This document shows, piece after piece, positions 1 to 64,000 of a DNA stretch of 64,000 nucleotides (the first letter of the stretch is position 1; every line of letters starts with the position of its first letter). Source of the stretch: a phage. Below the pieces are notes generated by a model, which worked only from the letters and a program-made list of their open reading frames with translations, ran no database searches and had not been told where the DNA came from. The stretch lies in assembly GCA_017676145.1 (NCBI GenBank), contig GCA_017676145.1_3628.1, one strand, 5' to 3'. The position numbers and the translations under genes were made by a program.

Positions 1-385
1 CGACCTTCGGATCAAGTGCCTGGAAGATCTTCTGAACAATGGCTGCAACGATCTGCAGGTAGCCAAGGAGAAGCTTACAAACATCCACAAGGAGGAGGTG
101 ATGAGCACCCTCAGTAAGAGGTCAGTGCACAAAAAGATGATGCTGAACTTTGCAATGGGTATCTACATGGATGGGTATAAGGGTGGGGATCCGATCCTCA
201 AGCTTCGCTGCCCAACACTGTGGGAAAGAGTGGTTGACAGTAAGGACGGTACTGCTCTTCTTGAGCTCCACACTTCGGGTTGGATATGGAAGTATGTGGA
301 CGGATACCCTCTGTGGGCATGTGGAGCTGGCGAGTTTGTTGACAGACCTAGCGCGGTGGTGGACTTGCTATTGCAGTTTGAATAA
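1..385 (+). CDS. hypothetical protein, 5'-truncated at window edge
   Basis: Frame starting at nt 2 is open from the window edge to the stop at 383-385; listed ORF 98..385 is its C-terminal part; no recognisable motif. Confidence 0.5.
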   Translation, partial: DLRIKCLEDLLNNGCNDLQVAKEKLTNIHKEEVMSTLSKRSVHKKMMLNFAMGIYMDGYKGGDPILKLRCPTLWERVVDSKDGTALLELHTSGWIWKYVDGYPLWACGAGEFVDRPSAVVDLLLQFE

Positions 386-441
386 AAGGTGAGTTATAAG
401 GCATTTATACACTTATCAACAATACAACAGGAGAGACTGAG

Positions 442-717
442 ATGACGAAAGAAGAGGCAGATGTATTAGACTTTGCATTAGAAGCTACGCAGGAGGCTTT
501 GGTGTTGGCTTGGAAAATGAACCAGCGTGCTGCAGAATGCAACCGCCGCATCAATGAGATTCTAGGCATGTCTATGTATGATTTCACTATGCATGCTGGA
601 GAGATTCCTGAATTAACTGCTGAGATGAATGATCTTGACAATAAAATTAATATCATTCTGAAGACAGCAGAAACAACTCACCAAACCGCCCGTAAATTTA
701 TCAACGAGAAGGTGTGA
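442..717 (+). CDS. hypothetical protein (91 aa)
   Basis: ORF with purine-rich RBS (caggagag) a few nt upstream of ATG; stop overlaps region of next start. Confidence 0.5.
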   Translation: MTKEEADVLDFALEATQEALVLAWKMNQRAAECNRRINEILGMSMYDFTMHAGEIPELTAEMNDLDNKINIILKTAETTHQTARKFINEKV

Positions 718-719
718 AT

Positions 720-1193
720 ATGGACTACAGCTACTGCGGAGAAGAAGTACCTTTTAACTACAGCAATCTCACCACGAGCAATCCATATGAGACTCGTCAC
801 GGCACACACATCATTGCTATTGACTTTGATGGAACGTTTAATGCGAGCCCTTTCATCTTCTCCCGCCTTATTAAGGACCTGAAGAAGGAAGGGTGGACAG
901 TCTATCTTGTGACTTTCCGATTCATAACTCAAGACAATGTGGACATCGAATACTGGCGCAAGGAGCTAGATGTTGGAGTGTTTTATACTGGAGGTGTTCA
1001 GAAGGCTGCTTATCTGGCTCAGTTTGATATCTACCCGGACATCTGGGTTGATGATTCTCCAGCTTGCATTCCAGCCAAGAATCAGCTAGAGTTTGCAATG
1101 AAGGAGATCAAGTATAAGTCTGACGCTAAACGTAACGGATGGCCCTTTATTATTGAAGATTACCCAGATCCTGAACCGGAGAAAGAGCCATGA
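720..1193 (+). CDS. HAD-superfamily phosphatase-like protein (possible nucleotidase or 3'-phosphatase)
   Basis: ATG at 720 preceded by gagaagg; N-terminal IIAIDFDGT matches HAD motif I (DxDG[TV]); later WVDDSP acidic motif; function inferred from motifs only. Confidence 0.5.
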   Translation: MDYSYCGEEVPFNYSNLTTSNPYETRHGTHIIAIDFDGTFNASPFIFSRLIKDLKKEGWTVYLVTFRFITQDNVDIEYWRKELDVGVFYTGGVQKAAYLAQFDIYPDIWVDDSPACIPAKNQLEFAMKEIKYKSDAKRNGWPFIIEDYPDPEPEKEP

Positions 1194-1360
1194 AACGAAG
1201 ATACCATTACTTGATGTGGAAGTTATATCAGGGTGCTGCTAAAACTTATCGCACCGTGTTTGGTAATGACAATCACTATATTGTGTTACACCTTGCCGCC
1301 ATTAAGCATCACAATGAGTGGATTCGTGCAATCGTAATAGGTGACAAAGACTTTAAGTAA
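1190..1360 (+). CDS. small hypothetical protein (56 aa), translationally coupled
   Basis: ATG at 1190 overlaps stop of upstream gene (ATGA); uninterrupted 56-codon frame ending TAA 1358-1360; below the ORF-track size cutoff. Confidence 0.3.
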   Translation: MKRRYHYLMWKLYQGAAKTYRTVFGNDNHYIVLHLAAIKHHNEWIRAIVIGDKDFK

Positions 1361-1411
1361 GGTATGCCTCAAAAACGTAATAGTGTGGATTTCTAAATGG
1401 AGACTGATTAA

Positions 1412-1792
1412 ATGTGCAAGTGTAAATCCTATAATTGGAAAGTGAAAGGTGCCAAGCATCAAAATGTTATCGTTGATGTGCCTAAAAAGCTCCGTGACGG
1501 CAAAAAACGTGTGTGCCTTGGTAAGTGCATGGCTAAACCTATCATGAGCTTGTGGGCAGCAGGATTGAAGACTCTAAACTGCTGCTGTGGTCATAACAAA
1601 GATGCTCCAAGCATCATTATCCCAGAGGATGCAGACCCTAAAGCTTATGCCAAAATACTGACTCGCTACCCCAGCACCTTTCTGATCGGAAAATGGTGTC
1701 ACGATGAACTTCAATGGTGGATAGCATACGGCAGCATAGGTACTGCTGTTGGCTTTCCAGCTTTGTCAGAGCGCTACGTCAAAGTGTCATAA
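1412..1792 (+). CDS. Cys-rich hypothetical protein (126 aa)
   Basis: ORF with GGAG RBS upstream; CxC...CxxxC...CCCGH cysteine pattern suggests metal binding; no family assigned. Confidence 0.5.
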   Translation: MCKCKSYNWKVKGAKHQNVIVDVPKKLRDGKKRVCLGKCMAKPIMSLWAAGLKTLNCCCGHNKDAPSIIIPEDADPKAYAKILTRYPSTFLIGKWCHDELQWWIAYGSIGTAVGFPALSERYVKVS

Positions 1793-1955
1793 TCGATTTT
1801 AAGGCCTCAAACGAGGCCTGTGCCTTCATAAACTTCCTACCTATGTGCGATTACCCTTCTGAATAAAATACCCTCTCAAATTGCTTAAAATTAAGCTTGA
1901 CACTAACACCAGATTTATATATGATTATCTCACCAACCCAACAGAGGAGATTGTC

Positions 1956-2363
1956 ATGGATAATCTTGCAAGTGTAAACGTAGAAATTGTTAAACTAAAG
2001 TTCTTGGGCTTTCGAGACCCTAATTCTCTAACAGCTATACTGATGGATACCCACTTCACACCGGGGAAAGAGTACACTGCCTTCCGTTATACTCACGGAG
2101 ATCACGAATCGGCCTATAGTGTGAATACAAACCTCGGTGAGGGATATTTCATCAGAGATATCACAGATCACTTGTGGGGTATGTGGGAATTGGTGGGAGA
2201 AGAGAATAAATCCCTTCCCAAAGAGATTTGGGTGCACACCTTCCACACAGGGAAGTTTGGTGGAACGGAGCATAAATCTATCCACTATGATGAAGGAAGT
2301 GCCATCAAGCAACAAGCTGTGCTTGGCGGATCTGTAGAAAAATTTGTTAAATGCGAGGACTGA
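1956..2363 (+). CDS. hypothetical protein (135 aa)
   Basis: Internal ATG at 1956 preceded by gaggag RBS preferred over the listed 1881 start; promoter-like TTGACA-17-TATGAT just upstream. Confidence 0.5.
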   Translation: MDNLASVNVEIVKLKFLGFRDPNSLTAILMDTHFTPGKEYTAFRYTHGDHESAYSVNTNLGEGYFIRDITDHLWGMWELVGEENKSLPKEIWVHTFHTGKFGGTEHKSIHYDEGSAIKQQAVLGGSVEKFVKCED

Positions 2364-2366
2364 GAA

Positions 2367-2567
2367 ATGGCTGATTTTTGTAAAGATTGCTCTGAAGAGT
2401 TGTTTGGCTTTGACTGCAAAGATTTGGAAGGTCTGATCACTGAGGATCAGTGGAAGGAAGGCTATGCAGCACCTGTTATTTGTGAAGGTTGTGGCTATAC
2501 CTATGTTGACCATAAAGGTAAGCGCGTCAAGCCGTCTGAAGATGGGGCATGTTGGGAGTATTACTAA
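2367..2567 (+). CDS. small zinc-ribbon-like protein (66 aa)
   Basis: Paired Cys motifs (CKDC ... CEGCG ... C); followed by a strong hairpin terminator. Confidence 0.5.
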   Translation: MADFCKDCSEELFGFDCKDLEGLITEDQWKEGYAAPVICEGCGYTYVDHKGKRVKPSEDGACWEYY

Positions 2568-2577
2568 CTATAAAAAG

Positions 2578-2603
2578 AAAGGGGCCGTTTGGCCCCTTTT
2601 TTA
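2578..2603. terminator. bidirectional rho-independent terminator
   Basis: GGGGCC-gttt-GGCCCC hairpin flanked by A-run upstream and T-run downstream, between convergent genes ending at 2567 (+) and 2616 (-). Confidence 0.7.
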
Positions 2604-2615
2604 TTTACCCCCTTG

Positions 2616-5600
2616 TTAACGAGAAAAGGTTGCGTAGGCTTCTAGACGATACTGCTGGTCACCAGGGAACATAACACCTATAGAGGCTGTCCCTAGAATC
2701 CTGCCTTCCTTTCCAGACTCCATTCTGAACCCTACCCATCCTGAACTCCTTGCAGCATCGATGTTGTCTCTATACCCGAAAGTGGCAAGATCGTCAACAC
2801 CAGCCCCAAACAGCAACTGAAGCTGACTTCTCGGAAGCCCTATAATTTCAGGAATATACGCACCAAAGTACACCATCTGCCCTACCTTAGGACCGCTGCC
2901 GTACTCCATCGGCTTGCTTGTAGAGAAAGTCTTCATACCAGAAGTCCCTGCCGGATTAGGATATGCCCCGTTTGTTGCTGTACCTATCCACATTCTCCAC
3001 TGTGGTGCCATCTGTTTGACAGTAAAAGATGTTGAAGACGTTTTGCGCCCTGCATCATCTGTAACTACAAACTTTATAGTGACATTCCCAGTAGCTTTAA
3101 ATGTTACCAGCCCTGTGGTAGCATCCACTGTTGCAATGTTGGTATTACTACTTTCCCAAGTCTTTCTGATTCCTGGCACATTGGAAGGGGTAATAGAAGG
3201 TTCCTGCATCTGCAGTTTACCACCTACAATCCCTATCCCGTTTCCTGGATTATACAACGCACCAACCTCGTCTACAATGTTACCTGCCTTGAGGCTGTAC
3301 TTTTTAGAGAAGTTGTAAGTGCCGTTATATGTGTGTGTCCCTGAGAAGGTTACATCTGCTTTTCCGTAAGAGATGCAAACCAAAGCATACTTCCTGTCAG
3401 GCAACGGTGCCCCAGTTTCTGGGTGAGTTTTACCCACCTGAAACACACTCGGGTCAGTGGAGTCTTGGCTATCACTAACGGAGTTTGGACCCCCCATCAG
3501 TTGTGACAGGCAATTCCTTACCCATGTCCAGTTATTATCGCTGGAGAAGTCCACAGTTAAATCAAACACAACCCACTCATTTGGCTTCCACACAGGTGTT
3601 GCAATGGACTTGCCTACACCGCCTCCTTGGAGTGTTGCCGACTGTTCAGTGATCAGGGCCGCGTAGGCCAGAGTTCCTAAACTCAGAGTTTGGCTTGCTG
3701 TCCTCACTACCTTAGAATCAGCATCTGTGAAGTTGTTGATGATCTGGAATGTGCCATAAGTGTTTTTACAGGTAATTCTGGCGTTCAGCGTGTCAATCTT
3801 CCTCACATCTGCCATAGCAGTGTTAGACACAGAGAAGTCAGAAGCTTTAGCTGAGTTTGCCGCAACAGCAGGATCAACGTTAAGAGTTGCGTTGAACTGA
3901 CAAGCTGGGGTAACCAGCAGCTTGTTATCACCTATTTGCTTCCATGAAACACTTTGAACAGGGAGATTCCATTTAATACCTGAGAAAACTTTAGCAACCC
4001 TTGGCCCCAGAGCTCCAGTCCTGGTGTCTTTACAGCACATGGACATGGTGATCGTTGACGGAGTGGCCTGACCAAACAATTGCTGTGCTTTTGCAGAGGA
4101 CATGGTGTAGAAATTGTCCTTAACAAACTCATCAGCCGCCAATGATCCGTCAGATCTCCACCATTGCACCTGGTACCCTGTCTTATCCCAGCCACCGACC
4201 TGCTTCAGGTCCTCCCAGGAGATTTCCAGATCCCCAGTGGTAGGGTTGATTGCAGCAGTTCCTGGTGTTCCAGAGGACCATAATGGGATATCGAACCATG
4301 CTGGTTTAACAGATTGTACTGCGTTCGGTCCTATTGCAGCAGCAAGTTGCTGACCCATCAACACACGAGAATCTTTTACCAAGCCCCATTCAATCATGGA
4401 CCCAGAGTAGCCTTCTTTCTTATAGGCCGAAGATCCGTTCAAATGGATAAGCCTGCTGCAGTCGAAACCATACGCCCCGCCACCGTTAGGATCTGCAAAG
4501 TTAGTTATGATTCTATCCCTTATATTTTTCCATGCCCTGCCTCCAATCTCGTAGTCATGGTCATAACATCTCTGCAGCGTTGTCCAGCAAATGATTGCCA
4601 TTCTTCTGCCACCAGTAAACCCGAAAGCGCCGTCATTCAACTCTTTCCACAGATAGCAGTTAGTTGCCCACATAGCTCTGTGGATATTGAACCAGTTTAT
4701 AGACTTAGCAGAATTGTCCCACTGAGTTCCCGGTAATTCAGGCCACACTGCATTAACCAACATGTCTTCTGTTCCTGCATCAACTAAGAACCCTCTCACC
4801 TTTTTACCCATACCTGCCCTGTCTTTAGCAATCCAATTGCCAAACAGTCTCAGTTTTGGACCATAAACGACATCCTCTGGGTGCTCAAAAGAAACATACT
4901 TTAAGTAGATTGTTGGGTCACCGTAGGTGCCATCACAAACACTTTTGTGCATGTTTTCGCCAAGATCTAGACGAAGCCCTGTCACCACTTTAGACGTGTC
5001 GGTGAATTTGTCTGTTAAATCAAATTCATACCACCACCATCCACCACCAAGCATAAATTTCTTGCATCGAGCATTGTCTGTATCAGATATTCTCTTATCC
5101 CCTGCAAAAGGTGAATCAGCAAACTGATAATGCAGAGCAGTCTCGAATAAATGTGTTGAGGTTCCGTTTTCTGCAAGAACTTGCTTACCTATTAAGTCGC
5201 ACTTAATGATCATCACAACACGTTTGTACCCGTTTGTTACTGGAACTTGCATAGACATGGATGTCCCATCCATGTTTGATCTCAGCACGGTCATGACGAT
5301 ATAAGGGTCAACGGCATTGCCCAGAGTTTCAGGACCAGGGATTATCTTGTACTTCTTAACCTGCCCCATAAACCTGTCACTGGCGTAAGTTGCAGCCTCG
5401 AAGCAAGATCCTCCATTAGGTAGTTCGCCAGGACCCCAGAAAAATGCGCCATAACAGTTATAAAACCACTTGTTAGGATCGTATTTGTTCTTGAAGGTCT
5501 GAACCTCGTTAGCCTGTTTTGTCAAGAAAACCTGAGTATCTGTGAAGATTGCAGGATTCACTCTTGCCTGTCGATCAGCATATCCAGGTTGGTTAAACCA

Positions 5601-8252
5601 CTGATTGCAAGAATAGTCCCGCATATAGTCATAATCAGAGTATTTGTTGTTTGCATCCTCGTTCCAACACATATTAAGGTTGGTGCCGCCCATGCACACA
5701 ATATATTCTTCAACATATTTATCACTTCTGGTGGGAATACCTGTGAACCATCTGTTAACAGGTTCGTTCCAAGCGGTACGCTCATCTTTAACGCAGATCG
5801 CAATCCAGTCATGTGTTCCTGTTTTCTTGCACACATCTCGCTTCATACCATAGTAGAATTCTTTAGTATTCGGCTCAGGTGCGCTTATCAGGTAGCTCCA
5901 CGCTTGGTCTGCATAGGTTCCGTCGGTGCGTGGGTCATGATCAAAAGCGTACATAATGATCCTTTCCCCGCCAAGATGTTCACCAAGAGTAACTTTGATG
6001 TTCACATCCCCGTAACCATTGCGAACAACATCCATATTGTCAATAGAGATGCCTCTGGGTGTGTAGGCAATTTTCAGCGAGTTATCCTCACTGGTGCCGC
6101 CAAGAGTAATCCCAATATTGTTTGTCGTCCCGTCGGCATATCTTACCGTGGCTTCCCAGCGTATTCCGAAATATCCTACGTCATGGCTGACAATTTTTAG
6201 TGTACGAGCACCTGGGTTCGGTTTCCCAGGATCAGGCCAAGGGTTTGGGTGTTCGTGAACAGTCAACGATGTCCCGTTTTGTTCGTTGACCTGCAACATT
6301 TTACCACCTCTGCCGTTTGGGTTGAACTCCCATAAGGCCTGTGTCTGCACCAAGTTATCATAGGTATTTCGTCGCTGATTATAAATCTCTTGGGTAACAT
6401 CAGAAGTTACTGATCCAGCATCCATTCTATGGAGTCTGATCATATACGATGTATCCCCTTCTACTGCAGGCTGAGCCGCATTCAGTCCAAAGTATACGGT
6501 GTCATTAACATGGAACTGTTTGTTTCTACCGGCAGTATGCCATTTACCATCAGACGGGTACGCTGGGACGATAGTGTTCCAGTTCAAATTCCTTGTTGTG
6601 TGGGTCCTGCCTGTGCCATGTTTGTCATGATAGGTTATTTTTACAGAGTACAGGCCACGTCTATTAACATTCCTGTTATACTGGGTAACAATAACTTCGT
6701 TGGCCCCACCGTGGTTCCAGTTGGTAGAGAATTGGTAATTTGCATCTGTAACAACCGTGCCTGCAGCATTTACCAGTTCAATCTTATCAATAATGAACGT
6801 GGCCCCTTCTGGTTGAGGCTTCAATTTCATCTTGACCGTATCACCAATGTAAATATTGCTAACACTGCTAACACCGTTAACGTCGAAAATATCTTCAACA
6901 CCCCAACTATCTACTGGGACATTTTTATACCAATTCTCAGGTACCTCCGTGAACCCTTGGCTATTAAGTCTGCCGCCAAACAGGTTATTAGAGCCTGCAA
7001 AACTTCCCCTTGGGATACCTGACCACCAAAGTTTACCATTAACAACAGTAAAGGTTCCTAAAAAACCCTCCCTGTGAATGCCTTGGAAATAAACACTCTC
7101 TGTCCAGCTAACTGGGAGGCGTTGCTCAACGTATTTGGCTGTGGCAAGAGCTTGGTAGTGGATAAAATTGGCCCTAGGGCTATTGTTTGCAGATTGTGCA
7201 CCAATATCATTACATAAGTTGCGAGAGAATCCACGATACTGCTTAGTGCCATTATTGAAGAAAATACCGCTTGTTCCGTACCCACGAGCCATTATTACTT
7301 CATGGGTGTAGGTAATATTTAAGGAACGCCATGTATCATCTCCCCAGACATTTTGCCCGTAGAATACGTTAACAAGCTGCTGGTCATCAGGTCTGTGCAT
7401 TCTTTGTGTTACAACCACTGCCCCGTTCGGACCGCACATGAACCCTTTCCACTCCTCATCTGCAGGAATACCTCTCAAATCGTCACGGGTAATCTGAGCA
7501 GGAGGCCAAACAAGGTCGTTTCTACTGTTGTTTCTCAGAAAATCGTACCCAGCAATCCAGAAACCTCTAGGACCACCGAAAATAACAGAGTTATCATGCA
7601 CCTCACAGTTGATGCTTGGGTTTTTCCAAGGACCTGTTTCAGGATTTTCCGATGTTTCACCAATCTTTACAGGGGTTGCATGCTGGTTTTTATCCACATG
7701 TAAAGATCCGTAGGTGTTGTTACCAGATCCGTACAGGTGTAAAATGCCAGTGCCTTCTGCCTCTGCAATAACCCAAACAGTGTTGTTAATACCGCCCATC
7801 ACCTCAACAAGACGCTCTGGGTGGGTGTCAAGGTGCAACCCTTTAACAATCTGTTCAGGAAGAGGTGTCCACTCGCTTACGTAAACATCATTACCACCTG
7901 CCGCAGTGGATCCGATAAGACCTGCAGTGCAGCCGATGTAGAAAAACTGGTTATCAAAAGTCCGAATCACAAACGCACGGTCTGCTCTCCACACATGATC
8001 AACATTCCAGGCTGTTTCGCTAGGGTAGTTTATAGGGTTACGATCCCCAGTGCGACACTCCCCGAACTTGTTATAGCCAGTGATATTAAGTTGACCGTCG
8101 TCAAAAAGTATAGCTAAGCTATTTACATAGGCTACTGCAGTGCTTGTACCGTCACTGTTGTCTATTGGGTATGACAGAACAGCAAGTTCCTTAACTCCAC
8201 CCCTCTTATCGAGGAAATGACGACCAAGTTTTAGCAAAGGGATTGGAAGCAT
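2616..8252 (-). CDS. giant virion-associated protein (1878 aa), putative tail fibre/tailspike with C-terminal Ig-like domain
   Basis: Single uninterrupted 5.6-kb ORF at the distal end of the structural operon; C-terminal segment resembles bacterial Ig-like (Big_2-type) folds; Gly/Asn/Thr/Trp-rich composition typical of fibre or depolymerase proteins. Confidence 0.55.
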   Translation of the reverse strand: MLPIPLLKLGRHFLDKRGGVKELAVLSYPIDNSDGTSTAVAYVNSLAILFDDGQLNITGYNKFGECRTGDRNPINYPSETAWNVDHVWRADRAFVIRTFDNQFFYIGCTAGLIGSTAAGGNDVYVSEWTPLPEQIVKGLHLDTHPERLVEVMGGINNTVWVIAEAEGTGILHLYGSGNNTYGSLHVDKNQHATPVKIGETSENPETGPWKNPSINCEVHDNSVIFGGPRGFWIAGYDFLRNNSRNDLVWPPAQITRDDLRGIPADEEWKGFMCGPNGAVVVTQRMHRPDDQQLVNVFYGQNVWGDDTWRSLNITYTHEVIMARGYGTSGIFFNNGTKQYRGFSRNLCNDIGAQSANNSPRANFIHYQALATAKYVEQRLPVSWTESVYFQGIHREGFLGTFTVVNGKLWWSGIPRGSFAGSNNLFGGRLNSQGFTEVPENWYKNVPVDSWGVEDIFDVNGVSSVSNIYIGDTVKMKLKPQPEGATFIIDKIELVNAAGTVVTDANYQFSTNWNHGGANEVIVTQYNRNVNRRGLYSVKITYHDKHGTGRTHTTRNLNWNTIVPAYPSDGKWHTAGRNKQFHVNDTVYFGLNAAQPAVEGDTSYMIRLHRMDAGSVTSDVTQEIYNQRRNTYDNLVQTQALWEFNPNGRGGKMLQVNEQNGTSLTVHEHPNPWPDPGKPNPGARTLKIVSHDVGYFGIRWEATVRYADGTTNNIGITLGGTSEDNSLKIAYTPRGISIDNMDVVRNGYGDVNIKVTLGEHLGGERIIMYAFDHDPRTDGTYADQAWSYLISAPEPNTKEFYYGMKRDVCKKTGTHDWIAICVKDERTAWNEPVNRWFTGIPTRSDKYVEEYIVCMGGTNLNMCWNEDANNKYSDYDYMRDYSCNQWFNQPGYADRQARVNPAIFTDTQVFLTKQANEVQTFKNKYDPNKWFYNCYGAFFWGPGELPNGGSCFEAATYASDRFMGQVKKYKIIPGPETLGNAVDPYIVMTVLRSNMDGTSMSMQVPVTNGYKRVVMIIKCDLIGKQVLAENGTSTHLFETALHYQFADSPFAGDKRISDTDNARCKKFMLGGGWWWYEFDLTDKFTDTSKVVTGLRLDLGENMHKSVCDGTYGDPTIYLKYVSFEHPEDVVYGPKLRLFGNWIAKDRAGMGKKVRGFLVDAGTEDMLVNAVWPELPGTQWDNSAKSINWFNIHRAMWATNCYLWKELNDGAFGFTGGRRMAIICWTTLQRCYDHDYEIGGRAWKNIRDRIITNFADPNGGGAYGFDCSRLIHLNGSSAYKKEGYSGSMIEWGLVKDSRVLMGQQLAAAIGPNAVQSVKPAWFDIPLWSSGTPGTAAINPTTGDLEISWEDLKQVGGWDKTGYQVQWWRSDGSLAADEFVKDNFYTMSSAKAQQLFGQATPSTITMSMCCKDTRTGALGPRVAKVFSGIKWNLPVQSVSWKQIGDNKLLVTPACQFNATLNVDPAVAANSAKASDFSVSNTAMADVRKIDTLNARITCKNTYGTFQIINNFTDADSKVVRTASQTLSLGTLAYAALITEQSATLQGGGVGKSIATPVWKPNEWVVFDLTVDFSSDNNWTWVRNCLSQLMGGPNSVSDSQDSTDPSVFQVGKTHPETGAPLPDRKYALVCISYGKADVTFSGTHTYNGTYNFSKKYSLKAGNIVDEVGALYNPGNGIGIVGGKLQMQEPSITPSNVPGIRKTWESSNTNIATVDATTGLVTFKATGNVTIKFVVTDDAGRKTSSTSFTVKQMAPQWRMWIGTATNGAYPNPAGTSGMKTFSTSKPMEYGSGPKVGQMVYFGAYIPEIIGLPRSQLQLLFGAGVDDLATFGYRDNIDAARSSGWVGFRMESGKEGRILGTASIGVMFPGDQQYRLEAYATFSR

Positions 8253-8300
8253 TGTGTTCTCCAGATAAGAAAACCGCCCCGTCAGGAGCGGTCAGATATA

Positions 8301-10046
8301 TTAACGTTGTGCAATAACCACATCCACAATATCACCAACACCACAATATGTCAATTGTAGCAAGGTAACGCTGTTGGCTTTGTTGTTAATGACAGGGGTA
8401 GCCGACAGTATGGCATATTTATCGTGCAAAGTCACGTTGTGGCCTACAGCATCTTGAATGACATAGATGATTGCAGTAAACGGGTAAGGTTTATCTTCAG
8501 CCGATGTTCCAGGCCATTGGCCTATTGTAAAATCCCCTTTCGCGTGGACAACATACATGCTGGCCTGCCCGTTAGGTGTCCATGTCCCACTAGATGCGTC
8601 AACCTCCTCTAAATCAAAATCTACCTTCCCTGCGTGGAAAGTAGGGGCAGTAATAGTTTTACCAGCCTCAATTTCTTGAGAGGTGGTTATCTTACCACTG
8701 GAGTTAATGCCGTTGCAGACAAAGTTAACATTAGAGAAGTCTGGCAGCCACCCAGTCACCGTGCCGGATATTTCAAGGTTGTGAAGATAAGTGGTTCCCG
8801 TACCTGCTGCGTTTAAACTAACATCTCCATTTACCTGCAAGTTGCGGGTAACGTTGCAGTTTTCAGAGTTTGCAGTTGTTGCAGTTAGAGTAGTGGTTGT
8901 CAGCTCGGTAATTGCACCTTTGTTGGCTGTAAGCCCTTCTCCTTCAAAAGTGGCACGCTCATTCACCCTCAGAGTATTTAAAGATATGTTCTGGACGGAT
9001 GCTGTGCCACGAATGACTATAGATCCGCCAACCTCTAAATCTCCATTGATCAGTGCATCTCCCGTGCTTTCAATATAGCTAGGGTAGATCATGGTGCCAT
9101 CTACAGAGTAGGTTATCCCTGTAACGGTACCTGTCACCTCAAGGTTCTTAACCCTGGTGGTCCCATCAACCTGCAATGTCGGTTCGGTTGCTGCCTTCAT
9201 GGCATTACCACGAATGTACACGTAGTCAAAAAAGTTATTACCTAGACCATCAAAATGCACATCGTTGTTATTAGCCACTGGTTTCCCAGAAGTTATAGTG
9301 TCAGCTATAACTCTGTGGGTGGCTACTTCATGAGGTTGCAGCTCTGTGCTTCTCCAGTCTGCATGCTTAGGATCGCTCCACGCAAAAGTCAGTGTAGAAG
9401 TATTTGCAGTAAGGATTAGGTTCCTGAAGCGTGCAGTAGAATCCGCTCCATTAACAGGCCCGTGTAAGGTAAGGGTGCCACCAACTATGGTGTTAGCAAG
9501 TTCTGTAAGACCTTTTACCACCAAAGACCCTACAGTAACTTTCATCCCCTCCATGGCTTTAAATATGCTATCCACATAGTCCACAACAAACTCTGTGTTT
9601 GCTATAGACTCGGACTTATCGTCCATTGGAGGTGTAGGTACTCGCGGGTCACCTTCGAATCTTGGGCTGTTAAGTTTTGCGTAGTATTTTGCCATTACTG
9701 CAGAATCGGTATATAATCTCCAGTTCGGAGATTGTGAAGGATCTGCTGGCATCCTAACCGGGTTAGATTTTGATGCTGCTGGGGCGTACCACCACTGAGG
9801 GCCTGTATCCCCTTTAAACTCATACAACTGGTTAAAAACTGTTGTGGATGCACCATACGCCCAAGGGATTGGTGGCGTTTTAAAATAAAGGGTGTCAAGC
9901 ATGGCTTTTCGTACCGTAGGGATGGTGGTCCCATCCTCTACGACAACTTCATCCACAGCGTTACCGTTGACAATCAGGTGCAAACGTTCAGAATCAACAA
10001 TTACTTGATCTACCGCCTGCTCAAAGCTTGTCATGTCTTGCGCCAT
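8301..10046 (-). CDS. tail fibre protein (581 aa)
   Basis: Position within fibre gene block; Gly/Thr/Asn-rich repetitive beta-type composition. Confidence 0.5.
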   Translation of the reverse strand: MAQDMTSFEQAVDQVIVDSERLHLIVNGNAVDEVVVEDGTTIPTVRKAMLDTLYFKTPPIPWAYGASTTVFNQLYEFKGDTGPQWWYAPAASKSNPVRMPADPSQSPNWRLYTDSAVMAKYYAKLNSPRFEGDPRVPTPPMDDKSESIANTEFVVDYVDSIFKAMEGMKVTVGSLVVKGLTELANTIVGGTLTLHGPVNGADSTARFRNLILTANTSTLTFAWSDPKHADWRSTELQPHEVATHRVIADTITSGKPVANNNDVHFDGLGNNFFDYVYIRGNAMKAATEPTLQVDGTTRVKNLEVTGTVTGITYSVDGTMIYPSYIESTGDALINGDLEVGGSIVIRGTASVQNISLNTLRVNERATFEGEGLTANKGAITELTTTTLTATTANSENCNVTRNLQVNGDVSLNAAGTGTTYLHNLEISGTVTGWLPDFSNVNFVCNGINSSGKITTSQEIEAGKTITAPTFHAGKVDFDLEEVDASSGTWTPNGQASMYVVHAKGDFTIGQWPGTSAEDKPYPFTAIIYVIQDAVGHNVTLHDKYAILSATPVINNKANSVTLLQLTYCGVGDIVDVVIAQR

Positions 10047-10055
10047 GATTTCTCC

Positions 10056-10322
10056 TTAAGCTTTTTGCTCTTCGTTTTTAACGTGGTCAGGGTGCTGGCA
10101 ACCCCACCGGAGCGAGATGAATTTGCTAATAAGCTGGGGGCAAGCTACTGAAGGTGCGTATATCCACGCATACCATTCAGGAAGCGTATCATTGTACCCC
10201 ATATGAATAAACACCCCAGTCATCACTGCCATGCCTATGTTTGACCATAGCTTAGATTGGGACACTTTTGTAGGGTCATCAGATGCTGCAACCAGTCCCC
10301 ATAAAAACTGAGTTAATTTCAT
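10056..10322 (-). CDS. small membrane protein (88 aa)
   Basis: Hydrophobic segments (LWGLVAA, IGMAVMTGVFI); lies immediately downstream of fibre paralogue A. Confidence 0.4.
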   Translation of the reverse strand: MKLTQFLWGLVAASDDPTKVSQSKLWSNIGMAVMTGVFIHMGYNDTLPEWYAWIYAPSVACPQLISKFISLRWGCQHPDHVKNEEQKA

Positions 10323-10331
10323 TTACCCTCT

Positions 10332-11378
10332 TTAAGCATAAGATATGGTGATCCATTGACCGTTTACAAATTTTTGAATGGCTCCAGTCCAATAGTCGCC
10401 CTGATACGGGTGTTTATATGCGTAATTGCCGGAGCACATTACATGCCCAGGGTATACTCTTGATTCTCTGTAGGTGGTTCTGAAACGGTTTGCTATCCTT
10501 ACATCTTCAACACCTCTACTAGGCATAGGAATAGTAAGGTTACCACTACTGTCTGCGCTACTACCATTTACCCTGCGGACCACGTTTCTTCCACCAACTG
10601 TTGCATATTGACCCCTGGCGGTTTTATCGTTACAATCTACTCTTCCACCTATTTGAGCGCTGCCGCAGGATTGTTGCCCATTAACAGTGGATCTAGGTAT
10701 CGTTACCGCATTAGCATTTGCAGAGGAGCTTTTTGCATCATTGCATTCAAGATTTCCTTGGATAGCCAGTCTTGCACGGTTGGCAGTTATAGCATTGAGC
10801 TTCATAGCCGAAAACACAGGCTGCCCACCAGAAGGTTGAAATCTCCAACGGAAACCGTCTATTTGGTGAGAGGGATCATCAAGGTCTGTGCCGTCAGCAC
10901 CACCGATGTTGTCCATAATCCAGAAATCCATCATCGTCTTGTCTGGAGTTATGGTGGTGTATATCGCCGCACTATCTGTTGACGCGGATGCAAACTCGAT
11001 TCTTTGAAGACCTAAAGTTTGAGTCTGGATCATTGTGTCTCCAGCCTTGTCAACATAAAGGTCATCCATTTCTTCAGGCGAGTATACATTGAGAACTTGA
11101 CGTGCAGCAGCTTTGTCTGGAACGTCTGCCAGATTATTAGTGACCCTTAAGAATCTATTATCCCATCCTGGGACAACATCTTCTGTTAAATGCTTTAGCC
11201 ACGCAGAGAGCATGTGGAGTTCAAAGTTAACAACTTCACATGCTATCCTTTGTGTCATATCCCAACCTTTCAATCTCTCTTCTTTGTTCGGTTGAGATTT
11301 GTTCAACTCTCCTGTATTTTCAAGCACAACATCCTGATTGGCCCAAATATCAAGAGGGATAACTGGTTTAGTCATCAC
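10332..11378 (-). CDS. tail fibre protein, paralogue A (348 aa)
   Basis: Clear paralogue of 12391..13431 (shared PLxIWA N-terminus, GDTM motif, LQRI(E/N)F, FRWRFQP, C-terminal NGQWIT(I/V)(S/N)YA); GDTM(T)G-type motif common in phage tail fibres. Confidence 0.55.
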   Translation of the reverse strand: MMTKPVIPLDIWANQDVVLENTGELNKSQPNKEERLKGWDMTQRIACEVVNFELHMLSAWLKHLTEDVVPGWDNRFLRVTNNLADVPDKAAARQVLNVYSPEEMDDLYVDKAGDTMIQTQTLGLQRIEFASASTDSAAIYTTITPDKTMMDFWIMDNIGGADGTDLDDPSHQIDGFRWRFQPSGGQPVFSAMKLNAITANRARLAIQGNLECNDAKSSSANANAVTIPRSTVNGQQSCGSAQIGGRVDCNDKTARGQYATVGGRNVVRRVNGSSADSSGNLTIPMPSRGVEDVRIANRFRTTYRESRVYPGHVMCSGNYAYKHPYQGDYWTGAIQKFVNGQWITISYA

Positions 11379-11465
11379 GTTCTCCTGAGAAAATTCCTTA
11401 AGGACTATTTTAACACTTTAGAGAACAAAATGCAAGAACGGCATCCTTGCCGTTCTGACCTTTGT

Positions 11466-11780
11466 TTACCTTTTACTATGCTCTACAAGCATGTGTAAAA
11501 TCTTTTGCACATCGGCTCTGATACCGGAGACATCTGTCCTGACATCTTGCTTAAGGTCGTTAATATCGGCCTCTAGCTTACTTAACCGGGTCTCAATAAT
11601 GGAATCAAGTCTATCTTTTGTAACCATGCTATTTTTCACTAAAATGAGGTCTTTCTCCAGCTCATCCAACCTCTTGGAAATGCCTTTCCATTTGGTGTGC
11701 CACTGGTTGAAAGCCCATACACAGATCGGGACAACGGTACCCATGCAGATACCGTACAATGCCGCCAAATCCAACTCCAC
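11466..11780 (-). CDS. membrane-anchored coiled-coil protein (104 aa)
   Basis: N-terminal hydrophobic helix (ALYGICMGTVVPICVWAF) followed by heptad-like charged region. Confidence 0.4.
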   Translation of the reverse strand: MELDLAALYGICMGTVVPICVWAFNQWHTKWKGISKRLDELEKDLILVKNSMVTKDRLDSIIETRLSKLEADINDLKQDVRTDVSGIRADVQKILHMLVEHSKR

Positions 11781-11791
11781 AACACCTCCTC

Positions 11792-12376
11792 TTAGAGGGT
11801 AGGTCGTTCCGGGAAGAAAATGTCAGGGGCTTTAGATGTATCTATTTCAAGAAGTTTTACCCTGTACATTTTCAAATCTCTGATGTTGCGTTTTTGGTCA
11901 TCAGTGAGATCGTATTCAAGGTCAATCATGTCTTGATAGGCACCAATTCTAGCAGTAGCCCAAGCAAGTTCTGTCTCTATGACACCCTCTGCCTGTTGAA
12001 CAAAGAATTCATTGTCTGTGACAAATTCATCACCAACTAAACGCAAAGCGTCGTGGTGGAGCATAATGTTTTCTGGTACCTCTTCTTTTTTGGCGATAAC
12101 CACACGAAGACCTGGAGCAGGCCACAAGGCATCAGGTTCTTCTGTAGATGTCTTAAGAATACCCTTCTCGTCAACAAGTAGGAAGATACAGCCTGGATTT
12201 TCTTGTCGTAGTGTTCGTGATTGCACATACCAATCGCCATCATCATTACGTAAAAAATATCCAGTGTATGCCGTATAATCCTCAACCTCCTGAGGAGTCA
12301 GCTCCTTGGTACCTTTGTTGGTGTGGTATTCGCCAGATCCCGGTTGGTAAAGCTTAAACTCTTGAAGTATTTTCAT
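11792..12376 (-). CDS. tail fibre assembly protein (lambda Tfa-like chaperone)
   Basis: 194 aa; C-terminal KMYRVKLLEIDTSKAPDIFFPERP closely parallels the lambda Tfa C-terminus ([21 protein letters not shown], recalled from memory); sits directly downstream of a fibre gene. Confidence 0.7.
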   Translation of the reverse strand: MKILQEFKLYQPGSGEYHTNKGTKELTPQEVEDYTAYTGYFLRNDDGDWYVQSRTLRQENPGCIFLLVDEKGILKTSTEEPDALWPAPGLRVVIAKKEEVPENIMLHHDALRLVGDEFVTDNEFFVQQAEGVIETELAWATARIGAYQDMIDLEYDLTDDQKRNIRDLKMYRVKLLEIDTSKAPDIFFPERPTL

Positions 12377-12390
12377 GCTAGTCCTCCGAT

Positions 12391-13431
12391 CTACGCATAA
12401 TTAACAGTGATCCATTGACCATTTACAAGTTTCTGTAAAGGCCCTGCCCAGTAGGTTGAACCACGCATCTCTTTTTTATCACCAAAATGCCAACCTGTGA
12501 CAACGTAGCCGTTGCGAACTGGAGATTCAGAAACACCATCAACAAGTCTTGCGCCGATTCTGATATCCTGTACACCTGTCTGCGGGATGGTGATCGTTAC
12601 ATCCCCGTTGCCGTTAGCCGTCACTCCATTCACAGAGCGCACCACATTTCTGTTACCGACAACACAATGCTGGCTTCTTACAACCATACTGTCACAACTT
12701 GCACCGCCATTGACATATACTGACCCAGCCGTCAACTGACTAGCTACATTGCAGTTGGTGAATGTTGCTGTGCTGCTAATGGTGAGGTTATTACATCGCA
12801 TGTTATCAACAACTTCAACATTGCCCACCACTTTCAACAACGCACGATTAGCCGTGATTGCGTTCAGATACATCAAAGTGAACTCTGGGTTAATGTCAGG
12901 CTGAGTTGGCTGAAATCTCCAACGGAACGCATCTACTGTAGAGGTGCCACCATCATCAAACGCCCCAATATTATCACTTAACCCAAAGTCGAGAGTTGTC
13001 TTATCTGGGCCAATAGTTGTCTCTATCCAAGCCTTATCTGTCTCGGCAGCTTTAAAGTTGATACGTTGCAAACCCAATGGGCCTGTCATTGTATCACCTG
13101 TAACTTTCACATACCTGGCGTCTGCCTCTTCCTTAGTAATAATACCAAGGTTTCTACGGGCAACAGGGATGTTCAAAAGATCACTCAAGTTATTATCACG
13201 TACCAGATAACGGCCTTCTTGAGCGGGGATCTGCTCGTCAGCAATGTATTTTGCCCAAGTCCCGAGCATATTGAAAATATAGTTAAGTTCTTCACAGGAT
13301 GGCTTTTGACCAAGATCCCAACCTTTTCTCCACAAATCATCAATCGGGCGTAGCCTGTTCTGTCTGTGGGTGTTAGGCAGAACCTGATCCTCCTCTGCCC
13401 AAATCTCTAATGGAAAACTAGGTTTTGACAT
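12391..13431 (-). CDS. tail fibre protein, paralogue B (346 aa)
   Basis: Paralogue of 10332..11378; contains VTGDTMTGPLGLQRINF fibre motif. Confidence 0.55.
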   Translation of the reverse strand: MSKPSFPLEIWAEEDQVLPNTHRQNRLRPIDDLWRKGWDLGQKPSCEELNYIFNMLGTWAKYIADEQIPAQEGRYLVRDNNLSDLLNIPVARRNLGIITKEEADARYVKVTGDTMTGPLGLQRINFKAAETDKAWIETTIGPDKTTLDFGLSDNIGAFDDGGTSTVDAFRWRFQPTQPDINPEFTLMYLNAITANRALLKVVGNVEVVDNMRCNNLTISSTATFTNCNVASQLTAGSVYVNGGASCDSMVVRSQHCVVGNRNVVRSVNGVTANGNGDVTITIPQTGVQDIRIGARLVDGVSESPVRNGYVVTGWHFGDKKEMRGSTYWAGPLQKLVNGQWITVNYA

Positions 13432-13443
13432 TTTATCTCCTGA

Positions 13444-15516
13444 TTATGAGAAGTCTGGCGGGACAACATCTTCTACATACCCTTTCAGAGCAACCTGCCC
13501 CATATGGAGCACGGTAGAATCCCTAGCGGTAACAGTGATGCTGTCAGACATTACTTGCGGGTATGCCCACACATACTGTTTTACCTCAGGGTATCTATAC
13601 TCTATGGTTGCCATGTTCCCGCAGATACATCTCCATAAAAATTCTTGGTAATTCCTGGTTGGGTCGTAGCCATATACCGGAGCAAGCTCTTTGCTAGGAA
13701 CGAACCCTGCAAGGTATTGTATTTCAGACGGTTGCCAACCTAACTTAACGATAGGTATGTTTACAGACTCTTTTGCCTTTTCAATACCACCCTGCATCAC
13801 CCAATCGTAGCACTCAGTGCAGAAGAAATCAAGAGCACCTGCTTCCTTTTTATATTGGTCAGCAAGGTTCAGCTTTTGCGTAAGCTCGGTTTCCATAATG
13901 GTCGGGAAAAACAGCAAAGCTGTCATCTGAGCCGATGCAGCGTGTGCTTTTATTGCCTTTGAAATAGCTGCAATACGAGCGCCAAGCTTACCACGACAAA
14001 ATGCTACATACTTGTCATAAACACCGCCAGTTTTAGGATCGTCAATAGTCCCAATGTCTAGTGCATATTCACCAGTCTCATCATAAAACGCCTGTTTTGT
14101 AGGGTAGTCATAAATACAAGGCTTACGAGTATCGGTATTGAACCACCACCACGGTTCACCAATCTGCATAATTACTGGCAGGTTGTTTCTCATAGCGGCT
14201 GATGCAAAATTCTTAAATACTGCAGTAAGGAAATTCATACCCTCTTCAATGGTTGGAGACAAGAGGTAACTACAAGGCGTATAGCCTGTTTTAGCATAGT
14301 TATCGTTCCAATCTCTCTGGGTCCATTCCAACGGACAGGCATCGCTATAAAGCTCAAAGCTTACAGACTGCATAACGTCGAAGTCATGTCGCTTGGCATT
14401 ATACATAAAGTCATCGTGCCATTTATAAGCTGCAGCGTTTAGAGCCCCTGTCCTGTTTATAGACCATTGGGTTCCGGACCATGTGTAATCATAATAATGG
14501 CTCATACCAACATAATGGTTTATGGTTCCGGTATAGCCCAGACGCTTGATATTGCTCACCACCCTTAAAGGAGATACGTTCCACATATCGTCATATGCTG
14601 TGCAGATCCCAACGTCGTGCTCTTTCACCTGGATATTGTTAAGTTGCATCATTTTCCAGCCTGTGTCTGGCTGAAGCAGATCTAGACGCAACTCACACTC
14701 TACATTTTCCGTTCTTGGGTCTGTACTATTACTTACCCAATCTTTAGGCATAAGTGGTATTAGAATCCTTCTCACCTGTCGAGGATCAACACCCATCATG
14801 TTGTTGTTCTGGTCCATCCCGACGCAGTCCTCGAAATCAATATGAATTTCTGCAACATTCTTATCCTCTGAGATGCTGACAGCATATTGAGCTAAAGGAA
14901 CATAGATGATTGTGCCATCAACAAGGTCTACAGTCATAATCATCTTTTCAGGGGTGGAGAAGTTGCTGGCATTGGTTATTGACATTCTGAACCAAAGCTT
15001 GGTGTTTCTCATCTCGTAGTGATCATCAAATCCAATGCCGAAATGGTCATACTTGTCAACTGTTTCCCAAATGCACCCAGCCATGCCTCCATATGTTCTT
15101 GACACTAAACGGTTAATACAGCAGTTATTATCTGCAACAATACAGGTGCTTTCAGTCTGCTGGGTAGTTGTAACCCAATATCTTGGGTGAAACATTCTCT
15201 CCTCAACAGTATCCCAAGATATTCTGTCAAGATTCTCATCTGAAACTATTGTGCATTTCGCTCTTTGTGTTCCAATCATAACCCCTTGAGAGTTTGATGA
15301 AAACTCCATAAAGAAGCTTCTTGGCAACCTGTTTGGCAATTTGTCAACAATTTCTACAGGGATCTCAATACTGGTTGCCCCAACCGGGATAGTTACATCG
15401 CCCTCAACATGATCATAATCTCTACCTGGAACTGCAGTATCCTGAACTGTGCGGTAATGAAACCGTGCAGCCATCGTAGAGTAATCACGGTAAGGTTTAA
15501 AAACAGCTGTTGCCAT
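13444..15516 (-). CDS. virion protein with Calx-beta-like N-terminal domain (690 aa), possible tailspike/enzyme
   Basis: N-terminus GRDYDHVEGDVTIPVGATSIEIPVEIVD resembles the Calx-beta motif; large Trp/Tyr-rich body. Confidence 0.45.
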   Translation of the reverse strand: MATAVFKPYRDYSTMAARFHYRTVQDTAVPGRDYDHVEGDVTIPVGATSIEIPVEIVDKLPNRLPRSFFMEFSSNSQGVMIGTQRAKCTIVSDENLDRISWDTVEERMFHPRYWVTTTQQTESTCIVADNNCCINRLVSRTYGGMAGCIWETVDKYDHFGIGFDDHYEMRNTKLWFRMSITNASNFSTPEKMIMTVDLVDGTIIYVPLAQYAVSISEDKNVAEIHIDFEDCVGMDQNNNMMGVDPRQVRRILIPLMPKDWVSNSTDPRTENVECELRLDLLQPDTGWKMMQLNNIQVKEHDVGICTAYDDMWNVSPLRVVSNIKRLGYTGTINHYVGMSHYYDYTWSGTQWSINRTGALNAAAYKWHDDFMYNAKRHDFDVMQSVSFELYSDACPLEWTQRDWNDNYAKTGYTPCSYLLSPTIEEGMNFLTAVFKNFASAAMRNNLPVIMQIGEPWWWFNTDTRKPCIYDYPTKQAFYDETGEYALDIGTIDDPKTGGVYDKYVAFCRGKLGARIAAISKAIKAHAASAQMTALLFFPTIMETELTQKLNLADQYKKEAGALDFFCTECYDWVMQGGIEKAKESVNIPIVKLGWQPSEIQYLAGFVPSKELAPVYGYDPTRNYQEFLWRCICGNMATIEYRYPEVKQYVWAYPQVMSDSITVTARDSTVLHMGQVALKGYVEDVVPPDFS

Positions 15517-16202
15517 TAACCCTCCTGTCTAGTTGCGTTTACTGTAATACTTTCACAATAAATAGTTGTGGTGTCCCAATCAGGTCTTACGTCAGGAACA
15601 TATAGCAAAGTAGCCAACCCACCAACTCCGAACTGGTTTTCTTCCCACACCGATCCGAAGCCGAGAGCTGTAGAATCGCCTTCAAAACCAAAAGCTTGTC
15701 CTTGCGATTCTGTAAGACGCAAATGACAAGGCAGTGGTAGCATATCTAAGATCTGATCTATGGACTGTAATATGTCAAAGCAAGTTTTTCTAATGTTTAT
15801 GTCAAATCTAAAGTTGTCACCTTTCCACGTATCGAAATTGTCTCTTCCGAACAATTGTCGCAAGGTTGAGATGACATCTTCACGAGTCCCGCCCCTCGAT
15901 GCTGCTGCCTGCTGAATAATCAGGGTAGCACGAAAATCAGCATCTGAAAGCCCATTCCGAAGAATACCGAGTTGATTACCAACTTCGTCAAGGTATCTTC
16001 CACTGGCATTGTTAAGCAATCTTCCTTCAGCCAAACCTACCAGCATCTTATCAACATTCTCCAACCTTTTAAGGTACACGGTTAAGAATGTGACTAAATT
16101 AACCTTCTCAGCCAGAAAATCTCCAGGCAGGTAGTCAAGACCCCCCTGAACAAAATCTGGCAGAGTGTGGATGTGGTTAACATCCGACTTAATCTCTGCC
16201 AT
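15516..16202 (-). CDS. baseplate protein (P2 gpI-like, tentative)
   Basis: 228 aa gene overlapping the next by 1 nt directly downstream of a baseplate-J-sized gene; assignment by position and size only. Confidence 0.3.
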   Translation of the reverse strand: MAEIKSDVNHIHTLPDFVQGGLDYLPGDFLAEKVNLVTFLTVYLKRLENVDKMLVGLAEGRLLNNASGRYLDEVGNQLGILRNGLSDADFRATLIIQQAAASRGGTREDVISTLRQLFGRDNFDTWKGDNFRFDINIRKTCFDILQSIDQILDMLPLPCHLRLTESQGQAFGFEGDSTALGFGSVWEENQFGVGGLATLLYVPDVRPDWDTTTIYCESITVNATRQEG

Positions 16203-16214
16203 ATCCCCGCCGCC

Positions 16215-17705
16215 TTAAATAGTTTGTTGGAAAGTTATATTGCTTTCATCGAGGTCAAACACCTCGGTCATGTTCGCAACAACATCGTTTGTAGTGTAAG
16301 CTTCGTCAGAGGCTCCTACAGGTTTAACTTGAATTACCAATCTGTTAAATCTGCCTATCGACACAGCAGCCGATGCAGCACCTACCAATTGGATATTATA
16401 CAACGTATCGGCAACATCTAAGCCGTTAACAACTTGCAAAAGAGCCTCTGTAATGGCATCTTTTTCGGTAGTAGAAAGCGCAGCACCTGAGTAGGTAATT
16501 CTCATATCCAGGCGGTAAGTGTTTGCCTTAGAATAATAAATCCTTTCAGTCTGACCGTCTGATGTGGTAATATCGTAGAAGATATTCCCATAAGTTCTAT
16601 TTGTGCAAGCTATGGTTTGATACAGCGCCTGACAGATATCCTCTGTTGCACCACCGAACACCACCACTTGAAACTTATAAGGTGGTATACCTTTCGCATC
16701 CGTTTTATCGGTGTTGTTAGAGAACACTCTTACTTTCTCAACACCCTTCACCTCGCTTACAGCGCTAAGGATTGCAGGACGGGTAGCTTTAGATGTTAAC
16801 TGTTTAGTGCTGGAAGCTCTTAAGCGATACTCTGAGTCCTTCTCAACATCCCTGCCCTCATTGAATCTTTCTCGGTTGGTAAGCTTGATAAATCCGCTGG
16901 GAGTAGGCGACATTGTTGTCACGGTTTCTGCCTCTCTTGACAGCTCACCAGCCTCGTTAGCTATAACATCTAAGGTGATAGTTCTTTCACCTACAATCGG
17001 GGATACTCTGAAATCTACTCTGCTATTAAGACCAACTTGATCAAGATTCGAATTGTATCCTATCCACAACGTTCCTGTCAACATATCGATCTGAATCAAA
17101 TCGTCGTTCAACAGGGTTGTATTATCTACAATGAATTGCTTAATCTCGCCGTAAAAGCTTGGTAAATCAGAAGAGTCCAGAGACTTATCGGTTAAAACCA
17201 GACTTTTTGTTTTGATACTTCCATCTGTCTGGTTGGTAATTTGAAAGTTGTATTTACCAATCCTTAGGTCTGGAGCATTTATTCTGTGAGCAATAAGATT
17301 CCCTGCTACTTGCACATCGTTGCTAAGAACAAAGTTGCCACTGTCCAGCGTATAAGTTTTGGAATCATAAATCATATTGTACGGCACAGTTGTGTTGATT
17401 GTCAACTGGCAAGTACCCGATGATTTAGAACGGCCTCTTCGGTAAATACCCTGTCTTCCAAGAAGCTCATCCAGGTAAATACCTTCTGCCCCATACAGCG
17501 TCTGTGATGCGTATACAGATGCTGCCATAAGAATAAGTTGATACTCTCGCTCGTTGAAGATAGTGGTCAGCTTATCTGCAACGGAGTTACTCTGTACGTT
17601 GAAGTTTTCGCCAAAAGCACGGATCAGGCTTTGCTTAGTTTCAACGATTAGGTCATTTAGGGTTGGTATAACGAAACCAGCCTCTGTCAATCCATACTTA
17701 GCCAC
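16215..17705 (-). CDS. baseplate wedge protein (gpJ/gp6-like, tentative)
   Basis: 496 aa; position between central fibre gene and gpI-sized gene; no decisive motif. Confidence 0.35.
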   Translation of the reverse strand: MAKYGLTEAGFVIPTLNDLIVETKQSLIRAFGENFNVQSNSVADKLTTIFNEREYQLILMAASVYASQTLYGAEGIYLDELLGRQGIYRRGRSKSSGTCQLTINTTVPYNMIYDSKTYTLDSGNFVLSNDVQVAGNLIAHRINAPDLRIGKYNFQITNQTDGSIKTKSLVLTDKSLDSSDLPSFYGEIKQFIVDNTTLLNDDLIQIDMLTGTLWIGYNSNLDQVGLNSRVDFRVSPIVGERTITLDVIANEAGELSREAETVTTMSPTPSGFIKLTNRERFNEGRDVEKDSEYRLRASSTKQLTSKATRPAILSAVSEVKGVEKVRVFSNNTDKTDAKGIPPYKFQVVVFGGATEDICQALYQTIACTNRTYGNIFYDITTSDGQTERIYYSKANTYRLDMRITYSGAALSTTEKDAITEALLQVVNGLDVADTLYNIQLVGAASAAVSIGRFNRLVIQVKPVGASDEAYTTNDVVANMTEVFDLDESNITFQQTI

Positions 17706-17772
17706 GTCACTCCTCCGGTATGAAAATCTCTACAAGGTATTTTACCAAATTTTGTAACAATAGTCAATCTGA

Positions 17773-17802
17773 GCATAAAAATAAACCCCGCCGAAGCGGG
17801 GC
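17773..17802 (-). terminator. rho-independent terminator
   Basis: On minus strand GCCCCGC-ttcg-GCGGGG hairpin followed by TTTATTTTTAT, immediately downstream of gene ending at 17811. Confidence 0.65.
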
Positions 17803-17810
17803 TTTAAAGG

Positions 17811-20800
17811 TTAGTCGTGAGACTCGTTCCAAGGTCCCTGGAAGCTTGAGTTAGAACGACTAACGATCACAGTGGGACAGGAGATTGTGACACCTGTCAC
17901 GCTAGACGTTGACCACGGTGTGTAAATCTCGATAACAATGTCTATAGTTTGTTCACCCAGACCTGTTATCCCTACCGCACACATGCCGTTGTTGTCGTTA
18001 AAATACTTCTTGCCAGCAAGGATCTGATGACCAGCTATCCATGCATTCAGTTGGGAGCTGGCAAGAGTACCATTCAGTTTAAAGAAGAATGTTACGTTCT
18101 TACCCTGACCTGAAACGTTATCTACGTATCTCCACCTCCAACGGCAAACCCTTTGCTGGGAGTTATATACTGGAGCACAATCCCCGTAAGTCCTGTGTGC
18201 AACAATTGCACCTTCGAACTGGTTAGCGCGGATAACAGAAGCTTCTACACGACCACGGAAGGTACCTCCGGTTGCATCTATGGTGCCTCTAAAGCTACCA
18301 TTATTGGCATAAACATCCCCACGGAAGGTACCACTGGTGGCGTTAACTGCCCCTGTGAAGTTACCTGCACTAGCGTTGATGTTACCTTTCACCCACACAT
18401 CCATAAACTGGGCGTGCCCGTTCTTGTTAATATACCAACCGTATTTGTGGTACCCGTTGCCATCGTAGTTGTTAGACGAAATTTCTTGTGCAATCTTGGC
18501 AGAAGAGATCGTCCCGTTCTCTATAAAGGCATCTTTCAAGAACGCTTGGTTGTTCTTAATTGCGAAAGCAAGGGTTGCTGTTCCATTCCCAGGGTTGTAT
18601 ACCGCAAAGTTGTTTGCACTAACCATGAAGTATGATTGAACTTGGCCTCCAGAACCTTCCATGCCCAATTGGATACCTGCCACATACTTATTCCCTGCGG
18701 AGTCTACCTGTATTTTTGTGCCCCATTGAGCATTTACTTTGCCCTCTAAGTCGGTCACAGCCTTAGATGTTGTAGCCACTGCAGCTCTTAGCTCTGATAC
18801 ATCCCCAACATCATCAATGATCTCCTGCTTAGCAACAGCAAGTTCTTGACGAATAGCTGACGCTGTGCCGTTAATAAGATCCACAGTTGCTTTGTTGGTA
18901 TCGGAGATTGTAGCGTCCAGTGCTGTTTTTGTGGAGGTCAGCTTACCATCCAAATCCGCAATCGCCTGTTTGTTGGTAGAAATCTCCCCACGTGCAGAAG
19001 TTATCTGCTCAGACAGTGCGGAGGTTTTCTGATTCAACAAATCTGTGGTGGCCTTGTTGGTATTGGCAATCAAGGTATTGAGATCAGTTTTTGCGGTAGT
19101 TATCTTACCATCAAGGGTGGCATAGTTCTTAGATACCGTCGCGTTTGTCTGACTGATCTTTTGATCCAGAGTTTCAGAGGTCCTGTTAAGAAGATCCACT
19201 GTCGCCTTATTGGTGCTCAAGATGCTTGCGTCAAGTTCTGTTCTCTGGGTATTGATCTTGCCATCCAGAGTTTTATCTCCGGCAAGGTATCCGCTCTCCA
19301 CTCCACCTATTTGTTCTACCAACTCCCCTTTGGCTGCAACCAATTTCTCGTCTAAAGCCTCTGTCTTTTTGTTCAGAAGATCAGTGGTTGCTTTATTGGT
19401 TGTCTCAATCAGGGATGCCAGTCTTCCACTTTCAGTGTTCAGATCGTTGGTGAACTTGTTCTGTGCAGCAACAAGTTTCTTATCCAGCGCTGTGATATTG
19501 CCATTGACATCCTCAAACTTCTGAGTTGTCTCTGTAACTACAGCACCTATCCTATCCCCAAGTTGTTGGAATGCCTCATCTACCCTTCCGTCCATGTACT
19601 TGTTAAGTTCTGTGACACGATTTTCAACCTCTTCAATAGAGGAATCTAAAGTGCTCATCAACTCTTTATAAGTTTCTGTCTTTTTAAATTCAGCATCTAT
19701 CTGAGGCATCAAATCTTCAATGGAGGTATAGCAGCGTGCAGCACACTCTACAAACTGAGAACTACCAAAAGCATTTGTGGTTCGAATATACCAATAATAA
19801 ATCTTATCGTTCTGCAGACCTTCAGATGTCCAAGTTGAACCAACACCCATGCGGGTGGCTTTTGAAGTAACGGTTGCATCACTTGTGTCCGGCAACCTTG
19901 TCATACCAGATGTCCAAAAGTCATACTGGGTGCTTACACTTGCCAAGTCCCTACTGTGTGGAATCAGGGTGATAGCAAAGTACCCCTGCTTAACTTCTAC
20001 AGAAACCGGAGCTTCAGGTGCCTGAATGTTAAACTCGCAGTACGCTTCTGGAGATACACCGCCTTTATAAGATGTTGCAACCACGGTTGCTGTGTATGAC
20101 CCTTTGGTCAATCCTTCTACGCGGACAAACTGCTCGACTGTTTGTGCTGTCCAAATAATCTCTCCGTTCTTTCTTACCTGCACAATATTTTGAGCGTAAG
20201 TCCCAACGTTGTCCCAAGCTAAAACACCGTGAGTTACTTCTCCAGCTTGGAGAACGGAATATCTGAAGTTTTGCGGTTGAGCTACACCAGATGGGGATAT
20301 CGGAATATCTACATCGCCAGAATCCGGAAGTTGCCCTGTGGCATCATTCCACTCTTTAGCATCTTGACGAAGTTTTACCTTGACACCGCCCTTTTTGGTG
20401 AACTCCCATTCAAGAACCCTCATTTCTTGGCCCACTATACCAATACTTGGGAGGTCCATTGTAACATAACGGCCAGGCTTAAATTTAAAACCTCGCATAT
20501 TGCAGGTGACTTCAATAATCCTGCCAGCTCTAGCACGTCTTAAGAAGATTGCAGAAACACGTTGAGCTTGATAAGGACTGGTAACAAAGCGATAGTCTAT
20601 ATCGATTATCTTTCTTTCTCCATCCTTCTCTATCCACTCTGGTACAAACACTGATGGGAAATCTGTTTCAGAATACCCTTTGGTCGGACTAGTGAATCTG
20701 CCAGTTATCGTGTTAGATCTTTTGTCAAATGAGGCTTCCGGATAGATCTTAACCTCACCACAGACACAGTCCTCACTCAATGTCATTGTTGCCGGACCAT

Positions 20801-21650
20801 AGTATGCACCAACCAGCAAACCATACTTACCAGCAACATAACTAAGGTCTGCACCGCAAGCTTTCAGCATTTCTGCCATAATACTTGCTGGGGCCTCATC
20901 CATGTCAAACTCACCGTTAATGGTGTAACGTCGCTCACTGGTGCCGTCAGCGTTTTTTACCGCCTCGTCGCATATGTTGGCAGCCTCCTTGAAGGACTCC
21001 CAGTTGATGGTTTCGTCAGGACATTTAAGGTACGTTCTTAAATAGTCTAGGATCACCAAGGCCGCGTTATTGGTATACACCTCTTTACTGGTGCGAGGAT
21101 CATAACATTTTTTACCAACCTTGATGAGTGTAACGTTTGGCAACCCAAAAGGAAACTTGTTAGGGTCAAACCTGAAGCTAACACGTAGCCAGCTGATCCC
21201 TCTACCTATCATGTCCGGTGACCACGATGGGCAGTGTGTGCCCATGAAAGGATCAGAGGTTTTTCTGTCGTTATGTAGCTCCCACGATACCAAATCTCCA
21301 TACGAAGAAATAGGATTACCGTCGATAAGTATATCTTCTATACCTTCTAGCGGGTGATTGGCAAGAACAATGGCACAATGGAGGGTTCTGTCTCTATCCT
21401 GCTCCAAAAACGCAAGCAATCCAGATGTGCGTGTCTTCCCATACACTACAGAGCAAGGTGCAGCAGAAGATCTGAGAAGCTTTTGTCTATCTTGCTGACT
21501 TCTGTAAGATTTGTTACCCTCGAAAATCTTATCCAGAGTTCTGGTGGTAACAGTGTTCAGACTGTCAGCCAGAGCTGCCTTGGATGCGTTCCAGTCATAG
21601 CTTGAAGATCTTGCAGAAGCAACGATGTTATCAATCATTGCAATTGGCAT
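17811..21650 (-). CDS. lambda gpJ-like host-specificity/central tail fibre protein (1279 aa)
   Basis: C-terminal half shares collinear blocks with lambda J recalled from memory (KYVAGIQLGMEG...NNFAVYNP vs HYVAGIGLSMED...NRIAFIDP; FN3-like GYFAITLIPH.../YYWYIRTTNAFGSS); central coiled-coil-like repeats. Confidence 0.7.
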   Translation of the reverse strand: MPIAMIDNIVASARSSSYDWNASKAALADSLNTVTTRTLDKIFEGNKSYRSQQDRQKLLRSSAAPCSVVYGKTRTSGLLAFLEQDRDRTLHCAIVLANHPLEGIEDILIDGNPISSYGDLVSWELHNDRKTSDPFMGTHCPSWSPDMIGRGISWLRVSFRFDPNKFPFGLPNVTLIKVGKKCYDPRTSKEVYTNNAALVILDYLRTYLKCPDETINWESFKEAANICDEAVKNADGTSERRYTINGEFDMDEAPASIMAEMLKACGADLSYVAGKYGLLVGAYYGPATMTLSEDCVCGEVKIYPEASFDKRSNTITGRFTSPTKGYSETDFPSVFVPEWIEKDGERKIIDIDYRFVTSPYQAQRVSAIFLRRARAGRIIEVTCNMRGFKFKPGRYVTMDLPSIGIVGQEMRVLEWEFTKKGGVKVKLRQDAKEWNDATGQLPDSGDVDIPISPSGVAQPQNFRYSVLQAGEVTHGVLAWDNVGTYAQNIVQVRKNGEIIWTAQTVEQFVRVEGLTKGSYTATVVATSYKGGVSPEAYCEFNIQAPEAPVSVEVKQGYFAITLIPHSRDLASVSTQYDFWTSGMTRLPDTSDATVTSKATRMGVGSTWTSEGLQNDKIYYWYIRTTNAFGSSQFVECAARCYTSIEDLMPQIDAEFKKTETYKELMSTLDSSIEEVENRVTELNKYMDGRVDEAFQQLGDRIGAVVTETTQKFEDVNGNITALDKKLVAAQNKFTNDLNTESGRLASLIETTNKATTDLLNKKTEALDEKLVAAKGELVEQIGGVESGYLAGDKTLDGKINTQRTELDASILSTNKATVDLLNRTSETLDQKISQTNATVSKNYATLDGKITTAKTDLNTLIANTNKATTDLLNQKTSALSEQITSARGEISTNKQAIADLDGKLTSTKTALDATISDTNKATVDLINGTASAIRQELAVAKQEIIDDVGDVSELRAAVATTSKAVTDLEGKVNAQWGTKIQVDSAGNKYVAGIQLGMEGSGGQVQSYFMVSANNFAVYNPGNGTATLAFAIKNNQAFLKDAFIENGTISSAKIAQEISSNNYDGNGYHKYGWYINKNGHAQFMDVWVKGNINASAGNFTGAVNATSGTFRGDVYANNGSFRGTIDATGGTFRGRVEASVIRANQFEGAIVAHRTYGDCAPVYNSQQRVCRWRWRYVDNVSGQGKNVTFFFKLNGTLASSQLNAWIAGHQILAGKKYFNDNNGMCAVGITGLGEQTIDIVIEIYTPWSTSSVTGVTISCPTVIVSRSNSSFQGPWNESHD

Positions 21651-22087
21651 TAATACCTCCAGACATCAACAACGATAGAATCTTTCATATCGAACGTAAA
21701 GATCCCTTTATCACCTTTCGCCCAAATCTGGTTGTTCCAGAACACACCAGCGGTGAGGCCGTTCAGACCTTCGAAAATAACAATATCGCCACGCTGAACC
21801 TGTTTAGGAGTATCCAGTCTAGTCAAAAAGAGATCAAAAATAGTAGGCAGGTGTGTGGTTTTGAAACGGAGCATGCACCATCTCTTGCTTTCCAACTCTG
21901 TTTTATACGTTCCTTCAAAGTTAGAAAGAAAATCTGTTCCGTATTGGGCATCAACACACTTAGCCGCAAAAGTGCAACAATCGTGGAATCCCCATTCAAA
22001 CGGGACGGTGGCTTCTTCGTCAAATACTTTCCACAATTTTTCTTGCCAGTCTACTAAACGAGGGTGTGTGCTCATTAAACCTCCCAA
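21650..22087 (-). CDS. tail-associated protein with Cys/His motif (145 aa), possible gpK-like peptidase-fold protein
   Basis: Immediately upstream of J-like gene with 1-nt overlap; HDCCTF motif; assignment tentative. Confidence 0.3.
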   Translation of the reverse strand: MGGLMSTHPRLVDWQEKLWKVFDEEATVPFEWGFHDCCTFAAKCVDAQYGTDFLSNFEGTYKTELESKRWCMLRFKTTHLPTIFDLFLTRLDTPKQVQRGDIVIFEGLNGLTAGVFWNNQIWAKGDKGIFTFDMKDSIVVDVWRY

Positions 22088-22641
22088 ATGATCGGGCGGC
22101 TCGCCACCTGATCCACATATTTAAAAAATCTGTCATTATCGTTTCTTGAGCTATGGCTTTCCTCTGTGTATCGGTAAGGAAAACCTCTTAACCAGCTGTT
22201 GAAGATGGAAGAGATGGATATGGACAAAGCACTATTCTCCCCTGTCTGAATAGCCATGTCCGTTATAAGGCCGTCAAACAAGCCATTAGTTGTAACAGGC
22301 AAACCATTCTCCATAGCGGTGATATACAACGTGGCACGGCAACCGGAATACTCAGTCTTCAGAAGATCACCTACATACTTGGGATCAAACCCGTTCAATG
22401 TTGCTACCACAGATCCGAAGTTGGTGGCATCTTTCTCAGACACAGCAGTCAATGTTGCTGATCCACCTATCCCTATAAAATGTTGCCCCTCAATAACCAC
22501 AACACCAGTTCCTGAGCACACCCTGACAGTCCCTGTTGGCAGCTCTAGCTTTGCAGCAATTAAGATCTCAACACCATCAAGCTCTAGCTTTTCAAGAAAT
22601 AAATTATCTAATGGCGCTCTTATCATCTTAGAAATCCTCAA
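22075..22641 (-). CDS. tail protein (188 aa), unassigned
   Basis: Overlapping, co-oriented ORF in tail tip gene block. Confidence 0.35.
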   Translation of the reverse strand: MRISKMIRAPLDNLFLEKLELDGVEILIAAKLELPTGTVRVCSGTGVVVIEGQHFIGIGGSATLTAVSEKDATNFGSVVATLNGFDPKYVGDLLKTEYSGCRATLYITAMENGLPVTTNGLFDGLITDMAIQTGENSALSISISSIFNSWLRGFPYRYTEESHSSRNDNDRFFKYVDQVASRPIIWEV

Positions 22642-23218
22642 AGAAGTTGATAACTATATTGTCACCTTTCTGCATAGCATCAACCTTTTGCTTAATTTTA
22701 TAAAGATCTCGGATATGAAATCTACCCTTCGGAGATTGAGTTATTATTTTCATGGTATCCCCTGCGGCAATGGGTTTCCTAAGTCTTGGGGATATGTTTA
22801 TAACAGCGGCCCCAACACCATCACTTCGTACTGAGGCTGTCACCACTTTCAACTCATCATTGACAGATATTTTATCTCCAGCTCTGGCTATATCCCTGTT
22901 AGGCTCCCAACCAACCGTCTTCAAAAAATCGTCGTTACCAGTCGGTCCTAGAGCGATTGGCTCATTGGAGGTCACTGAATGCCCATAAGCCTTGATAAGA
23001 AAAATGTTTCCATCTTTGTAAACCTGATCAACAAAACTTTTAAGCTCTAACAACTGAGACTCGCTGATATTGGAAACCGTCAAAGTGCCTTTCCAATTAG
23101 GTGTGGCATAGGTTACTTTTTGCGTTTTACCTGTAAACGGGCTTTTAAACGTAACAATATCTGCCAACAACTCCAATCTAATGTCTGGAAGGTATCTAGG
23201 CCTTTCCCATAAAAACAT
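22628..23218 (-). CDS. tail protein (196 aa), unassigned
   Basis: Overlapping, co-oriented ORF in tail tip gene block. Confidence 0.35.
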   Translation of the reverse strand: MFLWERPRYLPDIRLELLADIVTFKSPFTGKTQKVTYATPNWKGTLTVSNISESQLLELKSFVDQVYKDGNIFLIKAYGHSVTSNEPIALGPTGNDDFLKTVGWEPNRDIARAGDKISVNDELKVVTASVRSDGVGAAVINISPRLRKPIAAGDTMKIITQSPKGRFHIRDLYKIKQKVDAMQKGDNIVINFFEDF

Positions 23219-23281
23219 TGTGCCTCCAGGTTAAACAATCATGATAATTATTTTACCAGATTTTAAGTTAATACGCAATAT

Positions 23282-23310
23282 AAACAAAAAGCCCCCGCCG
23301 AAGCGAGGGC
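23282..23310 (-). terminator. rho-independent terminator
   Basis: On minus strand GCCCTCGC-ttcg-GCGGGGGC hairpin followed by TTTTTGTTT, directly after stop of 23318..27124 gene. Confidence 0.65.
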
Positions 23311-23317
23311 AAAACAG

Positions 23318-26300
23318 TTACTTCAATTTTCCTTGTAACTCGGTGACAACCTCTGTCAATTTTTTAACCTGTTCCTCAAGGGAGGTTATTCTATCATCTT
23401 GTTCTCTGCAAACCTGAACAAGCAATCCTGTTACAGCAGCATAGTCAACATTATAGAATCTTTCCTCGGTCATCAGAGGAATACCATCTTGAGTAGGACC
23501 AGGAACCTCTTTCCTTTTCACGAAAGAACCAACCGCTTCAGGTAATGCTTCCATAACCTCTTGAGCAATTACCCCCGCGTGAGGCATACCATTCTCTTTT
23601 AGAGTGTAGGTATAGCCTTTCATCTTACGGATAGCTTCCAGCGCGTTAGGAATAACCTCTATGTTATCCTTCAGGTCACGGTCAGAGCTCTGGCTGACAG
23701 CAGTGCACTCTACTACGCCGTTAACAGCAAGGTACCTTGACTTGGCCTCATCTGTCTTAGCACCACAATGCCATACCCAACTGGCAGATGTAGCGTTGTC
23801 GTTTATCTGGAACTCAAGCACGTTCTTCCTGTCTGCGCCATTACCCCAGTAGTACATTCTGCCTGTATTAGAAGGCATGTTGGAAGTGTTGGTAACATCA
23901 GTCCCACCACCTGTATGTATCATGAACTCCGGGTCAAGATTGGAGCCTGCGGTTTTAAGAGTAATTCCCTTACCACCAAGCTGCTGCCAAGGTCCCCATG
24001 TGAAAACACTACCTATTGTTGTTCCATAACGCAGGAATTTTTCCCCAAGATATGATATATACTCCTGTACGCAACTCTCTGGAACATTGGCGTAGTTCCT
24101 GTACACTATAAGCGTACCTGCTCGGGAGCATGGGTAGTTTCTATCAGGTGTGGCTTGAGCATTGGCCTCCTGATGATAAAAACCTTCCCTATCCCCTTTA
24201 TAGTCGTTAAGGTCATTAACCCCCAGACCTTGCCCTCTGTGTTGTATGACCTTGTTCCACGCTCTATGGTTACCACCCTCGATAGACCTGGTGTATAACT
24301 GATCAAGGCGACCAGCCATTTGGAAAGCATAGTTCCCAGAAAAAGCCACAGACAGTCCACCAACAACCATCGAACCTTCTGGTCCGTTGACGTTGCCAGC
24401 CATTATTTTGGACGGGTTATTAGGCCCAAACTGGTTGTTCCAGTCTGCACCAGTGTGGCATACAAAACCACCAGGAGCTGAGAAAGTGCCATCTTTGTTG
24501 AAGTTGTAGAATCTGTGAGCAGAACCTACAACATCACGAACAATAACTTGACCAGCCTCTGGAGTAGATCTGAACTCTGCCTGTCCTTGCAGTCTTGCGC
24601 CATTACCGCATTTAGAGGTAAAGGTATTGTTGATCAGATCCTCTGTTCCTTCCGATGCAGCTTGGAACCCTGCGTTAGAGAACAGTGCTTTTCTAGTGGT
24701 TTGGCTACCCGGGCAAATGTAGTTAAGACCGTTGTACCACATCTCTACAGGGGGCATTTCTGTCTTACTCATCAGAACCATTCGGTCAGGTGTGCCTATA
24801 TAGTGCCGATCTGTACTACCGCCTGTATAGAACCCAGGTGTTCCCTTGAACTCCGCAAGAGTCCTAGTGTTTGTTACATCATCACCTTTAATTGCAAGGC
24901 TTAAATTATCCGACGCAAGAGGGGCGCAAAACTTGACACCATCTTGGTTATTAGTAACATTTCCTACCTGCCAGTCATTTTCTCTGGTAAATACCTCAAG
25001 AACGTTTCTGCTTGTGTAGACACTGACAGGGAAAGCACGCGACTCAACATAGAATGCAACATACTCCTGCTTTCCTCTGGTTGGGGATACACATCCAAGA
25101 ATTGCTTTCTCGTTTTGGTAGAAATTAATAACCCCTTGGAAAGAATCCCCTCTGTCTGTCCACCCACCGGTTCTATAGTGACACTGTAAGGTCGCACAGT
25201 TCATAGGGTCACTGCCAGATGACGATCTGGTAACTATAGTAATATCAGTACCAGTTGTGGGCGCATAGTATGGATCTGTTCTAACGATGATTGGGTAGTA
25301 TTTCCCATCTTCCATTCCTGCAGTTCTTGGCAGTGTTAAGAAATCTTTTACGCCTGCCGCTACAGGAACTTTGAACAGATTCTGAGCATCTGCTAAAGTT
25401 GTAGCTCCAGTGCCACCTGCGGCCTGAGGTAAAGGTTCCCACTTGGCCTTCCGGTTGTTATAAACACCCCATTCCAGAGTACCATTACCGGACTCATCCA
25501 TCCCTCCATCCCAGACGACCATCTTGGCGGCTTTCTTGGAACCCCAGAATCCTCTTTCTGCCCCTGAACTACGAATCCATTCTCCAAGTCCCCAGTTTGT
25601 CAGCTGACCAGTGAGATCCCCGACCTGCATGTACTTAGGACAATCTAATACACCATCTTCACGGAATCCTAAATACCGATGAGTTTCAGATCCTTTTGCG
25701 CCTTTGTGCAGGTGGACTGTTAACCAAGTCTTATTGTCGTTTCTTACCTCGGAGTAGATCCTATACCCATGCTCAAGGACACCGTCAGCACTGTATTTGT
25801 CCCCGTTAACAATACCTGATGCCGACTTAACATCAGCAGAGCTTTGAGACAGGTAAAGGTGCCCGAAGGTAGGGGAATTTCTAGACCCAAGACCGATGTG
25901 CGATCTAAAAGTATCATCGTTACGAGGTCTGACCATTGGCTGCCATGCAGTCCACTGGTTTGTGTTGGCCTGATAGGTTCTTAAATACCAAACATCTACG
26001 TTAGAGAATGGATAGTATTCCTGACGACAGCCAGTGCCACCGTTAGCATTGTTCTGCCAAACAATCAAGTGACCAGCACCAGAACCTGCAGGATAACCAT
26101 TTGCCTCAGTTGCATTAGCTGTCATCGGCTGGTAGTATATGCCGTCCTGATTACCAGTCAAGTTATTGATATTGAAATTTGCCTCAAGGGCTGCACGTTG
26201 CTTATAGAAAGCACCGATATTGATACGGACTCCAGCGGCATCTCTGGCTCCTGTACCGCCTTGCTCTATAGCAAGAGGTTGCCACGAGGCTGTTTGCTGG

Positions 26301-27124
26301 TTCCACATACCCCAACGGCCTGTTGCATCAAGCTGCAAGTACCCTGCCGTGTTTAAATCATCTCCAGCACGGATAACTGTTCTTGTTGGGTTGTTTGCCT
26401 CCAGGCGTTTAAATTCATCACGAAGTGCTATTCTTTTTGTTGTTGCTACACCGTTGGTTACTGCAATGGTATACATGGCTCCAGAGGTAGCGCCACGGAA
26501 AATACCATCAACAGTCGTAGTATCACGACGAGATACCACACCGTTCAAAAATTTTTCACCAGCTGCTTCAGAGGGGTAGTTAGTAGTTCTTCCCTCTTCA
26601 ATAACTGCAGGACCAACAAAGTTGACAAGGTGAATAACATCGCCTACAGTATGCACTGTACCAAAATCTACCCGCTGTGCAAGTGCTTTAGCATCGTTGG
26701 CTGTCTGAACCGTAACATCCATTACATCCTGGACAGACTGCCCTTCGGCTGTCATGATCATAGATGCGCCAATGGTAGACTCCAACTCCTCCCTTAAGGA
26801 CGGGTCTGTATATACCATCCATGCAGCATCAGTAATCCCACCATCAGAGTACGGTGAAGACAGTGCAGGCACAGTGTGTGGAAATTCGCCTTTCCAACGC
26901 AGGTAGAGGTCTTCCTCTTCGAAGTAGGCAAAATCCATTGGGCCGTTTAACTTACCACCTTCCTTAAAGGAGATTACATGAGAAACAGTCCCATCCACAT
27001 GGACAACATCGCCAATTTTTACACGACGGGTCAGGTCTGGTTGTTGAACAACCAGGTAATCATCCTCTGTCACTGCGGTAGTGGCAGGAAGAGATTCAAT
27101 TCTGACAACTTTAATATCAGCCAT
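23318..27124 (-). CDS. tail fibre/tailspike protein (1268 aa)
   Basis: Large ORF; N-terminal domain homologous to N-terminus of 29759..30427 product (DD[YF]LVV.Q.D.TR..KI.DVV...EGG.L...DFAY); coiled-coil terminus. Confidence 0.5.
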   Translation of the reverse strand: MADIKVVRIESLPATTAVTEDDYLVVQQPDLTRRVKIGDVVHVDGTVSHVISFKEGGKLNGPMDFAYFEEEDLYLRWKGEFPHTVPALSSPYSDGGITDAAWMVYTDPSLREELESTIGASMIMTAEGQSVQDVMDVTVQTANDAKALAQRVDFGTVHTVGDVIHLVNFVGPAVIEEGRTTNYPSEAAGEKFLNGVVSRRDTTTVDGIFRGATSGAMYTIAVTNGVATTKRIALRDEFKRLEANNPTRTVIRAGDDLNTAGYLQLDATGRWGMWNQQTASWQPLAIEQGGTGARDAAGVRINIGAFYKQRAALEANFNINNLTGNQDGIYYQPMTANATEANGYPAGSGAGHLIVWQNNANGGTGCRQEYYPFSNVDVWYLRTYQANTNQWTAWQPMVRPRNDDTFRSHIGLGSRNSPTFGHLYLSQSSADVKSASGIVNGDKYSADGVLEHGYRIYSEVRNDNKTWLTVHLHKGAKGSETHRYLGFREDGVLDCPKYMQVGDLTGQLTNWGLGEWIRSSGAERGFWGSKKAAKMVVWDGGMDESGNGTLEWGVYNNRKAKWEPLPQAAGGTGATTLADAQNLFKVPVAAGVKDFLTLPRTAGMEDGKYYPIIVRTDPYYAPTTGTDITIVTRSSSGSDPMNCATLQCHYRTGGWTDRGDSFQGVINFYQNEKAILGCVSPTRGKQEYVAFYVESRAFPVSVYTSRNVLEVFTRENDWQVGNVTNNQDGVKFCAPLASDNLSLAIKGDDVTNTRTLAEFKGTPGFYTGGSTDRHYIGTPDRMVLMSKTEMPPVEMWYNGLNYICPGSQTTRKALFSNAGFQAASEGTEDLINNTFTSKCGNGARLQGQAEFRSTPEAGQVIVRDVVGSAHRFYNFNKDGTFSAPGGFVCHTGADWNNQFGPNNPSKIMAGNVNGPEGSMVVGGLSVAFSGNYAFQMAGRLDQLYTRSIEGGNHRAWNKVIQHRGQGLGVNDLNDYKGDREGFYHQEANAQATPDRNYPCSRAGTLIVYRNYANVPESCVQEYISYLGEKFLRYGTTIGSVFTWGPWQQLGGKGITLKTAGSNLDPEFMIHTGGGTDVTNTSNMPSNTGRMYYWGNGADRKNVLEFQINDNATSASWVWHCGAKTDEAKSRYLAVNGVVECTAVSQSSDRDLKDNIEVIPNALEAIRKMKGYTYTLKENGMPHAGVIAQEVMEALPEAVGSFVKRKEVPGPTQDGIPLMTEERFYNVDYAAVTGLLVQVCREQDDRITSLEEQVKKLTEVVTELQGKLK

Positions 27125-27159
27125 TCTTTCTCCTGAAAGGGGGCAAACAGCCCCCTATG

Positions 27160-29757
27160 TTAAAGGTACAATCCACGGTATTGAGCATAAAGTCCCAGAC
27201 CGCGAAGGATTTCGCCAGAGTGATAGCCTACCGGATCAGAAACTGCCCAGCAGCCGTTTAAAACATTATCCCCGTTAATGAAGTGGTGCTTTTGCAGTAA
27301 CTTCACACAGGCTTCTACAACAATATCTATTTGAGGTATTGTCTCTGAATACCCGCAAAGACCTAGCCAGCAGCAACCTGCAAGCCATTCACCTACCACC
27401 CACATCCTGTCACCTCTGTCTTGATAAGAATATCCTCCTGAGGTGTTAAAGTCTGTAGGGAGATTTCCGGAATGAGATGACTGGAATCTGTTGAGGAACC
27501 ATGCCCATTTCTGGCAGAACAGGAACAGTCTTTCGTCAACAGGTTCTTTATGTTTCTTAAGCTCATATAGTGTGCGGCACGCAGCAACAAAGGCTCTTGA
27601 TTGGAGTTTAGAGTTATCTACCATCTCCCACCAACCAGTCAACCCTTCATTACCCCTCTGCCATACGTAGCGGGATGCAACTGGTCCTTCTGTTTTAAAT
27701 GTGTTATTATACCAAACTTGGGAGTCGTACATAAATCCAATTGTATTTGCCAATCTTTGACGATCTATGTTTTCCGCACCCATACAGTAGACTACCGGAT
27801 ATTGCATTCCGGGATAGGGCCAATTTGGCCTTTCCTCTAGAAGATAATTTTCCTTATCTATCACCTTTCCGGCAGGGAACACACCTGGAGTGTGTCTGTA
27901 TGCGCCTTGCTTGTAGTTTCTGACATAGCAATCACCAACCTTGGCGGTTGATTCTGTCTTGCTTGCCATCCATACACTAAACCAGATCAGATAAGCATCC
28001 CTATCTGCAACATAAAATTGCGGCAGCGTGTTGACGCAATACAGATCGAACAAGCCATTACCTATCTGCCTGTCGCTCAGACTGAAATCTACAGAGGTAA
28101 TTCCTTTAGGGTTGGCAAAGAAAGGTTTAATCTCATCTTCTGTGTGATGAGGTTGTGTTGGATCTAGTTTAAAATCACCTAGGGTAAGAGTTTCTGTTAT
28201 CCATTGTCCGTTAGTGGCATATAGATCAGCATACCATAACCAACGGTCTTTGTCAAGAAATTTGACCCTTACCATCTCATCATCTGATCGATAAGTTACT
28301 GAATTTAAAGAAATCTCTCTTCCAAAATTGAAAGTTACTTTGCCTCTTACTATGTTGCAACGGGTGAAGTTGTCGGAGTGGTTGTAAATGTCGGTATCAT
28401 ACTGCATACTAACACTAGCGCCACCGCTTACGGCAATGTTTTCCTCTTTTGGCAAGAGATACGGGTTACCGTCTTTACCAACCACCTCTACGAAATCAGT
28501 AACTTTGGCAACTGTCTCTGTTACTTCTGACCCTCCAAAAGGGACCCCTATCCTATACTGTTTTTTGTTATTGTTGCCATCATTAAGGATGAAATGTGGC
28601 TGGAACAGAACCCCCTCTCCTCCGAAATTCATAACAATTTCAGCATCTCTGCCTATCTTGTATGTAGTCCCTTTTTGGATTATTTCGCAAGGCTGGCGTG
28701 CGTTCATTCTAAAATTGATATACCCGTCGCTGTCCCTACTCATGACAGGAACTGTTCCTGCAACGAGACAAGTACCATCTGTGAACGGTGCCTTAATCAA
28801 CGTGGTCTTTCTAAACAACTTGTCGTAGGCATTTATATCACTGAAATTAAGCAACTTGTTGTAAGACTGTTTAAACGCGGTGTAATACTTTTCCTCGCCT
28901 GTCAAAGTGTAGAGTTGATAACAAGCGTCACACCACATTTCTTCCCCGTCCAACTCTGGGGCTTGATTGTCTGCAACCACATTTATAGGGTTTACAATTA
29001 CAGGGGATCCAGCAGGTATCACCGATCCACCCTGCTCTTGTGGCAATCTCACACAGTAGGTTACCTTGTGGCTGCCTGTAACACCCTTATCCTGCAGTTG
29101 GATTGTGCCGAACTCTGCAGACGTATGACCACTGTCGGCTATGCTACCGTTGGCCCAATAGCGGTTACCATCCCATGCTATATACCACTCAACCCACCAA
29201 CTTAATCCAGATGTTGTCCAATTTGGGTTAGCATCCGTGCCGCCGTAAACATCAGAGTCTACAGTGTTTCTTCCTAGCACACCGTTATACGCTTGAAATG
29301 CCTTGTCTAGGTATTCACCCCATGTCGGAGATCCAGCTGGGATTTTTCCTCTACCATTGGTAAAAGACACCACTACATCTTTAAACCCACCATGTGATGG
29401 GACCCCGTCTGTAGATAATGGGTAGTGGGACAATCTTTGCATTTTACTTTCTACTGCATATGCACCCAGAAGATGACTGTTGTAGGCTTCCCAGGCTTCT
29501 TTGGCCCTATCTAGATAAAAATCGCTTTTCGATGCCCTGTATGCTTCAATGTATCCCAGAATCAACACAGCCTGAGCTTCATGCATTGCCCAATCATTAT
29601 TTATCTTACTCCCTGACCAACCTGACGCTATAAGTCCATCCTGGTTTACCAGCTTGTTCTGCGTGGAGAGATTGGTAATGCCTGTGTTATTATCGAGGCA
29701 CTTCCTGTGCCCCTCAATCATCTGAAATACGTTATCAATGTTGTGTTGAATACGCAT
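27160..29757 (-). CDS. tailspike-like virion protein (865 aa)
   Basis: Large Trp/Tyr/Asn-rich ORF in fibre block; possible glycosidase-type tailspike, unverified. Confidence 0.4.
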   Translation of the reverse strand: MRIQHNIDNVFQMIEGHRKCLDNNTGITNLSTQNKLVNQDGLIASGWSGSKINNDWAMHEAQAVLILGYIEAYRASKSDFYLDRAKEAWEAYNSHLLGAYAVESKMQRLSHYPLSTDGVPSHGGFKDVVVSFTNGRGKIPAGSPTWGEYLDKAFQAYNGVLGRNTVDSDVYGGTDANPNWTTSGLSWWVEWYIAWDGNRYWANGSIADSGHTSAEFGTIQLQDKGVTGSHKVTYCVRLPQEQGGSVIPAGSPVIVNPINVVADNQAPELDGEEMWCDACYQLYTLTGEEKYYTAFKQSYNKLLNFSDINAYDKLFRKTTLIKAPFTDGTCLVAGTVPVMSRDSDGYINFRMNARQPCEIIQKGTTYKIGRDAEIVMNFGGEGVLFQPHFILNDGNNNKKQYRIGVPFGGSEVTETVAKVTDFVEVVGKDGNPYLLPKEENIAVSGGASVSMQYDTDIYNHSDNFTRCNIVRGKVTFNFGREISLNSVTYRSDDEMVRVKFLDKDRWLWYADLYATNGQWITETLTLGDFKLDPTQPHHTEDEIKPFFANPKGITSVDFSLSDRQIGNGLFDLYCVNTLPQFYVADRDAYLIWFSVWMASKTESTAKVGDCYVRNYKQGAYRHTPGVFPAGKVIDKENYLLEERPNWPYPGMQYPVVYCMGAENIDRQRLANTIGFMYDSQVWYNNTFKTEGPVASRYVWQRGNEGLTGWWEMVDNSKLQSRAFVAACRTLYELKKHKEPVDERLFLFCQKWAWFLNRFQSSHSGNLPTDFNTSGGYSYQDRGDRMWVVGEWLAGCCWLGLCGYSETIPQIDIVVEACVKLLQKHHFINGDNVLNGCWAVSDPVGYHSGEILRGLGLYAQYRGLYL

Positions 29758-29758
29758 C

Positions 29759-30427
29759 TTAGATAGCTCCTGCTATAATCAGTGCCCCGTACCAAGTTAA
29801 CCCGTTGTCGTAGGTTTCTAACTTGAAAATATCTGTTGCACCAGCTGTAAATGTTAGGATAGGATCTCTTCCGTATGCCCATTTAACATTATCAGGCCAA
29901 TAGACTTTGTTACCGCCAGAGGTCTGAGTAATGCATACGGTTATAGTTCTCGCTACCCCTTCAAGACCTTCTGTCTGATTTTCAAAAGAGATTGTGGTAT
30001 TTGAAGTTAGTCGAACTTTAAAAGTGTCCGCAACTTCAAGATCCATATCAAGCTGACCACCAATAGATCCGTAATCAACTATTCTGCCAGAAGAAGTTGC
30101 AGCAAGCTCCCCAAAAACAGACCAGGCTTTTGCAGACACACCCCCAGCACCCTCTACAGTAGAGTCTGGGAGGATTATTTTAGGATAATCCCCGTTCCAC
30201 GTGTAGTAGCGCTTAGTTTCTGGATCATAAGCAAAGTCCTTCTTGCTCTTAAGATAACCACCCTCTGTGAAATAGACTATCTTAGTAATGCTAAGATCGT
30301 TGACAACATCGTCAATCTTAGCCTTTCTTGTCCCATCAGTCTGGTTGACAACCAAGAAGTCATCACTCAGGACTGTTTCTGCATCTTCAAGATCTGGAAT
30401 TGGTATTGTAGGATAAGCTACAGCCAT
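29759..30427 (-). CDS. fibre-anchor domain protein (222 aa)
   Basis: N-terminus shares the conserved attachment-like domain with the 1268-aa fibre. Confidence 0.4.
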   Translation of the reverse strand: MAVAYPTIPIPDLEDAETVLSDDFLVVNQTDGTRKAKIDDVVNDLSITKIVYFTEGGYLKSKKDFAYDPETKRYYTWNGDYPKIILPDSTVEGAGGVSAKAWSVFGELAATSSGRIVDYGSIGGQLDMDLEVADTFKVRLTSNTTISFENQTEGLEGVARTITVCITQTSGGNKVYWPDNVKWAYGRDPILTFTAGATDIFKLETYDNGLTWYGALIIAGAI

Positions 30428-30436
30428 GATTTCTCC

Positions 30437-31153
30437 TTAGTTAACATCAATAGCACGACCAGACTGGTTGGCAATAGCCTCATCATTAGAGGTAGCAATA
30501 ACACCAGAGTATTCGCGCTCATCTGGAGCAAGCGTCCAGGTATTGCGGTTAATGGTTTGTTCTGCCTCGGTCATCAGTAGATCTTTATCCTGAGTCAACA
30601 GAGAGCCTACAGGGATTGGGTTTTCCATCTCAGGACCAGCATACTGGTTCCACCATGTGGCATCCCCGGTTCTAGGCAACCTGAAGTTGATCAGGTAGTA
30701 CAGCTTATTAGCCCACTTAATCCAGCCTTCATCATCACAGAGAGAAGTTGTCCCAGCATCAGGTTGTGGATAGGTAAACTGATCAAGACCTACGAAAGCA
30801 AGTCTTACAATCTCGTTCTCCTTGGTAACAACCTCGAAGAACGCTTGATATGTTCTCGATCTTCGATCCATGGTAGATTGGAAGTTTATGATGTTTAGCA
30901 CATCCGGCTCTTGTCTTGCCACTTCCATAATCTTGTTATCAAGAACAGTCTTCATGACCTTCTTGCTAAGAAAGTCCATATAAGGGAAGCCAAACAATTC
31001 GTCAAAGTACCAGCTCCCTTTCCAGGTATTAAACCTCATCCACAGGCGCTGGCGCAGACTTACCTGGTTTGAGTCTATCAACTCAAGACCTTTGTCTATC
31101 GCCAAATCGCCTGTCTGTGGGTCCATCAATATATCACTATAAAGCGTAGCCAT
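30437..31153 (-). CDS. baseplate protein (238 aa), unassigned
   Basis: Position immediately after spike gene. Confidence 0.35.
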   Translation of the reverse strand: MATLYSDILMDPQTGDLAIDKGLELIDSNQVSLRQRLWMRFNTWKGSWYFDELFGFPYMDFLSKKVMKTVLDNKIMEVARQEPDVLNIINFQSTMDRRSRTYQAFFEVVTKENEIVRLAFVGLDQFTYPQPDAGTTSLCDDEGWIKWANKLYYLINFRLPRTGDATWWNQYAGPEMENPIPVGSLLTQDKDLLMTEAEQTINRNTWTLAPDEREYSGVIATSNDEAIANQSGRAIDVN

Positions 31154-31165
31154 GCAAGCCCTCTA

Positions 31166-31843
31166 TTAGTGCGGTCCACTTGTCTCACCATCAGGGCAAG
31201 AGTGGGTATGACCTTTATATTCTGCATAGAATGAGTCCAAATCCACACCAGCAGCAGTTATGATTCTACCCGATGGGTCTATTGTGGCACCATTCATTCT
31301 AATATTTCCATCCACAGCAGCTCGTAAATTGGCAGCTCCGTTGGTGAAAGAAAACTCCCCGCTACTGTCGCACCGTAATGTCCCACCAGGTGTTTGAAGC
31401 TCAAAATCACCAGAAGGTGTCAGCTTAAAATAAACCCTATCATTCCATAACTCTACATTATCAGGATCGATCTGCAGAGCATTAGAGTCTGAATGAACAG
31501 AGGTTATTGCCCACCCCGGAAACAGGCCGTGAGTTTGTTGATCATCGTTATTGTTTTCATTTCTCTCTGAAAACTGCAACCCTACAACATCTCCAGCCTT
31601 AATAGGGAGTGTTAACCTTGCCTTCCCACTGTTTGCAGACATCACCTGGATTGGCACATCATAGATAAGAGGGTATCTCTCAACATCTCCGTCATCAAAC
31701 GTGGTTTCAGCTATTGGCTGCACGGCTGCGGAAGGGATACTGTAATCTACGCTGACAACTCTAGCCCTGATACTGGTGTGGTAGTCCCTCATTATTTTTT
31801 CTATAAAGGATCTTACGGCAGCATCTTTCCTATTTATTGCCAT
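31166..31843 (-). CDS. baseplate central spike protein (P2 gpV / Mu gp45-like)
   Basis: 225 aa; OB-fold-like N-terminus and C-terminal YKGHTHSCPDGETSGP apex motif (HxH) typical of gpV-type spikes. Confidence 0.55.
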   Translation of the reverse strand: MAINRKDAAVRSFIEKIMRDYHTSIRARVVSVDYSIPSAAVQPIAETTFDDGDVERYPLIYDVPIQVMSANSGKARLTLPIKAGDVVGLQFSERNENNNDDQQTHGLFPGWAITSVHSDSNALQIDPDNVELWNDRVYFKLTPSGDFELQTPGGTLRCDSSGEFSFTNGAANLRAAVDGNIRMNGATIDPSGRIITAAGVDLDSFYAEYKGHTHSCPDGETSGPH

Positions 31844-32841
31844 TATACCTCCTCAGTTTTGTCAACAACTCCACCTATTGTTTCCCCAAGGCCAAGCTCT
31901 GTAGTGTAATCACCGCCCTCTATGGTGCCCTTATGGTGCACCGTGATCACCTTATAGAAGCCTGTGTATTGCCTGCTTTTAAGATAAATGGTGGACTCTG
32001 GGAGGATAGCTCCGTTAAGGCATGTTGTTACAGTAAGACCAACATCCTCTCTCGGGTTTTTCTTTTTCTTACTTGTGCCACCCTTCGCAGCAGCTTTAGC
32101 TTTTCGTTTTTTAGCAGGTTCTGGGTTTTTAGGGGTAGGTGATCCGTGCATCCCAGACTCTGCACTTATTTCAAACACAGAGTCCTTGAACCTTTTTCCA
32201 ACCTTGGTCCAATACAAAGCCCCATCCTGAACGCTAAACGTCGAGTTGGTCAGCCTTGCAAACCTGCGGAGGTTCTCTGCAGTGTTTCCAGAGAAAGCCA
32301 TGGAGTATTGCAGAGTCTGGTTTCCAAAACCAACAACCCTACCTTTTGGCAAGTTCATATCCTTCAGCAGGTCATTAAGCACAGAGTTCAGAGGTGTGCC
32401 TTTCTGATAAGATCTTGTGCTTTGGCACTTAATGATGTTCTCAGTGCCATCACCAAAGATGAACTTAGTTTTTCTGGTCGGGCCTTCCCATCTGTCCTCA
32501 ACAAACTCTACAGTTCCGGAGAATATCAACTGGTTCTCATTATCATAGCCAGCCTCAAACATAACTGCAAGAGCATCAGCTTGATGCATATCTAGATAGT
32601 TGACTGTATCGTCAGACAGATTGTAAACTGTCACATAGCCTTTGTTTGGCTCTTTAGTATTGTCCTTTTGTATGTCAAACTCTATATTGGCAGCACCAGT
32701 GTCCGAGCTAATCTCATAAACTCCGGAATCACTCTCTCCTTTCTTTTCAACAGATTTTGGGATATTGGTTTTTGATTTACCGCCATGCTCTACAGGGCGA
32801 CCAAACAACAGTCGCCATGTTCTACGTCTGTACTCTGCCAT
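31843..32841 (-). CDS. baseplate hub/assembly protein (332 aa, tentative)
   Basis: Position between tape measure-proximal genes and spike; Lys-rich C-terminal tail. Confidence 0.35.
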   Translation of the reverse strand: MAEYRRRTWRLLFGRPVEHGGKSKTNIPKSVEKKGESDSGVYEISSDTGAANIEFDIQKDNTKEPNKGYVTVYNLSDDTVNYLDMHQADALAVMFEAGYDNENQLIFSGTVEFVEDRWEGPTRKTKFIFGDGTENIIKCQSTRSYQKGTPLNSVLNDLLKDMNLPKGRVVGFGNQTLQYSMAFSGNTAENLRRFARLTNSTFSVQDGALYWTKVGKRFKDSVFEISAESGMHGSPTPKNPEPAKKRKAKAAAKGGTSKKKKNPREDVGLTVTTCLNGAILPESTIYLKSRQYTGFYKVITVHHKGTIEGGDYTTELGLGETIGGVVDKTEEV

Positions 32842-33221
32842 TATTCTAACCCTTGCTGTTCCTTGTAAAGATCAACTGGGGTACCGTATACAAGTTGCAG
32901 CTCAGATCTTGCTCCAAGGTTGTATCTTCCAACCCGTCCCCAATATTGATCGTCTTTAAACGACAGCACCATCAATCTACCTTTCGGTAAGTCGTCTCTG
33001 TAATGCAGTCCGTCTAGAATATCTTGACAAGCTGTTACTTTTCTGGTTACTAAAGGGCTGTCACCTACCGGACCAAGAGATAACCACCAGGACTCATCCC
33101 TCTCATTCCATTGCATACGCATTTCATACGTCTCATTGTCTAAAACAACACGCATGGTTTGATCAGGAAAGCCGTCAATGTCCCACACAAAGGTGATTAT
33201 GCACCAATCTTTAAGCTCCAT
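32841..33221 (-). CDS. tail/baseplate protein (126 aa), unassigned
   Basis: Overlapping co-oriented ORF. Confidence 0.35.
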   Translation of the reverse strand: MELKDWCIITFVWDIDGFPDQTMRVVLDNETYEMRMQWNERDESWWLSLGPVGDSPLVTRKVTACQDILDGLHYRDDLPKGRLMVLSFKDDQYWGRVGRYNLGARSELQLVYGTPVDLYKEQQGLE

Positions 33222-33233
33222 TACACGCTCCCC

Positions 33234-34145
33234 TTATTTTCCGTTAACTTTGTTGTAGTTTCCCTGTTCAGATGGGACTATGGTAGAAGGTCTTCCATAT
33301 TCCTGATAATACCAATCCGCAGCAGATTGGGTAACACCGTTTTCATCCGTCCACATCATAGATTTGTATGGCTGCCACTCTTCTGCAGCATTTGTGGATG
33401 CAGTGTCTGCAAATGCCCCTGTGTCCCTCTTGTTACCTACGTTACTGCCATTCTTACAATCGTTGACAGCACCTTTTTGCTGGGTCTTGCCTACTTTCTT
33501 AGGGTTGCTGTATACAGTTGCATTAACAACCTTGTTCAAGTAGAATGTGCGGAACTCTGTGAGTTCTACATCAAACACCATCGCAGCGCCTTCACCAACA
33601 GACTTGTTGGCAGAAAGACTGGTTATGATGTAGTTCTCAAGGAGTCTCTCCTCGGTAACCAAAGAAACCAATTGGCGCTTATTAATGATCTCAGTCAAAG
33701 CCTCCAGTGCAGCGCCCGGTCGCATAGATGCTGCAGGGTTTTTAGAGTCAGTATTCCTGTCAATGTAGTTTTGCTCATAGATTATATGTGGTGATGTATT
33801 TACCCTACCAGTAAAAGAAAATACACCATCTTTAATTACAGCGTGGTCTGACAGGGTAGATTTATCTTCCACCGCAAAATCAGTCTTATCAACAGAATGT
33901 TTGAAAGAGTAATTCTCAACCTGATCGAAGATAATGGCAAGATCGTTAGTAAAGTTTTTACCCTTCATCTCCGTATTGCGACCACCATAGTTAAGACCGC
34001 TGACAAACATAGTGTATTTTACATCACTTTCAGTTTGCTGCTCTGCCTTTTCAGCCTTTGGAGATTTAACCTCTTGAGGCTTGTACAGGTCTTTTTCATC
34101 AACTATATTGCTTGGCATAACCTCTCCAGGACACTCCGATACCAT
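33234..34145 (-). CDS. tail protein (303 aa), unassigned
   Basis: First gene downstream of tape measure; co-oriented. Confidence 0.35.
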   Translation of the reverse strand: MVSECPGEVMPSNIVDEKDLYKPQEVKSPKAEKAEQQTESDVKYTMFVSGLNYGGRNTEMKGKNFTNDLAIIFDQVENYSFKHSVDKTDFAVEDKSTLSDHAVIKDGVFSFTGRVNTSPHIIYEQNYIDRNTDSKNPAASMRPGAALEALTEIINKRQLVSLVTEERLLENYIITSLSANKSVGEGAAMVFDVELTEFRTFYLNKVVNATVYSNPKKVGKTQQKGAVNDCKNGSNVGNKRDTGAFADTASTNAAEEWQPYKSMMWTDENGVTQSAADWYYQEYGRPSTIVPSEQGNYNKVNGK

Positions 34146-34184
34146 CTAAATATTGTATCATAAAATAGCCGTTTTTACAACACC

Positions 34185-34211
34185 GATAAAATAAAGGGGG
34201 CCGGAGCCCCC
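34185..34211 (-). terminator. rho-independent terminator
   Basis: On minus strand GGGGGCTCCGGCCCCC hairpin followed by TTTATTTTATC, just downstream of tape measure gene. Confidence 0.6.
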
Positions 34212-34216
34212 GTTTA

Positions 34217-36556
34217 TTACCAAAGGTCGGTAGACATGAAGTTGATATCTTTATTGTTCTCCCACTCAAGTTTTGCATCAAACATTTTGTTAAACTCACC
34301 CTCATCTATTGAAATCGTGATTTTCCCATCACTGATCTCTAAAGGTAGCATTTCCATAGTTCTTAATTGAGAAGCAAAACCAGGGCCACCTGGCAACGGA
34401 AGAGTACCGCCCGGTAAGGTATCCAAAGGATCAACAAACCCGTTACCTCCCGATATGATATCTTTGCGAATCATATCGCTGATAGTATCCAGTTGCTGAT
34501 TTCTCTCACTCAGTGGGTTGAAACGGTCATTAAATAACTCCCCGGCACTTAATATTGTACCGATAATACCAAGCTTACCAAGCAGGCCAACTTTACCACC
34601 AGGTGTCTTGAGGCCACCTCCTCCTTTTCCTGCTGCACCCCCACCAGAACCTTCTGTGGTAGCTGCACCCGCTGCTGCTGCTCCAGCTGCACCTCTTATA
34701 GAGCTAAGGAATTTGAAGGTTTTTACAAGCATAGATGCCATGACAAAACCTTTTGTCAGGGCGTTGACTACCAGCATGATGGCAGCAGCAAACCCTGCCC
34801 ATCTAGCATAGCTAAAGGTGTCATGAAGCTCTTCAGAGTATTCCTTCGTCTTAGCTGTTATGAATCCCCATTTAATCCCCCATTCAAGGAAAAACATGCG
34901 GATCTTGACTATAGTGTTGTTTAGTTCACCAACTACCCAGTTAAGGCCTCTCACAAACCCGCTAACAAAATCACCAGAGGCATCCCACACAAATTGCAGA
35001 GTCTCACCAGTGCGGATTAGTGTATAATAGAACTCTGTTAGTTCGTCAGACCAACGGGTGAATAGTTTCTGACGAGTCAGTTCGATGAAGGTTTTCAGTC
35101 TGTTTTCTGCCAGCACGTTAGACTTCTGCATTCTTTCATAACCAGCTGCAGATGCCTCGTTCATGTACTTAGCCACATACTTCATGATCTTGGCTGTTTT
35201 AACCTCACCTTTCTTCATCATATCCATGAACTGATCCATGGAGAGTTCAGAAAGACCAAAAGCCTCTTTGGTGGCCTTGATAAAAGGTTCGTATGCACCA
35301 GGCAATGCTTCAGCAAGTTGTTGCTTCAGTTCTTCGGACATTACTTGTCCTTTACCGAGCATCTGTTGGATTGCCATGATACCACGCTGGTATTTTACCT
35401 CATCGGCACCATAAGCAGCAGCATACTGGGAGTATGCAGAAAACAGCTCATGCACTTCCTGATTTGTCATCTGGTTTTTGGCGTTTACCGACATCTGGGC
35501 GTAACCTTGAAGACCAGATTTGAGATCAAAACCAAGACGCATAGCCTCTTGCTGGACAAACGCAACCTCACTGTTGGCTTTGTTTGGATCTCCAGTAACA
35601 GCAGTAAGAGCAGCACTTGCCCCCTCCATCATGTGACCGGATCTGTTAACCGCAGCAAATCCAGAAAAAGCTGTATACGCAGCTGTTGCATTAATAACAG
35701 ATCTACGTAAGTCTCTCATGGCATCGCCTAGTGTAAGCGTTTGGCTGGTGGCGCTTTTAAACCCGGACTGCAGCGCTGACAGGTGGGCGTTAAAGGTTGA
35801 CTTCTTCATCTCCCCGCGAGCAAACCTGGACTCTAACTCTGAGTATCCTGGCAAGCTTCCACGGAATCCGGCCCCATACTTGGCAGAAAGTCTTATCGCG
35901 GAGTTGTAGAGGTGGGTTCTCCTTGCCTCACGATCCGACATAAGCTTATTATCCATACCAGCTTTACTGTCTCTTCTTAGCTGTCTATGATAACGATTCA
36001 TAGCGGCTGTCTGAGCTTTCACAAGGTTAGGGTCGGAAGCCACACCACCCATATTAGGGTTACCTGGGATATACTTGAAAGATTTAGCATTAGCCAAAAC
36101 TCTTGCCTTGGGTGCCTTATAGCCGCCGTAAGACACTGGTGCAGATTTGGCAGCCTTTTTGGCCTCTTTAGCTTGCTGCTGGTAGAACTTACGCATCCTG
36201 GCCATTTCTGGATTTTTAGCGGTAAGATTACCTACAGCCTGTTTACGTCTTGCGTTCTCCCTACGTTCTATTGCAGCCCTTACTGCAGCCTCTTTCTTGG
36301 CTTGTGCTACGCTCTCCCTGTGAAGTTTAGCATTTGCCTGAGATTGCTGTCTGGCAACCCGCTGCATTGTTTGCTGAGTTTTAACAGCCACTGCTTGCCA
36401 TCTACTCATTGGGTTGGCTGAGTTAAAATCCTCGCCCAGTTTCCTGAACTCCCTCCCAATACTGCGAATTTTCTCTACAGCTTTTTTGTAGGAGGAGTTC
36501 TCTATCTCAAAGCCAATCTTGTTGACTGTTGTGGCAACTATTTTGTTTGTAGCCAT
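34217..36556 (-). CDS. tail tape measure protein (779 aa)
   Basis: Long Ala/Gln/Lys-rich alpha-helical N-terminal part, Gly-rich middle (GAAGAAAAGAATTEGSGGGAAGKGGGGLK), preceded by chaperone pair with frameshift. Confidence 0.7.
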   Translation of the reverse strand: MATNKIVATTVNKIGFEIENSSYKKAVEKIRSIGREFRKLGEDFNSANPMSRWQAVAVKTQQTMQRVARQQSQANAKLHRESVAQAKKEAAVRAAIERRENARRKQAVGNLTAKNPEMARMRKFYQQQAKEAKKAAKSAPVSYGGYKAPKARVLANAKSFKYIPGNPNMGGVASDPNLVKAQTAAMNRYHRQLRRDSKAGMDNKLMSDREARRTHLYNSAIRLSAKYGAGFRGSLPGYSELESRFARGEMKKSTFNAHLSALQSGFKSATSQTLTLGDAMRDLRRSVINATAAYTAFSGFAAVNRSGHMMEGASAALTAVTGDPNKANSEVAFVQQEAMRLGFDLKSGLQGYAQMSVNAKNQMTNQEVHELFSAYSQYAAAYGADEVKYQRGIMAIQQMLGKGQVMSEELKQQLAEALPGAYEPFIKATKEAFGLSELSMDQFMDMMKKGEVKTAKIMKYVAKYMNEASAAGYERMQKSNVLAENRLKTFIELTRQKLFTRWSDELTEFYYTLIRTGETLQFVWDASGDFVSGFVRGLNWVVGELNNTIVKIRMFFLEWGIKWGFITAKTKEYSEELHDTFSYARWAGFAAAIMLVVNALTKGFVMASMLVKTFKFLSSIRGAAGAAAAGAATTEGSGGGAAGKGGGGLKTPGGKVGLLGKLGIIGTILSAGELFNDRFNPLSERNQQLDTISDMIRKDIISGGNGFVDPLDTLPGGTLPLPGGPGFASQLRTMEMLPLEISDGKITISIDEGEFNKMFDAKLEWENNKDINFMSTDLW

Positions 36557-36611
36557 GCTTTCCTCATAATAAAAAAGGGCCAGATCCCAGAAAAGGAATC
36601 CGGCCCTTAGA

Positions 36612-36860
36612 TTATCCTCTCCTGCGCTTAGCTTTCGCAGCAGCTGCGGCAGCCTTCTGCTCCCGCTCCATTTCTCTGTTTTGGACGGTATCTAGGAATT
36701 CTTCGATATCAAGATACTCACAGAGCTTCAGGAAATACGCCATATCTGCAAGATTTAGCGATTCAAAATTTTCCCCTTTGAAATTCTTGAGCACCCTGCA
36801 CCAAAGAAAGTCGAACCAGTTAAGTGAACTGTTCTTGGCTGCCCACTCACTGGCCCTCAC
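36612..36860 (-). CDS. tail assembly chaperone, -1 frameshift extension (GT-like C-terminal part)
   Basis: ORF in -1 frame relative to 36872..37345; its frame is open upstream through the end of the upstream ORF and past a UUUUUUC slippery heptamer. Confidence 0.55.
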   Translation of the reverse strand: MRASEWAAKNSSLNWFDFLWCRVLKNFKGENFESLNLADMAYFLKLCEYLDIEEFLDTVQNREMEREQKAAAAAAKAKRRRG

Positions 36861-36871
36861 AACAACCTTGC

Positions 36872-37345
36872 TTATTCCTGCTCTTCCGGAGTCTGATCCA
36901 GATTGTTCACCTGCTGGATCATACCCATCTGCTGTAACATCTCCAGAAGGCTTCCTAAACCGTCTTGTGTGAAAAAACAGCCGTAGTTAACCTCCAGAAC
37001 CTTACCTGCCAGCTTAATCATCTCCAGCAGATGCCCTGCAAACACAACATCAGGGTTAAGCTTATCCACACCATCCACGGTAATATCTTCGAACAAGATT
37101 TTAAATAACTCTTCGATAGAGTTATCATCAAGTTCTTGGAACAGGTAAGCCAGGGCTGTAGGAAGGACCTCTGCCATATTCTGACCGCCTGAGAGAATAG
37201 ATCCACCGATAGCACCTAGCGGGACAGCTACAATCTTACCGATTTTAGGCATGTTTTTCATTGCTTTCATCGGTCCCCAGTGGGTGATCACAAAGTTGTG
37301 CCCTGCTAAATCAATCTCTGTTGTAGGTCTAAAGTTTATAGCCAT
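36872..37345 (-). CDS. tail assembly chaperone (G-like)
   Basis: 157 aa acidic protein immediately upstream of tape measure; classic chaperone position. Confidence 0.55.
   Translation of the reverse strand: MAINFRPTTEIDLAGHNFVITHWGPMKAMKNMPKIGKIVAVPLGAIGGSILSGGQNMAEVLPTALAYLFQELDDNSIEELFKILFEDITVDGVDKLNPDVVFAGHLLEMIKLAGKVLEVNYGCFFTQDGLGSLLEMLQQMGMIQQVNNLDQTPEEQE
36971..36977 (-). other. candidate -1 programmed ribosomal frameshift site (U UUU UUC)
   Basis: Heptamer TTTTTTC in the X XXY YYZ register of the chaperone frame (codons tgt ttt ttc), ~30 codons before its stop; -1 frame open from here into 36612..36860. Confidence 0.45.
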
Positions 37346-37388
37346 TTTATAGCATCCTTATTAGTCATGTTGTGCACCATATTTGTGT

Positions 37389-37417
37389 ATTTTACCATGA
37401 TTATGGTGCATTGTCAA
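37389..37417 (-). promoter_or_regulatory. sigma70-like promoter (TTGACA-17-TAAAAT) with flanking inverted repeat
   Basis: On minus strand TTGACAatgcaccataatcatggTAAAAT; inverted repeat TGCACCATA / TATGGTGCA brackets the -10; located upstream of chaperone/tape measure genes. Confidence 0.5.
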
Positions 37418-37454
37418 TTTAACCTTTCAAGCAATTCAAGAACGTGTGTCAAAA

Positions 37455-37489
37455 CCATAAAAGCAAAAAGCCCCACCCGAAGGTGAGGC
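37455..37489 (-). terminator. rho-independent terminator
   Basis: On minus strand GCCTCACC-ttcg-GGTGGGGC hairpin followed by TTTTTGCTTTTATGG, downstream of 157-aa tube-like gene. Confidence 0.65.
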
Positions 37490-37507
37490 CTATGCTAAAG
37501 TGTGCCC

Positions 37508-37981
37508 TTAGATAATACCTGCAAGACCTGCGAGGCCAGTGAGAGCACCAGTGATGTTGTCACGGTTGAGCCATGCATCCAGAATACCGATATCCCAGTC
37601 CAGTTGACCTACTTCGGTTCCGTAAGTCAGGTCAGGCTGCTTCTGAATCCAACCGATTGTGGAAATACCAGGACCCTGGCTGCCCTCCAGCAGAACTGGG
37701 AAGAATACCAGACCAGTAATCGATGCCTGTTTCTGCCAGTCAGAGAGGTAAGCGTTCCATACAGAAGTGTTCTGCAAAGACACAGTCATAACACCTGATT
37801 GGTTACGAGACAGTGCCGCAGACATTTCGCCATCCACACCAACATGAGGGTAGATGTTGTCTTCGTTTCTTGAAACAACGATCTTGGTGTCAGCAGCGAA
37901 GCCAGTGACACGCTGCTGCATCAGATACAGTTTGACCTTTTTAGGGTCATACGCATAAGGAGTTAAAATTTGAGTTTCCAT
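37508..37981 (-). CDS. tail tube protein (tentative)
   Basis: 157-aa gene immediately downstream of a 458-aa sheath-sized gene and followed by a terminator; pattern typical of contractile tails. Confidence 0.45.
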   Translation of the reverse strand: METQILTPYAYDPKKVKLYLMQQRVTGFAADTKIVVSRNEDNIYPHVGVDGEMSAALSRNQSGVMTVSLQNTSVWNAYLSDWQKQASITGLVFFPVLLEGSQGPGISTIGWIQKQPDLTYGTEVGQLDWDIGILDAWLNRDNITGALTGLAGLAGII

Positions 37982-37991
37982 CTAGGCTTCC

Positions 37992-39368
37992 TTATTCAGT
38001 CATTGCAACAGCATTGGTGGATTTAGAACCAACTTTGTCCAGAAGGACGTTGATCCGGATACGAACGAAGTGCAGGGCGTTGTTATACACCAGTTCTACT
38101 TTCACACCTTCCAGAACACGAGCAGCCAACTGATTGGTTGGGATCTCTGCACGTTTAGGAACTGTGATGATCGGGTCGTAGAACACATTGTTGTCTTCGT
38201 CAAAACCTGTCAGGATCGCGCCATTCTTAATGCCAGTATTGATCGGGTTGTTCATCAGAACAGACTTGATAACCGGAAGATCATCATCAGACATCTTCAT
38301 GCTTAAACCCATATTGGAGCGGCGATGCATGTACCCGAACATGGATTCTTCAGATCTGAACTTGATCCAGTGTGCAAAACGAATAGCGTCTGCATACTGA
38401 CCTGAAGCACACTTACCTTCCCAGAAAGCGCCAACACCGTTAATCATTCTATAGAAGTTAACGTGGTTTTCCCAAATCGCCATGCGCTGAGTTAAAGTCA
38501 GAGATGGTGCAATCACACCCGGCATCTGTTTTAAGTGCAAGCTGTCACCGTAAGACGGATCGTTGGATGCCATAGCGCCTACGATACCACCCTCTGGAAA
38601 ATCTTTATCAGCACGAGGATCGTACATGCCGACACTGTCATACTGTGCAGCCATCAGTTTGGTGGCGATGTTATTATCTTTGCCAGTCACATCTTCTGCA
38701 GTAGAGTAGACATGCAGCTTGTAGTTAGCCTGAGCCCACTTGGCACATGCTTCAATGTCGGTGTGGTCTTCATGGCACAGGAAGTACCAATTGTCACGCT
38801 CAGCATTGATCTTATCAACTACTGTAGAAGGTTTTTCAGCATTGGCGATATTTTTGATTGTGTAGTTACCAGTATGATAACCAACAGTGCAGTTACCAGT
38901 GATGGTGAGAACACCTTCAGCAGCCTCTACAGTGATATCGTTCAAGCTATCATCTGCTTCAATTTTAGTCTTCATTGACTCTGCAATCTGAGTTGCACCT
39001 GTTCCACCAGAGATAGGCACTATCAAAGAAGTATTGTAGCTACCTTTTGCAATAGTCATTACAACATCGGTATCAGCTGCGGCAGCAATACCTTTAAAAT
39101 CTACAGTGGTCTTTTCTTTGGCCTGTCTGCCGATCATAACGTATTGTGGAGGGAATACACCACCAAAAGCTTTTGCTGCAAACTCATACGCTGCAGAGCC
39201 TTGTGCGAAACCATCTTCCACCATCTGATCCAGCTCTGCATATACGCGAGCTCGCTCAGTAAAGTTGTTGTGGATAGCGATGAACAGGGGAGTTTCGAAA
39301 CCTACAGTGTCAATAGGCTGGGTTCCGAGGTTAACTGTAACATCTACCACTTTATCTAAATATGGCAT
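37992..39368 (-). CDS. tail sheath protein (tentative; alternatively a large major tail protein)
   Basis: 458 aa, first gene of tail block with its own promoter-like region; assignment by size, order and downstream tube-like gene. Confidence 0.45.
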   Translation of the reverse strand: MPYLDKVVDVTVNLGTQPIDTVGFETPLFIAIHNNFTERARVYAELDQMVEDGFAQGSAAYEFAAKAFGGVFPPQYVMIGRQAKEKTTVDFKGIAAAADTDVVMTIAKGSYNTSLIVPISGGTGATQIAESMKTKIEADDSLNDITVEAAEGVLTITGNCTVGYHTGNYTIKNIANAEKPSTVVDKINAERDNWYFLCHEDHTDIEACAKWAQANYKLHVYSTAEDVTGKDNNIATKLMAAQYDSVGMYDPRADKDFPEGGIVGAMASNDPSYGDSLHLKQMPGVIAPSLTLTQRMAIWENHVNFYRMINGVGAFWEGKCASGQYADAIRFAHWIKFRSEESMFGYMHRRSNMGLSMKMSDDDLPVIKSVLMNNPINTGIKNGAILTGFDEDNNVFYDPIITVPKRAEIPTNQLAARVLEGVKVELVYNNALHFVRIRINVLLDKVGSKSTNAVAMTE

Positions 39369-39440
39369 TTGTTTCCTCTTAATATCTGTGCACGGATATC
39401 AAACACGCAGTGTAATCATTACACTACACAATTATAACGA

Positions 39441-39992
39441 TTACTGACCACTGTCTGTAACCGCTTTACCAGAATTGGGTGAAGGGAAGTGTGTGGTTAT
39501 TTCAGCCTTAATTCCCTGAAGATCCTCAAAAGCCCCAATGTCTGTCTCAACAAACCTTACGTTAAATGTCAGCATCACAGTGGCTCTATTTTCATACGTC
39601 TGCTTATTCAACGGCACTCTTTGAGGTGAGATTGTTGAATTGTTAGAGTAGGCAAAGCACGATCCCAGAGGGAAATACTTGTCATAAAACATTGGAAGAT
39701 TTATTGCTTGCAATACTCTGCTAAGTGCAGCATATGCCCTGCCACGATAAGCTGTTAGCAGATAGGTAACAGTATAGCTGTGGGTGACGTAAGCATTACC
39801 CTCCGCATCTTGAAACTCATTATCTTCCCAAGTGGTAGGATTGATCGCCAAGGTTTGTAAAAGTACAAACTCACCTTCCGGCTTCGGTATGGTAGAGCTT
39901 TCTGCCAGAACTACAGTTCTTCCTGTGGCAACCTTGACAAGCTTAGCAATGGTTGTTTCAAGATCAGAAAAAACTTTTTCGAAAGCTTCCAT
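39441..39992 (-). CDS. head-tail joining/tail completion protein (183 aa), unassigned
   Basis: Position between head and tail modules. Confidence 0.35.
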   Translation of the reverse strand: MEAFEKVFSDLETTIAKLVKVATGRTVVLAESSTIPKPEGEFVLLQTLAINPTTWEDNEFQDAEGNAYVTHSYTVTYLLTAYRGRAYAALSRVLQAINLPMFYDKYFPLGSCFAYSNNSTISPQRVPLNKQTYENRATVMLTFNVRFVETDIGAFEDLQGIKAEITTHFPSPNSGKAVTDSGQ

Positions 39993-40417
39993 TAGTTTTC
40001 TCCTTCAGGCTCTTCTACCACAAAAAATCTATATCTCCCACCACCAGAGGTAACATATGCATCGCATTTTAAAACGGTAAACCATTTCAAGTCACCACGG
40101 ATGTCAGGAAGTTGAATTTGATCAGCCATTGCGTATGTTCCTTCATCCGGACTATACAACTTGGTTGAGGAGTAAACTGTAAAAGCCTCGTACTGTCTGT
40201 CACCTTCAGGGTTTATTTGAGAGGAATAATCTTTAGCCGCCCTTCCTGTCAACGGCTGCACAACACACTCTAAGACATCAAACTCTTCATACTCAAGTTC
40301 TAACCCCTCGTTGGCAAAAGGGCCACCAACTGTTTTGTTATACACTCTGTGGCGACCTTTGAATGTTTTACGAGGTATTAGTCTGTTCTTTCCTATCAGC
40401 TTATAACCTGCTGCCAC
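39992..40417 (-). CDS. head-tail joining protein (141 aa), unassigned
   Basis: Position; 1-nt overlap with downstream gene. Confidence 0.35.
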   Translation of the reverse strand: MAAGYKLIGKNRLIPRKTFKGRHRVYNKTVGGPFANEGLELEYEEFDVLECVVQPLTGRAAKDYSSQINPEGDRQYEAFTVYSSTKLYSPDEGTYAMADQIQLPDIRGDLKWFTVLKCDAYVTSGGGRYRFFVVEEPEGEN

Positions 40418-40432
40418 TCAACCCCCTTATTT

Positions 40433-40903
40433 TTACTGTCCGATTTTAAAGGTTGCAGATTCAAGCAGCACATCGTAATGCCGCATAGCCTCGTTGAAGC
40501 CTTTCTCTTGTGCCCACTGCTCGCTAACAGTAGGATTACTAAACTGCCCAGCCTCAATAACAAACTGGATAGCTTTGGCCCCTGTGTCCCCCATCTGCTT
40601 AAGAATAGCCTCTGCACTTGATCCTCTAGCCATAGCTCTCAACAATTTTTCTGTCAAGGTCTGTAGTTGAGTGCTGTGAAATGCAAAGGCTGTCTCCATG
40701 AAATTGCGAACAGGCAGCCCGTTCCAACCGAAGTTGTGAATGGCTGCCAATGTTGCCATATTTAAGCCTGACGGGTGAGGTTCGTCATAAAAGCCGTAGG
40801 TTATTGTTTTACTTTCAAGTCTCACAAGTTCTTTGTAGAAGCGATCTAAACGCTTTAGGTTGAACCTTGTTTGACATTTAACCTTTAGCATTATATCCCT
40901 CAC
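40433..40903 (-). CDS. head completion/neck protein (156 aa), unassigned
   Basis: Position between capsid and tail genes. Confidence 0.35.
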   Translation of the reverse strand: MRDIMLKVKCQTRFNLKRLDRFYKELVRLESKTITYGFYDEPHPSGLNMATLAAIHNFGWNGLPVRNFMETAFAFHSTQLQTLTEKLLRAMARGSSAEAILKQMGDTGAKAIQFVIEAGQFSNPTVSEQWAQEKGFNEAMRHYDVLLESATFKIGQ

Positions 40904-40944
40904 TAATGTATTTTACCACAAAGATACATCAAAAGCAACAATTT

Positions 40945-41565
40945 TTAAAAACTGCGTTTGCGTCTTGGGTGGCGAGGAGGTTGGTTATTTAGACCACTGA
41001 TAGGTGTAATCCCCTGGACATCGAACGGTCCGTTGCTGTTTTCATTAAATTTAACCCGAATTCCTTCGTCTACACGAACACCACCAATGATAATCATTCT
41101 GCTGTAAGCATCTAACTCAGAATCTACATAGTCTGGGTGTGCCAGCAGCCAATCAAGGAAATCTTTCCATTGGGCGTAGGAAGATCCACCACGAATCTCT
41201 ATGGTCTCATCACCTATTTTTTCCAGACGGGAAGTTATACTTGCATTACCGCTGGACACTTCCTGCATCATCAGCCACCGCACAAGCTGCACAAGCACAT
41301 TGTACTTAAGCAGAGGCAGCTTATCAGGATCTGCCGGATAATTTAGTTTCAACTTCTCCATGTCAAGGAATGTTTTAATTACCTCGTCAGGGAGGGTTTC
41401 CTCATCAACATTGCCAAGCAACAACCTCATAATATTAATAAGAGGTTGGTCTGGATCAGGTTCCGGAGGTACAGGATCTTCTTTTGGTGGTTCTTCTGGG
41501 GTATCTACTGCACCATCATGGTTAGGCGGGGACGGGATAATCTCTTCATCTTCATACCATGCCAT
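40945..41565 (-). CDS. head-associated protein (206 aa), acidic Pro-rich N-terminus
   Basis: Position; N-terminal acidic/Pro-rich segment. Confidence 0.35.
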   Translation of the reverse strand: MAWYEDEEIIPSPPNHDGAVDTPEEPPKEDPVPPEPDPDQPLINIMRLLLGNVDEETLPDEVIKTFLDMEKLKLNYPADPDKLPLLKYNVLVQLVRWLMMQEVSSGNASITSRLEKIGDETIEIRGGSSYAQWKDFLDWLLAHPDYVDSELDAYSRMIIIGGVRVDEGIRVKFNENSNGPFDVQGITPISGLNNQPPRHPRRKRSF

Positions 41566-41624
41566 TTGAAAATACCTCGTAAAAATAAAGCCCCATTCCT
41601 AATTTGGAAGGGGCCTTAACAAAA

Positions 41625-42467
41625 TTATGCCAGTGCAGCCTCAAAATCTTTCATCATATTTTGGAAAGTTTTTGCCTTACTTAAGGTAACACCGTGCTCT
41701 TTGGCGAAGGTTTGGAGTGCATCTTTTGAACCACTTTTGTCATCTTCGTTGTTAAGAGCTGCGGCCTGCTGTAGTAGGGCATCAACATCACTGCGAGAAG
41801 ATCTTGATTCTTGTGCCTGTTCAGGATCCTGCTCAGTGCCTCCCTCCGGTACAGTCGGACCTTGGGATTCTTCACCACCAGGTTCAGTAGGACCTACAGG
41901 CGGCTCCGGCTCTGGTTGAGGCGGTGGAGCTATCGTAGAGACCAGCCCAAGATTTACAACCTGAGAACGTTTCTTAGGCCACTCAATGGTGAAAGTTTGG
42001 GTATCTTCTTCATAAACAACGTTGCATTGCTCATCGTTTATGGTCACCTTTTTAGGCATCCCTACAGGGTCCCATAGATGGCCCTCTGCCACTGAAACTT
42101 GGAAAGCCGCATCTACCTCTTTAAACACTGACGGGGTGAGTGTGATATTGACATCCCCACTTTGCAGTGTTAAAGTGCTTTCATCAAGGTTCTCTGTGAA
42201 GAACAGAAGAATAACACCCATACGGATAGTTGAAATACCAGTATCAATTGGCAGGCCTGTGTGTTTTGCAATCTTCTGGAAGAAGTCTACAATCGTTCTG
42301 CATGGATAGTGCACACTGCCAATAACGAATTCTGTTGGCGGCAGCAGGGCTGATAAACCAACATTGATTTCTGGGTTATATTGTGCTAAAAATTGATAAA
42401 AACTTAACTGATTGTTGAAAACTCTTAATAGAGGATCATACTCGACTGGGTAGACGGTTCGCTTCAC
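41625..42467 (-). CDS. head-associated protein with Pro-rich linker (280 aa)
   Basis: First gene after capsid terminator; internal PPPQPEPEPPVGPTEPGGEE linker. Confidence 0.35.
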   Translation of the reverse strand: MKRTVYPVEYDPLLRVFNNQLSFYQFLAQYNPEINVGLSALLPPTEFVIGSVHYPCRTIVDFFQKIAKHTGLPIDTGISTIRMGVILLFFTENLDESTLTLQSGDVNITLTPSVFKEVDAAFQVSVAEGHLWDPVGMPKKVTINDEQCNVVYEEDTQTFTIEWPKKRSQVVNLGLVSTIAPPPQPEPEPPVGPTEPGGEESQGPTVPEGGTEQDPEQAQESRSSRSDVDALLQQAAALNNEDDKSGSKDALQTFAKEHGVTLSKAKTFQNMMKDFEAALA

Positions 42468-42490
42468 GGGACACTCCTGTTAAACCCTAA

Positions 42491-42524
42491 TAAATAAAAA
42501 GGGGAGGGGGAGAACCCCCTCCCC
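42491..42524 (-). terminator. strong rho-independent terminator
   Basis: On minus strand GGGGAGGGGG-ttct-CCCCCTCCCC 10-bp GC hairpin followed by TTTTTTATTTATT, directly after the capsid gene. Confidence 0.75.
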
Positions 42525-42548
42525 ATATGGGATGAATCACATCAGTGA

Positions 42549-43559
42549 TTAGCCACCGTTTTTCAGAGTTACTTTAACAACCAGCTCTGGACGGGTGTTA
42601 ACTGCCAGCATGGAAGTTTCAGATTCAATCTTCTCTTCACGCAGGTATGCAGAGTGTTTATACCACATGTACAGTTCCTGGGCTGGGGTATTTGCTTCGT
42701 TAACATCATCTGCTGGAGCAAAGTGCAGCTGGAACATCTGATCAATACCCATAGGCAGAATGCGAGCTTCTTTCTTCGGAATATTGCCAGAGATATCTTC
42801 GATAAAGGTGATACCTTTATGCTCAAACACACGGTATACGCTGTCTTGACCGCCAGCACCCAGACGGCGACGCAGAGGTTCCTGAGCAGAGCCGTAATAT
42901 GTGTATGCCAGTTCTACCAGAGGGTGATGGGTAATAGCACTGAAGAACTCTGGTGAGCACAGGGCTACGATGCGATAGCCAGCTGCATTATCGCCAGCTT
43001 GCAGTGCGATGTGCAGACGAGCTTCTTCCAGAACCTCCATAGGATCCTGATCTGCTTTTGCAGGGTCGATCTCAACAGATTTCTGAGACACACCCCACAG
43101 AGTGTAGTAATCATACTGGCAGGTAGCGTCACCAGGTGCATAGGATTTACCCAGAATAGCCTGGAACAGAGCTTTCTCACGCAGTGCTTCATGAGAAACA
43201 CGGATACGACGAACAACGCGGGTTACTACGTCCTGAACAGTTTTCGGAGCATCAGGAGTGAAGTAACGACGGAAGTTCTGAACATCTGCGGCAGTGATGC
43301 CTTTGTCCAGAGGGAAGAACGGGATGTTCAGGTTTTTAACCTGAGCACGTTCACTACCAACATAGTTACGTTCACCACCACGACGGCGTGCCGGAATGTC
43401 GGTTACAACTTCATCAACACGCTCGATCTGAGCAATTGTTGAGGTGCCGAGACGGGTTTCGAACAGATCCATACCGGTGATCAGTCGGAATTGGCGCGGA
43501 ACAAGGTCCAGAGTAGCACCTAAATCGACAATGCCAAATTCATCTTTACGAGTAATCAT
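42549..43559 (-). CDS. major capsid protein (putative)
   Basis: 336 aa gene following scaffold and a small decoration-like gene and followed by the strongest terminator in the window. Confidence 0.55.
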   Translation of the reverse strand: MITRKDEFGIVDLGATLDLVPRQFRLITGMDLFETRLGTSTIAQIERVDEVVTDIPARRRGGERNYVGSERAQVKNLNIPFFPLDKGITAADVQNFRRYFTPDAPKTVQDVVTRVVRRIRVSHEALREKALFQAILGKSYAPGDATCQYDYYTLWGVSQKSVEIDPAKADQDPMEVLEEARLHIALQAGDNAAGYRIVALCSPEFFSAITHHPLVELAYTYYGSAQEPLRRRLGAGGQDSVYRVFEHKGITFIEDISGNIPKKEARILPMGIDQMFQLHFAPADDVNEANTPAQELYMWYKHSAYLREEKIESETSMLAVNTRPELVVKVTLKNGG

Positions 43560-43610
43560 TTATTTCTCCAAAGTAAAACTTAAATATTTTCCCGAACAAT
43601 TTAGGGCTTA

Positions 43611-43997
43611 TTATTCACCAAGAGTCTGGACGTGAACTTTGTTACCTAAAGCTTCCAACTTATCCAGAATTCTTTGGTCTGCTTTAGCTCCATCTGCACC
43701 TAACAGCATATCTTTTGCAAAGGTAACACCATGGACGGCAACAACCAGGTTATAGGATTGACCTACTTCTAAAGGTTTTGCAAGATGAACCGTACCAGCA
43801 TCTTTGACAAGAGCACGGTCAACAATAACGCCGTACACATCAGAACCGTCTGCGTTAGCGATGGTACCTGTTTTTGTTACAACAGTACCAGCGTGGTGAT
43901 GCTCTGTCAGTGTTACCTTAATCTCTTTAAAATTGTAGCCAGCATCGCTAGAATCAACTTTGCCGAGCACGATATCAGAATATTGAGCGGTAATCAT
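43611..43997 (-). CDS. head decoration-like protein (128 aa, tentative)
   Basis: Small beta-rich protein between scaffold and capsid genes. Confidence 0.35.
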   Translation of the reverse strand: MITAQYSDIVLGKVDSSDAGYNFKEIKVTLTEHHHAGTVVTKTGTIANADGSDVYGVIVDRALVKDAGTVHLAKPLEVGQSYNLVVAVHGVTFAKDMLLGADGAKADQRILDKLEALGNKVHVQTLGE

Positions 43998-44017
43998 TTA
44001 TTTCCCCCGTTAATGTC

Positions 44018-44995
44018 TTATTTGTTAGATTCTGCACGTGCACGAGCAAGTGCTTTTGCAACGTTTTCAGCAAGAATTTCTTCTGCGGATTTTGCAATAT
44101 CATCCACAACAGGTTCGCCATCATTACCATGTTCAGTGGTGGCAAACTCTTCTTTAGTTTTATGCACCTCTGCTTCCAGCTCTTCAATTTTTGCTTGAGC
44201 TTTCTCCAGCATAGCTACGATAGGTTCGTTAGCTTTCTCCAGCATGAAGTCAACCAGGGTTGCGTGATCTTCTTCACCAACAAAGCTTAAAGCTTGAGCC
44301 TTAGTCAGCATTTTAGCTTTTTCAACTTCAACCTGGGCCTTGATGATTTCTTCAGCTTTACTCTGGGTTGCTTTCAGCTCTTCTACTTGCTTCAGCAGAT
44401 CCAGATACTCTTTAGTTTTGGTTACGTCCACCGGATTCTCCTCGGTATTTGCGGATTTTGCAACATCATCCACCTCGGTAGTTTTATCCACCTCAGTAGG
44501 TTCCTGTACCGCCTTGATCAGGTTCCCTTCTTTATCGAAGAGATCAGCGGTTACTTGTTCAAAAATCTGTTGTGTTTTTAGCAGGCTGTACTGATCTACC
44601 ACACTAAGCTGCTTGCCTTCTTTTGCAGCTTTATGAATGGTCACGTTATCACAACGCTCTTCCAGCCATGAAATACAAGACTCTGCGTCAGCTTGCGCCC
44701 ATTCCCAATCAGGATGCTCTTTAGCCCAAGCTTCCTCTTCAATCTCAAAACCAAGCATGTGTGCAAGTGCTTTGGCATCATCATACCACATATCGAAGAA
44801 ACGACGCAGGTATTCTTCAAAACTAAGCTCCACAGTAACTTGGCGAAGTGCCTTAACAATATCTTCTGTTAACTGCTCAGGCTGAAGATCACTCTTCATC
44901 AAAAGAGATACAGGTCTGTTGTTAGCGCTATAGCCTTGAGCCTTATGGCACAGGGCAATCCCCTTCTCTTTAATAGTAATCGTTTTTTCAGACAT
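44018..44995 (-). CDS. scaffolding protein (putative)
   Basis: 325 aa, highly acidic, Glu/Lys/Ala-rich coiled-coil composition; position after portal. Confidence 0.55.
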   Translation of the reverse strand: MSEKTITIKEKGIALCHKAQGYSANNRPVSLLMKSDLQPEQLTEDIVKALRQVTVELSFEEYLRRFFDMWYDDAKALAHMLGFEIEEEAWAKEHPDWEWAQADAESCISWLEERCDNVTIHKAAKEGKQLSVVDQYSLLKTQQIFEQVTADLFDKEGNLIKAVQEPTEVDKTTEVDDVAKSANTEENPVDVTKTKEYLDLLKQVEELKATQSKAEEIIKAQVEVEKAKMLTKAQALSFVGEEDHATLVDFMLEKANEPIVAMLEKAQAKIEELEAEVHKTKEEFATTEHGNDGEPVVDDIAKSAEEILAENVAKALARARAESNK

Positions 44996-45426
44996 TATTC
45001 ATTGCCCTCTTCTACAACACTGATCCCGAAGTTTACGTTGGTAATTTCACCAGTCTCTTCATCAACATTACCTGTTGCCTGAATGCTTAGGCCACCAACA
45101 ATGCCAGCCTTCTTAGCTTCCCATAATTCAGGATTATTGTATTTAACTTTAGCAACCCAAGAGCCAGCCTTGATGACCTGCTCAGTGCCAATCACTACAA
45201 CATCAAACTCTTCTTGAATCCACGTCTTTTCAATGGTGAAAGCATCTGTAGAGGTCAAGTGAAAAAGGTTTTCAGAAACTAGGCCTGCGGCGTATGCTGC
45301 GTCCCAGTTATCTTTAGCCTTTTTGATGGTGTCTTTACTCATCCACTCGCCGTGAGCATCTTTAGTGTCAGGTTCGTAGATGATTTCGTAGGAAATCATT
45401 TCTTCCTGTGGCATCTTATTCCCCAT
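44995..45426 (-). CDS. head maturation protein / possible prohead protease (start uncertain)
   Basis: ORF overlapping the portal 3' end; internal start near MGNKMPQ preferred over the listed 45570. Confidence 0.3.
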   Translation of the reverse strand: MGNKMPQEEMISYEIIYEPDTKDAHGEWMSKDTIKKAKDNWDAAYAAGLVSENLFHLTSTDAFTIEKTWIQEEFDVVVIGTEQVIKAGSWVAKVKYNNPELWEAKKAGIVGGLSIQATGNVDEETGEITNVNFGISVVEEGNE

Positions 45427-45481
45427 GTGGATTATTTTATCACGCCAAAGGAGGTTTTGCAACCCCCTGTGTTGATAATTT

Positions 45482-47038
45482 TTAATTTTCCATGTTAGAT
45501 ATGGAGTTATCTCTGGTTGATGACATCTTAGAAGTGCCGTTGCCAGTGGATCCTGCAGCCATTCCATCACCAGCTCTACTGATGTCCTGGCCCAAGAGCT
45601 TCATTAGCTCTTCCTGATCCATGTCCTCGTCAAATCTTTCATCAAACCCGCCTACTTCAAGAATCTTATTAATTACTGCAGGAGTTTTTGGCAAGTAACC
45701 TACAGCACCGATCCTCTGGACAAACTTGGAGAAGCTCTCCATGTCCACTTCTTCAATCAGACCAGGTTTCAGTTTAGGCATATCATCATCTTCAAGGATG
45801 ATACCATTCAATGCCAGAAGCTGTGGAATAAGATCTTTATTGAAGGCCTCAGTGATAATATCTATATCACGCTGAACAAAATGACCATGGATAGATTGTT
45901 TTGACTCAGACAGCGAGAAAGATCCAACGTTATCGTTACCGAGGTTAATAAAGCCAGCACCGAAACGGTCAAGAATCGCCTTCTTACGGGCATCAATCAA
46001 ATCTTTAGTGGAATACTGCTTACCCATGCCGTCAACCCCCTTCAGGGTCATGGAGTAAAGCTCTTTACCAGACTTATCTCTATCAGACGGAAGTATAAAG
46101 AAACTTTGCTCCCCGCTATGGGCATTTGCTGCGTCAAGCATAAGATCTGCAACCATTCTCCCTTCCATTGAATTCGGGTCAATGCTGGCCTTGTTCAGAA
46201 TATTGGAAGGAATTTTCAGCTCAAGCACACCACCAAGGTCTTTGGAGCAGCCAACAACCTCAAGGTTTTCAATCAGAACTTTCTCACGGAAAGATCTGTA
46301 GCAACCTATCATTGGTGACACACCTGCAGGGTTAGATTCTGTTCCTGACAGGGTCATAAGCATAAGCTTTTTAGCAGGGATGAAAATTTCAGGCTCATTA
46401 AAGCCTTTTGAAGGCATTGCAGCAAGAGGTCCAGCCCAGCGTGCATTCTGCGTGTTTAGAAATGCATTAGGTGATTGATAAATACCTGTCAGTGTTCTAC
46501 TATTCTTGTCAAAGACAAACGGCTCTGATCTTGACAAACTGGCCTGAGGTCGAAATGCAATTTTATCAATAAGAAGCATCCCGGCGTATTTACCTTCTTT
46601 CTCTCTGCGGTATACTTTCTCAAACAGTGAAAAACCATACTCGTTAAAGGTAGCTGCGCTTCTTGCAATATCTCGAAGAGTTTGTTGGTTTGCCAAATTA
46701 CGTAAAGAATACTCTATAAGCTCGGCAGCTTTCTTAGAGTCTTCACTTTTAACATTATAAAGGATCTTAAAATCATTGAATGCTTTCGTGATGAAAACAT
46801 ATTTTGTATCTAAGGCAGTAGCAACTGTGGAATCACATTTCATAGTCTCCACTGTAGCAATCAGCTGAGGCCAACGCAATTCCTCAACCATCATAGATTG
46901 TGATTCTGCCATAATTTGGGAAAGTGCGCCAGAACCGATCTCACTCATACGAACATTATGAGTTGGTGCGCCTGCGTTCCCAGATTTATTCACAGTTTTG
47001 GCTGTGGCGTTGTGTTTCCTGCGGTTCTTTTTGGACAC
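45482..47038 (-). CDS. portal protein (putative)
   Basis: 518 aa gene immediately downstream of terminase large subunit. Confidence 0.55.
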   Translation of the reverse strand: MSKKNRRKHNATAKTVNKSGNAGAPTHNVRMSEIGSGALSQIMAESQSMMVEELRWPQLIATVETMKCDSTVATALDTKYVFITKAFNDFKILYNVKSEDSKKAAELIEYSLRNLANQQTLRDIARSAATFNEYGFSLFEKVYRREKEGKYAGMLLIDKIAFRPQASLSRSEPFVFDKNSRTLTGIYQSPNAFLNTQNARWAGPLAAMPSKGFNEPEIFIPAKKLMLMTLSGTESNPAGVSPMIGCYRSFREKVLIENLEVVGCSKDLGGVLELKIPSNILNKASIDPNSMEGRMVADLMLDAANAHSGEQSFFILPSDRDKSGKELYSMTLKGVDGMGKQYSTKDLIDARKKAILDRFGAGFINLGNDNVGSFSLSESKQSIHGHFVQRDIDIITEAFNKDLIPQLLALNGIILEDDDMPKLKPGLIEEVDMESFSKFVQRIGAVGYLPKTPAVINKILEVGGFDERFDEDMDQEELMKLLGQDISRAGDGMAAGSTGNGTSKMSSTRDNSISNMEN

Positions 47039-47140
47039 AAGCTTTACCCCTCAAAACAGTATAACAAAATAGCCCTCGTGTTAGAGGGCTAGTATCTCCG
47101 ATTACTCTATTCTACCACATCTAATTAAGATTGGCAACAC

Positions 47141-47920
47141 TTAGATAAAACGCTTGAACATAGAAGGTGATGAGATTGATGGAATCACACAAGGAAGTGC
47201 TACCTCCTCTTTCTCCAGGAAATTAATCGCAGAAGCCACACAGTCGGCCCAGTCGTCTTTTCTGTTAAATGTTGATCTTTCCCCGTTGAATTTTTCAAGT
47301 TCAGTCAGAAATGCTTCCAGAGTATCAGGATGGAAACTGGATTTTACAATCCTCACCATTCCTTGTTGGGCAAGATTGGCAAAAGGTGAGAACCTTGTTA
47401 GTTTAGATTTGTTGGAAGGCATTGGATCTTCTTCAACCCTAAACCCTTCGGCGAGTAAGGATCTGGAGGAGGTTAAGAACTCACTCTTACCTGCCTGACC
47501 TGGGTCCACAGAGAATACGATTATACAATCATCACCATCAAACTGCGCCTGTTTCCTGATGATCACATCTCGTTCACCAGCCTTTTTACAGAACTTACCT
47601 TCCAGACCTGTGGAATATCTCCCGTCATCCACGTTCTCAGGACAATAATCACCGGACAGGTAATAAAAGCCGTCGCTATCTTTACTTACCTTAACACTGG
47701 CGGTAAAGTCAGGAAATTTATTACCGGAAGTTCTCTCGGTTCCTGCCTTATCCCATGCCCTACAAGATACTGATCCAAGGGGTACTCTATCGGCATCACG
47801 AAGGAAAGATCTTTGAAAATAGTTTGCACCCTCAGGCTTTGCAAACCAGTTACCATGAAGAAGCTGAGCTTTTTCCAGTTCCGGCAGACCTTCAAGGAAA
47901 GCAAGGTATTCGGGGTTGTC
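47141..47920 (-). CDS. terminase large subunit, exon 3 (nuclease domain); 5' boundary approximate (+/-30 nt)
   Basis: Frame is open upstream of the listed 47632 start back to a stop at 47948-47950, reading ...DNPEYLAFLEGLPELEKAQLLHGNWF...RAWDKAG...; continues terminase after intron 2. Confidence 0.65.
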   Translation of the reverse strand, partial: DNPEYLAFLEGLPELEKAQLLHGNWFAKPEGANYFQRSFLRDADRVPLGSVSCRAWDKAGTERTSGNKFPDFTASVKVSKDSDGFYYLSGDYCPENVDDGRYSTGLEGKFCKKAGERDVIIRKQAQFDGDDCIIVFSVDPGQAGKSEFLTSSRSLLAEGFRVEEDPMPSNKSKLTRFSPFANLAQQGMVRIVKSSFHPDTLEAFLTELEKFNGERSTFNRKDDWADCVASAINFLEKEEVALPCVIPSISSPSMFKRFI

Positions 47921-48923
47921 TCTTAAGCAGACAGGATTATCGAATCCTTATATTCAAAGGTGGTCGCAACACCACCTTCCGCACCTTTACGTGCTGCTGC
48001 ATGTTACCATGCAGAGTAGACTATATCACCACCCATCTCAGGGTGCTTCGCTTTTCGAGCGCCATAAGCTTGCGCCCTACTCCCTCTCGGGATAGTCGTT
48101 GAACTACATTACCAATCGTAATTGTTTGAAATATAGGTGTAAGTCTTACGATCTTTTATTCCTTTAACAACACTAAAACTTACTCCCCACTTCTTAGCTA
48201 TTTTATTTACACACAAAACCCTGTCGCTAAGATCCTCGCAGATACCTATTATCTTGTGCTCACTTATCCTATTAGAGGTTGGCACTTTTCTAAAGTTAAA
48301 CTCTTTAGAAATATCTGGGTATACTGAGCCATTCTTTATACCACTTACAAGTGGTTGATTGACACCAAACATTTCACAAATGTCTTTTACCCTTGCACCT
48401 TGCTCTAACAGCCTACATATTTCAAGAGCAGTGGCATCATCTAGGGACCTGTATCTATTGATATAGTCCTTTTTAAGTCCCATTTCATGAGCGTGATGTG
48501 TGTTTTCCTCAGGCGTTGTCCACTCAAGGTTCCATGCGGCGTTATTCAACTTATTACCATCCAGGTGGTTTACTTGAGTTTTCACGCTGGGATTATCATT
48601 ATCAACAAAAGTCATAGCAATCACTCTGTGGACTAGCACTTGGAACTTTTTACCGCCCTCGCACAAAGTTACCATAGCATAGCCAGTCTTTTTCTGCACA
48701 TTAGGATGGAGGAATTTATTAGAATACAGACTGTAAATTCTTCCATCGTATGTAGCACAATAATGATTGTAACCTAAAAAGCCTAAATTTTTCATTTCAA
48801 ACATCTCCCTACTACAGGTTCGGAAGGGTAATTATAGCTGCTGATTGTCCGTTTAGCAATCGGATTTTCCAGCAATTAACGAAGTTATTCGACGTGCATT
48901 TCTGCACGAAGCCACTATCATTT
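47921..48923 (-). mobile_element. group I intron 2 in terminase large subunit gene, carrying an HNH homing endonuclease ORF; ends approximate
   Basis: Minus-strand core elements P AATTGCTGGAAAA (48866-48878), Q AATCAGCAGC (48837-48846), R GTTCAACGACTA (48083-48094), S GATATAGTC (48019-48027) in canonical order; in-frame stop right after the exon; ORF between Q and R. Confidence 0.75.
48109..48804 (-). CDS. intron-encoded HNH homing endonuclease (231 aa)
   Basis: NHLDGNKLNNAAWNLEWTTPEEN HNH motif; located inside intron 2 between Q and R elements. Confidence 0.8.
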   Translation of the reverse strand: MFEMKNLGFLGYNHYCATYDGRIYSLYSNKFLHPNVQKKTGYAMVTLCEGGKKFQVLVHRVIAMTFVDNDNPSVKTQVNHLDGNKLNNAAWNLEWTTPEENTHHAHEMGLKKDYINRYRSLDDATALEICRLLEQGARVKDICEMFGVNQPLVSGIKNGSVYPDISKEFNFRKVPTSNRISEHKIIGICEDLSDRVLCVNKIAKKWGVSFSVVKGIKDRKTYTYISNNYDW

Positions 48924-49241
48924 AATGGTTGCGCCTATAAACGAGAATGACAACGGTCTTGGCTTAATCTCCACACCTAGTCCGTTAACCGTGGTGTATT
49001 TCTCTATTAACTCCTCTTTAGAGTCTCCCCAGATAAATTCACCGTCGCGCCGGATAAAATATCTTTTCTTACCACATTTCTCCGGATCTGGATACCCTTC
49101 ATCGTCCAACCACCACCTAACCAGTTTGGCAAGCATGTGTTCTGAGTCGGGGTTACAGCTGATAACCATTCTTGATGGATACTTTGACTGAGATCGCAGA
49201 CGAGACATTAGATAGTCTATCTGCTCCCATTCGAATTGCGT
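48924..49241 (-). CDS. terminase large subunit, exon 2; boundaries approximate
   Basis: In-frame segment ...(T)QFEWEQIDYLMSRLRSQ...VISCNPDSEHMLAKL...; bounded upstream by intron 1 and downstream by a stop at the start of intron 2. Confidence 0.6.
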
Positions 49242-49560
49242 CGTTTATGTTCAGGCAAGGTCGCTAGTCTTGCCCCGCCATTTTCAGGCAGCTGCATGTC
49301 TCCATGCAGACCAGACTATATCTTATAAGCTATAACAACAGCTTACCCTCCCGTTTCGAATCGCTTGATTCTACGTCTTTCGACTAGTCGTTGAACGTTC
49401 ATCCTCTCGGATGCTTCGCTGCGGATTATCTAAATCAACACTCTGTTACCATACCTTCGATCTCTCTTCGAAGCCTCTATTATGTTACCATAACAGGTTG
49501 GTGGTGTTAATAATAAAGATTTCCCCGCAATTAGGGAGGTTTTACGAGAGCTACAAATTA
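49242..49560 (-). mobile_element. group I intron 1 in terminase large subunit gene (no ORF)
   Basis: Minus-strand P AATTGCGGGGAA (49521-49532), Q AATCCGCAGC (49418-49427), R GTTCAACGACTA (49385-49396), S GATATAGTC (49316-49324); exon ends GGT followed by TAA, as in T4 td-type introns. Confidence 0.75.
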
Positions 49561-49986
49561 ACCCTCATCGAAGCAAACCATGGTGTACTCAAGCCCTTGA
49601 TGGTTAAGCTTATCTTGGACATACTCCATGTGGCAGTATTTTACAACGGCCCCTTTTTTGCTCCTGTCCCACTTGCCAGTGCTCGGATCAAACCGTGGAA
49701 AAATAAACTTATGATCCTTCTCTCTGAACTTTGGTTTAATGTTTTCAGGCAGATCACTGTAAATAGCTACTGCTTTAGGCCATAGACCTCCTTCACCCTC
49801 CAGCTGCGGGGTTGTTCTTCGGAACATAACCACAGAGCTGTGTGGGTCATCAATAATTTTAAGTGGCATTAGCTGCAAGAGGAACGACTTGCCAGAACCG
49901 GCTGCACCTCCGATCACCAAAATATCTGCATCGTTCTCAAGGATCATCTTCTGCTTTTCAGAACACGGTCCGTAAATCTTAGACAT
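49561..49986 (-). CDS. terminase large subunit, exon 1 (ATPase domain)
   Basis: Walker A GGAAGSGKS and Walker B MVCFDEG; start ATG overlaps the o-spanin stop (TAATG). Confidence 0.75.
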
Positions 49987-50273
49987 TAACCTCTCTCCTT
50001 TGGAAACAGTGTTCTTATATAGTCTTGCAAAATGATCAATTTAGCTCTATCATTACTACAAGACAGGTTATTATCCCTCATAATGCCAGAATTCACCGCA
50101 TCTGGCGCACCTTTCTTCAAAGGGATAGCTTTAGCAGGTGGTTTCATAGCACCCTCGGGAGGTTTAACAATCAACCTTCCTACATCCGGAGGGTCAATCT
50201 TATATTCTTTTTCGACACTTGTCGCACATCCGCACAGCAGTAAGCAAGCAACTAACAATACGGTGGCTCTCAT
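49986..50273 (-). CDS. o-spanin (Rz1-like outer-membrane lipoprotein)
   Basis: Signal peptide with lipobox-like LLLCGC, Pro-rich mature region, 95 aa; 4-nt overlap with upstream i-spanin gene. Confidence 0.6.
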   Translation of the reverse strand: MRATVLLVACLLLCGCATSVEKEYKIDPPDVGRLIVKPPEGAMKPPAKAIPLKKGAPDAVNSGIMRDNNLSCSNDRAKLIILQDYIRTLFPKERG

Positions 50274-50668
50274 CTACCCTCCTGATTAATGCTCTCGTTA
50301 TAGATATCTATAAGCTGGTCAGGTAGTGTTGACTTCTTACCTTCAGGTGATTGGAGGTAGATAATCTGCTTTTCTTTACCTGCCTTCTCAGCCATATTTA
50401 ATTTATCCTGTAAGTCAGAAAGAGATTTTTCAAGGTTTTTAACCTCCTCTGCGTGGCCCATTTTAATTTTGTCGGCCTGCTTTTGTTGTTGGTCAAGGAT
50501 CCGTTCCCACTTTAACTCTGTTGCTGACACACCTTCCTGATAAGCATCATTGAGCTTAGAGTTAAACCAATACACGGCCCCAAGATAAGTCATGCCTATA
50601 GCCGCTGCAAAAACTAAACCTTTTATGATCCCTCTGTATTTACTCATCAATGTTAAAACTGAAATCAT
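50270..50668 (-). CDS. i-spanin (Rz-like)
   Basis: N-terminal transmembrane helix (GLVFAAAIGMTYLGAVYWF) then coiled-coil charged region; followed by the lipoprotein gene. Confidence 0.6.
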   Translation of the reverse strand: MISVLTLMSKYRGIIKGLVFAAAIGMTYLGAVYWFNSKLNDAYQEGVSATELKWERILDQQQKQADKIKMGHAEEVKNLEKSLSDLQDKLNMAEKAGKEKQIIYLQSPEGKKSTLPDQLIDIYNESINQEGR

Positions 50669-50685
50669 TTTAAGGCTCCAGAAAC

Positions 50686-50717
50686 GAAAAAACCCCGCAG
50701 CTATGCAGCTAACGGGG
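50686..50717 (-). terminator. rho-independent terminator
   Basis: On minus strand CCCCG...CGGGG hairpin followed by TTTTTTCGTTT, between the 89-aa gene and the spanin gene. Confidence 0.55.
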
Positions 50718-50773
50718 CGGGTTAAAATTGAGTAACCTAAATAGATCGAAACTAACTAAAAGGAGACTAATAC

Positions 50774-51043
50774 TTATCGAGGCACTCGGTGGATGATTCT
50801 GACAGTAACTGCATTCTCATTCATCAAGTATGCATCCACATCTCTGTAAATATAAAACTTCTGCTCGCTATCAACAACACAAGCCACTGCCCCTTCAGAG
50901 TTGTCTTCAAAGAAGACCACAACTGCATCGCAGCTTAGTTCATGATACGACTCTCGAAGATTTACAGCAAGAGGGTTGAAATCGTCACGAAAATCTACAG
51001 TATGGGTTGGATTTACACGTTCTACAATTTTAAGTGTATACAT
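50774..51043 (-). CDS. hypothetical protein (89 aa)
   Basis: ORF downstream of tRNA array with AAGGAA RBS. Confidence 0.45.
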   Translation of the reverse strand: MYTLKIVERVNPTHTVDFRDDFNPLAVNLRESYHELSCDAVVVFFEDNSEGAVACVVDSEQKFYIYRDVDAYLMNENAVTVRIIHRVPR

Positions 51044-51089
51044 TTTAAAGGTTCCTTTTGTGTGTATATATTTAAAGTATAACTAAAGG

Positions 51090-51166
51090 TGGTCTCCACG
51101 GAGTGATTCGAACACTCGACCTCCTGATCCCAAATCAGGCGCTCTACCAAGCTGAGCTACGCGGAG
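51090..51166 (-). tRNA. tRNA-Pro (anticodon UGG)
   Basis: Manual cloverleaf: acceptor CTCCGCG/CGTGGAG (C1-G72), D-arm GCTC/GAGC, anticodon loop TTTGGGA, T-arm GAGTG-TTCGAAT-CACTC, encoded CCA. Confidence 0.8.
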
Positions 51167-51177
51167 TATTTATAATT

Positions 51178-51252
51178 TGGTGGCCCTGGGTGGAATTGAA
51201 CCACCGTCTGGCGATTATGAGTCGCTTGCTTGAACCTTCCAGCTACAGGGCC
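51178..51252 (-). tRNA. tRNA-Met (anticodon CAU; elongator Met or Ile2 type cannot be distinguished)
   Basis: Manual fold: acceptor GGCCCTG/CAGGGCC, anticodon loop CTCATAA, T-arm GGTGG-TTCAATT-CCACC, encoded CCA. Confidence 0.75.
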
Positions 51253-51253
51253 A

Positions 51254-51329
51254 TGGTGCTGATGGCAGGACTTGAACCTGCAACCTATTGATTACAAATC
51301 AATTGCACTACCGATTGTGCTACATCAGC
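51254..51329 (-). tRNA. tRNA-Thr (anticodon UGU)
   Basis: Manual fold: acceptor GCTGATG/CATCAGC, D-arm GCAC/GTGC, anticodon stem ATTGA/TCAAT with loop TTTGTAA, T-arm GCAGG-TTCAAGT-CCTGC, encoded CCA. Confidence 0.8.
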
Positions 51330-51335
51330 AAAAAG

Positions 51336-51440
51336 GTGCTAGGTGATGGAATCGAACCACCTATGTATTCAACGACTACCTCGTCTATTTTCAGGATTAA
51401 AAATCCTCGCCCTTGCCAAAGGGCTTACCTAGCGCAATAT
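51336..51440 (-). ncRNA. tRNA-like element, non-canonical (pseudo-tRNA or small stable RNA)
   Basis: Has 7-bp acceptor-like stem GCTAGGT/ACCTAGC, D-like arm GCCC/GGGC and T-arm GGTGG-TTCGATT-CCATC, but no 7-nt anticodon loop and ~30 nt extra between anticodon-like and T arms; CCA not fully encoded. Confidence 0.35.
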
Positions 51441-51531
51441 GTTGACCATGTGGCTAGTCGGCGATGACGACTGTAACATTTGATAATCCGGTTCTGCTTC
51501 CGGCTTTCGCTTAATTACAAGGTCAACAATG

Positions 51532-51622
51532 TGGCGGAGAGTAATGGAATCGAACCATCATCGAGTCATCCTCAACGGGACGGTTTTCAAGACCGCTTGA
51601 GCACCATTGCTCCCTACCCTCC
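51532..51622 (-). tRNA. tRNA-Ser (anticodon UGA), type II with long variable arm
   Basis: Acceptor GGAGGGT/ACTCTCC, anticodon arm GCGGT-CTTGAAA-ACCGT nearly identical to E. coli tRNA-Ser(UGA) as recalled, ~20-nt variable arm, discriminator G, encoded CCA. Confidence 0.75.
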
Positions 51623-51736
51623 TTTATAAATTACACTGATAATGACACTGATTTTCGAGCAGTTAGTGACTAGTATAAACGACGATAAATATCAATGCCA
51701 TTATCTGTATGATTTATGCATTTAAAAATATAAATT

Positions 51737-51824
51737 TGGTGGTGAGTGATGGAGTCGAACCACCCGAATCGCAATGATAACAGATTTACAGTCTGCCCCG
51801 CTACCCCTACGGAATTAACTCACC
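51737..51824 (-). tRNA. tRNA-Tyr (anticodon GUA), type II
   Basis: Acceptor GGTGAGT/ACTCACC, anticodon stem CAGA/TCTG with loop CTGTAAA, long variable arm, T-arm GGTGG-TTCGACT-CCATC, encoded CCA. Confidence 0.75.
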
Positions 51825-51954
51825 TAAATACTAATATTTAAATTCTTTTTAAAATAGCTAGTGTTCTCACCACTAACTATGAGGTATCGGTAAAGTGGTT
51901 ACCGCCACTTGCCGAAGATTTACTCTGCTAAAGTAAGCTACATTAAAAAGAACT

Positions 51955-52029
51955 TGGCACCCCGTACTGGACTCGAACCAGTGTCAACGGCTTAGAAGGC
52001 CGCTGCTTTATCCACTAAGCTAACAGGGC
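51955..52029 (-). tRNA. tRNA-Arg (anticodon UCU)
   Basis: Acceptor GCCCTGT/ACGGGGT (two G-U pairs), D-arm GCTT/AAGC, anticodon stem GCGGC/GCCGT with loop CTTCTAA, T-arm ACTGG-TTCGAGT-CCAGT, encoded CCA. Confidence 0.7.
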
Positions 52030-52087
52030 ACTGGGTGGCTTTCTTTTACACCTGAGCCGCCAGAAAAGGTGGGAGACCATGTTTACA

Positions 52088-52116
52088 ATATTACACTGTT
52101 AAGCAAAGTTTGTCAA
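52088..52116 (-). promoter_or_regulatory. sigma70-like promoter for the tRNA array (TTGACA-17-TAATAT)
   Basis: On minus strand TTGACAaactttgcttaacagtgTAATAT, ~55 nt upstream of the first tRNA 5' end. Confidence 0.55.
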
Positions 52117-52125
52117 GAAAATATT

Positions 52126-52464
52126 TTAACTATTGCCAACAGGCTGTATCTCTGTGGTAAATGGCATAAAAGGTGCTGGTTTTTCAGCCTCTTCTACTAC
52201 CACCTCTTCCTCTTCACCAAACATCTCATCATATTCTTCCTGCATTCGGTCTGCCTTATCAAGGACATACTCTGCAATGCTTTGACGAATATTTTGCTTG
52301 GTTTTCGGATCCAACATCAGCTCTCTTAAAACTTTGTGAGCTTCTGGAACCATCGCTATAAAAGATTCCTTCATATCAAGAATGTTCTTCTCTAGCTGAA
52401 TGGCGTTGGACTCCTCTTTCAGAGGTCTGCCTCTACGGCGACGCTTTTTAGTTGTATCCGCCAT
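52126..52464 (-). CDS. basic/acidic bipartite protein with AT-hook-like KKRRRRGRP motif (112 aa)
   Basis: ATG at 52464 with GGAGG RBS preferred over the listed 52584 start; highly acidic C-terminus; directly upstream of the tRNA array. Confidence 0.5.
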   Translation of the reverse strand: MADTTKKRRRRGRPLKEESNAIQLEKNILDMKESFIAMVPEAHKVLRELMLDPKTKQNIRQSIAEYVLDKADRMQEEYDEMFGEEEEVVVEEAEKPAPFMPFTTEIQPVGNS

Positions 52465-52492
52465 GTTTCCTCCATTATCACGTGATAGGTGG

Positions 52493-52521
52493 ATTTTATC
52501 ACGGCAAATACTGATTGTCAA
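52493..52521 (-). promoter_or_regulatory. sigma70-like promoter (TTGACA-17-TAAAAT) with downstream 12-bp perfect palindrome
   Basis: On minus strand TTGACAatcagtatttgccgtgaTAAAAT; palindrome TATCACGTGATA (52476-52487) lies between the -10 and the RBS. Confidence 0.55.
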
Positions 52522-52809
52522 GTTCGCCGCAGGGTGGTATTCCCTGCGACTTGCCCAGCGTCCTGGACCAGAAAGACCCAACAAGTGGGTTACCAGAGAC
52601 CCATTACCGCGCTTTGGCTCGACCTTATTACAGGTTGGCTGGGGTCACATCGTCATGTGCTGGCTGCCCCTACCATTTTAAGTGTGGTGCACTATCAAGC
52701 CCTCTAAGGGGAACTCAGCATTCTCCGAACCCTGTTTCAAAGCATCCGGAGATAAAGCCATCAAACTCATCTTTAAATTGGATATTCATCATGATACACG
52801 AAAACAACC

Positions 52810-53052
52810 TCATTGTAAAGCACAAATAAATAAAACATACTTAATTTGTTTGTTATCGGGCTCAGGGTAGAAGTAGAAGATCTTGCTATCACCAATCTGA
52901 ACACCACCATCCCAACAACATAAACCATAACCCGTATTCATACAAGCTAAGTCGTTGGCAAAATCTATTGCATCATCTAGTGCACGAAATTCACCTTCAT
53001 CTTCTAAATAATCCTCATTCATGGAACGGAAAACGAGCTTAACCTTAAACAT
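52810..53052 (-). CDS. hypothetical protein (80 aa)
   Basis: Co-oriented small ORF. Confidence 0.4.
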   Translation of the reverse strand: MFKVKLVFRSMNEDYLEDEGEFRALDDAIDFANDLACMNTGYGLCCWDGGVQIGDSKIFYFYPEPDNKQIKYVLFICALQ

Positions 53053-53128
53053 AGCATTACCTGTAGACCTCGTAAGTTAAAATTGTATCACATCATATTG
53101 CAGATCTTATCAGGTAACATTATTTTTG

Positions 53129-53317
53129 TCAACAGATTCCGGCCTTATCCCTCCTGTCTGCGTATTCTTTAATCGCAACCTCACCTGCATTGGTAACCAG
53201 ATCTTCAAAGTAATTCTCAAGCTCCTCGTCAATGTCCGGTGACCAGCTCTTTTTCCTGTCAGTGTGAATTGCAGACTTGTTGAACTTATTACAGTTCTTT
53301 GCTACCGGATTGTTCAT
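53129..53317 (-). CDS. hypothetical protein (62 aa)
   Basis: Co-oriented small ORF, acidic. Confidence 0.35.
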   Translation of the reverse strand: MNNPVAKNCNKFNKSAIHTDRKKSWSPDIDEELENYFEDLVTNAGEVAIKEYADRRDKAGIC

Positions 53318-53327
53318 TAAGCTCTCC

Positions 53328-53906
53328 TCAACGTTCGTAGTAAATCTTATTCAACATTACCTCATCGTTTGCAGAAAGGATATCAAGATATGCATCACCA
53401 AATCTGCCTGCAACAACCTCTGCATGATACATCACTTCGTCAACATCGTCAAGAGTGATAACCGGATGACCATATCTTTCTGAATATTGCCTCAGGGTGC
53501 GATGTAACGAGTCGTCATCATATGCAGACTTTTTAATATCACAAACACGACGAATGGCCTTGATGTCGAAAAAACCTGTGCGATACCACCCAAGAAAAAA
53601 GTTCCGTGTGGTGTCAACATCTACATCAATACCATCAAGAACTTTATCTACAAGATAGCTGTCATCCTTTGGACCAGCGTCCTTAGTGCGAATGTAGTTG
53701 CCATCTTTTCCAGGCGATAGCTCCTTCTCATCACCAACCTGCATGCCATCATTTGGCGGTGTTAGCCACTTATCCGGATGCTTACGATCACGAGCGTTAG
53801 AATGATTACGCTGGAAACCTGGCTTCCACTTGAAAGTTTTCTCCATCTGTTCTTCATTCTGATAACGTTTTGCAATCTTTTCGCGGTCATCTTTGCGTGA
53901 ACTCAT
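53328..53906 (-). CDS. hypothetical protein (192 aa)
   Basis: ORF with strong RBS (gaagaggagg) immediately upstream of the ATG; charged, no recognised motif. Confidence 0.5.
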   Translation of the reverse strand: MSSRKDDREKIAKRYQNEEQMEKTFKWKPGFQRNHSNARDRKHPDKWLTPPNDGMQVGDEKELSPGKDGNYIRTKDAGPKDDSYLVDKVLDGIDVDVDTTRNFFLGWYRTGFFDIKAIRRVCDIKKSAYDDDSLHRTLRQYSERYGHPVITLDDVDEVMYHAEVVAGRFGDAYLDILSANDEVMLNKIYYER

Positions 53907-54410
53907 AACTGCCTCCTCTTCAAGTTATAGAAAAACTCACTGTATCGCTTTGTAACGAGCTTTTCTATCAAACTGGTGCGATTGCCTTACTTGGTATAGT
54001 TTACGCAGCTGTGTGGCGATTTAGGGGCCTTCCTGTCCGTTTCCACACATAAACTTTAACTAAACTCGCGCGGGAGGCTCTCAACCGACTCCTTACGGCG
54101 CTGGCAAGCTTTCGTCGGTGGTCCACATTAGTGCTCGGCCTTTGGCCTGCGCTATCGCTTCGCTCCCACACATGTTAACAGTCCTGCATGTATGCACTCC
54201 TGTCATTGTGTGCACTATGGAGGCCCGGCATCTCGCCCCTCGTAGGCGAGTGCCAATGAAGGGCCGACACTACCAATAGTAAGTAATAAATTTAAAACAT
54301 GGTACTTAGGATCTAGTATATTCTACATAAGTTAAGTATATGTACTTTAGTACCATAAGTACTAGATCTTTTATTTTTTATTATTTAGTTATTTTAGTTA
54401 TATTCTTTAT

Positions 54411-54496
54411 GTGTCCGTATTGCGGACAGTTAGTGTCCGTATTACGGGCAGATGTGTCCGCGTGACGGACAGTAGTGTCCGTATCACGGACAGTTA
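54411..54496. repeat. array of four tandem ~21-22 bp repeats, each an imperfect palindrome TGTCCG-N5-CGGACA (iteron/operator-like)
   Basis: GTGTCCGTATTGCGGACAGTTA / GTGTCCGTATTACGGGCAGAT / GTGTCCGCGTGACGGACAGTA / GTGTCCGTATCACGGACAGTTA; roughly two-helical-turn spacing; adjacent to a ~120-bp AT-rich tract (54290-54410). Confidence 0.7.
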
Positions 54497-54567
54497 CTAC
54501 CCTCTGCTCTTGGATGGACATAAAACATACGAATCCTTATAGTGCAGATATTTAAGTTTTCACTGGT

Positions 54568-54918
54568 CTAACCAGTTGTTGACATTCGAATAACCTCTTC
54601 TGGTGGCAAAACTTTGGAAAATGTGCATCTTTTACCTCTCCCTTGTGTGGATATTTCAACCACTCCTGCACATTCTAAAGTTTTAACGCACGCTGCTGCT
54701 TTTGTTTTCTTTATCCCAACATCTGCTGCAATTTTCCTTGTGCTGGGTGTGAAGCGTGAATTTCCTCCAAGCTTATACCAGTTGTGCAGGTAGCAGTATA
54801 CGATCTTGTCATACAAGTCAAGAACAACAACCTCCCCGGTTGTGTCATTCAAAACTTTTGACATAGACAGTATTTCAAGGGGGACTTTAAGATATAGCAG
54901 CTTATCCCCATCTTTCAT
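54568..54918 (-). CDS. small putative DNA-binding protein (HTH-like, 116 aa; assigned from sequence appearance only)
   Basis: Segment STRKIAADVGIKKTKAAACVKTLECAGVV reads as a helix-turn-helix recognition region; gene ends ~70 bp from the repeat array. Confidence 0.45.
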   Translation of the reverse strand: MKDGDKLLYLKVPLEILSMSKVLNDTTGEVVVLDLYDKIVYCYLHNWYKLGGNSRFTPSTRKIAADVGIKKTKAAACVKTLECAGVVEISTQGRGKRCTFSKVLPPEEVIRMSTTG

Positions 54919-54965
54919 ATCTCCTGATTCTCCTTGTGTGGCAATTTTCTTTAAAATAGCAGGGA

Positions 54966-55520
54966 TTACTCCCCGCTGTCAATAGCAAGACTCATTGCAA
55001 TACGGTATGCCTCTTCTAATGGTAAGAGTCTCCCCCACACATCCCAACCGACATCAAACTGCCTGCCAAACAACTGTTGCGTGGTTCCGTGAGCATGACC
55101 GAACAGTTGGACTGATCCGTGATGCTTTCTGTTCCACGTTGCAAACTGGTAATGACTCATACAGATCAAATTCTTGTTGTGGCGAAACTCGTAATAATCT
55201 ACAACCTCATGATAGAACTCTTTCATAATTCTGACAGTCGTCCTTGTGTCATGGTTGCCACGAACAAGAATAATATGTCCGTTCAACATATTTAGAATAT
55301 CTGGAAGTAAGTTGTTGATATTCTTATCATTAGTGCACGCAATATCCCCCAAGTGGAACACAGTGTCTGCAGGTGACACAACAGAGTTCCACTCGGTGAT
55401 GATTCCAGCATTCATACTGTCAAGATTGTGATCATACTGAGATCTGTGTTTTTGACACGAGTCAAACTCCATGACCCGCTGGTGGAGAAAGTGTGTGTCA
55501 CTTGTTACAAAGTATTTCAT
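54966..55520 (-). CDS. calcineurin-like metallophosphoesterase (phosphatase)
   Basis: Internal start MKYFVTSDTHF preferred over the listed 55625; motifs D-x-H (SDTHF), GD (LGDIA), GNHD, GHAH typical of the metallophosphoesterase fold. Confidence 0.65.
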   Translation of the reverse strand: MKYFVTSDTHFLHQRVMEFDSCQKHRSQYDHNLDSMNAGIITEWNSVVSPADTVFHLGDIACTNDKNINNLLPDILNMLNGHIILVRGNHDTRTTVRIMKEFYHEVVDYYEFRHNKNLICMSHYQFATWNRKHHGSVQLFGHAHGTTQQLFGRQFDVGWDVWGRLLPLEEAYRIAMSLAIDSGE

Positions 55521-55527
55521 ACATTCC

Positions 55528-55938
55528 TCATTTAAGTTTAATGCAGTTTTTAAGCTGGCGTTCCATACGATCCACGACCATGTCTGGAACATCATGAATG
55601 CTTTTATTACCGTGGCGGTTTTCAACCACGATTACGGTATAACTATACCCATGACTGATTGCCATGTCAACATATTCTTGCACATGTTTTTCTTTTGTAA
55701 ACGTATTACTTACCACGATACGGTCGTATCCCATACGCATCATATCTTCTACGTTATCTTTGCACCATTTTGCTGCAAGTGTTACTTTACTTGCATCCCA
55801 GTTGTAATTGCCGTCATCGTCGTACCAGAACATGTCGTTCTCAAAATGTGGATACAGACCTTCTAAAGATAGCGCATTTGCCAGTGTTGATTTGCCAGAC
55901 CCTGGTAGACCACGCACGATATATAGCATTTTAGACAT
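55528..55938 (-). CDS. P-loop polynucleotide 5'-kinase-like protein (T4 Pnk kinase-domain-like)
   Basis: ATG at 55938 with GGAGG RBS preferred over the listed 56094; LPGSGKST Walker A, ENDMF Asp, VVSNTF and VPDMVVDRMERQ blocks parallel T4 Pnk kinase motifs recalled from memory. Confidence 0.6.
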   Translation of the reverse strand: MSKMLYIVRGLPGSGKSTLANALSLEGLYPHFENDMFWYDDDGNYNWDASKVTLAAKWCKDNVEDMMRMGYDRIVVSNTFTKEKHVQEYVDMAISHGYSYTVIVVENRHGNKSIHDVPDMVVDRMERQLKNCIKLK

Positions 55939-55966
55939 AGCGGCCCTCCGTTTTAATTTTAATGAT

Positions 55967-55995
55967 AGTATAGCGTGCTCTTTTGAACATTTCAA
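55967..55995 (-). promoter_or_regulatory. candidate promoter (TTGAAA-17-TATACT) in divergent control region
   Basis: On minus strand TTGAAAtgttcaaaagagcacgcTATACT upstream of the kinase gene; a plus-strand TTGACA (55998-56003) faces the RNA ligase gene. Confidence 0.4.
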
Positions 55996-56038
55996 GTGTT
56001 GACATGATGCTGTTTGTGTGGGAAGATTGTGGAACAAA

Positions 56039-56974
56039 ATGACAAATGAGGAACGTATGATGAAGTATTTTAATGCAGACGACCTAGTTGACAAAGGTCT
56101 TGTAACCAGCAGATATTACCCAGATCTTGGATTAAAGATCTATAAATATGCCAGAAAAGTATTTTACAACAATTTATGGCATTTGTCTCCTCGTTTGCTG
56201 GAGTGCCGGGGAATTGTTGTCGGTAATGAAGGAAATGTTGTGGCATGGCCCTTCACAAAAGTGTTTAACTTGGGAGAAAACTCCACCAACCTGCCTGACA
56301 ATAAGCTTGTGACGGCGGTAGAGAAAAAGAACGGATTCCTTGGTGTGGTATCATCTCATAAAGGTGAACTATTGTTCTCAACAACCGGATCTCTTGATTC
56401 TCCATATTGTAACCTCGCAAAGGAAACCATCCAGGAGCAATGTGGTAATTTAGATCTTATCAAGAAGGTTATGGGCAAAGAAAACATGACATTCATGTTT
56501 GAAATTTGTCACCCTTCAGATCCGCATATTGTTCAGGAAGATCATGGCGCATATTTGATAGGCTGCAGATATAATGATTCTGGAATAATGCTACCAGAAG
56601 CAGCTTTAGATGGGATTGCCAAACACCTTGGTGCAAAACGTCCTCACACTGTGCGTGAAATTCCGTTCAGCTATGCAAAAGAATTAGCTGCAGAAACAAG
56701 AGGTGAAGGGTATATGATTCGTAAGCCTTACTACCCTTATGACCTGCAGCTGAAGATCAAGTCTCCATACTATCTGGCACGGAAGGCCGTAATGAGGGGT
56801 AAGGCTTGGAAGATTTGGGATGATGATATCTTTAAACGTATTGACGAAGAGTTTTACGGCATGGTAAACTTCATTCGTAGCAATTACACAGAGGATGTGT
56901 GGAACTGCCTCCTGGAGCAGGAACGCCGTGAGATACTTGATTGCTATTTCCACAACGAGGACTATATGCAATGA
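56039..56974 (+). CDS. RNA ligase, T4 RnlA (Rnl1)-like
   Basis: Blocks LECRGIVV, KVFNLGENS, motif I VEKKNGF (K-x-N-G), motif IV EGYMIRK, motif V LKIKSPYY align with T4 Rnl1 as recalled; start may be the ATG at 56039 or 56057. Confidence 0.7.
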   Translation: MTNEERMMKYFNADDLVDKGLVTSRYYPDLGLKIYKYARKVFYNNLWHLSPRLLECRGIVVGNEGNVVAWPFTKVFNLGENSTNLPDNKLVTAVEKKNGFLGVVSSHKGELLFSTTGSLDSPYCNLAKETIQEQCGNLDLIKKVMGKENMTFMFEICHPSDPHIVQEDHGAYLIGCRYNDSGIMLPEAALDGIAKHLGAKRPHTVREIPFSYAKELAAETRGEGYMIRKPYYPYDLQLKIKSPYYLARKAVMRGKAWKIWDDDIFKRIDEEFYGMVNFIRSNYTEDVWNCLLEQERREILDCYFHNEDYMQ

Positions 56975-57321
56975 AGAAGTTGATTGTGTGGCTTGATGAT
57001 TTTAGAGATCCGTCAGATTATGGACTCCCAGACGCTCTGTGGCTAAAGAATTCTTCTGAGTTTATGGATTTCATCGATGACAAGGGAAAGCTATATAGAC
57101 GCGTTTCTGAGTGGCATTTTGACAGCGACTTGGGAGAAATTTTTGAAGGATACGATTGCTTCTGCATACTAGAGGAAAAATTTGTATTTGGTAAGCCTCC
57201 TGTAGTTGACAACGTGAAGATTTTCGTGCATACTTCTAACCCATCAGCGGCTCGTAAATTCATGCTTGCTGCTGACTCGTTTAAAAAGTTTGGAATAGAG
57301 ATTAAACAAAACATCTACTGA
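56971..57321 (+). CDS. hypothetical protein (116 aa)
   Basis: ATG at 56971 overlaps the ligase stop (ATGA); no motif recognised. Confidence 0.5.
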   Translation: MKKLIVWLDDFRDPSDYGLPDALWLKNSSEFMDFIDDKGKLYRRVSEWHFDSDLGEIFEGYDCFCILEEKFVFGKPPVVDNVKIFVHTSNPSAARKFMLAADSFKKFGIEIKQNIY

Positions 57322-57329
57322 GGACACTT

Positions 57330-58091
57330 ATGCGACGACTGATCATTATCTCCGGCGCTGGTTTGAGCGCTGAATCTGGTATCCCAACTTTCCGATCTGG
57401 TTGCACTGCAATGTGGGAGAATTTCAGCATCGATGAGGTGTGTAACATCCACACCTTTGCCAAGAACTACTATAAGGTGCATGACTTTTACAATGCACGG
57501 CGTGTAGCTCTGGGCAGTGTTGATCCTAACATTGCACATCTCCGGATCGCTGAGTGGTATTCCCGCTGGTCTGGTCGTGTGATCAACCTGACCACCAATG
57601 TAGATGATTTGCTGGAGCGTGCTGGTGTAAAACATGAAGATATTTTACATGTCCACGGATATTTGCCAGAAATAGTCTATGAGGATGATGAAGGGAGTGA
57701 CGTCATTAAAGACATTGGATACTCTGAGGTAGATGCAAGCGAGTATACTTGGGTCAAGCCTAATGTGGTGTTCTTCGGAGAAGTAGCTCCGAAGTATACA
57801 GACATGTATGACCTGTTGACTTCTCTTACGAGTAATGATATGGTTATCCTTGTAGGGTGTTCCAACACAGTTATCAATTTTAACTGGGAGCTATTCCCTG
57901 CCTGCAATAAGGGAACCAAACTGCTGATCGTTAACAAATACGACTCACAGCAGCTAGGGGAGAATGGTATTTCACGTAGTGATATTTACCAATATGAGGA
58001 TCGCGGCATCCCAGTTTGGTTTAACGGGGCGGTTGATGCTTTCTCTGATAAAACATTCATTGAGACCGTAGAAAACTTTATGGAACTTTAA
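57330..58091 (+). CDS. Sir2 (sirtuin)-like NAD-binding protein lacking the zinc ribbon
   Basis: ISGAGLSAESGIPTFRS (GAGxSxxSGIPxFR), TTNVDDLLERAG (TQNIDxL-type), HVHG catalytic-His context, VVFFGE and GCS blocks; no CxxC pairs between them. Confidence 0.7.
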   Translation: MRRLIIISGAGLSAESGIPTFRSGCTAMWENFSIDEVCNIHTFAKNYYKVHDFYNARRVALGSVDPNIAHLRIAEWYSRWSGRVINLTTNVDDLLERAGVKHEDILHVHGYLPEIVYEDDEGSDVIKDIGYSEVDASEYTWVKPNVVFFGEVAPKYTDMYDLLTSLTSNDMVILVGCSNTVINFNWELFPACNKGTKLLIVNKYDSQQLGENGISRSDIYQYEDRGIPVWFNGAVDAFSDKTFIETVENFMEL

Positions 58092-58104
58092 AAGGAGACC
58101 TTTA

Positions 58105-58818
58105 ATGCTGAATACCAAATTAATTGACAACCTGGAAAAACTGTCCCAACCTGAAAACTACCTTTGGTCTGCCAACTGGGTGGAAAACTGGAACCGTGTG
58201 GCAGCTAAAGTGAAAAAATCATACACACCATTCGAATTACAGCTTAGCTTCATTGAGGAAGAGTTCAATGAAGTTTTGGAAGAGCTGGAGAAAGGTGATG
58301 GCGGAGATCACCTGCTAAAAGAGGCCTGCGATCTTCACGTTGTCACAAGTTATGCCGCTTATCTTGTTAATGATAATCACGAAAAGTGGTCAAACCTGTT
58401 TGATAATCCACAGGGTCTTAAGTTCAAGATCGGTGAGTTCTATGATACACTGATCGCTGCGAAAAACACCTCTAAGCAAAAAGCGTCCGCTTACCGCTTA
58501 GCAGAGTTGTCAACAGCTTTGCTGTTCCAGCTTCGCGGCGATGTGTGCGGGATGATGCGTAAGGTTCTCAAATCGAATGACAGCAAGTTTGCACGAGTCA
58601 ACCATCTACGGTATTCACACGGTGCCAGTGCAGATATGCCTGCTGAACAACTCATCGAGTTGGAGATTAAAGATCTTGAGCGACGCTTTGATGGTCGATA
58701 TGAAGGTTTTGTTGCTAAGGAAGAATTCTACAACGGAAATAAAGTTATCATATTCCTCGACAGTAAAGGTAAGATTATGAAGCCTTCAAGCTTCAAGGAT
58801 GTAACAGAATATATTTAA
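58105..58818 (+). CDS. hypothetical protein, possibly MazG-like nucleotide pyrophosphohydrolase
   Basis: Acidic helical EEEFNEVLEELEKGD...LLKEACDL segment resembles MazG EExxE/D motifs; weak. Confidence 0.35.
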   Translation: MLNTKLIDNLEKLSQPENYLWSANWVENWNRVAAKVKKSYTPFELQLSFIEEEFNEVLEELEKGDGGDHLLKEACDLHVVTSYAAYLVNDNHEKWSNLFDNPQGLKFKIGEFYDTLIAAKNTSKQKASAYRLAELSTALLFQLRGDVCGMMRKVLKSNDSKFARVNHLRYSHGASADMPAEQLIELEIKDLERRFDGRYEGFVAKEEFYNGNKVIIFLDSKGKIMKPSSFKDVTEYI

Positions 58819-58824
58819 CAACAT

Positions 58825-58855
58825 AGCCGGGGCGATCCCGGCTTTACTTGTTTCG
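58825..58855 (+). terminator. rho-independent terminator
   Basis: AGCCGGG-gcgatc-CCGGCT hairpin followed by TTACTTGTTTC after stop of 58105..58818. Confidence 0.5.
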
Positions 58856-58882
58856 GAAAGTATGCAAGTGAGGTAGAAAGTT

Positions 58883-59191
58883 ATGTACAAGCACTCCAGA
58901 GACCTTGAAAACGATGCTGTGTTTGGAGATCAGATGAAAGAATTGGTTAAACTTATAGGTAGGATAGAGGATAAGTTTGACACTAAGATCTACATCGACA
59001 GCAAAGTATTCAACCACAAAATATGGACAAATCTGTGTGTTGGACTACATGGAGATAAGGATGTGGTAAATTTAGTTGTAATTAAGTTCATAGTGTGGCA
59101 GAATAGAACCATAAGTTATTACGATCCGCACCTACTTGTTTACCCGATAAAAGATCTATTAGAGAAGGAGGACTGCAATGCCGTTATTTAA
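58883..59191 (+). CDS. hypothetical protein (102 aa)
   Basis: ORF with upstream AGGTAGAAAG RBS-like sequence. Confidence 0.45.
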   Translation: MYKHSRDLENDAVFGDQMKELVKLIGRIEDKFDTKIYIDSKVFNHKIWTNLCVGLHGDKDVVNLVVIKFIVWQNRTISYYDPHLLVYPIKDLLEKEDCNAVI

Positions 59192-59447
59192 TCTTGCTAA
59201 ACCTGTAGAAGCACACCAGTTTGATGGAAGCTCTTCATCAGTATCTGATCTGCAACGGTGGATTGATACAGGTGTGTTTACATCGTCACCTGTTCGAACC
59301 AGAGATATTCTTCGCATGTGTGAGCTTGTCGAGCCGTTTGGTAACCTTGTCTTGTACCAAGGGGATTGGTTAGTTGACTTTATGGGAGACTGGTTGGTAA
59401 TGAGCAAAGAAGAGATGTTTAAAATTTTTAAGGAAGAGGCTGAGTAA
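59178..59447 (+). CDS. hypothetical protein (89 aa)
   Basis: Overlapping co-oriented ORF; stop overlaps ligase start (TAATG). Confidence 0.45.
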   Translation: MPLFNLAKPVEAHQFDGSSSSVSDLQRWIDTGVFTSSPVRTRDILRMCELVEPFGNLVLYQGDWLVDFMGDWLVMSKEEMFKIFKEEAE

Positions 59448-60730
59448 TGCATCAGATCAAAACAACACTGTACGCACTGAACAAAGATGGCAGCTACCAA
59501 CAGTGGAAAGTATTCACGGATGGTGATAAGGTTATCGTAGAGTTTGGCAAGCTTGATGGTAAACTGCAATACAAAGAGACGATCTGCACACCTAAGAACG
59601 TTGGTCGTGCCAATGAAACTACAGCTGAGCAACAGGCTGAGCTGGAAGCGATCAGTAAGTGGGAAAAACAAGTCCGTCTGGGGTATGTTGAAAATATGGA
59701 AGATTGCGAGCAGGGTGTTGACCTTTTACCCATGCTGGTGCATGACTACCTGAAGCGTGGAAAGGCACTTAAATTACCTTGCTGGATCTTGCGTAAGTTA
59801 GATGGCCTTCGTCTACTTGTTGTTTTCCAAAATGGTGAGCCTAAATTTATTTCCCGTGGTAATAAGTCCTACCCTATTCAAGGAAAGCTTCTGGAGCAAC
59901 TTCGTTCTTTCCACTTCACCACCGGGATTAAACAGCTCGACGGAGAGATCTATATTCATGGCCTGCCTCTGCAGAAAATAGTGTCTCTTGCTAAACGGTG
60001 GCGCACACAGGAAGAGATTCAGGCCGAGATCGATAAAGACTACGAGGCAGATAAAAAACGCCGTCATGCCGCAATTAAGGCAGGCTTATCAACATACAAA
60101 AACTTCAACAAGGTAGATATTCCTGTTGATGTTGAGCCTGTTCGTGATGATTTGCGTTACGGTGGGTACTGTAGCTACGATCTAGAGTATCACATTTTTG
60201 ATATTCCTAGTGACAAGGTGTGGTGGGATCCAGAAACAGAATCTGGACGCTGCAAGGATCTTATGGATGTAGAAGATACCATTACCACTCTGATGCTTGA
60301 CCATATCAAGGTTGTTGACGCAGAGCTTGCGTACACAGTTGATCATTGCGAAGAATCTGTCGGTGTATTCATGTCCGAAGGGTATGAAGGTACTATCATG
60401 CGTAACTTCTGTGGTAAATACGAATACGGTCAGCGAACATCTGAAGCATTGAAATGGAAAAAGTTCAACGATGCTGAGGTGAAAGTTATTGACGTTGAGA
60501 AAGATAAGAATGATGAAGGTGTTCTTATCTGTGTTGACAAGGAAGGTATTGTTGTTAAAATGAAGATGAAAGGTACGCACGAGGAGCGTAGCTATGACAG
60601 GATGCAGGAAATGATCGGCAAGTTTGTCACCTTCAAATATCAAGCAAGGACAGAAGACAACAACTACCAATTCCCTGTCGGTATCTGCGTCCGAAATGTT
60701 AACCCAGACACTTGGGAGGTGCTGGAATAA
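59447..60730 (+). CDS. ATP-dependent DNA ligase
   Basis: Nucleotidyltransferase motif I KLDGLR, motif III LDGEIYI, motif IV EGTIMR, motif V LKWKK; 427 aa. Confidence 0.75.
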   Translation: MHQIKTTLYALNKDGSYQQWKVFTDGDKVIVEFGKLDGKLQYKETICTPKNVGRANETTAEQQAELEAISKWEKQVRLGYVENMEDCEQGVDLLPMLVHDYLKRGKALKLPCWILRKLDGLRLLVVFQNGEPKFISRGNKSYPIQGKLLEQLRSFHFTTGIKQLDGEIYIHGLPLQKIVSLAKRWRTQEEIQAEIDKDYEADKKRRHAAIKAGLSTYKNFNKVDIPVDVEPVRDDLRYGGYCSYDLEYHIFDIPSDKVWWDPETESGRCKDLMDVEDTITTLMLDHIKVVDAELAYTVDHCEESVGVFMSEGYEGTIMRNFCGKYEYGQRTSEALKWKKFNDAEVKVIDVEKDKNDEGVLICVDKEGIVVKMKMKGTHEERSYDRMQEMIGKFVTFKYQARTEDNNYQFPVGICVRNVNPDTWEVLE

Positions 60731-60871
60731 TTTAGGTATGTTTAGTAGATAACGGTAGCCAATTGAATGAGTGTTTTCAATTGGCACCTACATATGCCCT
60801 GATGTATGCACTGTGCAACCTAGCCACGTGCTGATCAGGGCTCGTTATGAGTGAACTGGAGAGTATGAAAA

Positions 60872-61342
60872 ATGAAACTTGATAAAAATGTTCAACGAAA
60901 AGCTTTCTTGGATATGATCGCATATTCAGAAGGTACAGATAATGGTAGACAACCTACCAAGGATCGGGGCTACGATGTCATAGTCGGGGGCAAGCTGTTT
61001 AGCGATTACAGTAAGCATCCAGGTGTTTACGTTAAACTAAATGCTAAACTTACCTCCTCTGCTGCTGGGCGTTACCAGATTCTGGAGAAGTTTGCTAAAC
61101 ACTATATGAAACAGTTAGGATTACCAGATTTTGGCCCTACCAGTCAGGACAAGATTGCGTTGCAACTGATCCGTGAGTGTAAGGCGCTCGATGATATTGA
61201 TGAAGGTCGTATTCACCAGGCCATCCATCTTTGCAGATCCCGATGGGCAAGCCTTCCAGGTGCAGGGTACGGTCAGCACGAACAGAAGATCGAAAAGTTG
61301 ATCGAGGTGTTTAAAAAGTCAGGCGGCGTTGTCCTGGATTAA
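60872..61342 (+). CDS. endolysin, lambda R-type lysozyme (lytic transglycosylase)
   Basis: QRKAFLDMIAYSEGTDNGRQ...GYDVIVGG...AGRYQ...WASLPGAGYGQ is near-collinear with lambda R as recalled. Confidence 0.85.
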   Translation: MKLDKNVQRKAFLDMIAYSEGTDNGRQPTKDRGYDVIVGGKLFSDYSKHPGVYVKLNAKLTSSAAGRYQILEKFAKHYMKQLGLPDFGPTSQDKIALQLIRECKALDDIDEGRIHQAIHLCRSRWASLPGAGYGQHEQKIEKLIEVFKKSGGVVLD

Positions 61343-61405
61343 TCATTGACATAACCATACGGATGTGGTATTGTTGCCTCATAGAATGTTCAGGAGGGTT
61401 TAACC

Positions 61406-61612
61406 ATGAAAGATTTTCTGTTGGCAATTTTGTTCATGGCAGCATGCCTTGTCTGTGGTGTCGTGTTTGCAGGTGAGACAGCGTACCTTGTAGATGTATA
61501 TCGGGACAATGGTAAACGTATTTGCCTTTATGAGACAAGCCAAGGTGAGCTATATGAGCTTGTGAAACAAGGTGAGGCAGGTTCCTGCCCTCGCACCCAT
61601 TTCTTTGAATGA
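61406..61612 (+). CDS. small secreted/membrane protein (68 aa), possible lipoprotein or lysis accessory protein
   Basis: N-terminal hydrophobic segment LLAILFMAACLVCGVVFAG with a possible lipobox-like Cys; directly downstream of the endolysin gene. Confidence 0.4.
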   Translation: MKDFLLAILFMAACLVCGVVFAGETAYLVDVYRDNGKRICLYETSQGELYELVKQGEAGSCPRTHFFE

Positions 61613-61621
61613 GGAGGATAC

Positions 61622-62086
61622 GTGGAAGACGGACGTTTAATGAAGTCTGAACGCAGGCTTATTGTGCAACTGATCCCAGAAACAGCTTGGTATAATAACC
61701 TCCGAAACGCTGTGAAGAAGAGTGAGTGGGATAAGATCCGTAAGAAGTGCTACAGAGAAGCCAACTACACTTGCGAGGTGTGTGGTGGCAAAGGTAGCAA
61801 ACACCCTGTGGAGTGTCATGAACTTTACACCTTCGAAGAGGGGGTGATCCGGCTTGTCGGACTGATAGCCCTGTGCCCAGATTGTCACACATCGGTGCAT
61901 CCTGGGTTAGCAAATATCCGTGGGAAATATGCTCAGGCAGTTAATCAGTTGGCTAAGGTAAATAAGATCACTAAGGGCATGGCTGAAGCTTATTACCGAG
62001 ACTGCTTTGCAGAGTGGCGGGAGCTTAGTAAAGTTCCGGAATGGAAGACCGACTTTTCGTGGATAGAGGGTTACCTTGATGGCTAA
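61622..62086 (+). CDS. HNH-type zinc-finger nuclease-like protein (free-standing)
   Basis: CEVCGG...HPVECHELY...LCPDCH arrangement (CxxC...H...CxxCH) resembles HNH nucleases; GTG start with GAGGAGGA RBS. Confidence 0.45.
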   Translation: MEDGRLMKSERRLIVQLIPETAWYNNLRNAVKKSEWDKIRKKCYREANYTCEVCGGKGSKHPVECHELYTFEEGVIRLVGLIALCPDCHTSVHPGLANIRGKYAQAVNQLAKVNKITKGMAEAYYRDCFAEWRELSKVPEWKTDFSWIEGYLDG

Positions 62087-62369
62087 GAAACCTGTAAAAG
62101 AAAAATTTGATAAGACAGCTTTTGTATTCGATACACCTCTGGACGACATTATTAGAGGTATGCAATCATTGTACCGGAAGGCTGAATCTGATCAGTTGTC
62201 TGAATCAGAACTTTACTGGCTTGGTTGGTGGGAGCTAAACCTTCCTAAAGCTGAAAGTTCTTGTCTGAGAACTGTTAAAACGTGCGCCCAAGAAAACGCT
62301 GCACTTGGAATCTACCACAAAAGGAAAAGATCAACAAAAAGCTCTCCAAGGAAGACTAAAAAGTCTTGA
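62076..62369 (+). CDS. hypothetical protein (97 aa), basic C-terminus
   Basis: Overlapping co-oriented ORF. Confidence 0.4.
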   Translation: MMAKKPVKEKFDKTAFVFDTPLDDIIRGMQSLYRKAESDQLSESELYWLGWWELNLPKAESSCLRTVKTCAQENAALGIYHKRKRSTKSSPRKTKKS

Positions 62370-62395
62370 CAAAAGTGTTATTAATCTGATATTAT
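62366..62395 (+). promoter_or_regulatory. near-consensus sigma70 promoter (TTGACA-18-TATTAT)
   Basis: TTGACAaaagtgttattaatctgaTATTAT about 35 nt upstream of the ATG at 62429 with AGGAG RBS. Confidence 0.6.
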
Positions 62396-62428
62396 CATTC
62401 AGATATTTATAAACCAGGAGAACTAGAT

Positions 62429-62737
62429 ATGCTTAAAATTTTTATTGTTGAAGATAAAGATATTGTCCAGTTGTATGCAAACGAGAATCATAAAGGTATG
62501 ATCCTGAAGAAGGCAAGCAACCTTCATGAAAACACCATTCAACCTGGCGATGTAATTAAGATCTGTGGCTATCTGATACCAGACTCCTTGATGAAAATAA
62601 CCCACCACTGGGGGTCTAATCCGTTCCTTTTTGAAAAATATTGGGATGTTGAGTCGCTTATTGCAGAGAGTGATGATGCATTCCATTACAGCATCCAACC
62701 ATCTTGCAGAGTAACTAACAGGAGGGTCTTTGAGTAG
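62429..62737 (+). CDS. hypothetical protein (102 aa)
   Basis: ORF with CCAGGAGAA RBS downstream of the consensus promoter. Confidence 0.5.
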   Translation: MLKIFIVEDKDIVQLYANENHKGMILKKASNLHENTIQPGDVIKICGYLIPDSLMKITHHWGSNPFLFEKYWDVESLIAESDDAFHYSIQPSCRVTNRRVFE

Positions 62738-63869
62738 AGAATATCCACTTATTGAGTCCATAGATTGTCTAGCTAATCTTCTTGAACCTGACGCTATAGT
62801 TTATTATGACTTCGATCAGGTTGCATATCAAGCTGCAGCAAGTTGCGAAAAAAGGACAATTGAGGTAACACACAAAGCCTCCGGACGTAAGAAGATGTTT
62901 AAAACACGAACAGAGTTCTGGGGGCGGCAGAAGAACACAGTTGGTGGTTGGTTAAAAGCTGAGAATACCAACCGTGAAGCTGCATGTAAAAAGGCTGGCA
63001 AGGAGTTTATTCCGTGGACACGAGAAGATTTCGATGTCTTGGATATCCAAACCCCTGATCCTGTAGAGAACTGCTTGCACACAATTAAGTGTAAAGCTAA
63101 TGCAGTCCTTAATTATCTCGGTATTCCGGAAGATCGGTGCGTGGGGGTACTTGGAGGCACAGGTAATTTCAGACTAGATCTTCCCATGCCGGAAAGATAT
63201 AAAGCCAACCGTAACAACACTCTTCGACCACTGCTGCTTGGAGATGCAAGACAGTATCTCCAAAAGCAGTATAATGCTCAAGTGATCAACGGTATCGAGG
63301 CTGACGACTGGTTAGCTATCCAGCAATTTGAAGGTTGGAACCACTACCAAAAAACAGGTAAGTTCAACAAGTTTATTATCTCTATTGATAAGGACCAAAG
63401 AACACTACCGGGGCTTGTGTTCGATCCCATGCGAAACGATAAGGGAGATTTTGTAAGGGAAACCCCTATGCTGATCGATAACGGTATGGGGAACATCTTC
63501 ATGAAGCCTAATGGAGAGGTTGGTGGTTACGGGATGCTGTTCTTCGGATACCAAATGCTGTGTGGTGACTCTGCTGACAATATCAAGCCGTATCAAGGAC
63601 TTATCGGTAAGGGTAAGTTCGGGGATGCCTCAGCATTCTACCTACTGTCTCAGTGCAGCACTCCAAAGGAGATGTGGGTGGCTATTATTGATCAGTACAA
63701 GAAGTGGTTCCCGAAAGGTGTTGTTAAGTATACTGACTTCAATGGTATTGATCGCAGAATTTCCGTAGGTCAATGGATGAGTATAATTTTTGACTGTTTG
63801 TATATGAAGCGAACATTCAATGATCAAACAAAACTTGTTAACGTTCTTAGAAATGTTGGAGCAATTTGA
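62730..63869 (+). CDS. 5'-3' exonuclease / flap endonuclease (FEN-family)
   Basis: GIEADDWLA (G[IV]EADD motif) and CGDSADNIKP (GDxSDNIPG-like) signature blocks of 5'-nuclease family. Confidence 0.7.
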   Translation: MSREYPLIESIDCLANLLEPDAIVYYDFDQVAYQAAASCEKRTIEVTHKASGRKKMFKTRTEFWGRQKNTVGGWLKAENTNREAACKKAGKEFIPWTREDFDVLDIQTPDPVENCLHTIKCKANAVLNYLGIPEDRCVGVLGGTGNFRLDLPMPERYKANRNNTLRPLLLGDARQYLQKQYNAQVINGIEADDWLAIQQFEGWNHYQKTGKFNKFIISIDKDQRTLPGLVFDPMRNDKGDFVRETPMLIDNGMGNIFMKPNGEVGGYGMLFFGYQMLCGDSADNIKPYQGLIGKGKFGDASAFYLLSQCSTPKEMWVAIIDQYKKWFPKGVVKYTDFNGIDRRISVGQWMSIIFDCLYMKRTFNDQTKLVNVLRNVGAI

Positions 63870-64000
63870 TGACTAAAAATGCTGTAGATAACGCAATTAT
63901 GGAAGCTGTTTTTGAGGATGATCATACAACAGGGACACTTAAAACAAAAAACACATTCGTTGTTGCCACAGGTGTGTGGCGGTTGTATGAAGATGACACC
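63869..64000 (+). CDS. hypothetical protein, 3'-truncated at window edge
   Basis: ATG overlapping upstream stop (ATGA); frame open to the end of the window. Confidence 0.4.
   Translation, partial: MTKNAVDNAIMEAVFEDDHTTGTLKTKNTFVVATGVWRLYEDDT

What the first reader, a model, noticed from the sequence alone, without database searches (positions are those of the whole stretch)
57330..58091. Phage-encoded Sir2-like protein without a zinc ribbon
The protein has the sirtuin NAD-binding signature (GAGLSAESGIPTFRS, TTNVDDL, HG, FFGE) but none of the CxxC pairs of the zinc-binding module, resembling the Sir2 domains used as NAD-consuming effectors in bacterial defence systems. In a lytic phage beside RNA ligase and a putative MazG-like gene it could be an ADP-ribosyltransferase/deacylase for host takeover or a counter-defence factor.
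Basis: partly seen in the sequence, partly recalled or inferred. Interest (0 to 1): 0.6.

Follow-up and report, generated by a model that had tools for sequence, protein, structure and literature searches.

The report
Zinc-less phage sirtuin in RNA-repair operon
This is a real and apparently active sirtuin (an NAD-consuming enzyme) that has lost its zinc-binding cysteines and sits inside an rV5-like coliphage's RNA-repair gene cluster; both facts are already published, and only its substrate is still unknown.

Summary
ORF 57330-58091 (+, 253 aa) is a Sir2-family protein (Pfam 94 bits against a cut-off of 24; phrog_2162 E=1e-108).

- The protein does not resemble defence SIR2 NADases. PADLOC gives no real hit.
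- The catalytic His109, the class III Y-x-x-R motif and the acyl-lysine tunnel residues are all kept.

The window is a Vequintavirus (rV5/FV3-like), 90-96% identical to 121 deposited genomes that already annotate this gene. It is the third gene of a unit made of Rnl1 RNA ligase, cREC, Sir2 and a MazG-like gene. This unit lies opposite a polynucleotide kinase and a metallophosphoesterase.

This exact neighbourhood was described by Iyer et al. 2022, who predicted a KptA-like RNA 2'-phosphotransferase role. The zinc-less state of phage Sir2/CobB was noted by Skliros et al. 2016. I found no biochemistry.

My estimate is nearly tied: a lysine deacylase serving the repair module (about 0.4) against a KptA-like enzyme (about 0.3). 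Verdict: already known, modest interest.

The parts
57330..58091 (+). Sirtuin gene (253 aa), zinc-less, canonical class III-like fold
   Evidence: dN/dS 0.05-0.18.
57354..57398 (+). GAGLSAESGIPTFRS NAD-binding loop (residues 9-23)
   Evidence: Read directly from the sequence. G9, A10, G11, S16, F21 and R22 are invariant in 78 family members.
57489..57503 (+). Y54-N-A-R57-R58, the class III sirtuin Y-x-x-R motif (equivalent to CobB Y92/R95)
   Evidence: Identical to CobB 'FYNARR' in the alignment. Y54, R57 and R58 are invariant.
57591..57611 (+). TTNVDDL, a variant of the canonical TQNxD motif (Gln replaced by Thr89)
   Evidence: Position 89 is Thr in 36 of 40 members of the Cys-less clade and Gln in 73 of 87 zinc-containing relatives.
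57654..57659 (+). Catalytic His109-Gly110
   Evidence: Aligns with the CobB catalytic His (H147). Invariant.
57660..57755 (+). Degenerate zinc-ribbon module (residues 111-142) with no cysteine; keeps the conserved 'IGY' motif and a beta-hairpin
   Evidence: First ligand column is Y117, second is about S123, and the second CxxC knuckle is deleted. Strands 110-118 and 124-128 have pLDDT about 95.
57771..57782 (+). FFGE substrate/NAD loop (residues 148-151)
   Evidence: F148, F149 and E151 are invariant.
57942..58088 (+). C-terminal extension (residues about 205-253, helices 216-224 and 241-252) found mainly in the close phage clade
   Evidence: Only a few 50%-cluster representatives align beyond about residue 205. 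Secondary structure.
56039..56974 (+). Rnl1-type RNA ligase, first gene of the unit
   Evidence: PF09511 E=3e-15; phrog_562. Start codon taken from the HMD-6 and FV3 annotations.
56971..57321 (+). cREC (cyclic-phosphate processing receiver domain) protein; its start overlaps the Rnl1 stop codon (ATGA)
   Evidence: PF20274 E=5e-13. Annotated as such in HMD-6.
58105..58818 (+). MazG-superfamily (all-alpha NTP pyrophosphatase) protein with an extra C-terminal domain
58825..58843 (+). GC-rich terminator-like hairpin that closes the Rnl1-cREC-Sir2-MazG unit
   Evidence: 8-bp stem with 6 GC pairs. A consensus match only.
55528..55938 (-). P-loop polynucleotide 5'-kinase-like protein, divergently transcribed
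   Evidence: AAA_33 E=2.5e-10. HMD-6 annotation '3'-phosphatase 5'-polynucleotide kinase'.
54966..55520 (-). Calcineurin-like metallophosphoesterase
   Evidence: PF00149 E=3e-6..
59447..60730 (+). ATP-dependent DNA ligase, which travels with the module in distant phages
   Evidence: Sits next to the sirtuin in Mydo-like loci.
51090..52029 (-). Phage tRNA gene cluster, possible clients of the repair module

Best explanation
The gene encodes a catalytically intact, canonical (CobB/SIRT5/Af1-like) sirtuin. Its zinc ribbon has lost its cysteines but survives as a small beta-hairpin. It is the rV5-type member of a phage-borne, zinc-less sirtuin clade. It is expressed as the third gene of a tightly packed unit (Rnl1 RNA ligase, cREC, Sir2, MazG-like) placed opposite a polynucleotide kinase and a metallophosphoesterase. 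Together these form the phage's RNA (tRNA) break-repair module.

Shown here: the fold, the catalytic residues, the loss of zinc ligands, the operon context and purifying selection.

Inferred: it uses ordinary sirtuin chemistry. A substrate oxygen attacks C1'' of NAD+, nicotinamide leaves, and His109 activates the ribose 2''-OH to resolve the adduct.

My committed reading of the substrate is an acyl-lysine (acetyl, or an acidic acyl such as succinyl or malonyl). On this reading the enzyme is a protein deacylase serving the repair module, for example by keeping nucleotide-binding or catalytic lysines of the adjacent ligases or of translation/RNA proteins unmodified. I hold this only slightly above the published alternative that it acts on RNA 2'-phosphate.
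For: - Deacylase pocket kept (CobB numbering mapped from the alignment): Y92 = Y54, R95 = R57, I131 = V91, H147 = H109, V187 = V146/147, F190 = F149. All are invariant or nearly so in 78-121 family members.
- The FGE-x-A-P-x-Y loop is shared with zinc-containing relatives. The two of those whose genomic context I could read are cellular.
- Cellular sirtuins in ordinary chromosomal contexts are up to about 49% identical.
- The protein is acidic: pI 4.7, family median 5.1.
- Module context: Rnl1, cREC, kinase, metallophosphoesterase, MazG-like and DNA ligase lie beside it. They stay with it in 13 viral loci down to 43% sirtuin identity, even though gene order changes.
- Start/stop overlaps and a terminator-like hairpin delimit the unit.
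- dN/dS 0.05-0.18.
Against: - No activity was measured and no biochemical paper was found.
- The variable partners in other phage lineages are mostly RNA-end phosphate or ADP-ribose processing enzymes, not obvious acyl-protein clients: HAD_SAK_2 in T5-like phages, RlaP and NADAR, PTH2, and 2H plus Nudix-cREC in jumbo phages. T5-like loci have no ligase within 6 kb. That pattern fits the KptA-like proposal better.
- The clade changes the TQNxD Gln to Thr, changes GTS to G(C/S/A)S, replaces the Pro of the V-Y-P substrate loop with Asn, and remodels the small domain. Substrate binding may therefore have shifted.
- I could not inspect the model's coordinates, so the tunnel argument rests on aligned residues only.
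Confidence: 0.4

Rival explanations
1. KptA/Tpt1-like RNA 2'-phosphotransferase (the published prediction of Iyer et al. 2022). After a host nuclease leaves a 2',3'-cyclic phosphate, cREC (or 2H, HAD or the metallophosphoesterase) opens it to a 2'-phosphate. The kinase phosphorylates the 5'-OH and Rnl1 seals the break. [quoted passage not shown] This would be a fungal Trl1/Tpt1-style pathway built with a sirtuin in place of an ART-fold enzyme.
For: - The paper names exactly this neighbourhood type, with Escherichia phage V5 and Proteus phage Mydo as prototypes. I found all five listed partners in the window.
- Independent lineages pair the same sirtuin clade with different RNA-end or ADP-ribose enzymes: HAD_SAK_2 within about 1 kb in 28 T5-like loci; RlaP-Sir2-NADAR; Sir2 overlapping PTH2.
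- No KptA is annotated in a 96%-identical genome. A macro-domain gene is present elsewhere in that genome.
- The two-step chemistries are analogous: oxygen attack on C1'', then 2''-OH attack giving a 1'',2''-cyclic species (established mechanisms; Tpt1 abstracts listed).
- Clade-specific active-site changes exist: Gln to Thr at position 89, and a remodelled small domain.
Against: - No sirtuin is known to act on a nucleic-acid phosphate.
- The narrow hydrophobic acyl-lysine tunnel residues and the Y-x-x-R motif are fully kept.
- The protein is acidic, pI 4.7.
- The metallophosphoesterase in the same module could remove 2',3'-phosphates outright, which would make a 2'-phosphotransferase unnecessary (inference).
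- cREC's own activity is only predicted.
- cREC was not detected beside the sirtuin in L041, L049 and L053.
Confidence: 0.3
2. General host-metabolism deacetylase (the Skliros et al. 2016 idea). The phage sirtuin deacylates host enzymes such as acetyl-CoA synthetase to boost energy and nucleotide supply. It is coupled to NAD+ salvage and has no specific link to RNA repair.
For: Proposed for the zinc-less Sir2/CobB of KVP40-like vibriophages, where the gene is transcribed during infection. One T4-like locus has NAMPT directly upstream of the sirtuin (L056). The deacylase residues are conserved.
Against: It does not explain why the gene stays inside RNA-repair gene sets across rearranged genomes. 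The host already has CobB. The HMD-6 relative has no annotated NAD+ salvage genes.
Confidence: 0.15
3. One reading: a defence-like NADase, or a protein or DNA ADP-ribosyltransferase, used for host takeover or against NAD-based defences.
For: The zinc cysteines are missing, as in defence SIR2s. Some sirtuins do ADP-ribosylate (literature cited).
Confidence: 0.1
4. A decaying or non-functional relic of a captured host cobB-like gene.
For: Loss of a structural metal site could suggest decay.
Against: dN/dS 0.05-0.18. 41 columns are invariant across 78 homologues at 50-60% identity. The fold is predicted with confidence. The gene is kept in several phage families.
Confidence: 0.02

Closest known systems
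Phage RNA-repair-associated sirtuin clade of Iyer, Burroughs, Anand, de Souza & Aravind 2022 (Viruses 14:1977), type 2 neighbourhood (Escherichia phage V5, Proteus phage Mydo); T5.102 belongs to the same clade
   Same: Same gene in the same phage group: the window is 90-96% identical to Vequintavirus genomes. Same partner set: T4-like RNA ligase, cREC, nucleotide kinase, MazG and a calcineurin-like phosphoesterase.
   Different: Nothing substantive. I additionally show that DNA ligase and two small ORFs travel with the set, that the clade is cysteine-less, and which active-site positions differ from cellular relatives.
Zinc-less Sir2/CobB of KVP40-like vibriophages (Skliros et al. 2016, Front Microbiol 7:1807)
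   Same: A phage-encoded CobB-like sirtuin with a conserved catalytic His and acetyl-lysine site but no zinc ligands in the finger domain. That paper lists T5 and other phages as carrying homologues.
   Different: Different phage family and different neighbours (NAD+ salvage there, RNA repair here). Whether it falls in the same subclade was not tested directly; the T4-like locus L056 is 47% identical over residues 1-182.
Class III sirtuins: E. coli CobB (1S5P, 6RXJ), human SIRT5, A. fulgidus Sir2-Af1 (1ICI)
   Same: Best sequence and structure matches. Shared features: GAGxS, catalytic His, FGE, Y-x-x-R and the same tunnel residues.
   Different: No Cys4 zinc site. TQNxD is TTNVD and GTS is GCS. 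V-Y-P is V-I-N. A C-terminal extension of about 50 aa is added. NCBIfam CobB models score about half their cut-offs (121 against 243 bits).
Tpt1/KptA NAD+-dependent RNA 2'-phosphotransferase
   Same: Possible functional analogue. It uses NAD+, has the same two-step logic, and shares the genomic company of RNA ligases and cyclic-phosphate enzymes.
   Different: Unrelated fold (ART-like against a Rossmann sirtuin). The equivalence is only predicted.
Defence-associated SIR2 NADases (ThsA, DSR1/2, SIR2-HerA, SIR2-APAZ/pAgo, Avs5)
   Same: Sir2 superfamily without zinc cysteines.
SirTM (macrodomain-linked ADP-ribosylating sirtuins, 5A3A)
   Different: 13% identity. No adjacent macro-domain gene. 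The query keeps the canonical catalytic His.

Membership tests
Sir2/sirtuin superfamily (PF02146) | Profile match above the curated threshold | tested here: met
   94.4 bits against 24, covering profile positions 1-178 of 180.
Sir2/sirtuin superfamily (PF02146) | Rossmann fold plus small domain, superimposable on solved sirtuins | tested here: met
   [not shown]
Sir2/sirtuin superfamily (PF02146) | Catalytic His and the GAGxS, (T)QNxD and FGE NAD/substrate motifs | tested here: met
   H109, GAGLS, N90/D92 and FFGE are present and invariant. The Gln of TQNxD is replaced by Thr.
Canonical zinc-containing sirtuins | Cys4 zinc ribbon (CxxC ... CxxC) between HG and FGE | tested here: not met
   No Cys in residues 109-150. 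None of 121 close homologues has four. The ligand columns map to Y117 and about S123, and the second knuckle is deleted.
Class III sirtuins (CobB/SIRT5 type) | Y-x-x-R acidic-acyl recognition motif | tested here: met
   Y54 and R57 align with CobB Y92 and R95 ('FYNARR' is identical). Both are invariant.
Class III sirtuins (CobB/SIRT5 type) | NCBIfam CobB/deacylase equivalog score | tested here: not met
   Best is NF001753 at 120.9 bits against a cut-off of 243.
Class III sirtuins (CobB/SIRT5 type) | NAD+-dependent lysine deacylase activity | not testable with these tools
   Needs an enzyme assay.
Phage RNA-repair sirtuin clade, type 2 neighbourhood (Iyer et al. 2022) | Linked T4-like RNA ligase, cREC, nucleotide kinase, MazG and (sometimes) a calcineurin-like phosphoesterase | tested here: met
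   All five lie within 2.4 kb on either side. Definition taken.
Phage RNA-repair sirtuin clade, type 2 neighbourhood (Iyer et al. 2022) | Belongs to the rV5/Mydo-like phage group and its sirtuin clade | tested here: met
   121 phage records at 90-96% identity, taxonomy Vequintavirinae. Mydovirus KpS8 sirtuin is 56% identical.
Phage RNA-repair sirtuin clade, type 2 neighbourhood (Iyer et al. 2022) | No adjacent macro-domain gene | tested here: met
   None within the operon. A macro gene lies about 50 kb away in HMD-6.
Defence-associated SIR2 effectors | Match to defence-system SIR2 HMMs | tested here: not met
   PADLOC returns only PDC-S65 at 13 bits over 34 residues.
Defence-associated SIR2 effectors | Fused or adjacent sensor/partner (SLOG, HerA, pAgo/APAZ, STAND, DSR C-terminal domain) | tested here: not met
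   A single-domain 253-aa protein whose neighbours are RNA-repair enzymes.
Defence-associated SIR2 effectors | Closest structural neighbours are defence SIR2s | tested here: not met
   [not shown]
Tpt1/KptA 2'-phosphotransferases | ART-like Tpt1 fold and family profile | tested here: not met
   The only Pfam hit is SIR2 and the fold is a sirtuin. Any relation would be functional analogy only.
Tpt1/KptA 2'-phosphotransferases | [quoted passage not shown] | not testable with these tools
   Needs biochemistry or yeast tpt1-delta complementation.
SirTM | Operon with a macro-domain protein (and a lipoylated GcvH-L type target) | tested here: not met
   [not shown]

The most novel reading that the evidence does not exclude
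The sirtuin is a true RNA-directed enzyme. It would be the first sirtuin shown to use NAD+ to remove (or ADP-ribosylate) a 2'-phosphate on broken or re-ligated tRNA. That would give rV5-, T5- and T4-like phages a fungal Trl1/Tpt1-style healing and sealing pathway built from unrelated folds. The loss of the zinc ribbon and the Gln-to-Thr change would then be adaptations for admitting RNA instead of a peptide. The idea itself is already in print as a prediction (Iyer et al. 2022), so the novelty would lie in demonstrating it.
Probability: 0.3. Interest if true: 0.7.

Novelty: already known. Interest (0 to 1): 0.3.

Why it matters
Sirtuins are among the best-studied NAD+ enzymes, but no phage-encoded one has a demonstrated function. 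This clade is widespread: rV5-like, T5-like, Mydo-like and several T4-like and metagenomic phages carry it. It sits in model phages that can be manipulated genetically, such as T5 and the K-12-infecting Vequintavirinae. If it repairs RNA it would add a new substrate class to sirtuin chemistry and a new anti-nuclease counter-defence. If it is a deacylase it would show that phages manage lysine acylation of their repair machinery or of host proteins. The natural, repeated loss of the 'essential' zinc site inside an otherwise canonical sirtuin is also a useful case for protein-stability studies. None of this is a new discovery from this window. The annotation, the zinc-less state and the RNA-repair context are all already on record.

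Tried and rejected
- PADLOC search for defence relatives found nothing meaningful.
- PDB sequence searches for Rnl1, cREC and the MazG-like protein found no relatives. I therefore could not tell whether the ligase is closer to T4 Rnl1 or to fungal Trl1.
- Five literature searches for experimental work on phage sirtuins found only the two computational papers. The 2026 NARP3 paper mentions only the anti-phage Sir2-HerA system. The bacterial-sirtuin review never mentions zinc or phages.
- Predicted-model coordinates are not exposed to scripts. I could not measure tunnel width, surface electrostatics, or salt bridges replacing zinc.
Whether any member of the zinc-less clade is truly cellular remains open.
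It was rerun with a shallower alignment, giving pLDDT 75.8, and only one of the five models was good.
- Neighbours of the sirtuin in L032, L034 and L046 (about 150-kb phages) have essentially no informative Pfam hits. Not every lineage shows an RNA-repair context: 41 of 56 viral loci do, but these represent only two or three independent lineages.
- 'Pseudogene or relic' was rejected on selection and conservation.

Full report

Yes. An ORF runs 57330..58091 on the + strand (253 aa). A GAGGA ribosome-binding site lies 5 nt upstream of its start and overlaps the stop codon of the preceding gene. The quoted motifs are at residues 9-23 (GAGLSAESGIPTFRS), 88-94 (TTNVDDL), 109-110 (HG) and 148-151 (FFGE). 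The protein has four cysteines (25, 38, 177, 192). None lies in the segment where sirtuins carry their CxxC...CxxC zinc ribbon.

The match to Pfam SIR2 is 94 bits against a threshold of 24 and spans the whole profile. The match to the phage family phrog_2162 has E=1e-108. Five Vequintavirus alleles give dN/dS of 0.05-0.18, so the gene is maintained by selection.

**2. Where the window comes from, and how the gene is annotated**

Positions 56000-59500 match 121 deposited phage genomes at 90-96% identity. Nearly all are Escherichia phages, and FV3 among them is classified in Vequintavirinae. In those records the gene is already called 'putative Sir2-like protein', 'NAD-dependent protein deacetylase of SIR2 family' or 'sirtuin domain NAD-dependent deacetylase'.

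**3. What kind of sirtuin it is**

*By sequence.* The nearest solved proteins are E. coli CobB (E=2e-21), SIRT5 and the archaeal Af1/Af2. The query shares CobB's 'FYNARR', which contains the class III Y-x-x-R motif.

*By structure.* An AlphaFold2 model built on 78 homologues is confident (pLDDT 90.2, pTM 0.88).
- Foldseek ranks CobB first (TM 0.74-0.83), followed by Af1 and SIRT5.
- PADLOC has no real hit.

This is a canonical deacylase-type sirtuin that has lost its metal ligands.

*Acyl-lysine pocket.* Using the alignment with CobB numbering, the pocket is retained: Y92 = Y54, R95 = R57, I131 = V91, H147 = H109, V187 = V146/147 and F190 = F149. CobB A76 corresponds to an invariant Cys38.

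**4. The zinc module**

None of the 121 closest homologues (at least 48% identity) has four cysteines between HG and FGE.

An exhaustive search of 1.84 billion representatives found 5,283 relatives. Among the best 149, 88 carry the cysteine-rich zinc site (three or more Cys between HG and FGE) and 61 do not. Most of them share Cys38, the first Tyr of Y-x-x-R and the K-P-N-V-V-F-F strand, and many keep an 'IGY' motif inside the small domain.

A rough neighbour-joining tree was built without the small-domain columns and rooted on CobB. It infers a zinc-containing ancestor and about nine state changes. The query falls in a single large Cys-less clade holding 40 of the 61 Cys-less sequences. This tree has no support values.

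In the query the first ligand column is Tyr117, the second is about Ser123, and the second CxxC knuckle is deleted. The model still shows a confident hairpin at residues 110-128.

Compared with zinc-containing relatives, the Cys-less clade also changes three positions:
- TQNxD becomes TTNVD (Thr in 36 of 40, against Gln in 73 of 87).
- GTS becomes G(C/S/A)S.
- The Pro of the V-Y-P substrate loop is often Asn.

The two zinc-containing relatives whose context I could read are cellular: P0151 lies among chemotaxis and redox genes, and P0136 lies in a Mollicutes-like contig next to a lipoate ligase. Every Cys-less member whose context I could read is in a phage.

**5. Genomic context**

In the window the gene is third in a compact unit:
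- Rnl1-type RNA ligase, 56039-56974.
- cREC 'cyclic-phosphate processing receiver' protein, 56971-57321, whose start overlaps the ligase stop codon.
- The sirtuin, 57330-58091.
- A MazG-superfamily protein, 58105-58818.
- A GC-rich terminator-like hairpin, 58825-58843.

Divergently transcribed are a P-loop polynucleotide-kinase-like protein (55528-55938) and a calcineurin-like phosphoesterase (54966-55520). An ATP-dependent DNA ligase follows at 59447-60730. A phage tRNA cluster lies about 3 kb beyond the phosphoesterase gene.

Contexts across the 56 viral loci that carry the sirtuin:

| Lineage / locus | Neighbours of the sirtuin |
|---|---|
| 13 loci (rV5-like, Mydo/KpS8-like and others; sirtuin identity down to 43%) | All or most of the repair set, with changed gene order |
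| 28 T5-like loci (T5.102 is 57% identical) | HAD_SAK_2 'Swiss-army-knife RNA repair' phosphatase within about 1 kb |
| T4-like metagenomic phage (P0130) | RlaP, Sir2, NADAR in that order |
| Metagenomic phage (P0131) | Sir2 overlapping a PTH2 peptidyl-tRNA hydrolase, with an AlkB-like gene nearby |
| T4-like locus L056 | NAMPT directly upstream |
| L032, L034, L046 (about 150-kb phages) | No informative neighbours |

**6. What is already published**

[quoted passage not shown] It couples the sirtuin to a T4-like tRNA ligase, cREC, a nucleotide kinase, a MazG pyrophosphatase and sometimes a calcineurin-like phosphoesterase. That is exactly this locus. They propose that the sirtuin acts like KptA and removes RNA 2'-phosphates.

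Skliros et al. (Front Microbiol 2016) had already noted that the Sir2/CobB of KVP40-like phages lacks the zinc ligand. They proposed that salt bridges replace it and listed T5 and other phages as carriers.

Five literature searches found no enzymology or genetics on any phage sirtuin.

**7. How it most likely works**

*Shown here:* a sirtuin fold, intact NAD+ and catalytic residues, a zinc-less small domain, membership of an RNA end-healing and sealing operon, and purifying selection.

*Inferred:* it consumes NAD+ by standard sirtuin chemistry.

The substrate is the open point, and I see two serious candidates.

(a) *An acyl-lysine.* In favour:
- The lysine tunnel, the Y-x-x-R motif and the FGE-x-A-P-x-Y loop are conserved.
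- These features are shared with cellular relatives up to about 49% identical.
- The protein is acidic, with pI 4.7.
- Given the context, the clients would be proteins of the repair or translation sphere. The catalytic lysines of the flanking RNA and DNA ligases are an attractive guess, but only a guess.

(b) *RNA 2'-phosphate, the KptA-like proposal.* In favour:
- The changing partners are RNA-phosphate-end and ADP-ribose-processing enzymes rather than ligases.
- The sirtuin and Tpt1 mechanisms are chemically parallel.
- The clade has specific changes near the active site.

Against (b): there is no precedent for it, the narrow hydrophobic tunnel is retained, and cREC's activity is itself only predicted.

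I put (a) at about 0.4, (b) at about 0.3, a general host-metabolism deacylase at about 0.15, and an NADase or ADP-ribosyltransferase for takeover at about 0.1.

**8. Verdict**

The feature is already known at the level of annotation and computational prediction, and this window adds another near-identical Vequintavirus copy.

What remains worthwhile is an experimental question in model phages that can be manipulated genetically. The main new detail from this analysis is that zinc loss arose within a CobB-like lineage, with phage members Cys-less and the sampled cellular relatives zinc-containing. It is accompanied by the Gln-to-Thr and GTS changes. Interest is modest (0.3).

Noticed in passing
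window 51335-51433 (-): ARAGORN reports a 99-nt 'tRNA-???' with a four-base anticodon (atcc) inside the phage tRNA cluster. Rfam supports a tRNA there only weakly (35.5 bits). It could be a tRNA with an insertion or intron, a frameshift-suppressor-like tRNA, or a pseudogene.
   Followed up: partly
window 51532-51622 and 51740-51824 (-): The two tRNA finders disagree. ARAGORN calls tRNA-Ser(tga) at 51532-51622, which Rfam does not report. Rfam calls a tRNA at 51740-51824 (39 bits), which ARAGORN misses. The related HMD-6 record annotates a tRNA-Tyr in the corresponding tRNA cluster.
   Followed up: partly
[not shown]
   Followed up: partly
window 58883-59191 and 59178-59447 (+): Two small ORFs (102 and 89 aa) with no family hit lie between the MazG-like gene and DNA ligase. 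They are found next to the same repair gene set in Mydo-like and other distant phages (30-46% identity), so they may be uncharacterised parts of the module.
   Followed up: no
L058 (phage T5, NC_005859) 7142-7648, gene T5.105: The RefSeq record names T5.105 'Sir2 (NAD-dependent deacetylase)'. It is actually a HAD_SAK_2 RNA-repair phosphatase (PF18143, E=4e-20). The true sirtuin is T5.102. Similar annotation slips occur elsewhere: phage S127 BCL3 labels the MazG-like gene 'putative Sir2-like protein', and Klebsiella phage vB_Kpn_3 labels its sirtuin 'tail assembly protein'.
   Followed up: yes
window 57441-57443 (Cys38 of the sirtuin): Cys38 is invariant in the phage clade and is Cys in 72 of 87 zinc-containing relatives. 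It aligns with CobB Ala76, one of the positions mutated in the engineered CobB variants in the PDB (6RXM, 6RXQ). A conserved cysteine at an acyl-pocket position could be redox-sensitive or a specificity determinant.
   Followed up: partly
search result (window 56000-59500): Eighteen of the 121 matching records, at 90-96% identity to this E. coli Vequintavirus segment, are deposited as Campylobacter phages (host C. jejuni in 16). This suggests mislabelled hosts or contaminating coliphages in those submissions.
   Followed up: no
window 60731-60871, compared with L001 10852-11568: The relative HMD-6 carries an HNH endonuclease gene between DNA ligase and the lysozyme gene. The window lacks it (ligase ends at 60730, lysozyme starts at 60872), which looks like a mobile homing-endonuclease insertion polymorphism. 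A separate HNH-like ORF is present at 61622-62086.
   Followed up: no
L061 4917-7181, L065 6001-7100, L056 4057-6705: Other phage lineages place the same zinc-less sirtuin clade directly between RlaP and NADAR, overlapping a PTH2 peptidyl-tRNA hydrolase, or just after NAMPT. The PTH2 link raises the untested idea of an aminoacyl-tRNA-related substrate.
   Followed up: partly

What the first reader, a model, noticed from the sequence alone, without database searches (positions are those of the whole stretch)
61406..61612. Small signal-peptide/lipoprotein-like gene immediately after the endolysin
This 68-aa protein has an N-terminal hydrophobic segment with a Cys in a lipobox-like context and a short soluble C-terminus. 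By position it could be a holin or antiholin, or a lytic-conversion/superinfection-exclusion lipoprotein of the kind that blocks a phage receptor.
Basis: inference. Interest (0 to 1): 0.35.

Follow-up and report, generated by a model that had tools for sequence, protein, structure and literature searches.

The report
Small secreted periplasmic phage protein
The 68-codon gene after the lysozyme of this rV5-like E. coli phage is real and conserved, but it most likely encodes a tiny protein exported into the periplasm after removal of an ordinary signal peptide, not a lipoprotein or a holin, and its function is still unknown.

Summary
The window is a Vequintavirus (rV5/FV3-like coliphage). ORF 61406-61612 is rV5 ORF90, annotated "putative membrane protein", and belongs to phrog_4641 (function unknown). 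It is a real gene. It has a strong RBS, synonymous changes far outnumber replacements, and homologues occur in 224 phage records of the Vequintavirinae and allied myophages.

The N-terminal hydrophobic segment is confirmed. The lipobox reading fails: no family member (0/44) has a strict lipobox, and Cys14/Cys17 are absent from close relatives. All 44 members do have a (-3,-1) signal-peptidase-I site exactly where a hypervariable N-terminus (18-43 aa) meets a conserved domain of about 45 aa with two invariant cysteines. AlphaFold models that domain confidently (pLDDT 90.5) as a four-stranded beta mini-domain with no significant structural or sequence relative.

Adjacency to the lysozyme is specific to the genus Vequintavirus. 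In 12 loci of other lineages the homologue lies in the same ligase-to-exonuclease module with no recognisable lysis gene nearby, often behind its own sigma-70 promoter. The spanins are elsewhere in the window, and the proposed holin (rV5 gp129) lies outside it.

Best reading: a Sec-exported, disulfide-bonded periplasmic mini-protein, possibly a Spackle/Sim-like protector of the infected cell. That function is inferred only. Interest is low to moderate.

The parts
61346..61374 (+). Sigma-70-type promoter TTGACA-17 nt-TATTGT with TG extended -10 (= rV5 annotated promoter P90), 4 nt after the lysozyme stop codon
   Evidence: Consensus scan gives 10/12 matches with TG. It is annotated as P90 in rV5 and conserved there as TTGACA-17-TATTTT. 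Comparable promoters lie directly upstream of homologues in several other lineages, twice just after a terminator. Scan matches in this region are no more frequent than in shuffles (4 found against 4.7 expected), so the support comes from conservation, not from the scan.
61392..61397 (+). Shine-Dalgarno AGGAGG, 8 nt upstream of the ATG
   Evidence: Read directly from the sequence. GGAG-type RBSs also precede the homologues in other lineages.
61406..61612 (+). CDS of the 68-aa precursor (rV5 ORF90 homologue; phrog_4641)
61406..61471 (+). Predicted Sec signal peptide, residues 1-22 (MKDFLLAILFMAACLVCGVVFA). It has Lys2 in the n-region, a hydrophobic core at residues 4-17, and a c-region G-V-V-F-A with Val at -3 and Ala at -1
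   Evidence: This segment is hypervariable in sequence and length (18-43 aa) across 44 homologues. All of them nevertheless end in a (-3,-1) site: -1 is A in 38, S in 3, G in 3; -3 is A in 29, S in 7, V in 5, T in 2, C in 1. AlphaFold models residues 2-16 as a helix. Cleavage itself is inferred, not shown.
61472..61609 (+). Mature domain, residues 23-68 (GETAYLVDVYRDNGKRICLYETSQGELYELVKQGEAGSCPRTHFFE; 46 aa, 5.27 kDa, pI 4.9). It carries the invariant T25, L28, C40, Y42 and C61
   Evidence: Conservation. AlphaFold of this domain alone gives mean pLDDT 90.5 and pTM 0.68, with four beta strands at residues 2-12, 15-22, 27-33 and 42-45 of the mature chain. Properties. A C40-C61 disulfide is inferred from the two invariant Cys in an exported protein.
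60872..61342 (+). Context: lambda-R-type lysozyme (rV5 gp89) without signal or SAR sequence. It is a separate gene upstream of the promoter
   Evidence: phrog_90 E 6e-55; rV5 annotation; no hydrophobic segment found.
61622..62086 (+). Context: HNH-endonuclease-like gene, probably co-transcribed. Its RBS GAGGAGGA overlaps the ORF90 stop codon
   Evidence: phrog_5200 E 2.4e-72. It is 43-51% identical and syntenic in 11 loci of other lineages. The next strong promoter is at 62366-62395.

Best explanation
The gene encodes a secretory pre-protein.

Proposed mechanism:
- The 22-residue N-terminus is a Sec-type signal peptide, removed by signal peptidase I after Val-Phe-Ala22.
- This releases a 46-residue, 5.3-kDa acidic beta-sheet mini-protein into the periplasm.
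- Its two invariant cysteines (C40, C61) are probably joined by DsbA.
- The gene has its own sigma-70 promoter and heads a small operon with an HNH-like gene, inside the ligase-to-exonuclease DNA-metabolism module. It is therefore probably made by host RNA polymerase from early in infection, independently of the lysozyme gene beside it.

Evidence status:
- Shown by computation: the gene is real and under purifying selection; the leader is variable and the mature domain conserved; the (-3,-1) site is universal in the family and a lipobox absent; the fold is predicted with confidence.
- Inferred: export, cleavage, the disulfide and the timing. I put about 0.75 on the localisation and processing.
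- Function is inference by analogy only. As a small soluble periplasmic binder conserved across rV5-like phages of many enterobacterial hosts, it most likely protects or conditions the envelope of the infected cell. The leading guess (about 0.3) is superinfection exclusion or resistance to lysis from without, in the manner of T4 Spackle or P1 Sim, by binding a conserved periplasmic target or the cell-puncturing or muralytic device of an incoming phage.
- A second, less likely guess (about 0.1) is restraint of the family's own secreted SleB-like hydrolase.
For: - Gene reality: phrog_4641 E 2.6e-27; 124 and 224 phage records; syn/nonsyn 8/1 and 10/0.
- Signal peptide: one basic residue, then a 19-residue hydrophobic stretch. 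In alignments of 32 and 44 homologues the N-terminus is unalignable and 18-43 aa long, while the C-terminal ~45 aa are conserved with invariant T25, L28, C40, Y42 and C61. All 44 have small residues at -1 and -3 at that boundary (AHA|S, ASA|S, AKA|S, VFA|G and so on). One GenBank record (Cronobacter phage PBES 02) already carries a sig_peptide feature.
- No lipobox.
- Fold: pLDDT 90.5 for the mature domain, four strands.
- Own promoter.
- Not tied to lysis genes.
- Found only on phage contigs of about 130-155 kb: none in 185,579 representative bacterial and archaeal genomes; the IMG/VR hits whose contigs are long enough to judge are 136-153 kb.
- Not reported as a virion protein in rV5 proteomics (Table S3).
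Against: - No dedicated predictor (SignalP, LipoP) and no experiment was available, so cleavage is inferred from conservation only.
- In the Vequintavirus version the hydrophobic core is long (19 residues, very hydrophobic). That could slow cleavage or leave the protein membrane-anchored.
- The script that scored the (-3,-1) rule picked the best site within 3 residues of the alignment boundary, which flatters the count.
- sigma-70-like promoters are spread all over the rV5 genome (33 of them, PMC3606486), so 'early' is not proven, and no transcriptome was found.
- The functional proposal has no direct support. There is no sequence or fold similarity to Spackle, RI, Sim or Llp, no conserved partner gene next to it, and no phenotype data in the literature searched.
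Confidence: 0.7

Rival explanations
1. Outer-membrane lipoprotein. Lsp would cleave before Cys14 and the acylated protein would block a receptor (as T5 Llp or Cor do) or act as an Rz1-like o-spanin.
For: MKDFLLAILFMAA-C resembles a short lipoprotein leader and fits a loose PROSITE-type lipobox. The size (68 aa) and the position beside a lysozyme recall Rz1 and Llp.
Against: - The strict lipobox fails (Met at -3).
- Cys14 is absent from P0006-P0010 and from every other lineage. Strict lipobox 0/44; loose matches 5/44 at non-homologous positions.
- Cleavage at Cys14 would leave a hydrophobic CLVCGVVFAG on the mature protein.
- The mature domain is not proline-rich (1 Pro).
- The real o-spanin with its lipobox (LLLCGC) and the i-spanin are at 49986-50668 (PMC6658697, PMC6139136).
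Confidence: 0.05
2. Lysis-timing protein: either the missing holin of rV5-like phages, or an antiholin of the T4 RI type whose periplasmic domain binds the holin.
For: - It lies directly after the lysozyme in Vequintavirus.
- The holin of rV5-like phages is not firmly identified (PMC6658697).
- RI is likewise a small protein with an N-terminal hydrophobic segment and a periplasmic domain.
Against: - Its only hydrophobic segment is hypervariable and ends in a conserved peptidase site, so no transmembrane domain is expected in the mature protein.
- There is no charged cytoplasmic tail. The conserved part is a hydrophilic beta domain, whereas RI is helical (general knowledge); no RI or T chain appears among the 50 best Foldseek PDB matches listed for each model.
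- The leader is strongly hydrophobic with about 26% Ala/Gly, unlike SAR domains (read from the sequence).
- The gene has its own promoter.
- Homologues in 12 other loci are not near any recognisable lysin or holin.
- The holin candidates proposed in the literature are two-TMD proteins with almost no periplasmic surface (rV5 gp129, PMC3606486; CB7_82, PMC7344957).
Confidence: 0.08
3. Uncleaved signal-anchor (type II) inner-membrane protein, which displays the same beta mini-domain in the periplasm while tethered to the membrane.
For: The hydrophobic stretch in this phage is 19 residues with mean hydropathy 2.86, long enough to span the membrane. rV5 annotators called it 'contains transmembrane domain'. 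Several homologues have leaders of 35-43 aa.
Against: A small-x-small site at the end of the hydrophobic segment is conserved in 44/44 members although the rest of the leader is not conserved. Close relatives have short, classical leaders (MKTLWAVFISAMMFASGSAWS|GD).
Confidence: 0.12
4. The same exported protein, but its target is the phage's own secreted SleB-like cell-wall hydrolase, which it would hold in check or chaperone in the periplasm until lysis.
For: Vequintavirinae, including the closest relative SYGMH1, encode a SleB-like hydrolase with a classical cleavable signal peptide (CB7_83...APAPALA|KEN). It is reported to be toxic when expressed (PMC7344957). Both families are conserved across the subfamily.
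Against: There is no linkage: the hydrolase gene lies tens of kb away and outside this window. SleB-like hydrolases occur in 1331 phage records, the ORF90 family in only 224. No interaction evidence exists.
Confidence: 0.1

Closest known systems
phrog_4641 / rV5 ORF90 (ABI79156.1, 'putative membrane protein')
   Same: It is this family: full-length match with E 2.6e-27, 98.5% identical to rV5 ORF90, same position after gp89.
   Different: Nothing differs. The family has no assigned function, so membership explains nothing about mechanism.
T4 Spackle (Sp, gp61.3), periplasmic inhibitor of the gp5 tail lysozyme
   Same: A small protein of a virulent myophage with a cleavable Sec signal peptide that acts in the periplasm. 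Its gene is embedded among early DNA-metabolism genes (general knowledge of T4).
   Different: Spackle is alpha-helical and its mature form is larger. There is no meaningful sequence match (PF25676 hit by 1 of 44 members at E 0.013, a sub-threshold chance-level hit) and no fold match among the 50 best Foldseek PDB hits listed. The target and phenotype of ORF90 are unknown.
T4 RI antiholin
   Same: A small protein with an N-terminal hydrophobic segment and a periplasmic effector domain.
   Different: RI uses an uncleaved SAR domain and a helical fold, and binds the large periplasmic domain of holin T (general knowledge). Here the leader is strongly hydrophobic with a conserved peptidase site, the domain is all-beta, and no T-like holin is known in rV5-like phages.
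T5 Llp and lambdoid Cor receptor-blocking lipoproteins
   Same: Small, exported, Cys-containing phage proteins that are not part of the virion and are used for superinfection exclusion.
   Different: These are acylated lipoproteins with an obligatory lipobox, which is absent here (0/44 strict). Their genes sit beside the receptor-binding protein gene, unlike ORF90.
Rz1-type o-spanin
   Same: About 60-70 aa, an N-terminal export signal, often encoded next to the endolysin.
   Different: An o-spanin needs a lipobox, is proline-rich and is paired with an i-spanin. This phage's spanin pair is at 49986-50668 (PMC6139136, PMC6658697).
P1 Sim (periplasmic superinfection-exclusion protein)
   Same: A signal-peptide-processed periplasmic phage protein thought to block entry after adsorption (general knowledge).
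   Different: Sim is several times larger and comes from a temperate phage. No similarity to it surfaced in the family or structure searches.

Membership tests
Sec/signal-peptidase-I secretory pre-protein | Basic n-region, hydrophobic h-region, and a c-region with small uncharged residues at -1 and -3 | tested here: met
   Lys2; hydrophobic stretch at 4-22; V-F-A before Gly23. The rule holds in 44/44 homologues at the boundary between variable and conserved sequence. Heuristic only; SignalP was not available.
Sec/signal-peptidase-I secretory pre-protein | Actual export and cleavage | not testable with these tools
   Needs fractionation, mass spectrometry or PhoA fusions.
Bacterial lipoprotein (Lsp/Lgt substrate; Llp, Cor, Rz1 kinds) | Lipobox [LVI][ASTVI][GAS]C with an invariant +1 Cys | tested here: not met
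   M-A-A-C fails at -3. Strict lipobox in 0/44; the Cys is not conserved.
Holin | At least one transmembrane domain retained in the functional protein, usually with a charged cytoplasmic C-terminus | tested here: not met
   The only hydrophobic segment is the hypervariable leader with a peptidase site. The C-terminal 46 aa are a hydrophilic beta domain whose net charge ranges from -6 to +5 across the family.
Holin / antiholin | Conserved genetic linkage to endolysin or other lysis genes | tested here: not met
   Adjacent to a lysozyme only in Vequintavirus. No lysozyme within 7 kb in 12 other loci, and the neighbours scanned are phrogs of unknown function, a MazG-like pyrophosphatase, a membrane protein and similar.
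T4 RI-type antiholin | SAR (weakly hydrophobic, Gly/Ala-rich, uncleaved) N-terminal domain plus a helical periplasmic domain that binds a holin | tested here: not met
   Leader mean hydropathy 2.86 with about 26% Ala/Gly (sequence); all-beta model. Holin binding is not testable here.
T4 Spackle family (PF25676) | Sequence or fold homology to Spackle | tested here: not met
   No Pfam hit for the window protein. One of 44 members at E 0.013, below threshold. No Spackle chain among the 50 best Foldseek PDB hits listed.
o-spanin | Lipoprotein paired with (embedded in, overlapping or adjacent to) an i-spanin gene | tested here: not met
   No lipobox. The flanking genes are a lysozyme and an HNH-like gene. 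The spanin pair is at 49986-50668.
phrog_4641 | Significant full-length profile match | tested here: met
   E 2.6e-27, residues 1-68 on profile positions 1-68.

The most novel reading that the evidence does not exclude
The family (phrog_4641) is a previously unrecognised class of ~5-kDa disulfide-locked periplasmic effectors of rV5-like phages. It would have a fold of its own and act as a Spackle-like or Sim-like shield against secondary infection or lysis from without. Alternatively it would be a periplasmic brake on the phage's secreted SleB-like hydrolase. Either way it would be a new molecular solution to a known problem, in a phage group widely used for therapy and biocontrol.
Probability: 0.3. 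Interest if true: 0.5.

Novelty: new member of a known kind. Interest (0 to 1): 0.25.

Why it matters
rV5-like phages are common in therapeutic and biocontrol cocktails, and their lysis and exclusion functions are poorly mapped. This result removes a tempting but wrong holin or lipoprotein annotation from the gene next to the lysozyme. It also defines a compact, confidently folded, exported mini-protein family conserved across phages of at least nine enterobacterial genera. If the protein mediates superinfection exclusion or controls a muralytic enzyme, that would affect how such phages behave in mixtures and would give a small, easily testable periplasmic binder. If it has no such role, it remains one more conserved hypothetical phage protein.

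Tried and rejected
- Pfam, NCBIfam and PDB sequence-profile searches gave nothing meaningful.
- Foldseek of the full-length and mature models against PDB gave only generic small beta-barrel/SH3-like matches at E >= 0.07. BFVD returned only the protein itself plus uncharacterised proteins.
- A profile search of 1.84 billion representative proteins found only 24 proteins at E <= 1e-3. Nearly all were 65-91 aa; the exceptions were two long proteins matched only over short stretches and a truncated fragment. No characterised relative appeared.
- The search for related loci with the 44-sequence alignment failed because no stretch was conserved enough. A narrower alignment worked for viral contigs and found nothing in genome representatives.
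- The contigs carrying the distant members P0042 and P0052 were too short to give any context, and that of P0050 (2.9 kb) gave very little.
- I looked for a conserved neighbouring partner gene and found none. The immediate neighbours vary between lineages. The frequent upstream neighbour, phrog_3576, has no known function and no lysin domain.
- I checked whether rV5 gp128, next to the proposed holin gp129, is the SleB-like hydrolase. It is not.
- I checked for a second lysozyme copy or a SleB-like gene in the window and found none.
- Literature: no transcriptome or gene-level screen of a Vequintavirus was found. The CRISPRi-ART genome-wide screens covered T4, T5, SUSP1 and PTXU04, not EdH4. 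Papers on rV5, LL12, CB7, P7_Pc and KP12 say nothing about this gene.
- A cationic membrane-disrupting peptide was rejected because the net charge of the mature domain ranges from -6 to +5 across the family.

Full report
**Identity of the window.** The stretch 60800-62100 is 97.7% identical to Escherichia phage vB_EcoM_SYGMH1 and 93% identical to phage rV5. The window is therefore a Vequintavirus, a myophage of about 137 kb. In rV5 the gene in question is ORF90 (ABI79156.1), annotated "putative membrane protein; contains transmembrane domain". It lies between gp89 (lysozyme) and gp91 (HNH endonuclease), and a sigma-70 promoter "P90" is annotated in the gap. Other records call it "hypothetical protein". 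One calls it "lysozyme" and one "tail fibers protein", both clearly annotation slips.

**The observation.**
- The ORF runs from 61406 to 61612 (+): ATG start, TGA stop, 68 codons. AGGAGG lies 8 nt upstream of the ATG.
- The 63-nt gap after the lysozyme stop codon holds TTGACA-17-TATTGT with a TG extension, at 61346-61374.
- The protein matches phrog_4641 (unknown function) over its full length, E 2.6e-27. It has no Pfam or NCBIfam family.
- Against rV5 the gene shows 8 synonymous differences and 1 replacement. Between rV5 and SYGMH1 the count is 10 and 0.
- The gene is therefore real and under purifying selection.
- Residues 4-22 are very hydrophobic (mean hydropathy 2.86). The remaining residues are hydrophilic and acidic.

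**Lipobox or ordinary signal peptide.** Homologues settle this.
- Close metagenomic relatives at 61-75% identity read MKTLWAVFISAMMFASGSAWS|GDTAYLVD... and have no N-terminal cysteine at all.
- Serratia Vequintavirinae read ...FSMPSAHA|SQTMSLVD and ...AAGKASA|SQTMSLVD.
- I collected 44 members from two database searches and a profile search of 1.84 billion representative proteins. The profile search returned only 24 proteins at E <= 1e-3, nearly all 65-91 aa.
- The N-terminal 18-43 residues cannot be aligned. The C-terminal ~45 residues are conserved, with invariant T25, L28, C40, Y42 and C61.
- At the junction every one of the 44 has a (-3,-1) site: -1 is Ala in 38, Ser in 3 and Gly in 3; -3 is Ala in 29, Ser in 7, Val in 5, Thr in 2 and Cys in 1.
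- None has a strict lipobox. Five fit a loose pattern, at non-homologous positions.
- This pattern of a hypervariable leader, a conserved peptidase-I site and a conserved mature domain is what a cleaved Sec signal peptide leaves. The lipoprotein reading is rejected.
- Caveat: this is a heuristic, and the script chose the best site within 3 residues of the boundary. A dedicated predictor or an experiment is still needed.

**Structure.**
- AlphaFold on the full-length protein with 32 sequences gave pLDDT 80.7, with a leader helix at residues 2-16 followed by four strands.
- The mature domain alone with 35 sequences gave pLDDT 90.5 and pTM 0.68. Strands lie at residues 2-12, 15-22, 27-33 and 42-45.
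- Foldseek found no PDB match at E <= 0.001 for either model. The best matches were generic small beta-barrels (SH3-like domain of ribosomal protein L2, Mop/TOBE domains) at E >= 0.07.
- BFVD returned the protein itself and a few uncharacterised phage proteins.
- A PDB sequence-profile search found nothing.
- Two invariant cysteines in an exported domain suggest a disulfide. This is an inference; I could not inspect the coordinates.

**Distribution and context.**
- With the Serratia homologue as query, tblastn finds the family in 224 phage records. By the first word of the record name these are phages of Escherichia, Klebsiella, Cronobacter, Salmonella, Pectobacterium, Enterobacter, Erwinia, Serratia, Proteus and a few others. 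The records listed include rV5-like, 4MG, CR3/CR8/CR9, phiTE/CB7, KB57 and Mydo phages.
- In IMG/VR every hit whose contig is long enough to judge lies on a 136-153 kb contig; three hits lie on fragments of 5-10 kb and one on a 43-kb contig. No hit was found in 185,579 representative bacterial and archaeal genomes. The family thus looks like a core-like gene of the Vequintavirinae and their allies.
- In 12 loci from other lineages the homologue keeps its place in a conserved module: ligase, MazG-like gene, dsDNA-binding protein, ORF90 family, NADAR, HNH-like gene, exonuclease. None of these loci has a lambda-R-like lysozyme within 7 kb.
- The immediate neighbours vary, and those scanned are not recognisable lysis genes.
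- Adjacency to the endolysin is therefore a peculiarity of the genus Vequintavirus, and it is the only argument for a lysis role.
- A strong sigma-70-type promoter lies directly upstream in the window, in rV5 and in four other lineages (L006, L010, L013, L018), with a weaker match in L008. In L006 and L013 it sits just after a terminator. The gene often starts its own transcription unit.

**Lysis genes of this phage group.**
- The spanin pair is in the window at 50270-50668 (i-spanin) and 49986-50273 (o-spanin, with a genuine lipobox), next to the terminase (PMC6139136, PMC6658697, PMC7344957).
- The rV5 authors proposed gp129 as the holin: 78 aa, two TMDs, basic C-terminus (PMC3606486). It lies outside this window.
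- The LL12 authors considered the holin unidentified (PMC6658697).
- Certrevirus authors proposed a two-TMD protein next to a SleB-like hydrolase (PMC7344957).
- ORF90 has no transmembrane domain left after the predicted cleavage and no cytoplasmic tail. It does not fit a holin.
- An RI-like antiholin is not excluded. However, the leader is not SAR-like, the fold is beta rather than helical, and the candidate holins have almost no periplasmic surface.

**Most likely mechanism.** Export and processing: Sec export, cleavage after Ala22, and a disulfide-stabilised 5.3-kDa soluble periplasmic protein, probably made from early in infection (about 0.75).

For function I can only argue by analogy. 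Small exported proteins of virulent phages that are encoded among early DNA-metabolism genes, such as T4 Spackle and Imm, protect the infected cell against secondary infection and lysis from without. P1 Sim is a processed periplasmic exclusion protein.

The strong conservation of the mature domain across phages of many host genera points to a conserved target. That target would be either an envelope component shared by Enterobacterales or a conserved phage device. I give about 0.3 to a role in exclusion or envelope protection.

I give about 0.1 to control of the family's own signal-peptide-bearing SleB-like hydrolase (PMC7344957). I give about 0.08 to lysis timing. The rest goes to something not yet imagined.

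**Novelty and interest.** The gene has been annotated since 2006 and the family is catalogued (phrog_4641), but it is uncharacterised. What is new here:
- the corrected topology (secreted, not lipoprotein or holin);
- the confident mini-fold without relatives;
- the finding that linkage to the lysozyme is genus-specific.

This is a new member of a known kind, small exported phage accessory proteins. Interest is low to moderate.

Noticed in passing
window 49986-50668 (- strand): Spanin pair next to the terminase region: i-spanin 50270-50668 (132 aa, N-terminal TMD) and o-spanin 49986-50273 (95 aa, MRATVLLVACLLLCGC with lipobox). They overlap by 4 nt and lie far from the lysozyme.
   Followed up: partly
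window 11466-11780 (- strand): 104-aa protein with one N-terminal TMD and a coiled-coil-like C-terminus, inside the tail-fibre gene cluster (= rV5 gp31 'membrane protein, 1 TMD'). CB7 has three membrane-protein genes at the equivalent place. Their role is unknown.
   Followed up: no
window 61622-62086 (+): The 'HNH endonuclease' downstream of ORF90 is 43-51% identical and syntenic in 11 loci of other lineages, in nearly all of them just upstream of the exonuclease gene. It behaves as a conserved core gene rather than a mobile homing endonuclease. Its RBS overlaps the ORF90 stop codon.
   Followed up: partly
GenBank records MG0656xx; MH533020.1: Nineteen records named 'Campylobacter phage' are about 92% identical to E. 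coli rV5-like phages over this region. 'Acinetobacter phage ABPH49' is 100% identical to Serratia phage Kashira over the homologue. The host labels look doubtful.
   Followed up: no
proteins P0004 and P0011 (metagenome assemblies): Two database proteins are frameshifted versions of ORF90. One is a 90-aa form that starts in the overlapping frame at the position of window 61363 and lacks the leader. The other is a 52-aa form that leaves the frame after residue 33. They are probably assembly errors or pseudogenes.
   Followed up: no
outside the window; SYGMH1 26789-27217; L020 32641-33171 (CB7_83): Vequintavirinae carry, besides the cytoplasmic lambda-R-type lysozyme, a SleB-like cell-wall hydrolase with a classical cleavable signal peptide (...APAPALA|KEN). 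It is followed in Certrevirus by a two-TMD protein. Which enzyme is the true endolysin, and how a secreted hydrolase is restrained, is open.
   Followed up: partly
L009, L012, L014, L016, L017, immediately upstream of the ORF90 homologue: A 157-172-aa protein of phrog_3576 (unknown function, no Pfam domain) lies directly upstream of the ORF90 homologue in five loci of other lineages. Its stop overlaps the homologue's start, or a 67-68-aa ORF intervenes. It is absent from Vequintavirus, where the lysozyme occupies that place.
   Followed up: partly
window 62366-62395 (+): Near-consensus sigma-70 promoter TTGACA-18-TATTAT with TG (11/12), = rV5 P93. It marks the end of the short ORF90/HNH/ORF92 unit.
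   Followed up: no
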